A stretch of 63,297 nucleotides of DNA, the filler included, from Octopus bimaculoides (lineage: Eukaryota), in the NCBI RefSeq assembly GCF_001194135.2. It is 10 parts of 8 records of this genome, joined end to end, with 100 filler letters (N's around TTAATTAATTAA, not from the genome) between each part and the next. Parts side by side here need not be neighbours in the genome. Positions count along the whole stretch, not along the records: positions 41,710 to 51,541 come from NC_068981.1; 9 more parts are not named here. One strand, written 5' to 3'. Below the pieces are notes generated by a model, which searched no databases, had not been told where the DNA came from, and saw nothing but the letters and a program-made list of their open reading frames with translations. The stretch's first letter is position 1, and the number at the start of each line of letters is the position of its first letter. The position numbers were made by a program, and so were the translations under genes. Positions 1 to 63,297 of this stretch are shown in pieces.

Positions 1-12657: not shown

Positions 12658-12961
12658 NNNNNNNNNNNNNNNNNNNNNNNNNNNNNNNNNNNNNNNNNNN
12701 NNNNNNNNNNNNNNNNNNNNNNNNNNNNNNNNNNNNNNNNNNNNNNNNNNNNNNNNNNNNNNNNNNNNNNNNNNNNNNNNNNNNNNNNNNNNNNNNNNNN
12801 NNNNNNNNNNNNNNNNNNNNNNNNNNNNNNNNNNNNNNNNNNNNNNNNNNNNNNNNNNNNNNNNNNNNNNNNNNNNNNNNNNNNNNNNNNNNNNNNNNNN
12901 NNNNNNNNNNNNNNNNNNNNNNNNNNNNNNNNNNNNNNNNNNNNNNNTATATATATATATT

Positions 12962-13270
12962 ATCGTCATCGTCATCATCGTTTAATGTCCGTCTTCCATG
13001 CATGCCTGCATGAGTGGGATGGTTGACAGGAGCCGGCCAGGTAGAAAATTATTGTATCTATTTTGGTAGGGTTTTACGGCTGGATGCATTTCCTAACACC
13101 AACCACTCTGCTGAGTGCACTCAGTGCTCTGTGCGCGGCACTAGCAGAGGCGAGGTTAGTTTTGGCCTGATTTTCACAGCTGTATGCCTTTCCAAATGCC
13201 AAACACTTTACAGTGTAGACCAATTGTTTTCTACGTGGCACCAGCACTCGCAGGGTTACCAAGTAATTCG
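12962..13270 (-). mobile_element. Short retroelement, family C (RTE-related non-autonomous type, GAT-repeat tail)
   Basis: catcatcgtttaatgtccgtcttccatg...ttttacggctggatgcatttcctaacaccaacc matches the reverse complement of 25500-25745. Confidence 0.7.
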
Positions 13271-13299
13271 CAAAACAAGGAATTATGAGAGGAGCAGGG

Positions 13300-13790
13300 C
13301 AATTTGAGGAGGGAAACTTGTGTCAGAGGATGAAAGGTTAGAGTGTGACAGAAAGGACAGAGAGGCAGAAACAGGTGTCTTGCTATAACGGTGGGAGCAT
13401 TAGAAGTGGTGATACGGCATCATATGATGAAAGGTTAGTGCGTGACAGAGAAAGAGAGAAGCAGAAATAGGTGCCTTGCTATAGAGGAGGTACATGATTA
13501 CCCAGTGAGATAGGGAAAAAAGAAAAGAGGGTGAGGAAAAGAGAGGGTAAGGAAAAGAGAGGGTGAGGAAAAGAGAGGGTGAGGAAAAGAGAGGGTGAGG
13601 AAAAGAGAAGGAGACAGAGGGAGACAGAGAGGGAGAGAGGAGAGGTACAAGAATGAGGGCAGAAATAGGCTTGCTGCTGTAGAGGAGAAACATGGCTACC
13701 CAGCCAGAAGGAAGAGCAAAGGAAAGACAGAGAGAGAGTGGGAAACAGCAAAAATGTAAGAGAGAGCAGGAGAGATGGTGAAGTGCCAGG
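13300..13790. repeat. Purine-rich degenerate repeats including a 16-bp tandem (gaggaaaagagagggt)x~5
   Basis: Tandem at ~13530-13610; the motif gaaaYaggYNNNttgctRtagaggag recurs near 13368, 13463 and 13662. Confidence 0.7.
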
Positions 13791-13805
13791 ATATACTCAC
13801 AAGTA

Positions 13806-14740
13806 TACGGGGGCTGTTCATTAAAGATTTCCCCTGACCCACTTTCCAAGAACTAGGATAAACGAAACTTGGCTGTGATAAACAAAATGAAATTATTAGT
13901 CCTTCTCTACACAGCCACCACCAATGGTGACACACTTCTCCCATCGCTTTATGCAGCTGTGAAGACCTCGTCTGTAGAAGTCGGTAGGTTGCATCTGGAG
14001 CCAAGACTTTGCCTCGGAAATAAGTCCGTCCTCATCCGAAAAGTGCTCTCCTTCAAAAGGGACTTCATGGTTGGAAAGAGGTGGAAGTAATATGGTGCGA
14101 GGTCCTGAGAGTAAGCGGGATGAGGAAGGATTTCATAACCGCAGGAGTGTGCTTTCATCTGGCCAACATACACGTGGTGAAGTGGGGCATTGTCTTGGAG
14201 GAGGCAGATTCCTTTGGTCAGCATGCCACACGCCTCACTACTTTCATGGCGTCCCACAATTTCTGCAGCAGAGAAGCATTATTTGTGGTGCTCTTTGCCA
14301 GGAAATCCATCATCCCGACTCCGGGCTGGTCCCAAAAGACTGTGACAATCACCTTACCTGCTGAAGGTTGGACACGAGCCTTCTTTGGAGGTGGTGAGTT
14401 ATTATGCTTCCATTGCTTCGACTGGACTAGACTCAGGACCATAGTCATGGACCCGTGCTTTCTGCCAAAAAGGTCCTCCTCGTTTTCTTGGCACATTGCC
14501 ATAAGAGTCTGGAAGCAATTTGTTCGTTCTTGCTTCTGAAAAGGTGTGAACATCCGGGGAATCTATCGTGCAGACAACTCACGCATGTGCAAACGGTCGT
14601 GAATGATTTTTTCCACAAACCCTACACTTATATTCACTTCTTGAGCAAATTGGCGAATAGTTATGTGGCGATTCTCCAAGATGGTTGCTTCCACTTTATG
14701 GATGGTGTGGTCATCAATGGCGGAATGTATCTATATCTAA
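13806..14740 (-). mobile_element. Mariner (DD34D-type) transposon remnant, 5'-truncated transposase pseudogene
   Basis: Minus-strand peptides include HKVEATILENRHITIRQFAQEVNISVGFVEKIIHDRLHMRELSAR*IPR, QSKQWKHNNSPPPKKARVQPSAGKVIVTVFWD, LLQDNAPLH and LPHPAYSQDLAPYYFHLF. A TIR-like tacgggggctgttcattaaag lies at 13806. Confidence 0.92.
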
Positions 14741-14879
14741 TGGATGTAATAATACTATTCCGCACATACAATTATACATATATGTGTATGTGTGTGTGTA
14801 TACATACTTACGTACATATATACATTCATACATACATAATATATATTATACACACACACACACACACACACACACAAGG

Positions 14880-14990
14880 CCAGCAATTTCGATAGAGAAG
14901 TTACGTCGATTACATCAACCCTGGTACTCATTTTATCGACCCCGAAAAGATAAAAGGCATTGTCGATTTCGGTGGAATTGGAAACTCAGT
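14880..14990 (-). mobile_element. SINE family B fragment
   Basis: gtcgattacatcaaccctggtactcattttatcgaccccgaaaagataaaaggc. Confidence 0.75.
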
Positions 14991-15004
14991 ACGTAATATA
15001 TATT

Positions 15005-15081
<77 letters not shown>

Positions 15082-15397
15082 AAAACTCTCAAGTCTAAGA
15101 TGTGACATTATGTCTGTTATCCAGTCCAACAATGTGCGAGTTGACTGGTTGGAAAACCCTAACTTATCCAGATTGTCGCTCAGGCATTTCCTCACAAAAC
15201 CAAGTGCATCAATTATTTTTTTTCTTTCTATGTGAATTTATAATTTAGATATAGAAACTGGAGGTTTCAAAACAGTTATCCATGGTCATTCTCTTTCTCT
15301 TTGATTTTCAAAGAGATATTCACATCAGCAGCACAACTGACCTCGATGAGGGTACATATTTTTTCTCTACAAAACAATGTCCCACCTGTTATACTCT

Positions 15398-15776
15398 TTT
15401 ACTTGTTTCAATCATTTGACTGTGGCCATACTGGAGCACCGCCTTTAGTCGAGCAAATCAACCCCAGGACTTATTCTTTGGATGCCTAGTACTTATTCTA
15501 TCGGTCTCTTTTGCCGAACCGCTAAGTTACGGGGACGTAAACACACCAGCATCAGTTGTCAAGCGATGTTGGGGGGACAAACACAGACACACAAACATAT
15601 ACACACACATACATATATATACATATACATATATACGACGGGCTTCTTTCAGTTTCCGTCAACCAAATCCGCTCACAAGGCTTTGGTCGGCCCGAGGCTA
15701 TAGTAGAAGACACTTGCCTAAGGTACCACGCAGTGGGAATGAACCCGGAACCATGTGGTTGGTGAGCAAGCTACTT
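15398..15776 (-). mobile_element. SINE family A, near full length
   Basis: Head (15635-15776), (TA/CA) spacer and 3' body (15398-15590) are all present. Confidence 0.9.
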
Positions 15777-15940
15777 TATTTCATTTCAATTTGCCATAAA
15801 GGCAGTACACAGAGAGTAGCTACGGGCTGGACAAAAACATTAATGAGATGAAATGGATGATAAATATGATGGTATAATGAGAGAAGGCAAAAGCCGCCCG
15901 CCGAACTTTGCTTCTCTATAACACTGTTCTTTTGCGCCTA

Positions 15941-16680
15941 ATGTTTACACTTGACAGATGTTTTGATGGGAACGTTCCACCAGCATTTCTTTTGCTGGTA
16001 TTTGTGTACTTATTCAATAACTAAGGGATTTAGTATATTTATTCCAAGTCTCTTTTTTCTGGACGGCGTTGTATACTGTTTTTGCGAACAGCGTCGTGTT
16101 GCATAGGGAGTTAGTACCTTGATGACATTTTGGGACAGTTGCTAATCACGTGTGATGCCTTCCACAGAAACATGACATAATCTACGTCTTCGGTTGCATC
16201 TTGGAACTCCAAGGTCTTCATTGTCATTTTTATTGATTAGGTATTTCGTAGCAATCTCTTGTTCTGGAATTGCAAATGCATAAGTATGTATAGGCTTCTC
16301 TTTCTCTTTTTAATTTCAGAGTAAATTTTGATCGGCAACCTACTTGAAAGTAAGGTTTTGAAGGAGGGTATCTCGTTTTAGCCATCATCCTTTATACAAG
16401 TAGTTCCTACAGATTTTTTATAATCCCAGATATCATCATTTGTAGCGTATGAATTAAGGATTTGCATTCTCTCCTCTACATCCCAAGTTCAGCCATATTT
16501 TGCTCTAGGCAGGTTAGTATGTATCTTATTGGTCCAAAAGTAATAGGTATAAAGCTGAAAGCGTACCTTGGAGACTGGATTAACAAACTCCATATCAATG
16601 GTCCATAGATGTCCTTTCCCTTGTATTTTTCTAACCATATTCATGTCCAGAGGGCAGCTGATTTCTACAATCGTGCATTT
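15941..16680 (-). mobile_element. RLE-type (R4/Dong/NeSL-like) non-LTR retrotransposon remnant, two fragments in permuted order
   Basis: 16680-16390 gives KCTIVEISCPLDMN...DIYGPLIWSL...FSFIPITFGP (RLE C-terminus), followed by a 3' UTR-like stretch. 16292-15941 gives FAIPEQEIATKYL...RLCHVSVEGIT/HVISNCPKMSSRY...WWNVPIKTSVKCKH (CCHC region), across frameshifts. Confidence 0.75.
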
Positions 16681-16989
16681 ATGTATGTATATATGTATGT
16701 ATATGTATGTATATATATATGTATATATATGTATGTATGCATGCATGTATGTATGTATACACACATATGTACATATATGAGTATAATTTTGTTTTCCTTT
16801 AGCTTTCATATTTGTCCCTAGGGAGAAAAGAAAAATGTTAATTAGTTTCTTTAGTCATATATTCGTGTGTACGTGTGTGTATGTATGTGCATGCGTGTAT
16901 ATGTGTGTGTATAGATGGATGTAGACATGTAGACATTTATATATAATCATATGAGTGTGTGTGTGTGTTTGTGTGTGTAGGGGTACTCG

Positions 16990-17026
<37 letters not shown>

Positions 17027-17292
17027 CGACAGCTAATGTAGCATATGCATATACGTATATATTCCCAAGGCTACACACAATGCTACATTTAAACACACAT
17101 ACATACATAAAAGGCACATACACACATAGACATATATCTACACGCATACACAAACGCACACGCAAACATACATACATACATACATACGTTCACACGCATG
17201 CATCCATACATACATGTGTATAAACATACATACATACGTACGTACATACATGCATACTTACAAACACATACATATATGCACACACGCATGCA

Positions 17293-17348
<56 letters not shown>

Positions 17349-17550
17349 AATGCTTACACACAGTCATATATATATAAATACATACATAGACGCATACATA
17401 CATAAACACACGCATACATACATACATACATACATACATACATGCATGTACACACACACATGCGCAGCATGCATGCATAAAAATATAAATACATATATAA
17501 ATACATACAAACACACAGACATACACACCAACATGCATGTGCAATGCAAT
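16680..17550. repeat. Compound (TATG)/(TA)/(CA)/(GATA) microsatellite field
   Basis: Seen directly; accounts for the pseudo-ORFs at 16568-17614. Confidence 0.9.
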
Positions 17551-18681
17551 ATACAACTACAGATCTGCAAATAGGAGGGGGTAACTGCTTAATCTTAGAG
17601 AGGGTACTGCGCATTCACTGACCTTCGTCACAATAGCAGCTAAATACCTGGACCTCTTTTCACCAATTTTTTTTTGTTTGTTTTTCTTTTTACCTTTCTT
17701 TTTTGTTACATTTTTTTTTTTTTTGCTTTGAATTTCAAAAATTACCTGATTTTTCTCTGCGAAAAAACGCAAACAATTAAAGACTTGATGCAATCAAAGA
17801 AACGCTCCTTGTTTCCTTGTCAACCTGTATTCTTCGCTGTGTTTCATTTTCCACTTACCATTCCATACAAATTCTAACTAAGCCTGCTCCGGCACCACCG
17901 CTGCTACCAAAATCCCCACCACCCCCGTCGACAGAGAACAATAACACCACTACCAACATCCTCAGCNNNNNNNNNNNNNNNNNNNNNNNNNNNNNNNNNN
18001 NNNNNNNNNNTTAATTAATTAANNNNNNNNNNNNNNNNNNNNNNNNNNNNNNNNNNNNNNNNNNNNGCGGATGCCTGTATGTAGGTAATAGCGTTCTTTT
18101 TGCTAAAACTTAAAAAAATTTTGTTCGTTTTTTGTAATTGTGAAATTTTTTCGCCATGAACGGTTTGTGTCTTTAAACGGAATGTATTTTTTCTGATGTT
18201 ATATCTGTTCCTGAATGATGTGTAAAGAAATTTTGATTTAAGCATCTTAATGAATTCTTTATACTGAAATATATATTGAAGAAGATAAATATGTTCTTTT
18301 GAATTTATACGTTTTTGCGTCGTAACTCCTTTATTATTATATATATATACATATAAGATAAATGACTTGTATATTTTTACGGTAGACATTCGAATTATTT
18401 GCTGGTTTCATGTCGATGGCCATCACTAATTACTTAACAATATTTTATGGTATTATGTTATATTTTCTATCAATCAAAATAAGTGGTTTTAATATTATTG
18501 TTTTCATCTGTACACCCCCTGATTCCCTTCATGCGATTTTATTTACCTTCCTCTCACCCTCTCTATTATTTTCACTCCCGATATTGACGTATTTCTGCAT
18601 ATCTATCTATCTATCTATCTAACTGTGTCTGTCTATGTGTCTATCCGTCTGTCCGTCCGTCTTGTGTGTGTTTGTGAGTCT

Positions 18682-18720
<39 letters not shown>

Positions 18721-18756
18721 TGTCTGTGTGTATATGTATATATATTTATATATATA

Positions 18757-19676
18757 GAAGGTGCGTAAGGTATTTGAGGATAAAGCTCTTTGGGGTCATT
18801 GCTGCATTTATTTTAAAACACTGTATAATTTTTGTTTCAGAATATAATAATGGCAGACCCTCAGCTTACTCAAGAAATGAACAAATGTTATTGTAGTTAT
18901 AAAGGCTGAGCATAGCTATTTCGAAATATCTCAATTTTAAAAATTTGCCAGATCTTTCATCTACAAAGTTTTTATGGAATTAGAGACTGTAGATAGAAAC
19001 GTAGCAGAAGTATCAAGGCATAAAAAAACACATCCTAAACGCTCTGAAATCATCGGGACAAATGAATTTATCCAGCAAATTCAACAGACCATTGGTTACG
19101 ATCCCAGAAATTCCATGAGGTTAATTGCAAAAGATCTCCATATATCAGAAGAAACAGTCAGAAATGTTGTCCACTAAGACATCATAAATAAGTTTTATGT
19201 GATAAGGAAAGGTCAATTTGTCATAAAAAGGAAAAGAAATTTACTACATCAGATCAAAAAGGATCTTAAACAAACTGAAAAATCCAGCTGAAGATTTGAT
19301 TGATTTGGTTTTTCTTAGACGAGGAATACTTCGATCAAGATCAAAAAGTCAATAAGAAAATGAGACAGATGGTAATGTGCAGACACTTCTGAAGATCCAA
19401 TTTTTATACATACAAATGTTTCTGCAACTGCCATGGTTTTAGAGGCTGAAAGCTGCCATAGTCAGCAAGACCACTTGCTTAGATCATGTAGATGATTTAG
19501 ATCTCCTATAGAAGCAGTTGTTGAAGCTGAAGGTGGCTTTTTTGAATAACATTATAGAAAATAAGGTTTATGTTGATCCTCATAGCACTTTTTGAAAAAT
19601 TAAATTATGATCTGTTAATATACATCTCTTTGTTTTTATAAATGTAAAAGTGTCCTCAAATATCATGCGCACCCTG
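18757..19676 (+). mobile_element. Tc1/mariner-superfamily element (maT/DD37D-like), internally deleted, both TIRs present
   Basis: Left TIR gaaggtgcgtaaggtatttgagga; right TIR reverse complement cagggtgcgcatgatatttgagga. Peptides: KKTHPKRSEIIGTNEFIQQIQQTIGYDPRNSMRLIAKDLHISEETVRNVVH, WFFLDEEYFDQDQKVN and FRSPIEAVVEAEGGFFE*. The subfamily is inferred from recalled N- and C-terminal similarity, because the DD37D spacing itself is deleted. Confidence 0.85.
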
Positions 19677-20128
19677 CATATATATTATATGTTTGTGTAT
19701 GTATAAATGTGCGTGTTAGTGTACATACATATACACATACATATATATATGTATATCTATATACATATATATAGACATATANNNNNNNNNNNNNNNNNNN
19801 NNNNNNNNNNNNNNNNNNNNNNNNNNNNNNNNNNNNNNNNNNNNNNNNNNNNNNNNNNNNNNNNNNNNNNNNNNNNNNNNNNNNNNNNNNNNNNNNNNNN
19901 NNNNNNNNNNNNNNNNNNNNNNNNNNNNNNNNNNNNNNNNNNNNNNNNNNNNNNNNNNNNNNNNNNNNNNNNNNNNNNNNNNNNNNNNNNNNNNNNNNNN
20001 NNNNNNNNNNNNNNNNNNNNNNNNNNNNNNNNNNNNNNNNNNNNNNNNNNNNNNNNNNNNNNNNNNNNNNNNNNNNNNNNNNNNNNNNNNNNNNNNNNNN
20101 NNNNNNNNNNNNNNNNNNNNNNNNNNNC

Positions 20129-20775
20129 TCCGCAATCCAAGTTTTCCATGAAATATACGGAGACATTGTGCACAAGGGATAGAAGGGGTTGGTTTGGGAA
20201 GGAGAAGGAGCTGCTTTCTCTCCCGTCTCTTGAGTTCAGGTCTTGGGACTCGGGTTTTCTCGAAGTCTGCTGAACCCGTTTTGATGGTGTGTCTCCAGAG
20301 TGGTCTGTTTGCCGAGATATCCTCCCAGTGTGCGTCATCGATGTTGGTGATTTTGAAGGTTGATTTGAGTTGGTTCTTGTACCGCCTCAACGGGGCTTCA
20401 CGAGGACGTTTTCCTTCAGACATTTCACCGTAGAGACAGGTCTTGGGAACGCGGTGTTCATTCATCCGACGGACGTGACCTGACCCTCGGAGACGATGCT
20501 CAATGATCAAGGCTGCGATGCTCAGGAGACCTGNNNNNNNNNNGCTCAATGATCAAGGCTGCGATGCTCAGGAGACCTGATCTTTCAAGCACAGAGTTAT
20601 TGGTGATGTGATCTTCCCAGTTGATGTTCAGGATAGAACGAAATTTGGATTGATGGAATCACTCTAGTTTCTTCATGTCCTCACAGTAAACAATCCAGTT
20701 TTCACACCCGTACAGCAGATTTGATACGACAACAGCCCGATAGAACATGAACTTCGTTTTGAATGTCAGATCCTT
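20129..20775 (-). mobile_element. RTE (BovB-like) LINE 3' fragment
   Basis: KTKFMFYRAVVVSNLLYGCENW...NINWEDHITNNSVLERSGLLSIAALIIEHRLRGSGHVRRMNEHRVPKTCLYGEMSEGKRPREAPLRRYKNQLK...WEDISANRPLWR...CAQCLRIFHGKLGL. Confidence 0.92.
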
Positions 20776-20798
20776 GTATATATATATATACACACACA

Positions 20799-20859
<61 letters not shown>

Positions 20860-20888
20860 GTATATTTAAGTAAGTATATGAAAAATAT

Positions 20889-21345
20889 AAATGGGCTGAT
20901 GAAAATAATATGCAGTTCAATGATGATAAGTTTCAAGCACTCCGCTATCGGCCCACAAACAGACTACAATCGGAATACATAGGAACAGGGAACATTGCAA
21001 TCCCATAGTTAGAATCGTTGCGTAACCTGGGAATCCACATGAGTAGCGTTGCAACATACCGTGTGCATATTGCCAGAATGGTAACATTGTGCCGGCCAGT
21101 AGCTCGATGAAATCTTAGATCATCCAGAACCAGACATAAGGTTACTTTTCTATTCCTATGGAGGATATCCTTCCTCAATCATCTGGATTATTTCTCTCAA
21201 CTGTGATGGCTGCAGAACGTCAAATTGGTGGCAGAACTTGAGGCAATACAGTGCCTCTACACAAAGAAGATGGACTCGATGAAGCAGATGAGCTACTGGG
21301 TGATGCTACAAGAATTGAAGCACTTCTGCCTGGAAAGAAGGTGAG
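20889..21345 (+). mobile_element. CR1-clade LINE fragment (post-RT region)
   Basis: KWADENNMQFNDDKFQALRY...LRNLGIHMS...LDYFSQL*W...ELEAIQCLYTKKMDSMKQMSYWVMLQEL...LERR, with in-frame stops. Confidence 0.85.
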
Positions 21346-22019
21346 AAAGTTAGGCAGATCACGTGATTTCGACCTTGTTTATTCGTGTCAGTGATGGACA
21401 CTCGATCACTAGAGACAGCGGTGATACAACCCAAGTCAACGATATATGATACTGATAGTACCAAAACAGGCGCCGGTGTCTCGATTAGTCAGTTAGCTTC
21501 AAAAAGATAATATATTAGCGACACAGGCATCATTAATACAGCGAATATTAATCCTCTCGCAAAATTTTCTTCCAAAAGAACATCCACGTTTAAATGGGTA
21601 TAAATATTACCTCATGCGCAATATCATCCATGGTCCAAATATATTCACTTCATATTCGTATATTTACTAAAATATTATCTTTTAGACATTACCAGAACGT
21701 TATATATTAAGAATTAACTTCCATATAGCATATCCGCGAAGTACATAGTGCCATGCGCTTTACAGAAGTGTAACAATGAGTTTGTAATATATCTGAAATT
21801 TCATATTTATTCAAACTGAAAGTTCACATGTAACGCTTTATTCCTAATTTAGAAGGTTTTATAAATTCTACACCTCACATCAATAGGTGACCTCATGTAG
21901 TATATGCGAACATCAGAACATTCTAGAATAATATCATATAGTGTAGTAATGTATTAAAGAATAAATTGCATTCAGAATTCAGTGCACTAAAACGTGTAAA
22001 TCCTTTGTCAACAACTCTT

Positions 22020-22245
22020 TCTCTCTATCTATCAATTTATCTCTCTCTCCACCCCACATACACACACACTCTCTCTATCTATCTATTTATCTCTCTCCCC
22101 ACCCCATATACACACACACTCTCTCTCTATCTATCTATTTATCTCTCTCTCCACCCCACGTACACGCACACTCTCTCTCTATCTATCTATTTATCTCTCT
22201 CCCCACCCCACATACACACACTCTCTCTCTACTATACTCTTCTGT
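22020..22245. repeat. ~52-bp minisatellite x4 (ctctctctatctatctatttatctctctccccaccccacatacacacaca)
   Basis: Four consecutive near-identical units. Confidence 0.85.
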
Positions 22246-22618
22246 CTCTCTCTGTCTCTCTCTCTCTGTCCATATATATATGCACATATCAGCTGAGATT
22301 TCACTGATACGTTTGTGAATTCCAGGGGGCATTATGTTTTGATGAATTACATATATGTACATCCGTATATTTTAGTTTCCGCCATAAAGTCACAACATCT
22401 TGGAAAGTTTATATGTAGTTTTATTGGTTCATGCAAATCGATAGCGTCAACGATTGAAGAAAAAAATGGCTAAACAGTGATTTAAACGGTAGCAGTACAA
22501 AGGATCAAAAGAATGCGAAAAAAGTTGCTAACACGAAAATAAAGATAGGGAAAAGGGGTAATACATACACGCACGCGCACGCACACACGCACACACACAC
22601 ACACACAGACGCGCGCGC

Positions 22619-22661
<43 letters not shown>

Positions 22662-22966
22662 GTTGTTGAAGCAGAACATCATAATTTAATATTATTAAAC
22701 ATTGGAAATCTATAAATTTTCAACGATGGTGAAACTTGCAACAAAATTTTCAACGCTTGGGATTAATGTGCCTCTAAAAATTGCGAAATCTGCTATCAGC
22801 AATGGAACCTTAGATCATTCTCCGGGAATATACATTTATTTTTATAATGAATTACCATCGTCAATTTTTATACAGTTTATATGAAACGAAAACTCATAAT
22901 ATTTTCTCCCTCTTTCTCATTGATTGCATCTCAAGCTTCTACATATTCTAAACACACAAATTACTC

Positions 22967-22997
<31 letters not shown>

Positions 22998-23398
22998 AGG
23001 TGTGTGTGTATTATTAATTATAATTGGTGGTACACGAAGTATTAGCGTTACTACAAATAAGAGTCGAAAAATACTCAAATAAGTTGCAATTTCAATGAAA
23101 ATTCAACAGGCGGGCAAAAATCGAGGAACGGGTAAAAACGTTAACCTACCATTGCGGTTGAAAAACCGAAATGAAAATCGTAGATATACTTATAACACGT
23201 GATTTTGAACTTTGAGATCTTTCTCTTTGTTCTCGTCCGTAGATCTCGCTGCCAAGACTTTAATTTAGACTTGCTTTGTCATGCCTGGAAGCAAAGAGAA
23301 CAATATCATTTTCAATGCGAGACACGCCAACTTATATGACACTGATATGCGAATTCCATCCTCCGTATGCATTGCAGCTTTCATTACATGTTCCATGA

Positions 23399-23650
23399 CT
23401 ACGAAATTGCTAAGGTAACACCTTGTAGAATTCCACTCTGTGGTGTGATGTCAAGTGCCTGTTTTCCATTAGCAAGTGTATATGCTGTTTGATGTTCATA
23501 AAGACATCTAACTACCGATGTTATTTCGATGGTATCTGTCGTTCCAAGAATCGTGAGCATAGAAGTTCTGTTGATGCTGTCGAATGCTTTTCGAAAGTCT
23601 ATGAACATCGTAAACTATTTGGAGACGCAATGCAGGTCTCCAATATTCTC
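23399..23650 (-). mobile_element. Non-LTR reverse transcriptase fragment (RTE-like)
   Basis: MFIDFRKAFDSINR...VRCLYE...SGILQGVTLA matches the RT motifs F(I/L)DFxKAFDS and GxxQGxxLxP. Confidence 0.8.
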
Positions 23651-24943
23651 TTCAACGTGTGAATTTGTTCAATGCATCCTGGGTTCTTTCTATCAGAAGC
23701 CTATTAAAAAGCGGTGCCTCATGAGTCACGAGACTTATTCCCCAATAGTTGGACACCTGTCTTAGATCACCTTTCTTGACATGTAACTACATTAAGATGA
23801 AAATAAATCAGCAAATATATCAACACAGAAATAATTAATGTGTACAGTGATTTTCTTTCACTTTGCCTATAAGGATAATTTCTCTCCGAAGGTTTTCGTA
23901 GCGAAAGCTTTTCTATGTTTCAGTGTACACCATCCTGTTACATATAATTGTACACACCGATATTGTAACGATTAGTGCTTAGTGAATATTTAATTCCTTT
24001 GCGCATATCAGGAAATTTCATATTTGCTATTCATATATAAGAAGGGCAGTTTTTAATGAGCAATGGATGTCAAATTTGGTTATTTATAGTTCATGAAGTA
24101 TAACAACATTTAAATTTCTGCTATCGTTCGATGATATTATTCGTAGCCCGGTTGTACGTTTTTCACAAACTTTCTATAACAAGAATTTCACTCTGAAGAC
24201 TACTTTAGCAACGAATATATTTGCATACATAGTGTCCATACATATATCTTAAATAATACTGGAAATGAACTTAGACAACAAAAACGAAAATTTAAATGCT
24301 GGGAAAGCACCCTATAAATAATCAATCATTTGGTCTATAGTAAGCAAATATATTGATGCAAATTTAAAAACTAACACAAGAAAAAATATTCGATTACATA
24401 TACTATGCCTGAACAGACATAGTTACATCAAAAATAAGATACATAAAGTTTCGATGTTTATTTCCAATATCCATATGAGCATAAAATATATTGCAAGAGA
24501 AACAGCCATTTTTTTAATGTTCTATCTACAAATGAACTAGTAACACAATGTTCAATTGAAAACTATTACAATCAATACCATATGGAACCGATACAAATGC
24601 GATAATAGTTACAATATTTAAGAGAGATACACAACCATATGAGCTCAGAATAAGAAAAAAAACATAACGCCTCCATTAATATGATACACTAAATATTAAT
24701 TCATTTATATATAGATACGTATCAGTTATGAGTAACAAGAAACAATAAATAACAAGCTGTGAGAATCACACTCAACAGAATCGCGTGCACACTAATAGAG
24801 ACTCACATATAAACACACGAACATATATATATATATATATATANNNNNNNNNNNNNNNNNNNNNNNNNNNNNNNNNNNNNNNNNNNNTTAATTAATTAAN
24901 NNNNNNNNNNNNNNNNNNNNNNNNNNNNNNNNNNNNNNNNNNN

Positions 24944-25150
24944 CTGTACTCTTTCGCCACAACTTTCTCTCATTCTTGCTTCCTGTTTCTGTTGCGCCTG
25001 TCATTCAAAGGGTCAGCCTTGTCACACTGTGTCACGCTGAATATCCCCGAGAACTACGTTAAGGGTATATGTGTCTGTGGAGTGCTCAGCCACTTGCATG
25101 TTAATTTCGCGAGCGGGCTGTTCCGTTGATCGGATCAACTAGAACCCTCG
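24944..25150 (-). mobile_element. Interspersed repeat fragment (family D)
   Basis: Shares its start with 12615-12645 in inverted orientation. Confidence 0.5.
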
Positions 25151-25206
25151 TGCCAACAACAACTGTGTAAAAGAACATTGCCATTACCATATTTCCATGC
25201 ACAATA

Positions 25207-25420
25207 GGGTGCTGAAAAGTTCTTGGCTTTGGGTAAAAGAAAATACAGGAGGATCACTTAATTATGATTTTATCCCACATATTCCCCCTCTCAGATGCAC
25301 ACACTTATTACAGTGGTCCTTCAGTTTTTCTAAGCCCTGTAAAAGAACTCGGAAGGCTGGGTCTCTAATCAGGCCTTTCAAGATACCCTTAAACCCAGGA
25401 CATTTTCAGCACCCCCTCAT
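25207..25420 (-). mobile_element. Short mariner-derived non-autonomous element with TIRs
   Basis: Left agggtgctgaaaagttcttggcttt; right reverse complement gagggggtgctgaaaatgtcctgggttt. Homologous to 4749-4956. Confidence 0.8.
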
Positions 25421-25499
25421 AAGGTCAGATTGTATTCAGAAAGTCGAGTCTCAGATCTGCATGAGATTAAAATGTTAAAGCCCAAGTCTCATATATTTA

Positions 25500-25748
25500 G
25501 AGGGTCGGGTGACACGTAAAAGCACCCACTACACTCTCTGAGTGGTTGGCGTTAGGAAGGGCATCCAGCTGTAGAAACGCTGCCAAATTAGATTGGAGCC
25601 TGGTGTAGCCATCCGGTTGCACCAGNNNNNNNNNNAATTAGATTGGAGCCTGGTGTAGCCATCCGGTTGCACCAGTCCTCAGTCAAATCGTCCAACCCAT
25701 GCTAGCATGGAAAGCGGACGTTAAACGATGATGATGATGATGATGATG
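25500..25748 (+). mobile_element. Short retroelement, family C, with (GAT)n tail
   Basis: gagtggttggcgttaggaagggcatccagctgtagaaac...aacccatgctagcatggaaagcggacgttaaacgatgatgat; other copies at ~145-190, 12962, 27405 and 34850. Confidence 0.75.
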
Positions 25749-25768
25749 ATTATTATAATCATTATTCA

Positions 25769-26295
25769 GGCGGCGAGCTGGCAGAATCATTAGCATGCTG
25801 GGGAAAAATCCTTAGCAGCATTTTGTCTGTCTTTACATTCTAAGTTAAAATTCCACCAAGGTTGACTTTGTCTTTCATCCTTTTGGGGTCAATAAATTAA
25901 GTACCAGTGAAAGATTGGGGTCCATGCAATTGATTAATCTCCTCCCCCACAAAATTTGAGGCCTTGTGCCTTCAGTAGAAAGGATTATTATTATTTTCAT
26001 TATTATTATTATTGCAGTGAGCTGGCAGAATCATTAGCACACCAGGCAAAATGCTGCTAAGCATTTTGCCTGCCTTTGCATTCTGAGTTCAAATTCCACC
26101 AAGGTCATCTTTGCCTTTCATCCTTTCAGGATTGATGAAATAAGTACCAGTTGAGCACTGGGGGTCGATGTAATCAGCTACCTTCCGTTCCCCCAAAATT
26201 TCAGGTCGTGTGCTTGAATGAAAGAAAAATAAAATTGTTGTTGTTGTTAAGGTGGCAAGCTTGTTGTGTTGTTAGCACGTTGAACAAAATGGTGA
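25769..26295 (+). mobile_element. Three head-to-tail SINE family B copies
   Basis: gcgagctggcagaatcattagc heads at ~25772, ~26014 and a degenerate one at ~26250, separated by (TTA)n or (GTT)n. Confidence 0.85.
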
Positions 26296-27374
26296 GTGGT
26301 ATTTCGTGTTGTTGAATTAAATGAAAAACAGAGAGACAGAGAAAGCACCGAGTATTAAAAATTGTGTAATACGTGTAAAAGAGTTGCTATAAAGGAGATT
26401 TATGGATAAATGCATGGGTGATGCTTGATTGGTGAAAAAATGGCTTGTACTGATAGTGGCAGATATCTATGATAGAAGATAGAGTGAGATGTGGGAAAAC
26501 TCGGTGAAGTCAGGTCTGAGGCCATATCTTGTGATGACACATAAAATGATGTTTAATAAAAGGTTATAATTGGAGAGTGAGCGAGTAGTTGGTTACAGCA
26601 TTTATAGAGTATTAAGTCAATTGTTAGCCACAGGGAATTAATTATAAGTTGTTGAAATGTAATATCAGGTTAATGTAGTTTTAGTAAGCTAATGTATTAT
26701 AATAATAAAGTAACACACACATAACATTGATAAGTTTTTATATGAGAGATCTGTCGTTGCTTGAATTGGTCAACTTAGCTCTAGTGTAAATATTGTCAAT
26801 TCTAGATGAATCAGTTTGGGAACCTCTGTGTGGTTATTCAGTTTGCTAGAAATGGCAGTAAATTTCCTTAGAAAACCAGAGACTGGGCAATGTAGGCCTG
26901 GGTACACTACAACTGAAAATAAGATTGGAAGGCCATGACTGGGACATCATTGAGCACAGGCTTGCACGATGGATGCTGACTTGAGGTTAAACATTGATAC
27001 CAACAACTCTAAAGGTTGATCATGATGAAATCTGAAATTAGAATCTACCACAATCAACTTTTAGATTTATCGGTGGTGTCAGCATTTCATCAGACAGGTT
27101 TATGATCAAAGATGTTCCCATTGTGAACTGCCTGTCTTTTTTCAGACATAGTGTATCAAGGTCTTTATTATCCAATGGTTTATTTTATTTTTATTTTTTA
27201 GACAATAGGGTGTAATTGAGGACAATTTCCTGCTGTTCCTAGCAGGTTAAACAAGCATGTAAAGAAGTTCTTCAGTTGATTTGTCTACAATTGATAACAT
27301 ATGTATCACTGAATCAATGAATGGCAACCCTCTTTGTATAAAAGCTTATCTGTGTGATGTGTGTGTGTGTGTGC

Positions 27375-27407
<33 letters not shown>

Positions 27408-28140
27408 CCATGCTAGCATGGAAAACGGACGTTAAACGATGATGATGATGATATATATATATATTAACTAACTAAAAGTACATTAACCTTGTTATAGTTC
27501 TGCAGCTTATCTTTATCATTAATTCCCTGCAGCTAAAGATTGACTTAATTAATAATACTTTATCAGTACTTTAACTAACCACTCTCACCCAATTATAAGC
27601 TTTCATTAAATACTATGTAATTGTAAACAATAGTGCAAGAGTTAAATTACATAGTTCACTGTGTCTCAGGCTTCTTAACCTAGCTAAACCAGATTTGTTG
27701 CTTGCTCTTATAGTTTGTGTGTATATTTCTTCCACAGCTTATGCATCTTCTGGTGTGTGTGTGTGTGTATGTGTCTATGCATGTCTGTTACTTCCTTGCT
27801 CATCCATATTACTCTGTTTCTATGCTCATATCTCTCTGTGTGTTTGTCTCTCTTTGTTTCCTTGCTCATCTCTCTCTCTCTCTCTCTCTTTATTTCCTTG
27901 CTCATCCCTGTTTGGGCCTTGTGCCTAGAGCAGAAAATAATATGCTTGTACAAGGCGCCATGTAGCTGGATTGAACCAAAGACCACATACATGGTCAGAA
28001 TGCAAGCTTTTAGACCACTCGGCTACGCCATGATGATCTTTACTCCATTTGGCTGCCATACTCTCAGTTTTGTGTGGAAACAATACAGCTGAGTGCATAC
28101 CAAAAACCAGAACATATTTATTGTAGAACTGATGATGATG

Positions 28141-29180
28141 ATGTTCAAATGACTTATGGTTTGTTTAGTTCCAGCCTGAAATGACAGGAATTACTTAAAG
28201 ATCACGTTTGTTCTCTACAGAATATTTTTGAAACCAGGAAGGCTGACAAATTTGAATGTATCAAGCATTTTGAATCTCACCATACCACCATTCCACTAAC
28301 ATTGCAAGATCTTTTAGTGCTTAATTTAACAGCCAAGACAAGGAATGAAATGAGTGGAATGTTAATGTATCTAAAAGGTTTCATTTGTATATTAATGTTG
28401 ACTGTTTAGTATAAAGTTCTGGCTCCAATAGATATTTACATTAATGTCAGTCAAAGCGAGATGTTACGTTGGATGTAGAGGAGACATCTTAACATTGAAA
28501 TTCTCCTTGAAGATTTGATGAAATTATGAAACAAGTGGAAAAACATCTGGAACGAACCCAAAGAGTTGAAATAGAAACCAACCTTTCCCATTCGTATGGA
28601 GGCATGAGTCAAAAGAGAAGGCTACGATGATGACACAACACCCCGATGCCAACCTGCCAGAAATGACTGGCATAGTTCACTCGCCACTAGAGACCTACTT
28701 CTGAAAAGCCATGTTTTATGTCTTGATTGATAATGTTATTAGAGGATTAACTGTGTGTTAATCCTGTAATAATGCTGTTAAGCGGTTGGCTGATAATTTC
28801 GATTTCTTGTGGAAAATATCTCACAATGTCTGAAAGTGAGTTTAAAAAAGGAAATAAATAAAAAGTGAAAGGAATTGATTCACTGAAGACTTTGAAAAGA
28901 AAGCAAGTGTTAGAGAAAAACTACAACTGAAGCCTTAAAAATTGCTAGATTTTTTTGGCTGACTACAAACTTCATGTTTGGGAATATTCATTAAAATTTT
29001 AACTAGAATCACTTTAGCTCAACATGTAAAACTTTTTCAAGGTCTTCCTGACTCAAACTCAGCTTATTGATTTGGTAAGACTCAGTATTGAATTAAGCAA
29101 TGCTGGAGAAATTGATTTTGATTGTGTTATTAGAAATTTTGCAGATAAAATATTTGAAAAGCTCATTTTATTAGCAGATT
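28141..29180 (+). mobile_element. hAT-superfamily transposase pseudogene remnant
   Basis: Degraded peptides LQDLLVLNLTAKTRNEMSGMLMYL, NIEILLEDLMKL*NKWKNIWNE and a C-terminal dimerisation-like TQTQLIDLVRLSIELSNAGEIDFDCVIRNFADK. Confidence 0.75.
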
Positions 29181-29569
29181 AGGCTTATCATTGTTCTGTA
29201 TATAAAGTATATTGTTATCTGGTCATTCTGGTGCGCTGGGAATAAAGCATTTATGAAAGTTTACCAGTGGTTATATTTCAGATAGCCAGAGATTAGCCAT
29301 CATGTTCAATTATGCTTTCATAATCATACATCAAAAGCTGTCGATTATTTTTGATATTTTTATCATAACCATAATTTTCACAAAGGAGGAAAGAACTACA
29401 ACTTTAAAATGTAAAGTTGTACTGTTATCATCATTGAAATAACTTAATTGAGCATCTAAAGTCCATTTGTACATTAAATCCTCAATTTTGAGGAGAGGAC
29501 CCCACCACCTCAAGGGGACTGAAAAGAAACAAAACAATCTTGTTCTGCCTTGTGGAATTTCTCTTTGAG

Positions 29570-29794
29570 GCTATACTTCCAGCATCAACTAATCACCCAT
29601 TACTACCTCCATTGAGTAATTATCCATCATTACCTCCAGCACCTACTCTTCTCTCTTCCTTGCCTCTACCACCAACTAATCTCCCATCACTACCTCCAGC
29701 ATCAACTGATCTCTCATTCCTGTCTCTACCATCAACCTGTCACATATCACAACCTCCAGTACCAACTCATTACCCATCCCTGACAACATCTTAG
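29570..29794 (+). repeat. 30-bp degenerate in-frame repeat (LPPASTNLPS-like x7); possible terminal exon
   Basis: The frame stays open through seven units, with a candidate acceptor ctctttgAG|G at 29568-29569 and stop TAG at 29792-29794. No recognisable homology. Confidence 0.4.
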
Positions 29795-31341
29795 AGTACT
29801 TTAAAATTTCTATTTTATATATGTAATATTTGTATTTGTATACATGACCATACTTTGGTTAAGTTACTATGGCACTTTACATATATACCTAGGAAACAAC
29901 ATTTTATGTTGAGCCAACACAGGTGTCTGATTGTGGTTGCATGATCTGCTGGAAGTGGCAGCCAAACCTTTCCTTAATTCACATTCCACTTTCATGGAAG
30001 AAAAAAAGAAAAAGAGATAGTGGCATATGAAATAGTATTGTCTTGGATTCACTGAGTCTTAAAATAAGATGGGATGGTCACAGCTGGAACACCTTTGACC
30101 ATTAGTTTGTCAACTCAAATCAAGGTATGACCAGGGGCTATAAACATCACTTGTTATTCCTCACCAACATTACACATTTTCCAGTCACACCACCACCAGT
30201 GCCAATGTAATGATGCATCAACATCCATTATCTTTTTTCTCTGCCAAAGAGTCAAAATCATTCTGCGATCCTGCTTCCTCCGAAATTTTATTATCTTTTT
30301 AGGTATGACATGCATTTTGCTGTTGACCCAGTTTAGCTCTGATTAAAAATGTCCCAGCTGTAATGTCATGTCTTTTTGTCTATTCAAGACTATATTTTCT
30401 CGATACGTTTTCCCTCTTTTTTTATTTTTATTTTGTTGATAAAATAAGTACCAGTTAAACAGTAAAATTGCTGTAATTTACTTCACTCTCCATTCAAAAC
30501 CGTTAGCTTTGTGGCAAAAAACAGAAAGAATTATTATTATTACTTTCTTAAAGATGACAAAGTGATTTGAGGGAGATTTGGCAGCTATTTCTNNNNNNNN
30601 NNNNNNNNNNNNNNNNNNNNNNNNNNNNNNNNNNNNNNNNNNNNNNNNNNNNNNNNNNNNNNNNNNNNNNNNNNNNNNNNNNNNNNNNNNNNNNNNNNNN
30701 NNNNNNNNNNNNNNNNNNNNNNNNNNNNNNNNNNNNNNNNNNNNNNNNNNNNNNNNNNNNNNNNNNNNNNNNNNNNNNNNNNNNNNNNNNNNNNNNNNNN
30801 NNNNNNNNNNNNNNNNNNNNNNNNNNNNNNNNNNNNNNNNNNNNNNNNNNNNNNNNNNNNNNNNNNNNNNNNNNNNNNNNNNNNNNNNNNNNNNNNNNNN
30901 NNNNNNNNNNNNNNNNNNNNNNNNNNNNNNNNNNNNNNNNNNNNNNNNNNNNNNNNNNNNNNNNNNNNNNNNNNNNNNNNNNNNNNNNNNNNNNNNNNNN
31001 NNNNNNNNNNNNNNNNNNNNNNNNNNNNNNNNNNNNNNNNNNNNNNNNNNNNNNNNNNNNNNNNNNNNNNNNNNNNNNNNNNNNNNNNNNNNNNNNNNNN
31101 NNNNNNNNNNNNNNNNNNNNNNNNNNNCTCTTCTTCTAAGTCGCATTGATTTTAAACAAGAATTTATTTGAACTACAATGAAATTTATAACTAAATCTGC
31201 AATTAGAGACAGTCGTGGGCGGTGGAAAGAAAAAGCGATGGTTGCATGTTAATTGACTCAGATAGAAAATCACCTTCGGTAAGTCCGACATTTTATTTTT
31301 AACTGAAAGCAGACGATAAAGTTTGTTGGGCGAAGGTAAAG

Positions 31342-31409
31342 AATACACACACCACCCGTTTTTAGGGTTTAGAGTTAGGGTTACACCGAAAACGGGTGGT
31401 GTGCGTATT
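31342..31409. repeat. 21-bp hairpin with a telomere-like loop
   Basis: aatacacacaccacccgtttt / aaaacgggtggtgtgcgtatt match at 20/21; loop tagggtttagagttagggttacaccg. Confidence 0.85.
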
Positions 31410-32218
31410 TTTTGATTTCCGCCGTTCGTTGGCTTAAAATCTTCCCTAGAAGATTCTATTACAATTTCTTTCTTATGTACGAAGTTTTTTCTAGCAATAT
31501 TATATCATTGTCAGGCACTAGACTGATACTTTATTTTTAATTTATTTCTTTGAGGAAAAACTGATACCGACCCCCCCCCTAAATACTTGCCTTTCTGTCA
31601 CTTTTAACTGAGTTGTATTGAGAATCTGTAAGTAAGATTCGACCTGTGTTGTTTTCCACAACCAGTTTCTTAATTACAAAATTAAACTTCAGTTTTGGTG
31701 AAATATGTTTGATTAATTTTCAGAAAAATCACTCCCGCTCTTGTTTTAAACAAAGATTTAATTATGATATAGTGGAATTTGTAATTTGGTGAGCTAAAGT
31801 TGTATTATTTGGTGTTATATTGTTTATATTACTGTTGTTTGATTGTTGTAGTGTTCTCTGAACACTCTTGTTTGTGTTGTCTTGGGGCAGTTTGTTTGTA
31901 CTTTCCCTCCTTATAGAGGAAGGTAAGCCATGTGAAAATGTTAAAAAATATCAGCGACTCAGATATCAGCTGCTCAGAACTGTCCTCTTCGGAACAGAGC
32001 AATCAGATACTTCGTGGAGTAAGATGGAAAAACGGGCGAGAGAAGATAGAAACTTTGCGGAGATTGCAAAGATTAAAGAACATCGAATGGAATGGGATGA
32101 ATGGAAAAAGTTAATCAAAAATAAGGCGTGAAGGAACNNNNNNNNNNNNNNNNNNNNNNNNNNNNNNNNNNNNNNNNNNNNTTAATTAATTAANNNNNNN
32201 NNNNNNNNNNNNNNNNNN

Positions 32219-33545
32219 NNNNNNNNNNNNNNNNNNNTACAGTGAACATCAGAAGAGGAATATTTCAGGGAGAAAGTATCACCACTCTTTTTTGTGTTGA
32301 TACTTATACCTCTGTCGATGATTTGAGAAATGGTAAAACTGGATATAATTTGGGAATTTGAGTGGAAGTGATTAACCGTCTACAATACATGGACGTTTTA
32401 TAAGAAAAATCAAGATGAACTTGGCACATTTGTGAACACAGTAAGTATTTTCAGTTGTAACATACGCATGGAATTTAGCATGAATAAATGTATTATTTGG
32501 TACTAAAGATGGGGAAGATAAAGCTGAGACGAAGACTAGAAGTCAAATAAGCCACAAAAATTTTGACGAATTTTAGAATCAGATACCAATAAAAACTGAG
32601 AAATGAAGGAAACCATTCCGAAGGAGCAGTTCAGAAGGATCAAGTTGATACTGAAATTTATGTTGAATTCTAGAAATATTGTAAAATTAAACAAGTAAAG
32701 CAAAGTTATATGGAAAAACATTTGCACACTCAGTTCATGAAAAACAGAGGCAGAAGACACTTGAAATTGGTTGAAAAGGAGAATTCTCAATAAAGAGACA
32801 AAGATTAATCATGGCAACTCAGGATCAAGCCTTCTGGACAAATAGTAGAAATGTAAAACAGAAGTTAATGTATCACCATTTTTCAGATTGTGCGATGAAC
32901 GAGAAGAAACAGTGACCCACATAGTTAGTAAATGTTCCAAACGCGCCCAAAAACGGTACAAATCTTGGAGACATGAAAATATTCCAAAGATTATCTACTG
33001 GGAAATGGACCAAAACTATGGACTTCCATCAGGACATAAAGTGGCATGAACATATATCTGAAAAATAACTCAGAGTTATGAAGTAAAACTTACCTGGGAG
33101 TTTCTCATCCAAAAGGATCATGTGCTAGACCGTAACAGACCAGATATCTTGGTGTTTGAGAAGATGGAACGTATTTTCTATTGAAGCATTTGCTACAAGA
33201 AAATAGAAATACATCAATAAGTTTGATATTTACCTGGACTTGAAGAGAGAGACATGCAGGGTGTGGAGAAGCTCAGAAAATGAGGTCGTACCAATTGTTA
33301 TTGGAGTCTTAGGAACAAAAGTGAAGGGGCTCAAGGAGTGGACCGAAAAGATTGGCTTGTAGAAGCACATAGACTAGGCTGCTTCTTAGGAACGGCGTAG
33401 ATCATTCGAAAGAATGGCTGAGGTAACAGGTGGCGGATTTGTTATCCAAAACTAAACCCTCTTAATATCAATCACGGTGGTGGTGTGAGAAACGAAATGT
33501 TTTGAAGTAATAATAATAATAATAATGATAATAATAATAACAANN
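32219..33545 (+). mobile_element. R4/Dong-like RLE non-LTR retrotransposon remnant ending in (AAT)n
   Basis: VNIRRGIFQG (RT), a CRLC-like CCHC region (DEREETVTHIVSKC), DRNRPDI-type RLE motif, VPIVIGVLGT and LLGTA, then (AAT)n at ~33508-33543. Heavily frameshifted. Confidence 0.8.
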
Positions 33546-33587
33546 NNNNNNNNNNNNNNNNNNNNNNNNNNNNNNNNNNNNNNNNNN

Positions 33588-33640
33588 AGAAGAAGAAGAA
33601 GAAGAAGAAGAAGAAGAAGAAGAAGAAGAAGAAGAAGAAA
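33588..33640. repeat. (AAG)n tract
   Basis: Seen directly. Confidence 0.95.
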
Positions 33641-33644
33641 GATA

Positions 33645-33850
33645 GTCCGATTTACTATAGGCACAAGGCCTGTAATTTGGGAAGAGGGGCATGGTCGATT
33701 AGATCTAACCAGTGCACAACTGGTACTTAATTTACCGTCCCCCAAAGCCCGATAAGTTGTAAGGCAAAGTCGACCTCGGTGGAATTTCAACTGAGAAGAC
33801 AATGACGGACAAATACCTGACGTGCTAATGATTCTAAACAGAATTGTTAG
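33645..33850 (-). mobile_element. SINE family B
   Basis: ggcaaagtcgacctcggtggaatttcaactgag and ctggtacttaattt. Confidence 0.8.
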
Positions 33851-33864
33851 CATTATTATTATTG

Positions 33865-34479
33865 AGTGAGAGAGCAAAACATGCCATCAAAGTGACACTG
33901 GGGTAAAATATACAAAGCCCAGTATACCCATCATGACTACCCGTCTGATAAGGGTACACCAGGCACATGCATCACAACCATATGTGTGCGACATGGTGAT
34001 CTCATATCAAGATAAACAGCACCAGACCTCGAAGGTGGGGGCCAGTAAGAATTTTCTTCAGATCGAGTAGCCCATCCTGCTCAAAAGGTCCCTGAATAAG
34101 GTTTGTTTAAGGATGTTGAGCAAAACACCCATGTTTCCAAAGGTGAATTATTCAAACTCCAAAGAATTCCTATCAGCACATGGATATGATGCTCCCCCAC
34201 TACTTCTGCTCATGATCAGAGATGCACATATCGTCAGCCATAAAGTGACATGCTCAACTGGTTAAGGTCAAACAACTGACAAGTAAATCTGTGGTATTAA
34301 GCAGAATATTTGCTGTAGTCCATCTTTTATACCAAGACAAAACGATGTANNNNNNNNNNAAGCAGAATATTTGCTGTAGTCCATCTTTTATACCAAGACA
34401 AAACGATGTACATGATAACACTTCCAATCAATTAAGATCAGAAGCCATGAGAGCCACCGCCTGATACTGCATCCGTGCA

Positions 34480-34480
<1 letters not shown>
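33865..34480 (-). mobile_element. Probable non-autonomous retroelement embedded in (TTA)n
   Basis: A ~600-bp, relatively GC-rich, non-coding block with (TTA)n on both sides. It resembles an octopus interspersed repeat as I recall it; only one full copy is in this window. Confidence 0.45.
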
Positions 34481-34513
<33 letters not shown>

Positions 34514-34702
34514 TTATTTTATGTTTGACNNNNNNNNNNNNNNNNNNNNNNNNNNNNNNNNNNNNNNNNNNNNTTAATTAATTAANNNNNNNNNNNNNNN
34601 NNNNNNNNNNNNNNNNNNNNNNNNNNNNNCCTCGAAAAGAAAAAACTCTACATTTGTATTTTGTCCCCTCTGTGTTGAGCCCTGTGTGGCTAATAAAGAA
34701 AC

Positions 34703-34734
<32 letters not shown>

Positions 34735-34791
34735 GTACCTATCTATCTTTCTGTCTGTCTATGTATCTGTCTACCTATCCACTTCACCCTC

Positions 34792-34836
<45 letters not shown>

Positions 34837-34849
34837 TAATCATAATCAT

Positions 34850-35150
34850 CTTCCTGATCATCATTTAACGTCCGTTTTCGATACTGGTATGGGTTGCACA
34901 GTTTTGGGGTTCTACACAGTTTTTGGGATCTGGCAAGCCAGAGAATTGCTCGAGGTTCCAGTCTAGTTTAGCTTGGGTTGGTCTCTAGCGCTGGATGCCC
35001 TTCCTAACAAAAAGAACCCACTTCAGAGTGTGTGATGGCTGCCTTTAGTGTGACACCAGCTTGAGCCCGCCTAGGTGCCGCCTCTATGCGTAATTTATAC
35101 GCGGCACCGGCAAAAGACACTTGCAGGCTAATTCTCTTTGTCAGGGTAGG
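34850..35150 (-). mobile_element. Short retroelement, family C
   Basis: catcatttaacgtccgttttcgatactggtatgggttg...gctggatgcccttcctaac. Confidence 0.7.
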
Positions 35151-35365
35151 GACCGTAATACTTCTGCTGAGGAGGTTGAGTATACCTCAGTAGCGTGCGT
35201 GTGTTTGTTTGTGTGTACACTCATAATTAGGGTTCTGGAATGTTAATATATTTCATAATTATGGTATCATTAGTTCGATAATTAAGCCTTGCGCGTGTGC
35301 GCTGACGCTCACAAAATCACACACATACAAAAATATACACACACATACACACACGGAAATGGAAA

Positions 35366-36145
35366 ATCGATTACATCGACCCCCAGGATTTGACTGATTC
35401 TTAATTCATTGACCCTTAAAGGATGGCGGACAAAGTGGACCTTGGTTGCATTTGAACTCAGAACGTAATGAGCCGGAAGAATTGTTGTTAATCATTTTGT
35501 CCGACTCATTAAATAACAATCCTTTCTACTCTAGGCACAAGGCCTACAATTTGGGTGGAAAGCAGAAAGTTTATATCATCTACTTCAGTATACAACAGGT
35601 ACCTATTCTATTGACCTCGGGAAGATGAAAGGTAAGGTGACCTCAGCAGAATTTGAACTCAGAACGTAAAGATCAAGAAGAGATGCCATAAGCATCTTGT
35701 TACGGTGAAGATTCTCCCAGGTTTCCACCTTCATTTTAATAAGAATTTCAAATTTTGGTAGAAAGCCAATAGGCTTAGGGAGGGGGCTATATCGATTATT
35801 TCGACACCAGATCTCAGGGGATTTTTATCTTATCGACTCTCAAGAAGATGAAAGACAATGTCAATATCAGTGGGATTTGAACACAAAACGTAAAGACGGA
35901 CGAAATGCGTGTAAGCGTTTTGTCCGGTGTGCTAACGATTCTGTCAGGTCGCCGTATTACATCACCAGAATAATATTTTTTCTTGTCTACTCTAGGCACA
36001 AGGCTGGAAATTTTTCGGAGAGGGGACCAGTCGATTAGATCGACCCAAGTACGCAACTGGTACTTAATTTATCGACTCCGAAAGGAGGAAAAGTAAAGTC
36101 GACCTCGGTGGAATTTGAACTCAGAACGTAAAGACAGACGAATGA
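35366..36145 (-). mobile_element. Cluster of about four tandem SINE family B copies
   Basis: Repeated aaagtcgacctcg...gaatttgaactcagaacgtaaag near 35430-35470, 35625-35670, 35850-35900 and 36090-36135. Confidence 0.85.
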
Positions 36146-36277
36146 CCAGAATAATATTAATAACAATAATGGGCTTAGTGTATACAATATTCACCGTAAC
36201 CACAACTCAACCGAAAAGGGATGTGTGTGTATGTGTGTGTGTATGCGTGTGTATGTGTGTATTCTTGTGTTCGTTTA

Positions 36278-36530
36278 CTTGCTTCACTTATTTCAGTGCG
36301 GCCATGCTGGAGTACAACCTTGAAGTATTTTAATCGAACAAATCGACCTTAGAACTTTTTTGTTTTAGGTAAAAAGAAAAAAAAAATAGAACGTGTTCTT
36401 TCGGTCTATTTTGCCGAACCGCTAAGTTACGAGGTGTCCACACACGAATGCCGATTGTTAAGCGGTGATAAAGAGAAAACAAAAAACTCAGAAACATATG
36501 CATACACACACGCACAAACATAAGCATACA
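36278..36530 (-). mobile_element. SINE family A 3' body
   Basis: gccatgctggag...gccgaaccgctaagttacg. Confidence 0.8.
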
Positions 36531-36662
36531 NNNNNNNNNNNNNNNNNNNNNNNNNNNNNNNNNNNNNNNNNNNNTTAATTAATTAANNNNNNNNNNNNNN
36601 NNNNNNNNNNNNNNNNNNNNNNNNNNNNNNCAGGTGGAATATTTGGGTTGGATGAGGCTGGT

Positions 36663-36838
36663 TTAACCCTTTAGCATTCAAATTACTCTCTCAAATGTTA
36701 TATTTATTCACTTTGTTTTGAATTAATCATGTATTATCATGAGACTTTGAGATTTCAATGATGAAATAGTTTATTTTAAGAATGACATTGTAGGAGAGGT
36801 GTGAGAGGTCAGATCTGGTCTGTTTGAATACTAAAAGG
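36663..36838. mobile_element. piggyBac-like MITE, one end
   Basis: TTAA followed by CCCTTTAGCATT; the interior is the inverted homolog of 49500-49690. Confidence 0.7.
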
Positions 36839-37254
36839 TCAACAATGGTATACTGGAAGGAATTATGGAAAAAATTAAAATAGCATAATTTATTATTCCA
36901 GTTTTGAAGCAGGATTTTTTATTGTGCCCTTAAAATGGAGCAGTGGGCAGCTTTGGTGCTTAGTGCCAGAGTTAAGCTGACCATAATAGAGGGCTTTAGG
37001 TAATAAGAGTCTTCCATATATGCCAAATGACCGATCCACCTCAGTTTCACACTTTCATAAGGAGTCTCTCTATACCTACAGTGTCAGATACATACAGCTA
37101 TGTATTGTAACCAGTATTGGTTTGTTTATGCTCCTGTAACTTTGCAGTTTGGCAAAAGAGATTGATAGTACGCCAAACTATAAAAAAAGAGTATCCCAAT
37201 CATGGTTGCAATTCAATGACTGAAAGAAATAAAGATAAAAAGATAGCTGGAGGT

Positions 37255-38445
37255 GTGGGTGTGTGGTAAGAAGCTTGCTTCCCAACCATATGGTTCCGGG
37301 TTCAGNNNNNNNNNNNNNNNNNNNNNNNNNNNNNNNNNNNNNNNNNNNNNNNNNNNNNNNNNNNNNNNNNNNNNNNNNNNNNNNNNNNNNNNNNNNNNNN
37401 NNNNNNNNNNNNNNNNNNNNNNNNNNNNNNNNNNNNNNNNNNNNNNNNNNNNNNNNNNNNNNNNNNNNNNNNNNNNNNNNNNNNNNNNNNNNNNNNNNNN
37501 NNNNNNNNNNNNNNNNNNNNNNNNNNNNNNNNNNNNNNNNNNNNNNNNNNNNNNNNNNNNNNNNNNNNNNNNNNNNNNNNNNNNNNNNNNNNNNNNNNNN
37601 NNNNNNNNNNNNNNNNNNNNNNNNNNNNNNNNNNNNNNNNNNNNNNNNNNNNNNNNNNNNNNNNNNNNNNNNNNNNNNNNNNNNNNNNNNNNNNNNNNNN
37701 NNNNNNNNNNNNNNNNNNNNNNNNNNNNNNNNNNNNNNNNNNNNNNNNNNNNNNNNNNNNNNNNNNNNNNNNNNNNNNNNNNNNNNNNNNNNNNNNNNNN
37801 NNNNNNNNNNNNNNNNNNNNNNNNNNNNNNNNNNNNNNNNNNNNNNNNNNNNNNNNNNNNNNNNNNNNNNNNNNNNNNNNNNNNNNNNNNNNNNNNNNNN
37901 NNNNNNNNNNNNNNNNNNNNNNNNNNNNNNNNNNNNNNNNNNNNNNNNNNNNNNNNNNNNNNNNNNNNNNNNNNNNNNNNNNNNNNNNNNNNNNNNNNNN
38001 NNNNNNNNNNNNNNNNNNNNNNNNNNNNNNNNNNNNNNNNNNNNNNNNNNNNNNNNNNNNNNNNNNNNNNNNNNNNNNNNNNNNNNNNNNNNNNNNNNNN
38101 NNNNNNNNNNNNNNNNNNNNNNNNNNNNNNNNNNNNNNNNNNNNNNNNNNNNNNNNNNNNNNNNNNNNNNNNNNNNNNNNNNNNNNNNNNNNNNNNNNNN
38201 NNNNNNNNNNNNNNNNNNNNNNNNNNNNNNNNGTGTGTGTGGTTGTTCCCCCACCATCGCTGGACAACTGATGTTGGTGCATTTATGTCTCCGTAACTTA
38301 GCAGTTCAGCAAAAGAGACTGACAGGATAAGTACTAGGCTTACAAAGAATAAGTGCTGGCAATGATTTCTTTGAGTAAAAACCCTTTAAGGTCGTGCCCC
38401 AGCATGGCCACAGTCACAACATGATTGAAACATGTAAAAGAATAA
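37255..38445 (+). mobile_element. SINE family A spanning a ~930-N gap
   Basis: The head (37255-37305) precedes the gap and the 3' body (38233-38445) follows it in the same orientation. Confidence 0.7.
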
Positions 38446-38744
38446 AAGGAAAGAAATGGATCTGGCTTACTTGATGTCTCTGATGCAGTAACCTGGTCCT
38501 GCCCAGTATTTGTAGTGGTTGTTTTCACAATCCTCGCATTTACCTGGAGACAGGGAAACAGAAGAAAGAAAATTTATCATCTATTTAGATATCATCATCA
38601 TCATCATTGTCATCATCATATCTTTGATATCATTACCATGATCANNNNNNNNNNNNNNNNNNNNNNNNNNNNNNNNNNNNNNNNNNNNTTAATTAATTAA
38701 NNNNNNNNNNNNNNNNNNNNNNNNNNNNNNNNNNNNNNNNNNNN

Positions 38745-38784
<40 letters not shown>

Positions 38785-38787
<3 letters not shown>

Positions 38788-38950
38788 CTATAGATGTGAA
38801 TATATATGTATATAATGTGTGTGTGTTTATATGAGCATACAGGCATATATGTGTGTGTATATGTATATCTATATATCTATATATATATTTCTATAGATGT
38901 GAATATATATGTATATAATGTGTGTGTTTATATGAGCATACAGGCATATA
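38785..38950. repeat. Local ~100-bp tandem duplication in TA/TG-rich DNA
   Basis: tttctatagatgtgaatatatatgtatataatgtgtg...tttatatgagcatacaggcatata occurs twice. Confidence 0.8.
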
Positions 38951-40767
38951 CGTATGCATTCATAATTATATATAATGTATAATATTATATATATAGATAT
39001 GTATATATATATATATATATATATTATATGTTATACATGTTATATATATATATATATATATAATGCATATAACGTGGCATGCAATTATTCCGTAAGTCCA
39101 TAAATCCTTCAGGTGAAAAGTCTTGCGACCGTCTATGTCTGAGAACACTTGTATGTCCGCCACCAAGTTTCAAAGTGGTTAAATTTGTATGGGCGATCAG
39201 CAGGGACGATACACCCACTCTTTGGTCATTGAGATCCATGCTTGCAGACTAATCGACGTGAAGGGCAAGGACGGACACAGCTTGGTAATATTGTCGTAAA
39301 AACTAGCAGAACAATGGTAAAGTTTAGCGCCAGACTCCCTAAGGGACTCTAGCTTCTGATTTGTTATTGATTAAATCGATACCAATACGTGACTGATACT
39401 TATAAATATTTCTTTTCACGAATGTAGAGGAACAAAAGGCAAATTTTACTTCACCTCCATTTGAACGTAAATCGTAAAATCGGAACAAAGCGTCCGATGC
39501 CCGAAACGTTGTTCCATCGGTCGCCCATACTTGCAAAACTACATAAACACGTATACACAAGCAGCTTACATACATACACACACTAATGCATAGGTCCATT
39601 TATATGTGCATACATCAGGATTTCCTCACATTATGTAAATATTTCTTTATACATGACTATCCATTTGTCAGTGTCTGGCTGTCTATCTATCTATCTACAA
39701 ATAGATAGATACACACACGCACACGCACACGCACACGCACACGCACACGCACACGCACGCGCGCGCGCGCACGTGTGTGAGTATGTGTGTATATATATGT
39801 GTGCGTGTGTACATATATATAGACATACATACATTCCCGGACGCACACAAACAGACACATTATCGAATATTTCTACAGTAGTTTCTCAAGAGTCTCGACT
39901 GTCGTGCCAAGTTTGTAAAACACTTTGAGGAGAAAGTTCTTTTTGTGTCAGTTCTGTAGTTAATTTTCCCCAGAAAAGTTTTTATATACTCTATTTTATG
40001 TAGTGAGTTCTTTTTGTTGTATTTGTAAAACCAAACGTAAATATGTACCCCCTGTTGGTGAGGTGAGGGAGATAGAGAGAGAGAGAGAGAAAGAGTATAT
40101 GAATGTGTGAATGTTTGAGTGTATGTGCCTGTGTGCCTATAATGATAAAGATATATTCTTAAACATTTAAGTGTGTGTGGGTGTATGTTTTATATAAAGT
40201 TGTATTTATTTTTAGCAATGATTACTAAAACTCTCATTAAACTATAATCGTGCCATATGTGGTCTGCTTCTCTTTTCTTCTGTCCATCTACACATACATA
40301 CGTACACAAACACACATATATACATATATATACAAGTATATTTATATATATATATATATATATATACACATACACATACAGCTCTATATACACATATGCG
40401 TGTGTGAACCAAGTAATGCGAACGAGTTTAAATTGTTAGCATCTTCTCTGCCATCGCCAATTAGTTGAGTTTCCGATGTCGTGGTGAGCAAGCAGCATCG
40501 TCTGAGCTCATTCACCGAGCAAAGTTTATCCATGATAAGATAAATGGAGGGAGAGGTGACCGCATCATCACCACCTGGTTTGAGCGCGTTGCAGCTGGTT
40601 AAACTTGATCAACCTAGGTTGAACTGTCCTGGTTAACGATACAATCAGCCCACCGGACCAGAGATCAAATCCATGAACTTACCAACGTGAGTTTAATAGC
40701 CCCAATCAGCAGGCGACGCTCACTCAGACATACACACACTCATACACACAGAGCATAAGAAGAATGT

Positions 40768-40843
<76 letters not shown>

Positions 40844-41061
40844 ATATAACAAAGTTAAGAGTGAGGGGTTATCAATCGGGGCAAAACACTTTGTAAGCTC
40901 TCTGTCAGCACACCAGGCTAACAATATTATTTAGATTAGTAAAGAACTCCACATATTCTTGTGGCAGGAATTCAGGTTATCGTCCATCACCATTCTATAT
41001 TCTTGAATCCGCGATTATGCTCCAGTCATACTTATTATACAGTGATATGAAGAGAAGGTAT

Positions 41062-41244
41062 AAATTATGGTCGTTGTATACTTATCGTTTTTGTAGTAAA
41101 TTTGACTTACGTCTGTTTCCAATAGTTAGTTTTCAACCGATCAACGGACCAATTGAGTAAACCTATCAATAACGAACCTATGACTACAGGAAACAGATGT
41201 AAGTCAAATTTACAACAAAGGAAAACGTGTAATGACCATTATTT
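41062..41244. mobile_element. MITE with ~55-bp imperfect TIRs
   Basis: Core tttgacttacgtctgtttcc (41101-41120) matches the reverse complement of ggaaacagatgtaagtcaaa at 19/20; outer aaattatggtc / gaccattattt. Confidence 0.7.
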
Positions 41245-41398
41245 ACATCTTATATGTATACATGTACATTTGTGTGTGTGTGTATGTGTGTATGTGTATA
41301 TATATGGTGCACCAGCATGACCGCAGCCACTTGGCTGAAACACATAAATAAATAAATAAATACGTATATATATATACATACATACATATATATATATA

Positions 41399-41399
<1 letters not shown>

Positions 41400-41459
<60 letters not shown>

Positions 41460-41480
41460 ATTTCTTTCTCTCTCTCTTTC

Positions 41481-41513
<33 letters not shown>

Positions 41514-41528
41514 ATCTCTTTCTCTCTT

Positions 41529-41609
<81 letters not shown>

Positions 41610-41610
41610 N
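41400..41610. repeat. (CT)n/(CTTT) and (TA)n microsatellite
   Basis: Seen directly. Confidence 0.95.
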
Positions 41611-41709
41611 NNNNNNNNNNNNNNNNNNNNNNNNNNNNNNNNNNNNNNNNNNNTTAATTAATTAANNNNNNNNNNNNNNNNNNNNNNNNNNNNNNNNNNN
41701 NNNNNNNNN

Positions 41710-41760
<51 letters not shown>

Positions 41761-41762
<2 letters not shown>

Positions 41763-41925
41763 CGACGGGCTTCTTTCAGTTTCTGTCTAGAAAATTCACT
41801 CACAAGGCTTTCGTCGGCCCGAGGCTAGAGTAGAAGACACTTGTCGAAGGTCCCACGCAATGGGACTGAACCCGGAACTATGTGGTTGGGAAGCAAGCTT
41901 CTTACCATACAGCCACTCCTGTGCC
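41761..41925 (-). mobile_element. SINE family A head
   Basis: acgacgggcttctttcagttt...cttaccatacagccactcctgtgcct. Confidence 0.9.
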
Positions 41926-41929
41926 TACG

Positions 41930-43946
41930 ATTTACAAATATCTTCAAAATTTCTCCTGTAATTTCAAACTTGCTGAAGCACAACATGTCAGTGTGGAATA
42001 CCAATCTCCAGCTATATCAATCTAATGGAGTACTGACTTCAAATAATATTAATTTCAACTGTGGTATTTTCCAAGGTGACTCACTTTCACCTTTAGTTTT
42101 TGCATAGCCCTAATACCCTTTACAAGTGAACTTTACAGAACAGGGTATGGATATAAAATTGGCAACAAGAAAATAATTCATCTATTCTATATGGATGACT
42201 TAAAACTCTATATCAAAGACAATAATGATCTTGAAGGACTACTACGTACTGTGAAAGCATACAGTGATGACATCAGGATGGAATTTGGTCTCGACAAATG
42301 TACAAAGGCCACTTTTCAGAAAGGGAAATTGAAGACCTCACATTCAGTAGTATTTGATGTTGACACAGTTATAAAAGAACTCGAGCAGAAACAAACTTAC
42401 AAATACCTTGGAATAAATGAGGGCTCTGGCATTCAGCATGCAAGCATCAAAGAGAAGATCAGAAAAGAATGTTACAGGAGAGTTCGAGCAGTCCTGAAAT
42501 CCGAGTTAAATACACGTAACAAGGTGTTAGCCATAAATTCCTTCGCAGTTCCAGTTGTTATTTACAGTTTCAATGTGTTGAACTGGAATATCAGCGAAAT
42601 AAAGCAAATTGACAGGAAAATCCGTAAGCTGCTGACTTACAATAAGATGCATCACCCAAAGGCAGACGCATATCGGCTTTACCTTCCCAGAACCCAAGGA
42701 AATCGAGCTTGATCCAATTTGAAATCTGTTAGAAAACCACCACAATTGGATTGGCCAAATATCTTGAAACATCTAACGACTGAATGCTAAAGCTCGTTGA
42801 AAACCACAAGCGACATAAGAAGCTTCATTTTGTCTTGAAGGAGAGCAAAAAATCTGCCTGTGAGTTGATGCATAACACCTAAGTTGAGCAGAATGGTGGA
42901 AGTGAAGCAACTGTTGTTGCAAAAAAGGTGAAATCAATGGTAAAGGAAAAAGCGTTTGAATACCTGGTTGATAGTTGGGAGCATAAACCTCTGCATGGCA
43001 AATATGTGGCCCGTAACAAACAAGCTTATGTATACCAGAAGTACACTCTTCAGTGGCTACAGAACTCAGGGCTAAAGGCAGAGAGCGAAGGCTTTATTTT
43101 AGCTGCTCAAGATCAGAGCTTATTGACCCGTAATTACTAAGCCAATGTGAGGGAAAATGGAGTAGACCCAAAGTGCCGAAACTGCACTGAGATTGAAACA
43201 GTAGACCACCTAATTTCTGGATGTAAAGTATTAGAGTATAAATCAAGACGTGATAGTCGGCCAATATCTACACTGGCTAATATGTCGGCATTATAAAATC
43301 AAAACTGCTGACAAATGGTACAAGCACCACCCTGAGGCTGTAACTATTCTTTGAGACTTTCCCGTATGTACAGACCGGACCATCAAAGCTAATGTACCAG
43401 ATATTGTTGTGAAAGACAAAAGCAATAAAGTCTGTTTATTGATTGACACGAGCATACTCTGTGACCATAATATCTCGGCAAAAGAATTTGATAAGCTCAG
43501 AAAATATAAAGATTTGCTAATCTAAATCGAAAAGATGTGGCATCTCAAGACGGTTACAATACCAGTGGAATGTAGGAATACTTGTAATGATCAAAACAAG
43601 GAACTGAAAATTATTTAAGAATGATACCTGGCTTACCATCCGTGTAAGAGTTACAAAAGATTGTTTTAACTGGTTCGTCACACGTATTGAAAAGAGCATT
43701 GTTGTTGTAAATTTTCTTTCCTTTTTTCCCCTTTATTTTTTTGTTTTCTTTTTCTTACATTTTTTCCTATTTAAAAATATTTTCTTCTTTCCTTTATCTT
43801 TTTGTCCCTTTTTTCAGTCACATGACTTTGTAATTGAACAATCTGGTGTCTTTATTTTAATGTCCTGCCAGTGTATACAGTAAATTTCTTCGCCCTAGGT
43901 GTCGAGAAGACACTCTGCAAGGAATGGAAACAAAATTGAAAAAGAG

Positions 43947-44005
<59 letters not shown>

Positions 44006-44010
44006 TAATA
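41930..44010 (+). mobile_element. R4/Dong-like RLE non-LTR retrotransposon, 5'-truncated and disrupted, with (AAT)n tail
   Basis: GIFQGDSLSPL, FYMDDLKLY, MEFGLDKC, YKYLG, HHPKADAYRLYLPR, KPLHGKY, ESEGFILAAQDQSLLTRNY, CRNC..ETVDHLISGC and ANVPDIVVKDK...KEFDKLRKYKDL, with stops and frameshifts; (AAT)n at ~43950-44010. Confidence 0.93.
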
Positions 44011-44131
44011 AAGCAAGTGAAAACACATACGTAGTACACACACACATACATACATACATATATATATATATGTTTACATATATATTTGTATTTATATACA
44101 TACACACGTACATGTGTGTGCGCGCGCGCGT

Positions 44132-44570
44132 ACAGCAGGGACACTTCGGAAAATTCCTGGAATGGTGTCTAACCATTCTTAATAATTCAGAACTTTCGTT
44201 TTTAGAAGGTACGTCGTTTAACGACTACAATGACAATCTATCAAACACCGGAGGAGTAAAGAAATGGTGAGTGGGTTATATAAACGTGTCTTTGAAACAG
44301 TTTGGCATCAACCTGTGTTTGTCAAAGAGACCTTGCGAATATGTTATTATTTTTTTACTGCAAAATGATTCAAGAAATGAGAGGAGTACAGTTATACGAT
44401 GCCAAGCCATGAATTAAACAATATTACTGTTCCGTTATAGACAAATTTGGCAAGAGATAGACACAATAGACTTTTCCCCTTTCATGTCAACTTTAAACAA
44501 ACTAGTTAATTATTTCTATTGATTACAAATTTACTATTTCTCAAGGGTAATGGCGAAGTGTAACCATCAC
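44132..44570 (+). mobile_element. Possible mariner 5' end remnant
   Basis: TA followed by a TIR-like cagcagggacacttcggaaaattcctggaatg, and a later ITNLLFLKG resembling the mariner N-terminal VIKFLxLKG motif. Confidence 0.35.
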
Positions 44571-45065
44571 TTTGAGGGCTAAAATAGATCAATAGTCTCT
44601 AGTAAAGAACTATCTTGTAGAGACAGAGACATAATCACACACAAACATTATATATATACACGCACACATAATAACATAAATATATATATATATATATATA
44701 NNNNNNNNNNNNNNNNNNNNNNNNNNNNNNNNNNNNNNNNNNNNNNNNNNNNNNNNNNNNNNNNNNNNNNNNNNNNNNNNNNNNNNNNNNNNNNNNNNNN
44801 NNNNNNNNNNNNNNNNNNNNNNNNNNNNNNNNNNNNNNNNNNNNNNNNNNNNNNNNNNNNNNNNNNNNNNNNNNNNNNNNNNNNNNNNNNNNNNNNNNNN
44901 NNNNNNNNNNNNNNNNNNNNNNNNNNNNNNNNNNNNNNNNNNNNNNNNNNNNNNNNNNNNNNNNNNNNNNNNNNNNNNNNNNNNNNNNNNNNNNNNNNNN
45001 NNNNNNNNNNNNNNNNNNNNNNNNNNNNNNNNNNNNNNNNNNNNATATATATATTTATATGCGCG

Positions 45066-45443
45066 GGAGTGGCTGTGTGGTAAGTAGCTTGCTTCCGAAC
45101 CACATGGTTCTGGGTTCAGTCCCACTGTGTGGTACCTTGGATAAGTGTCTTCTACTAGAGCCTCGGGCCGACCAAAGCTTCGTGAGTGGATTTGGTAGAC
45201 GGAAACTGAAAGAAATTCGTTGTATATGTATGTATGTATGTGTGTGTGTATGTTTGTATGTCTGTGTTTGTCCCCCCCACATAGCTTGACAACTAGTGTG
45301 TTTACATCCCTGTAACTTAGAGGTTCGGCAAAATAGACCGATAGAATAAGTACCAGGCTTACAAAGAATAAATCCTGGGGTCGATTTGCTCGACTAAAGG
45401 TGCTCCAGCATGGCCACAGTCAAATGACTGAAGCAAGTAAAAG
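45066..45443 (+). mobile_element. SINE family A, near full length
   Basis: ggagtggctgtgtggtaag (A-box-like)...gggttcagtccc (B-box-like)...(TATG/TG)n...ccagcatggccacagtcaaatgactgaa. Confidence 0.92.
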
Positions 45444-45449
45444 TGTAAT

Positions 45450-45692
45450 CATAAACTTCAATTAGCGCTTTCATACGTTCGTAGTAATCATCAGATTTGA
45501 AAATGTATTTAACTGACAGTTGAGTTCTTGACAACTGTAGTACCTCTTAGAATGCTCCAACAAGTTGAATTTTTGGAATACGGTTTGACCAAATCAAATA
45601 CAGCTTAAACGTCACGGTTTAACTGTCAGTTAAATACATTTTGAAATCTGATGATTACTACGAACGTATGAAAGCGCTAATTGAATTTTATG
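45450..45692. mobile_element. Foldback element, 72-bp arms, 99-nt spacer
   Basis: 45450-45521 matches the reverse complement of 45621-45692 at 70/72. Confidence 0.9.
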
Positions 45693-46171
45693 AACATCAA
45701 AATATTTTTTTAATGTTAAGATACCATAATAAAAAACGTGAAAACCAGACAATGTTTTAACTTTATTCAACTGATATATATATATATCAATATTTCAATA
45801 TTGATATATTAATATTTTATATTCAATATTTCATTTATTCAATAAGACATTCACTACTTCATTTCATTTTACTATATATACTAATACTATATATTCCATA
45901 TTCTATATCCCAGGTTAATTTTATAAGAATATAGATAAAAGATAGAAAACAGACAGAGTTGGAATTCTTTTGAATAATATATATATAAGAGGTGAAGACC
46001 GATATTCTTCAAAGGGATGTCAAACATCCAAGTAAAGAATATATATAAAATACATATTCAGTATTTGCAAAAACAGGAAAGGAAGTATAAGGAAAGGAAA
46101 AAAATTGTAAGTGTAGACGAACTTTAATTCAATTTAAATCCAAGTTGGTACAGAACCGATATACATTCTAC

Positions 46172-46261
46172 ATTCTACAAATTATTTCGGAGTCTAATTC
46201 ATTCCAAAGACAAAGACGAAAAGCTTTTCATGAAATACAAATTAGATTCCTCATCAGGAAT
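46172..46261 (-). ncRNA. Type I hammerhead ribozyme motif (core intact)
   Basis: Minus strand: AUUC CUGAUGA GGAAUCUAAUU [40 nt] AAUUAGACUCC GAAA UAAUUUG UA GAAU. Stem I is AUUC/GAAU, stem II pairs 10 of 11, and the predicted GUA cleavage lies between 46176 and 46175. Folded by hand. Confidence 0.65.
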
Positions 46262-46330
46262 TACATACGTCTAGGCTACGAAAGGTCTTTGTATATTTTT
46301 GTTGGTCGCAATTATTCATACTAGTATGTA

Positions 46331-46420
46331 ATTCCTGATGAGGAATTTAATTTGTATTTCATGAAGAGTTTTTCGTCTCTATCTTTGGAATTAATTAGAC
46401 TCCGAAGCAATTTGTAGAAT
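46331..46420 (+). ncRNA. Type I hammerhead ribozyme motif (GAAA mutated to GAAG, likely impaired)
   Basis: AUUC CUGAUGA GGAAUUUAAUU [40 nt] AAUUAGACUCC GAAG CAAUUUG UA GAAU. Confidence 0.55.
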
Positions 46421-46493
46421 GTGTATTGGTTCTGTACCAACTTGAATTTGAATTGAATTAAAGTTCGTCTACACTTACAATTTTTTCCTCTCC

Positions 46494-46566
<73 letters not shown>

Positions 46567-46771
46567 NNNNNNNNNNNNNNNNNNNNNNNNNNNNNNNNNN
46601 NNNNNNNNNNNNNNNNNNNNNNNNNNNNNNNNNNNNNNNNNNNNNNNNNNNNNNNNNNNNNNNNNNNNNNNNNNNNNNNNNNNNNNNNNNNNNNNNNNNN
46701 NNNNNNNNNNNNNNNNNNNNNNNNNNNNNNNNNNNNNNNNNNNNNNNNNNNNNNNNNNNNNNNNNNNNNNN

Positions 46772-46926
46772 CAAGAACTCATCGATGAAAATCCACTATC
46801 ACATATAGAAAAATTAATAATTAAAAGCACAATAAATGAGTATAATATAAAGTAAAGTAAATATCATAAGATAAATATAATATAATATAATATATGTGAT
46901 AGTGGATTTTCATCGATGAGTTCTTG
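46772..46926. repeat. Perfect 36-bp inverted repeat with an AT-rich spacer
   Basis: caagaactcatcgatgaaaatccactatcacatata (46772-46807) is the exact reverse complement of 46891-46926. The left arm abuts a gap. Confidence 0.8.
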
Positions 46927-47680
46927 AAAATTGGTTATTTTCCCTAAAACTATATATATACATATACATATATATAATCTACCCATCCATCCACCTTTCC
47001 GTCTGTTATTAAATTAATCACCCACTCTGTCAACCCATCCATCCGTCCGTTCGTCCGTTCGTCCGTTTGTTTGTCTGTCTAGCTAGGTTGATATAGAGAT
47101 ATCCATAGATACGTATGTATATATGTGTCTAGATGTATGTGTATATATATATATTGTACATATATATGAGCGAGAACATATATATGTATGTAGATGTACA
47201 TATGCATACATATGTTTATATAGTTAGTTACATATGTGTGAATATATGTACACAGAAGATGTTTGTATCATATGTGTATATGATATCTCTATCATATGTG
47301 AATCCGTATATATATTTAAAGAGAGAGAGAGAGAGAGTGGGGAAAGAGTGATACACAGACAGAAAGATAGAGAATTTCGTTATACAAACTAAACATTCAT
47401 AATTCAACAGCTGAGACACATTAAAATAAATTCACGAATGTACTTTAAATAAACAAACATGTATTTACATATCGTGTTGATTCTCCTGTTTTCAGTAACC
47501 CATACCAACATAGGTCAGACTAAATGTTGATCTACCTTGTAATATATTTCTTATTGATTCGCAAATACGCAAATACACACACGTGTATACATATCTATCT
47601 ATCTGTCTGTCAGTCTACGTTATGTATGCGAGGAAAAAATAATACCAAAATTTTTCTAGATTCCTGTTTTGTTATGTATG

Positions 47681-47726
<46 letters not shown>

Positions 47727-48029
47727 NNNNNNNNNNNNNNNNNNNNNNNNNNNNNNNNNNNNNNNNNNNNNNNNNNNNNNNNNNNNNNNNNNNNNNNNNN
47801 NNNNNNNNNNNNNNNNNNNNNNNNNNNNNNNNNNNNNNNNNNNNNNNNTATATATATATATATATATATATATGATGTTTGTTTAAATTTGTTTGTGAAT
47901 GTGCGTGTATGTATCAAGATCATATTTCAGCAGTGCAGACATTTGTATAATAAGGTACCAGGATAACAATCGATATAAGAAGGAATACTGTATACGTATT
48001 CAACAAGAAACAACCAGTTTGAAACGACC

Positions 48030-48225
48030 AGAAACGAAAACATCATTTGATATTGTTTCCCATTAACATCGATACTGAAATATTATTAACAAGGGACAAT
48101 CTCTCATTAACAAACAATTTTCAAAACCCAAACTTCCATCGATTCCTTAACAGAAATAATATGCAGTTAAGCTTTAGCTGCATACGAAACTATTCCAGTA
48201 TAATATACGCACGTAATGTTGTGAG
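48030..48225 (+). mobile_element. Penelope-like element ORF fragment (RT to GIY-YIG linker region)
   Basis: RKRKHHLILFP...NFHRFLNRNNMQLSFSCIRNYSSIIYARN resembles the PLE consensus RKR..IWFNPP...LHKIFNRN..K.SYSC.PN...II..HN as I recall it. Confidence 0.6.
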
Positions 48226-49467
48226 AAAGTAAGTAACGGAGTCTCTACATGGATGCACGCTCTAAAAGAAACAGCAGGCAAATCTTCCTCAAATTACACT
48301 TTCTTTAAATTTTTAAATAGGATACATTACTTAACGTAGTTTTAGATATCCCTAAAAAGACGGGTTGCGTCGGACTATTTCCCCTTTGATCATAGTTTTG
48401 CTCAGTCTAAGTGTGTCTGAGGCAAAACATCTTCACTAACATCAGCAACACCAGTACCACTACTACCACTACCATGGTCCTAACAGTACTTGTGTTTGAT
48501 AGTCTTAAGGACACCTATCAACCTTCAGAAGTTCTGCATCTTCTATCTACATTATTTTGCAAGATAATCGTCGTTTAATGTTTCTCAACGTTTGTTATCT
48601 TGCAATCCTATTATTTTTCTATCAGTCACAGATAAATATGAAGATATAAGAATATACAAGGCAGTAGCATGTCATGTTTACATGCACTCTATAGTGTTGA
48701 TAAAGAATATTCGTTAATCAATTTAATTAATATCTTTCCTAATTGAATTTAATATATTACACTCATGGAATTATATACCAAACAAGGGGATCAAAATAGT
48801 TGTTTAAAATTCCATGAGCGCCATCTCTAATTTCATATATTAGATAACACAGTTCTGATTATGTCTTCTTTGGCGTTATAGAGTTATATGTAAAAATTTG
48901 GATTGTGAAGAACAGCTATATATTTCATAATAATCATCTGTGTAGCATAATTTAACGTATACATCTCATTGGAAGGCATGATGCTGTGGTTTTTGCCCGA
49001 AAAAAATTCTTCATAGACGCTCTGTGTTAGGAAGACTATATTTCGGAGCGATACGAACATCGTTGTAGCAGTGACTCACGAATGCGACAGTTCTGTTTCC
49101 TTCTGGAACATTGTCACTGACGTAAAGCCGGTCGTCACAAAATGTTCCCTATCCGATACACCTCGAGCAGTGAATAAAACATTCACTGGTATTGCGGAAA
49201 GCATGCCGAGCTACAATAAACTCAGTGCACCCAACAGAAATAACATTTAATCAAAATAGCCATAAGTACCATACACGACATTCTAACAACATATCTATGA
49301 AGAAATTTTCTTCAGACAAAAACTACATCATGGCTTTCAATGCTCCGAGATACGTATTGTGTCTCTCTATCGCAGCGTATCTATGAAAGGATTTTCTCTC
49401 GGATAAAGACCACAGTATCATACCTTCCTATAGTATATATACGTTAAATGCGGGGCACAGACTTTAA

Positions 49468-49694
49468 TTCAGTCCTTTAGCATTTGAACTGACCATATCT
49501 AGTCCATACATTCTACCTGTTTTAATGTTCAAATCGGCCAGATCCAACCTCTCACACCTATCCTAAGTTTGTCGTTCTAAAACTAAACAATTACATCATT
49601 GAAATCTCAAAACTACGAGATGATGTATAATTCAAAACAATGTGAATAAATAAGGTTTACATTTGACAGAATAATTTAAATGCTAAAGGGTTAA
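49468..49694. mobile_element. piggyBac-like MITE
   Basis: Right end AATGCTAAAGGG followed by TTAA (49691-49694); degenerate left end gtcctttagcattt. Homolog of 36663-36838. Confidence 0.7.
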
Positions 49695-49969
49695 GGTTAT
49701 TGCAATGGGTCTGAGACATTTTAAGCACAACCGTTTAAGCGTTCTCTATTTAAGATCAGACGTTTTAATGTTTCTCTCGCTTTCAATCTCCCTCTCTCTC
49801 AGTTTCTATCTCCCTCTATCCTCTTGCCACCCCTCTCTCTCTCTCTCAGTTTGTGTGTGAGAGCTTATTTCTCGATCTGTATGAGGGGAGGGAAAGTGTT
49901 TATGTCAATTAGCAAACTAGCTCGTTAAGAAAATCTCTATTATGTCAGTCTTGTTTAATAAATTACTAT

Positions 49970-50027
49970 GTCTCTCTTTCTCCTTCTCTCTCTCTCCCTC
50001 GCTCTCTCTCCCTCGCTCTCGCTCTCT

Positions 50028-50058
<31 letters not shown>

Positions 50059-50291
50059 GCTCTCTTTCTCTCCCTCGCTCTCTCTCTCCCTCTCGCTCTC
50101 TCTCTCCCTCTCGCTCTCTCTCTCCCTCGCGCTCTCTCCCCCTCGCTCTCTCTCTCTCTCGCTCTCTCTCTCCCTCGCTGTCTCTCCCCCCTCGCTCTCT
50201 CTCTCTCTCGCTCTCTCTCTCCCTCGCTCTCTCTCTCGTTCTCACTCTTCCTGTCTGCATGTCTGTATCTCCGAATGCTCGTGTGTGTGTA

Positions 50292-50322
<31 letters not shown>

Positions 50323-50340
50323 ACACACACACGCGCGCAC
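49970..50340. repeat. Compound (CT)n/(CTCG)/(TG)/(CG)/(CA) microsatellite
   Basis: Seen directly; source of the ERERAR and SLSLA pseudo-ORFs. Confidence 0.95.
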
Positions 50341-50656
50341 ACGTGCGTTTACCTTCAGCGCCGAGAAGTTCTGTTGCCAAAACAAAACTGAATGTTCAGG
50401 CAGCCGTGACAAATCGTCAGTATCCAAACAGATGCGCCCAAACATCTTGTGTATTTCATGCCTGAAGGTGTCATACGAAAATTGAACAAGATATTCATCG
50501 TTGTTGGTTAATTAGACATTAATTAACACAACAGCAGCAGCATGAACGATGAATGTACAAAATTCGTATAATACTGAACATTTAAGAAAATATGAACATT
50601 GATAAGGGAAGGTTTCGGATGTCTCGCTTCACTCGTAATATTATTGTCATTTATTA

Positions 50657-50860
50657 GGGCAGTGAGCTGGCAGAATCATTTGCACGTCGGGCAAAATGCT
50701 TAACGGCATTTCGTCCGTCCCTACGTTCTGAGTTCAAATTCCGGCGTAGTCGGATATCAGTTCGATATCAATAAAATAAGAACCAGTTAGGTACTGGTTC
50801 AGTGTAACCGACTTACCCCTTCCCTGAACTTGCTGGATTTGTACCAAAACTTGAAATCAA
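50657..50860 (+). mobile_element. SINE family B
   Basis: ggcagtgagctggcagaatc...ctgagttcaaattcc. Confidence 0.85.
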
Positions 50861-50958
50861 TATTACTATTTCCAAAGGTTAGTTAACTAATTCTCAAACA
50901 GCATTTAAGTTTCGCATTTTGCTTGGTATTTAAGCAGAATAAACTTTAATATTAAAAC

Positions 50959-50995
<37 letters not shown>

Positions 50996-51108
50996 CATTG
51001 TCTATTGACTTTACTACGCATGTTAGCAATCGGTATAAAATTTTTTCTAAATTTTCTACCCTTATTATTTTCACAGTATGTATATGTATGTATGTATGTA
51101 TATATATG

Positions 51109-51155
<47 letters not shown>

Positions 51156-51387
51156 GTATGTATGTATATATGTATGCATATGTATGTATATATATATGTA
51201 TGTATATGTATGTGTGTCTGTGTGTGTATGTGTGTGTGTATAGTGTGTGTGTGTGTGTGTATGTATATGTGTGCATGTATGTACGTATGTGCATGTATAT
51301 ATATACATTTCAAAATGTAACTACATGTGGATTGTTGGCGATTTTTTTCCTTCGTCTTCCTTTTCCTTTGGACTTTCTTCTGTCTTC

Positions 51388-51424
51388 TGTTTCTGAAGAA
51401 GAGCTTTGCCCGAAACGTAAAACA
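51388..51424 (+). ncRNA. Minimal hammerhead ribozyme motif within a Penelope-like pseudo-LTR (~51320-51530)
   Basis: UGUUU CUGAAGA A GAGC UUU GCCC GAAA C GUA AAACA. Stem I has 5 bp, stem II has one mismatch, and a palindromic ACGU replaces helix III. Confidence 0.65.
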
Positions 51425-51641
51425 ACCTTTCTTTCCTTCCCTGAGCGTCTTTTAATATTTTGCATGTACCACATCCTCGCGTTGTTGTTTTATTCTTGTG
51501 TTTTTTCTTCGTTGTTTTTGGGATTATATATATATATATATNNNNNNNNNNNNNNNNNNNNNNNNNNNNNNNNNNNNNNNNNNNNTTAATTAATTAANNN
51601 NNNNNNNNNNNNNNNNNNNNNNNNNNNNNNNNNNNNNNNNN

Positions 51642-51709
<68 letters not shown>

Positions 51710-52031
51710 CCCAGTTTTCACGTATACTACTTTCAAAATCACGATCAAGAAATGTCAGCTCAAACAACTTTGGCGCATGTTATCCCCGAGCTGACGGTGG
51801 CCTTGAATTTTACTTTAACACCCGGCTGACTAAACACTAGTCTAAACACATAATTCTCTACGCCACTGAGTTCCTTCTGTACGGCTCATTCTAATCAACG
51901 AATGCGCCCACACGTTTGCATTAATTAAATTATATAATATACTTTTTGATACTTAATTTATCAGCATGTATGTGTGTGTGTGCGTGTGTGTGTGCGCGTG
52001 TCTATGTACACATTGTTTTATTTTTTTATTT

Positions 52032-52373
52032 TTTTACTTGTTTCAGTCATTTGACTGCCGCCATACTGGAGCACCGTCTTTAGTCGAACAAATCGACTCC
52101 AGGCCTTTTTCTTTGTAAGCCTAGTACTTAATCTATCGGTTTATTTTGCCGAGCCGCTAAGTCAAGCGATCGTGGTGGGAAACACAGACACACAAGCACA
52201 CATACACACACACGATATACGATGGGCTTCTTCCAGTTTCCGTTTACCAAATTCAGTCATAAGGCTTTGGTCGGCCCGATGCTATAGTAGAAGACTATTG
52301 CCCAAGGTACCCCGCAGTGGGACTGAACCTGGAACAATGTAGTTGCGAAGCAAGACTCTTACCACACAGCCAC
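52032..52373 (-). mobile_element. SINE family A, near full length
   Basis: Head and body match other copies. Confidence 0.9.
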
Positions 52374-52376
52374 TAT

Positions 52377-52434
<58 letters not shown>

Positions 52435-53754
52435 CGTACATATACTATATGTATGTACATGCGTGTGCGATAAGTATTCATGTGTCCCTATGCACTCTTA
52501 ATTCCCTTTTTCCCATCTCTGTTCTTATTCATAGATAATTTATTATCGTACCAATCATCCCGAAGGACCATTCAGACAGCTCATCGATTACTTTTATTGA
52601 AGCAGATTAACGCAAGATGGTTTTATATGGTTTTACTTTTGCTTCAGATGCGTGAGTGCTAAAATAAATTATCCTGTTATTTCACCATCTTTATGCAGTT
52701 TTCTTGAGTAAAATCGAATTATATGGAGAATAAACTTCCTCACTCTGCCGTTATTCACCACACATTTTTCTAAAAGATTTTCTAACCATTTAGCAATGCT
52801 TCAATGTTTAATCTGGCAAAAATATGGCCAACACGACTTTTCACAGATGAGGTCTTAATAAAACTGAAACATGTCTAGAGTTGTTTTCAACAACCGCTGC
52901 AATAATTGAAATAATATCATTCATTGCCTAATGTTTTTTTGCCTTCGGCATCATTATTTCTAGTTGATATTTTAATTAACAATGATACAACCTTTCTTTG
53001 TTTGGTTTCTTTTCTTCTTTTAAATTATTTATTCCTGAAATAATTTTTCTAAAACACAATAAATATATGTTTGAGCTACATCACTTGGAAAATATCTATG
53101 ACATTTTGTCCTAAAGTATGTTGCGAAATGAAGTTTCTGCATAGTTTCTTATTTTTTCAGAAATATATCTTTGGTCTAAGGGGATTCTTTACATATAATG
53201 ACATATTTTTCATTCGGAAATATTCTAAGTAAAAACAAATTCTTTTACTCTATTTGTTCTATTTCTTGTTATTTGTGAACTTATTCAGTCAGTGGCATTT
53301 TAGTATTATTTTTTCTTATTAGTTTATATTGTCTTCGCATATTCTGACAATTTCATCAACAGTGATTTCATGCTTTTTCATCTTCGGAATATCAAACATC
53401 AATGACAAGTGATGTGCTGAATTTCAATTTTAAATTAAAAGTTTCCTTTGTCTTAATTCTATATTATCAATAAAGGAAGAGATGTACACTAGTGGCGACA
53501 AAGTAGGAGTGCGGACATAGACTTGCACTTGACAATTAACACCAAACCCATTGTTGTTAATAAAGGATAAGAGGAGGTTCCAAGTGCCTTAAAACCCTAG
53601 AAGGCATACTTTCATCTAAGAGAAGGTAACTCCATACAAAACCTGTGTACTGATAACTACTGAACCCGTGGTACTTGTTGCACCAGACCAATACAAGTTT
53701 GAAGAACGAAAGTGTGAGACTGGCTCTGCACAATATATGCCCATTGTAATAATG

Positions 53755-53935
53755 GTTTCAAATTGTGGCACAAGGCCAGCAAGTTCGGGGCAGGGGAAAA
53801 TCGATTAGATCGGCCACCAGTGCATAACTAGTACTTATTTTATCGATTTTAGAAAGGATGAAAGGCAAAGTCGACCTCGGACAGACGAAATGCCGTTAAA
53901 CATTTCGCCCTGTGTTCTAACGTTTCTGCCAGCTC
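53755..53935 (-). mobile_element. SINE family B, internally deleted
   Basis: gaaaggcaaagtcgacctcgg joins directly to acagacgaaatgccg. Confidence 0.8.
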
Positions 53936-54904
53936 TTAATAATAAACTCCTGCTGCCTTGTAGGGTAAATTATTAAGTGTTTGAAAACCGATAAAGGGAA
54001 TAAACTCCCACAGAAAATGCAGACAGAAAGATCGTCAGGCAGATATGCATGGTTATACTTAACCGATATCTGACCTCACTGGCGACTGCACGGATGCTGC
54101 AGACGTAATGCTTCGTTTTTTCTTTTCTTTGTGGGGTATCCATGAGTGGAGAGGTGGTACTTGGAGCTAGACACTCGCTTTTGTAACCAGCCCAGACATA
54201 GCAGAAATGGTTAAGTTAGTGTACCTGTAATACCGTCAACCAGCAATGTAAAGGGTAAACATTGTAGTTAATAAGCGCCAGGTAAATTCTGAGCGAGCAA
54301 CCCCCGTGATCAAAGGAGCGCCACCGTCTTTTTTTATGGAATATATCTGAAACGAAAGGATGTAATATGATTATGTAATATAACTCAAGTATTGATATTT
54401 AGGGAACACTATTGATGCCATGGCGTGATTTTGTTTAAGGTGGACCGCCACTTGCCAGGCAGAAGCCCACTCACTTGGCTCAGAGGATGTCATCAGTGGC
54501 ACCGTGGAGGAGACATACTGACTTTGACCTGTGAGTTGCAGCGAGCTGCCGTAGTAAATTACTATTGTACTAGTAATTACTACTGGTGTAGTAATTTACT
54601 ATCGCAGCGAGTTGAACTTACCATGCCTCCAAAACGAAAGGACTACGTGCGCATGCAAGAAATAACAATAAACTATGAATGTTATTCTTAATTTTAATTT
54701 CAATTTTATTTTATTAATAGCCCTCTTCTCTTCTCACATATTTTATACTCATTTTTGATAAGGTCTTTTAAAAAAACCGAAACCTGCAATGTAAATTAAT
54801 TAAAACACTCAATTTTTAAAAAGTGGCACTTTCATTTTTGTTTATTTTAAAAATCTACTTACTCGTNNNNNNNNNNNNNNNNNNNNNNNNNNNNNNNNNN
54901 NNNN

Positions 54905-54929
<25 letters not shown>

Positions 54930-54939
<10 letters not shown>

Positions 54940-55025
54940 AAAAATAAGTTCTGGGGTCGATTTCTTCGACTAAAGGCGGTGCTGCAGCATGGCCGCAGTC
55001 AAATGACAGAAACAAATCAAAGAAT
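54930..55025 (+). mobile_element. SINE family A 3' end
   Basis: aataagttctggggtcgatttcttcgactaaaggcggtgctgcagcatggccgcagtcaaatgac. Confidence 0.85.
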
Positions 55026-55121
55026 ATATTTAGTTGAAATTTACAGTAAAACAAAAGATAAAGACAAGTATATGAACAACAAACAGGTGTATTAGTTTGA
55101 CGCTCGAGAAAGTGAGAAAGT

Positions 55122-55157
55122 CTTTTACGTTTCGGGCCTCCGCTCTTCACCAGAAAG
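55122..55157 (-). ncRNA. Minimal hammerhead motif with mutated core (CUGGUGA) in a Penelope-like pseudo-LTR (~55025-55210)
   Basis: Minus strand: CUUU CUGGUGA A GAGC GGAG GCCC GAAA C GUA AAAG. Confidence 0.55.
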
Positions 55158-56294
55158 GAATAAGAGAAAATAAATAGAGAGTAAAAAAACTTGTGGATTT
55201 AACGGTCAAGCTATATTACTAAAAACAACTTCCTGTATACAGAATAACCTTTAGCACGTGTGTTTTGAATACGAAAGCGCTTACACGGAATATGAAAACT
55301 TCATTCCCAAAGATTTGTGTCGTTCTGTTCTTCTACTGTTTTTTTTTAAGAAGATCTTTCTCCAAATATTGTGATTGTATCAAGTGCGTTTTGCAAATGC
55401 TTTAAATATACATGTATGTATGTGCGTGTGTGGTCGTATGAGTGTAAGTCCATGTGGGTGCATACTTGCATTTGTGTGTGTGTATGATATATGTATATAT
55501 ATATATCTATCTATGCAAATTATATTGCCGCTTAACTGACAGACTAATCAAAGAGTTAAATTGCAAATGTTAAATGGTATATAGGCGTATGAATTATGAA
55601 TTTTAATAAGAACACAATAGATGCAAGATCTGTATCTATTGACGATAGTTGATATCATTGTCCTTCACTATCTGCAATCAGCATTGAAATCTGTTGTCGA
55701 GATTTCCAAACAATAGAATGTATTTTTATACTCTGTCTTTGAGTATGATATCGAGTCATTGAGTGCATGTAACGGTTTTACTTTTTTCTGTGATTGCTTT
55801 TGTTCAGTTTCAGTTCCACAAACTTTTACCAAAATTGCCATTCTCACGAGGAGTTTCTTGATGGAATGTTTTGTACAACTTTTGATAATGCAGATTACAT
55901 AGACCACTCTTCTTCTGACGCAAATTGCATCAAACAAACTGACTTGACACAACCAAGATTGATATAAAAAACACCCATCATGATTAAGAATGATTGCTAT
56001 CCTGTTTGTTCTTTCATAACATAGTTGTTATCGAGATTCAAATTGTAGAAGCCATAATCTTAGCATTTTTCTCTAACCGATACTATAAATATTCGCGCAA
56101 CACATCTGTTATTGATATATGGCTGTGTGTATATACCTATCTTCCTACTTAATTATCTATCGTAATATGTCGACTTTCCTACCTGTCTATTTTCTCTCTA
56201 ATTTTGACTTTATATCTATCTTCTCTCTTTCTCTCTCTCTTTCCTTCTTTCTCCCTCTCTCTCCCTTTCTTTGTCTTTCTTTCTCTCTCTCTCT

Positions 56295-56337
<43 letters not shown>

Positions 56338-57576
56338 NNNNNNNNNNNNNNNNNNNNNNNNNNNNNNNNNNNNNNNNNNNNNNNNNNNNNNNNNNNNNNN
56401 NNNNNNNNNNNNNNNNNNNNNNNNNNNNNNNNNNNNNNNNNNNNNNNNNNNNNNNNNNNNNNNNNNNNNNNNNNNNNNNNNNNNNNNNNNNNNNNNNNNN
56501 NNNNNNNNNNNNNNNNNNNNNNNNNNNNNNNNNNNNNNNNNNNNNNNNNNNNNNNNNNNNNNNNNNNNNNNNNNNNNNNNNNNNNNNNNNNNNNNNNNNN
56601 NNNNNNNNNNNNNNNNNNNNNNNNNNNNNNNNNNNNNNNNNNNNNNNNNNNNNNNNNNNNNNNNNNNNNNNNNNNNNNNNNNNNNNNNNNNNNNNNNNNN
56701 NNNNNNNNNNNNNNNNNNNNNNNNNNNNNNNNNNNNNNNNNNNNNNNNNNNNNNNNNNNNNNNNNNNNNNNNNNNNNNNNNNNNNNNNNNNNNNNNNNNN
56801 NNNNNNNNNNNNNATATATATATATATATATGTTATGCTTAAAATTAAAGTTTATATAGGAGACTTTAAAATGATGTGGTATGCAAACCTTGTTTTGGGT
56901 ATGTCCCTAGTAGTGCGCCTTGAGAGTATGCTCACCACATTCGGGTACCAGGTGTCATCTGCGGTCTGTACATTAAAATGTGTGTGTTTGTGTTTTATAC
57001 TTTAACACGGGATTCGCAAATACCTTCTTTCTTGTTAGATCCCAGATGATCAAACACTTGACCTTCAATAGACCCAGCATAACAAGGGCCTTTTCATCTG
57101 AATGCCCAGAGCTGATTGCAGACTTGTCAGTTTATACAATCTCTGTTATCCAATGCCATGGCTCCTGGTAGTACTGGGATGACCAAAGTCTTGAATTTCA
57201 CTATAACGCCAAGCTGACCAAATACTTGTTTTCCAATTTAGAGCTGGGATGAGCAAATCCATGTCTTCCCTATAGCCAGAGTTTGGCCAAAACCTTGCCT
57301 TCTATTTTGGCATCCAGCTGACCAATAACTTGCACTCTGTTAGCTCAAGGCTAATCAAAGCCTATTTGTCTGCTTTCGCTTGGTCGTATGTGTTGAGTTG
57401 CGTTCATTTGTAACTATGTTAGTGTTTGAGGTGTGTGCTTCTTAACTGAACATTGTTGGATACACACTCATAGCAATATATCGTCATTCCCTCTTGGCTT
57501 TCACACTATCTAAAAAAAAAATCTAATTTAGAAATAAATTGAAATATCTTTAAATACACTTATTTATTTCTTTATT

Positions 57577-58204
57577 GACCTCAGGGTGCTAAACATAGAA
57601 TGGACAAACAAGGACAGACAATGGGATTAAGTCGATTACATCGACTCTGAAAGGATGAAAAGCAAAGTCGACCTCGGCGGAATTTGAACTCAGAACGTAA
57701 CGGCAGACGAAATACCGCTAGGCATTTCGCCCGGCGTGCTAACGTTTCTGCCAGCTCATACATCCTTCTTTCACGTTCCTTCCTAAATGATACCTTATTA
57801 TTGGATCCCTTCCTTTAACAACCAAACACTGCATGCACTTTTCTCATTTATAACACGCGTGTATGACCATGTGCACAACGTAAACACGGAAGACATATAA
57901 TAAATATATAAGGCAACTGCTTTTTATTCAAAGTATTGCTCTTGTTAATAAGTATTTTTCTGAAAATGTGCCGACATTTCACTTCCTTTAATATTGGTTT
58001 CAAATTTTGGTACAAAGCCAGTAATTTTAGAGGAAAACGTAAGTCGATTACATCGACTCCGGTACTCAACTGGTGCTTATTTTATCGACCCCAGGATGAA
58101 AGGTAAAGTCGACCTCGACGGGATTTTGAACTCGGAACGTAAAGACGGACGATATTACGCTTCGCATTTTGCCCGGCGCGCTAACGACTCTGCTAGCTCG
58201 CCGT
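57577..58204 (-). mobile_element. Two SINE family B copies (57577-57760 and 57993-58204)
   Basis: aaagtcgacctcggcggaatttgaactcagaacg and gctaacgtttctgccagctc. Confidence 0.9.
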
Positions 58205-58789
58205 CTTTACTTTTTTTATTATTAAGAAGGTAGAAGTTACGTTTTGTGCGCTTCCGAAAAATGTTACTTTGGATATTAGGTATTAGGTTTTACGTGATAA
58301 AACACATATTTAGAATAAGTAACGAAGAAACGTTTCTATAAAATTACATATTTAAACTTGATTACATTTCACAAACTATTAGTTTTATATAAAATATTAA
58401 TTTAAAATTAATTACATTTTTAACATTTTGTATGAGCAAACTTGTTTACAACACTAGAAATATATATATATATCAATATCCATTAAATCGATATTGCTAA
58501 ATATGCTTTGATCCAAATCATTATTTGTTTAGTTATTTTTGCCGTTTAAGGTGCCTAAAATGGCTAATCACCATCTCAATTTAGAACAATAGAAACAAAT
58601 AAACCCATAAAGATTTTTTTCTTCTTAATATCTGGAATACATGCTTCGACGTTTTCGTTATCTTTCAACAAAATGAGGTTTTACAATACGTTAATTTGTG
58701 CTAGCTGTTAATTTTCAAAATCTCTCTGAATTCTAGAATCATTCAACTCAGTTCCCCCACCCCCGACCGTCTTGAAAATATGCAGCAGC

Positions 58790-59080
58790 AACATTGGATG
58801 CCACTCAATAACTCTCCGTTACCTTTTATCAGCAAGATAACGCAAAAGAACTACTTGAAACTCTAAGAAACAAATGTAGCACAATATACACTTACATTCT
58901 CAATGAGAATAGTAAGATATCTTATCAAATCAGCTGGAAACTTCAGGTATTGTAACAAAGATTTTCGTGAACACAGTATGCTGAGACAGTTTGTACTTTT
59001 ACATCTCCAAATTGCTGCACTTTAAACAGAGAATCAAAGATGTAAGATAAACCTGCACAAGTGGATGTATGAGTGGAAAT
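58790..59080 (+). mobile_element. Possible degraded Penelope-like GIY-YIG C-terminal remnant
   Basis: STIYTYILNENSKISYQISWKL weakly resembles ST.LS.YIW.LK....Y.I.WKI. Confidence 0.3.
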
Positions 59081-59297
59081 AGACGAGATAAACTCCTCTA
59101 AAAACAATCCCCAAAGTTACATAGTGATATATCAAATCTTAAAAGGTGATTGTCTTATTAAACTTAATCATTTAACAGCCAGGGTTAGTTTCTATGAAAA
59201 TATTTCATGATTTACTTCTATTATTTCACAAAGTTTTATTAAAAATGAGAACAAATCTTAAGACTTACAACAAATGTCTTTTCTTGAATTTCAAATT

Positions 59298-59531
59298 CCG
59301 TAATCCCTCAACTCTCGCGGGTGTTACGTTCAAAAAACCCTTGCAATAGGTCAAAATCCGTTAAGTAGAAACAGTGCAGTATTGTAAATTTTTTAATTAT
59401 TTTTATAATATGTATATATTTATTTTACTATAAATACAAAACAACAGCAAGGAGGAATCGACATAAGCTTAAATCATAAACCGCGATAGGTGAACCGAGA
59501 TTGGTAAACCGCGATATTCGAGGGATTACTG
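59298..59531. mobile_element. pogo/Tigger-like MITE
   Basis: Left ccgtaatccctcaactctcgcgg; right reverse complement cagtaatccctcgaatatcgcgg. Confidence 0.7.
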
Positions 59532-59617
59532 TGTGTATATTTAAAGTACTCATACACAAGTATGAAATAAGACAATTATTATATAACACTTTACTATCTT
59601 TATCTTCGATCTTTATT

Positions 59618-60018
59618 TCTTACATGTTTCAGTCTTTGGACTACGGCCATGCTGGGGCATGCCTTGAAAATTTTTTAGTTGAATGAACTAACTCCAATAT
59701 ATTTTATTTTCTACACCTGGCACTTATTTTGTCGCCGCTTTTTGCCGATCCGTTAGGTTAGGAAGATTTAACACACCAACACCGGCCGTCAAGCGGTGGT
59801 GGGAGAGAAATACACACACACGTACGTACACATGTGCATATATATTATATTCTATGATGCAGGAGTGGCTGAGTGGTAAGTTGCTTGCTTACCAGTCACA
59901 TAGTTCCGGGTTCAGTCCCACTGCGTGGCTCCTTGGGCAAGCGTCTTCTGCTATAACCTCGGCTCGACCAATGATTTGTGAGTGGATTTGGTAGACAGAA
60001 ACTGAAAGAAACCCCTCG

Positions 60019-60060
<42 letters not shown>

Positions 60061-60245
60061 CGTGTTTGTCCCTCCACCATCGCTTGACGAGCGATGCTGG
60101 TATGTTTACGTCTCCGTAAAATAGCGGTTCGGCAAAAAAGACCGATATAATAAGTACAAGACTTACAAAGAATGAGTCCTGGGGTCGATTTGTTCGACTA
60201 AAGGCGGTACTCCAGCGTGGCCGCAGACCAATGAGACTGAAATAA
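59618..60245. mobile_element. Two inverted SINE family A copies (body 59618-59820 on minus; near full length 59859-60245 on plus)
   Basis: Matches to other family A copies in both orientations. Confidence 0.88.
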
Positions 60246-60256
60246 ATATTAGAAAA

Positions 60257-60311
<55 letters not shown>

Positions 60312-60654
60312 TATATAATCGATTCTCTCGTACAATCAGTTCGAAGAAATCATATTTTCATGAAGCCCTTTCATTGGCATTTTCGGTATTACAATGTTTT
60401 CAATTTTTTTCGATATTCATTATACTGTAAGTGTAATTTATACGTCCTCAGTTCAACCCACCAGTTATTATACTCGCTCATGCATAATACAAACACAGGA
60501 ATTTAATGCTGTCAGGATTCAACCAAAATCCAACGTCGGCTTCAAATAATCCGTGTATTGTTCTGAACATCGGTCAGAATACTTTCTGGCACTTTGCCAA
60601 TTCAGTTATATTCTGCATAATTTTTCTGTCAAAGAATATAAAATTAATTACTCG

Positions 60655-60875
60655 TGCTGTGACGAACTGGCAGAATCGTTAGCGCAACGGACAAAATGCT
60701 TTGCCGCATTTCTTCCTATTATTTATGTTCTCAATTCAAATGCCAGCGAAATTCTTTACCTTTTTTTTTACTTCCGTCGTCAATAAAATAAATACCAGTT
60801 GAGTACTGGAGCCGTTGTAATAAACTAGCTTCTCAACGGCAAAATTTTAGGCTCTTCACCTTTAGTAGAAATGTT
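60655..60875 (+). mobile_element. SINE family B, diverged
   Basis: gtgacgaactggcagaatcgttagc...aataaataccagttgagtactgg. Confidence 0.75.
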
Positions 60876-60975
60876 TATTCTTGCACTACCGTCCAAATAT
60901 CGGAAACGTGAATCTCTAAGTAGTAATCAATGAAGTTCTCAGCTTCTAAACGCACTTTATCCTTTCTGTTTGCGC

Positions 60976-61012
<37 letters not shown>

Positions 61013-61427
61013 GCTCGTGTATGAGTGTATATATTTTTCATGCGTCTCTTCTCTAATGTGGCTATGGATACTTGTTTTTATGCATACATATTGCATCTTC
61101 CTATTTGAACATATAAGTATATATATGAAATACAGCACGCTTTTGCACATACTCTATAATATTTCAGCAGATTCTCTAAATTCTCTTTAGGCAAAACCAT
61201 ATCACCATAGAACGCCTGTCTTACCCCCAGTATTCCTAATAAACCTTCGGCGAATATACCTAATTCAGTTCTATCTTTCCGTTTAAGTGAGCTTGAAAAT
61301 TCTCTCACAATACTTATCTTAACCCCATCTGGACAAATTAAAGTGATAATTAGATTAAACTCGCTTGAATAATTTTTTTTAAGTGACATAACTATTGGAC
61401 ATTAAAACATTCTGGCATGCATGCCAT

Positions 61428-62105
61428 GTATGTGTTGTCGAAATGCTTAGTGGTATTTCGTCGGTCTTTACGTTGTGAGTTCAAATTCCGCCGAGATCGA
61501 CTTTGCCTTTCATCCTTTCGGGGTCGATAAAATAAGTACCAGTTGTGTACTGGGGTCGATCTAATCAGCTGTCCCCTCCCCCCAAATTTCGGGCTTTGTA
61601 CCTAGAGTAGAAAAGAATGGATGTGTTGGCTGAGGCGGCGAGCTGGCAGAAACGTTAGCACGCCGGGCAAAATACTAAGCGGTATTTCGTCTGTCTCTAT
61701 GTTCTGAGTTCAAATTCCGCCGAGGTCGACTTTGCCTTTTATCCTTTCGGGGTCGAGAAATTAAGTATCAGTTGTGTACTTAATAGAAAAGAATGTATGT
61801 GGTGGCGTGTGTGTGTGTGTGTGTGTGTGTACTCTTCCATGGATAGACACGCACACATATATGTACAAACACACAAATATACATATGTGTGTGTGTGTGT
61901 CTTTGTGTCTGTGTTTGACCTCCGCCACTGCTTGTCAACCGGTGTTGGTGTGTTTATGTCCCTGGAATTTAGTGGTTCGGAAAAACATACCGATAGAAAA
62001 AGTATCATGATTAAAAAAAAAAAAATAATAAGTACTGAGGTCTATTCGTTCGTCTCAAATTCTCGAAAGTGGTACCCCAGCATGGCCACCGTCTAATGAA
62101 TAGAA
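61428..62105 (+). mobile_element. Two tandem SINE B copies (61428-61615 and 61634-61790) followed by a SINE A 3' body (61800-62105)
   Basis: gagttcaaattccgccgag(a/g)tcgactttgcc occurs twice, then ccactgcttgtcaaccggtgttggtg...ccagcatggcc. Confidence 0.88.
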
Positions 62106-62859
62106 CAAAATATAAAAGATGTATGTGTGTATAATATATATATAAACACATGCACAATGCTAAAATGTAAGTAGTTATAGCAAACGCATTTTGATCCAAG
62201 GGAAACAACTCGCACAATATCCTTCTATCTTTATCGCAAACAATGCATTCAAACAACCTGATACAAAATAAACGTAAAGAAAAAATAATAACAGTAATAA
62301 ACAACACCTAAAAACACACAAATCAACTGATGATAAAAAAAAAATCAATTTGTATATTCATTTCAGGGAAGACAACTAAAGCATGCTTTAACAAACGAGA
62401 CGGTTTATAAATAATGCCATCTACTGAAGGATATTACAGTAAATAGGTATAAGAGGAAATGGTTTTTCTCACCTTTATTCCAGCAGAAATTGCTTTTGAC
62501 ATTGATGCACACACCTGTTCTCTCTCACCTTCGTTTGTTTTACAGCAATATATACCCAATGTTTTTTTCCGCCGTTTCAATTCTATTTGATTTCAGCAAC
62601 ATTTATTCCCATTTATATATTTCCGTGTTAGATTTTTACTGCTGTCATTTTATGCACATGAAAATAAACATTTTGTTTTTCTCCTGTTCGCCATCACCAT
62701 GGAAACAGATTTCAATTTCCAATGTGAAATATACTATTTAGTGTCATTTATATAAGCTGGCTTTATTGATTTCTAATATTAGTACAACACCTCAAATATA
62801 CAACTGTTGCTTTAACTGCGATTTGAAACCGGAAAACAGGGATCGATTGTGATTTAGCC

Positions 62860-63297
62860 ATTTCACTGAGGCCATGCTGGGGCACCGTCCTGAAGAACTT
62901 TTAGTTGAATGGTTCGACTCGAGAACTTACCTCTTTATTTATTTATTTTTGAAACTAAGTACTCATTCTATCGATCTCCTTTTGCCAAACCGCTTGGTTG
63001 CGGGGATGCAAACAAACCAACACCGGTTGTCAAGCGGTGGTGGAGGACAAACACAGTCAAAAATACACACATACACATATGTGTATATATGTGTGTGTAT
63101 ATGTATGTATATATTTATATATATGTGTATGTATATATTTATATATATGTGTATATATATATTTATATATATGTGTATGTATATATTTATATATATATGT
63201 GTATGTATATATTTATATATATATGTGTATGTATATATTTATATATATATACGTGTATGTATATATTTATATATGTATATGTATATATATATATATA
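62860..63297 (-). mobile_element. SINE family A 3' body running into an expanded TA/TG minisatellite
   Basis: gccatgctggggcacc...ggaggacaaacac, then repeated atatttatatatatgtgtatgtat units to the end of the window. Confidence 0.85.

What the first reader, a model, noticed from the sequence alone, without database searches (positions are those of the whole stretch)
46086..46498. Rod-like ~410-nt foldback with a hammerhead ribozyme in each polarity
Seen: the left arm on the minus strand reads AUUC-CUGAUGA-GGAAUCUAAUU-(40 nt containing the palindrome GAAAAGCUUUUC)-AAUUAGACUCC-GAAA-UAAUUUG-UA-GAAU, a complete type I hammerhead. The right arm on the plus strand has the same fold with GAAG and a C-G pair in stem III, so the consensus of the two arms is a canonical ribozyme. 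Known: Penelope-like pseudo-LTRs and metazoan non-LTR retrozymes carry type I hammerheads, PLE pseudo-LTRs can be inverted, and viroid-like RNAs are rods with ribozymes in both polarities base-paired to each other. Inference: most simply an inverted PLE pseudo-LTR pair. However, the long stem II differs from the minimal motifs at 51388 and 55122, and the geometry would make self-cleavage depend on co-transcriptional folding before the rod forms. It may be an undescribed small ribozyme-bearing mobile family or an endogenised viroid-like RNA. This is the best candidate for a novel system in the window.
Basis: partly seen in the sequence, partly recalled or inferred. Interest (0 to 1): 0.85.

Follow-up and report, generated by a model that had tools for sequence, protein, structure and literature searches.

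The report
Inverted pair of hammerhead-bearing retroelement fragments
A 413-base DNA hairpin in an invertebrate-like, repeat-rich region is most likely two dead, head-to-head copies of a short retroelement end that carries a hammerhead ribozyme motif, a known kind of genomic fossil and not a viroid-like RNA or a new system.

Summary
Bases 46086-46498 form a 413-nt foldback: arms 46086-46268 and 46324-46498, 92.5% identical, 55-nt spacer, RNA fold -248 kcal/mol, z = -31. The left arm, read on the minus strand, has every conserved hammerhead core base in type I topology. A match of this quality did not occur in 20 Mb of composition-matched random sequence.

"A ribozyme in each polarity" is only the inverted repeat showing one motif twice. 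The right copy has G at the conserved position 15.1. The left copy has a 7-nt duplication beside helix I. No Rfam hammerhead model scores either copy. The hammerhead fold is not the minimum-energy fold of an arm, and the 180-bp inter-arm duplex would outcompete it.

The sense strand of both copies runs from the centre outward, so two 5'-truncated copies meet head to head. The right end abuts a (TA)n(CA)n microsatellite. This matches published Penelope-like element (PLE) insertion architecture and published opposite-strand hammerhead pairs.

No other copy of the family could be retrieved, so PLE membership and covariation remain untested. Verdict: probably a new member of a known kind. Interest is low to moderate.

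The parts
46086..46498 (.). Whole foldback (413 nt): two inverted copies plus a central spacer. The outermost TATA on each side may belong to the target or microsatellite and not to the element.
   Evidence: (I13, I15)
46086..46268 (-). Left arm. This copy has its sense strand on the minus strand, its 5' end at the centre and its 3' end at 46086-46092. It carries a 7-nt tandem duplication (GTAGAAT) that the right arm lacks.
46269..46323 (.). Non-palindromic 55-nt spacer. It could be extra 5' sequence of one copy (unequal truncation) or junction filler.
46324..46498 (+). Right arm. This copy has its sense strand on the plus strand, its 5' end at the centre and its 3' end abutting the microsatellite.
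46172..46261 (-). Type I hammerhead motif, left copy. Helix I 46261-46258 with 46175-46172 (4 bp). CUGAUGA 46257-46251. Helix II 46250-46189 (62-nt hairpin: 3 bp, A.C mismatch, 7 bp, then a long imperfect stem). GAA 46188-46186. Helix III 46185-46177 (3 bp, 3-nt loop). H17 = A at 46176, predicted cut between 46176 and 46175. All core bases are canonical.
46331..46420 (+). Same motif, right copy. Core 46335-46341, helix II 46342-46403, GAA 46404-46406, G instead of A at 15.1 (46407), H17 = A at 46416. Helix I can extend to 4 bp + 1-nt bulge + 5 bp.
46497..46566 (.). (TA)n(CA)n microsatellite directly abutting the right 3' end. It runs into an assembly gap (N 46567-46771).

Best explanation
The foldback is a fossil insertion made of two 5'-truncated copies of the 3'-terminal, hammerhead-bearing part of a short retroelement, joined head to head. 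The element is either the pseudo-LTR/3' end of a Penelope-like element (PLE) or a PLE-dependent non-autonomous retrozyme-like element.

In active relatives (established knowledge), longer-than-unit transcripts of tandem copies are cut by a type I hammerhead. Its weak, near-palindromic helix III makes it work as a dimer with a neighbouring copy. The processed RNA is copied into DNA by the PLE RT/GIY-YIG enzyme at nicked targets, often microsatellites. This gives ragged 5' ends and frequently an inverted truncated copy at the 5' side.

Here (inference) that process left two ~180-235-nt copies with common 3' ends facing outward. The 'ribozyme in each polarity' and the rod shape are by-products of this DNA-level inverted duplication. 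Neither copy is likely to cleave at this locus, for four reasons:
- The right one has G at 15.1.
- The left one has a 7-nt duplication next to helix I.
- Each transcript polarity has only one sense ribozyme and no dimer partner in tandem.
- The ~180-bp inter-arm duplex (-248 kcal/mol) would outcompete the -11 kcal/mol hammerhead fold.

If transcribed, the locus would mainly yield a long dsRNA hairpin.
For: - **Motif quality.** The left copy has a complete core and three helices in type I order. No hit of this quality occurred in 20 Mb of matched random sequence. A much laxer descriptor gave only one weak hit in 176 kb of unrelated real loci.
- **Helix II.** It folds as the same single hairpin in both arms on its own (z = -2.5 and -1.9).
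- **Differences between arms.** Within the 90-nt motif, 5 of the 6 base pairs that differ between the arms stay paired. One of these is a double change, A-U versus G-C. This is suggestive only (p about 0.02-0.17).
- **Orientation.** The sense strand runs centre to outside in both arms, so the shared ends are 3' ends and the variable junction is 5'.
- **Target.** The right 3' end abuts (TA)n(CA)n.
- **Literature on PLE hammerheads.** They have helix I of 4-5 bp, a larger than usual helix II, G10.1-C11.1 and a tiny palindromic helix III. They occur mostly as solo truncated copies, and sometimes as pairs 100-700 bp apart on opposite strands.
- **Literature on PLE insertions.** They often carry an inverted 5'-truncated copy that forms an inverted repeat, prefer (TA)n/(CA)n targets and have 30-40-bp tails.
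- **Literature on retrozymes.** Animal retrozymes are derived from PLE pseudo-LTRs.
- **Nearby motifs.** A second minimal hammerhead-like motif lies 5 kb away in a ~190-nt fragment flanked by microsatellites (51388-51424). A second small foldback (45449-45693) has the same centre-outward geometry.
- **Not an artefact.** The arms differ by 7.5% plus indels, so the palindrome was not created by the assembler.
Against: - No RT/GIY-YIG ORF lies in the 9.8-kb piece. The only RT fragment (41841-~43700) is LINE-like, with a CCHC knuckle and no GIY-YIG.
- No other copy of the family was found. Two protein searches with the arm ORF and five DNA pattern scans gave nothing related. Neither did the 14 loci fetched through the LINE RT hits. 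Ragged 5' ends, tandem copies and PLE adjacency are therefore unverified.
- Rfam hammerhead models do not score the motif.
- Helix II (62 nt) is far longer than the 7-8 bp described for PLE minimal hammerheads. The unpaired base between A9 and 10.1 that is typical of those motifs is absent.
- The hammerhead fold is 4.5 kcal/mol above the arm's minimum-energy fold. In that fold an AAUUCC/GGAAU hairpin sequesters CUGAUGA.
- The flanking TA/TATA is equally compatible with a TA target duplication of a DNA transposon.
Confidence: 0.55

Rival explanations
1. A MITE-like or foldback DNA transposon. It would be a non-autonomous cut-and-paste element made almost entirely of long terminal inverted repeats, inserted at a TA site. 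Its arm sequence would have captured, or descended from, a hammerhead-bearing repeat.
For: The element is a ~410-nt near-perfect inverted repeat with a short central loop, and its outer ends coincide with the repeat ends. TA/TATA stands on both sides. A second small foldback lies 400 nt away (I14). No retroelement ORF of the PLE type is nearby.
Against: - The TA flank is uninformative because the right flank is a (TA)n microsatellite.
- There is no recognisable transposase-type terminal motif.
- A hammerhead motif of this quality would be an unexplained passenger.
- I found no paper describing hammerheads in MITEs.
- The centre-outward sense orientation and the microsatellite target are predicted by the retroelement model and not by this one.
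Confidence: 0.2
2. A generic inverted duplication or hairpin repeat in which the hammerhead-like motif is a coincidence and never was a ribozyme.
For: - Rfam's five hammerhead families report nothing, even at E <= 10.
- Helix I is only 4 contiguous bp and there is no recognisable loop-loop tertiary contact.
- The hammerhead is not the minimum-energy fold, and the 90-nt motif has an unremarkable z-score (-0.8 and -1.4).
- With two copies, covariation cannot be assessed (248 of 500 shuffles reach the observed values).
- The descriptor was fitted after seeing the motif.
Against: - There were 0 hits of comparable quality in 20 Mb of matched random sequence, with an analytic expectation of about 2e-4 per Mb per strand (and my own arithmetic).
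- All 11 core bases are canonical in the left copy.
- Helix III is near-palindromic, as in animal type I hammerheads.
- Other hammerhead-like fragments lie nearby in PLE-typical settings.
Confidence: 0.12
3. An endogenised viroid-like or retrozyme-like circular RNA: a rod with a ribozyme in each polarity, copied into DNA.
For: The RNA would fold as a rod, and formally a hammerhead sequence is present on both strands. In some viroids the two hammerhead domains face each other in the rod (own knowledge).
Against: - The two 'ribozymes' are the same sequence seen twice because of the repeat, not two independent ribozymes.
- The arms are 92-95% Watson-Crick complementary, far more than natural viroid rods.
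- There is one loop and one flush open end that coincides with the insertion boundaries. A linearised circle should show two loops or a permuted one.
- Each polarity has a single sense ribozyme, so unit-length excision and circularisation are impossible from this locus.
- The hammerhead is type I, the animal retroelement type.
Confidence: 0.03
4. An assembly artefact: a false palindrome created at a contig end.
For: The foldback sits on a 1.5-kb contig between N gaps (45045-46566) in a microsatellite-rich, short-read-looking scaffold. PLE-type inverted structures are known to trouble short-read assembly.
Against: The arms differ by 13 substitutions and 10 gap columns, including a 7-nt duplication, and are separated by a unique 55-nt spacer. 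Artefactual palindromes are perfect.
Confidence: 0.02

Closest known systems
Minimal or short-helix-III type I hammerheads in pseudo-LTRs of Penelope-like elements (Cervera & de la Pena 2014, PMC4209133)
   Same: Type I topology, canonical core, G10.1-C11.1 and a short helix I (4 bp). Helix II is longer than in canonical animal hammerheads. Helix III is tiny and near-palindromic, implying dimeric action. The published motifs occur mostly as truncated solo copies and sometimes as pairs on opposite strands 100-700 bp apart. Here the two predicted cleavage sites are 240 nt apart.
   Different: Helix II here is a 62-nt hairpin and not 7-8 bp. There is no unpaired base between A9 and 10.1. Helix III has a 3-nt loop and is not loop-free. 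No PLE ORF lies nearby, and no family alignment is available.
PLE insertion architecture: an inverted 5'-truncated copy next to the 5' end, with a microsatellite target (Craig et al. 2021, 10.1101/2021.04.23.441226)
   Same: Head-to-head inverted copies with 3' ends outward, a junction with extra unique sequence, and a (TA)n(CA)n microsatellite at one end.
   Different: In the described cases the inverted copy flanks a full or partial coding unit, whereas here both copies are only ~180-235 nt. The microsatellite bias was documented mainly for Naiad/Chlamys PLEs, which lack hammerheads.
Animal non-LTR retrozymes (Cervera & de la Pena 2020, PMC7229834; Li et al. 2026 bioRxiv 10.64898/2026.07.22.740005)
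   Same: Short (170-400 nt), AT-rich, non-coding units that carry one type I hammerhead with a weak helix III. The rest of the unit is highly self-paired. They are derived from PLE pseudo-LTRs.
   Different: Retrozymes are direct tandem repeats that yield circular RNAs. Here the two units are inverted, so no unit can be excised. No direct repeat of the arm exists in the piece.
Hammerhead viroids (Avsunviroidae) and other viroid-like circular RNAs
   Same: Rod-like fold, with a hammerhead sequence readable on both strands.
   Different: Viroid hammerheads are type III, differ between polarities and sit in imperfect rods with two closed ends. This is a DNA inverted repeat of one type I motif with one open end.

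Membership tests
Hammerhead ribozyme, type I | Conserved core: C3 U4 G5 A6 N7 G8 A9, G12 A13 A14, A15.1-U16.1 pair, H17 not G | tested here: met
   The left copy (46261..46172, minus strand) has every position canonical, with H17 = A at 46176. The right copy fails at one position (G at 15.1, base 46407).
Hammerhead ribozyme, type I | Three helices around the core, with helix I open-ended | tested here: met
   Helix I is 4 bp. Helix II has 10 of 11 pairs at its base plus a long extension. Helix III is 3 bp with a 3-nt loop. 31 of 31 pairs form in the left arm and 30 of 31 in the right.
Hammerhead ribozyme, type I | Recognition by curated covariance models (Rfam hammerhead families) | tested here: not met
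   No hammerhead family appears among 65 matches at E <= 10 over the piece, nor in a 151-nt search around the left copy. The 62-nt helix II is a likely reason, but the test was not passed.
Hammerhead ribozyme, type I | Covariation of the helices among family members | tested here: inconclusive
   Only two copies exist. 5 of the 6 pairs that differ stay paired, and one is a double compensatory change. The shuffle control is uninformative (248/500), and my mutation simulation gives p of about 0.02-0.17.
Hammerhead ribozyme, type I | Self-cleavage 3' of H17 | not testable with these tools
   There are no RNA data. Thermodynamics are unfavourable: -11.2 kcal/mol for the hammerhead fold against -15.7 for the arm's minimum-energy fold, and -248 for the foldback.
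PLE pseudo-LTR hammerhead | Lies in the terminal repeat of an RT + GIY-YIG element, or is shown homologous to one | tested here: not met
   No GIY-YIG or PLE-type RT is present in 41710-51541; the only RT fragment is LINE-like. Homology to a PLE end could not be tested because no relatives were retrievable. Most published PLE hammerheads are also solo, so this lowers the claim of membership without excluding it.
PLE pseudo-LTR hammerhead | Unpaired nucleotide between A9 and 10.1 | tested here: not met
   G10.1 follows A9 directly in both arms. The nearby motif at 51393 does have the extra base.
PLE pseudo-LTR hammerhead | G10.1-C11.1 pair; short helix I (4-5 bp); enlarged helix II | tested here: met
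   The G-C pair is at 10.1/11.1 and helix I is 4 bp. Helix II is enlarged, well beyond the published 7-8 bp.
PLE pseudo-LTR hammerhead | Palindromic 15.2-16.2 and loop 3 (dimer-forming helix III) | tested here: inconclusive
   Positions 15.2/16.2 are C-G in the right arm and U.G in the left. The loop region contains AAUU, and self-pairing of the 9-nt segment leaves one U.U (read from the sequence). The cofold of two copies is only -2.3 kcal/mol.
PLE insertion architecture | Inverted 5'-truncated copy head to head; microsatellite target | tested here: met
   The sense strands diverge from the centre, and (TA)n(CA)n lies at the right 3' end. 5' raggedness across copies was not testable.
Animal non-LTR retrozyme | Direct tandem repeats, each with a sense hammerhead | tested here: not met
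   The only second copy is inverted. No direct copy of the arm lies in the piece.
MITE / foldback DNA transposon | Terminal inverted repeats plus a fixed-length target-site duplication | tested here: inconclusive
   The inverted repeat reaches the ends. TA/TATA lies on both sides, but the right flank is a (TA)n run.
Viroid-like circular RNA (endogenised) | Closed rod with two terminal loops and independent ribozymes in the two polarities | tested here: not met
   There is one 55-nt loop and one flush open end at the genomic junctions. The two motifs are the two copies of the repeat, 96% identical over 90 nt.

The most novel reading that the evidence does not exclude
The arms may not be a passive duplicate. 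They may be two diverged members of an undescribed family of small hammerhead-bearing elements with an unusually long, rod-like helix II, whose RNA structure is under selection. This is hinted at by structure-preserving differences between the arms, including one A-U/G-C swap. Such a family would spread as hairpin units, that is, a ribozyme-carrying foldback element distinct from tandem retrozymes and from PLE pseudo-LTRs.
Probability: 0.1. Interest if true: 0.6.

Novelty: new member of a known kind. Interest (0 to 1): 0.3.

Why it matters
If the best reading is right, this is one more fossil of the very abundant hammerhead-bearing PLE/retrozyme world of invertebrate genomes. It is useful mainly for repeat annotation and as an example of a type I hammerhead with a very long helix II that curated models miss.

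It also carries a caution for scanning. Any motif inside an inverted repeat will look as if it is present in both polarities in a rod, so that pattern alone should not be read as viroid-like.

The finding would matter more only if genome-wide copies showed a foldback-specific, structure-constrained family.

Tried and rejected
1. **Other copies through proteins.** The stop-free 58-codon frame across the right arm found nothing with the word-indexed search or with exhaustive phmmer against 1.84 billion representatives. A SINE-derived ORF also found nothing.
2. **Other copies through DNA patterns.** I ran two metagenome scans, one prokaryote-genome scan and two viral scans. The four loci returned are unrelated chance matches in coding-like sequence.
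3. **Reaching the source genome through the LINE RT fragment.** The best relatives are 69% identical. The 14 loci fetched from ENA assemblies and TARA metagenomes share only the RT. They contain neither foldback, nor the SINE-like repeat, nor the 51393 motif.
4. **Rfam.** A search at a lax threshold on the whole piece and on small windows gave only sub-threshold miRNA-hairpin matches. One example is MIR7504 at 51.7 bits against a gathering score of 83. These reflect the hairpin shape and nothing more.
5. **Literature search for the SINE-like sequence to name the organism.** It gave no hits. My impression that the repeats look cephalopod is memory only and is not used as evidence.
6. **Sequence kinship among the three hammerhead-like fragments in the piece.** There is none beyond low-complexity 11-13-mers.
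7. **Covariation statistics.** They are meaningless with two sequences.
8. **Six-frame Pfam scan of the LINE region.** ORF inspection replaced it.

Full report
**1. What is there**

The piece (41710-51541) is AT-rich (65% A+T) and full of microsatellites. It has three assembly gaps (44701-45044, 46567-46771, 47727-47848). The finding sits on the 1.5-kb contig 45045-46566.

The repeat finder reports two adjoining inverted-repeat blocks, 46170-46268/46324-46422 (92%) and 46099-46172/46413-46486 (95%). A global alignment of the left arm (reverse complement) with the right arm runs from 46086/46498 inward. It has 160 matches, 12 transitions, 1 transversion and 10 gap columns, the largest being a 7-nt tandem duplication (GTAGAAT) present only in the left arm.

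The 55 nt between the arms (46269-46323) are not palindromic. As RNA the 413 nt fold into a single rod of -247.9 kcal/mol, against a shuffle mean of -76.4 (z = -31). The other strand gives -240 kcal/mol.

**2. The hammerhead motif**

On the minus strand the left arm reads AUUC / CUGAUGA / 62-nt helix II / GAA / AUAAUUUGU / A / GAAU (46261..46172).
- Every conserved core base is canonical: C3-A9, G12-A14, A15.1-U16.1, and H17 = A at 46176.
- Helix I is 4 bp.
- Helix II starts G-C, G-C, A-U, then an A.C mismatch, then 7 bp. It continues as a long imperfect hairpin.
- Folded alone, the 62 nt give the same single hairpin in both arms (-13.4 and -13.1 kcal/mol; z = -2.5 and -1.9).
- Helix III is A-U, U.G, A-U around a 3-nt loop, and the segment contains AAUU.

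The right arm on the plus strand (46331..46420) is 96% identical over these 90 nt. It has G at 15.1 and C-G at 15.2/16.2.

Read directly from the sequence, helix I of the right copy can extend: 4 bp, a 1-nt bulge, then 5 more pairs, two of them G.U. In the left copy the 7-nt duplication sits exactly there. Each copy therefore carries a different defect relative to the other. I do not write out any merged sequence.

**3. Is it more than chance?**

I wrote an RNAmotif-style descriptor. In the piece only the left copy passes.

In 20 Mb of first-order Markov sequence with the piece's composition:
- The laxest version (helix I at least 4 bp, helix II at least 3 bp, helix III at least 2 bp) gave one hit. 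That is about 0.005 per 51.6-kb window on both strands.
- Versions at the observed quality gave none.
- My analytic estimate for the observed quality is about 2e-4 per Mb per strand, roughly one per several-gigabase genome.

A still laxer descriptor gave one weak hit in 176 kb of unrelated real loci.

Against this, Rfam's hammerhead models report nothing, even at E <= 10 in a 151-nt search. Only sub-threshold miRNA-hairpin models respond to the foldback shape. The hammerhead is also not the preferred fold of an isolated arm. It scores -11.2 kcal/mol against a -15.7 kcal/mol minimum-energy fold, in which AAUUCC pairs with GGAAU(C/U) and buries CUGAUGA.

I conclude that the sequence very probably descends from a real hammerhead. 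Nothing shows that these two copies are active.

**4. 'One ribozyme per polarity' is a by-product**

In an inverted repeat the minus strand of the left arm is the plus strand of the right arm. The two motifs are therefore one motif seen twice, not independent evidence and not two different ribozymes.

Each transcript polarity would contain a single sense hammerhead, so no unit can be excised or circularised from this locus. The rod has one loop and one flush open end, which coincides with the boundaries to flanking DNA. A DNA copy of a closed circular rod should not look like this.

The inter-arm duplex is about 20 times more stable than the hammerhead fold. The viroid-like reading is therefore not supported.

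**5. What the anatomy says about origin**

In both arms the ribozyme sense strand runs from the centre outward. The shared, well-defined ends of the two copies are thus their 3' ends, and the two 5' ends meet at the irregular centre. The right 3' end abuts (TA)n(CA)n.

This is the published architecture of Penelope-like element (PLE) insertions:
- strong 5' truncation;
- frequently an inverted 5'-truncated copy at the 5' side, producing an inverted repeat;
- a short extra 'tail';
- a bias for (TA)n/(CA)n targets.

PLE pseudo-LTRs carry type I hammerheads with helix I of 4-5 bp, an enlarged helix II, G10.1-C11.1 and a minimal palindromic helix III, and they are thought to act as dimers. Most copies in a genome are solo and truncated. 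Pairs 100-700 bp apart on opposite strands were noted in Schistosoma. Animal retrozymes are now regarded as non-autonomous derivatives of PLE pseudo-LTRs.

Two neighbours fit the same picture.
- 51388-51424 holds a minimal motif: helix I of 5 bp, the bulged base after A9, a 4-position helix II with one A.C, an ACGU helix III, and H17 = A. It lies inside a ~190-nt unique fragment bounded by microsatellites on both sides.
- 45449-45693 is a second foldback. Its arms carry CUGAUGA...GAAA-GCGC-U-A, again pointing outward. That motif fails the descriptor because there is no 10.1-11.1 pair and helix I is only 3 bp.

**6. What argues against, and what could not be tested**

There is no PLE ORF in the piece. 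The only RT fragment (41841-~43700) is a decayed LINE-type gene with a CCHC knuckle and no GIY-YIG.

Helix II is much longer than in described PLE motifs, and the A9/10.1 bulge is missing.

The key test is how other copies of the family are arranged and whether their helices covary. It could not be run. The arm's open frame has no relative in either protein library. DNA pattern scans of metagenomes, prokaryotic genomes and viral contigs returned only chance matches. The invertebrate and TARA loci reached through the LINE RT share nothing else with the piece.

Between the two arms, 8 differences fall in the 90-nt motif and 7 of them are at paired positions. 5 of the 6 affected pairs remain paired, including one A-U/G-C double change in distal helix II. 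A mutation simulation puts this at p of about 0.02-0.17 depending on conditioning. That is a hint of RNA-level constraint, not a result.

The TA/TATA at both ends could be a TA target duplication of a DNA transposon, so a MITE-like element remains the main rival.

**7. Verdict**

- Observation: confirmed.
A MITE-like carrier stands at about 0.2, coincidence at about 0.12, and a viroid-like origin or an artefact at a few percent each.
- Novelty: a new member of a known kind, notable only for its long helix II and for being invisible to Rfam.
- Interest: about 0.3.

Noticed in passing
window 45449-45693: A second, smaller foldback with 73-nt arms (97% complementary) and a 99-nt spacer, directly after a SINE-like repeat. 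Each arm carries CUGAUGA...GAAA-GCGC-U-A. In the right arm the core is 45648-45654 and H17 is 45679. The sense strand again runs centre to outside. The motif is not a canonical hammerhead: no 10.1-11.1 pair beside the core and helix I of only 3 bp. It may be a decayed relative.
   Followed up: partly
window 51388-51424 (+), inside 51335-51524: A minimal hammerhead-like motif of the PLE type. It has helix I of 5 bp, CUGAAGA, a bulged A, a 4-position helix II with one A.C mismatch and a UUU loop, GAA, the ACGU palindrome and H17 = A at 51419. It sits in a ~190-nt unique stretch bounded by microsatellites on both sides. Rfam does not report it.
   Followed up: partly
window 46086-46498: Substitutions between the two arms are 12 transitions to 1 transversion. 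This is a stronger bias than I would expect from neutral decay. It could reflect tolerance of G.U in a hairpin, RNA editing of a template before copying, or chance (roughly p = 0.04 against a 2:1 expectation, my arithmetic).
   Followed up: partly
window 46251-46266 (-) and 46326-46347 (+): AAUUCC upstream of, and overlapping, the CUGAUGA box is complementary to the GGAAU(C/U) that opens helix II. A small local hairpin therefore competes with the hammerhead fold, and it is part of the minimum-energy structure of the left arm.
   Followed up: partly
window 41841-~43700 (+): A decayed LINE-type reverse transcriptase gene fragment. The reading frame is broken into at least five pieces by frame changes or stops. 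It has a weak RVT_1 match and a CCHC knuckle after the RT, with no GIY-YIG. The best database relatives are 69% identical, from large ENA eukaryote-like contigs and TARA metagenomes.
   Followed up: partly
window 45058-45445 and 41714-41927: A SINE-like repeat (head, internal GT microsatellite, 3' part) and an inverted partial copy 84% complementary to its head (I5). ARAGORN sees no tRNA in either. From memory it resembles an abundant cephalopod SINE, but no tool result confirms the organism.
   Followed up: partly
L005 2501-4045 (-): An RT + HTH/GIY-YIG (PLE-like) gene pair in an unrelated ENA eukaryote-like contig, fetched by chance. My descriptor finds no hammerhead motif in that 20-kb locus.
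   Followed up: no
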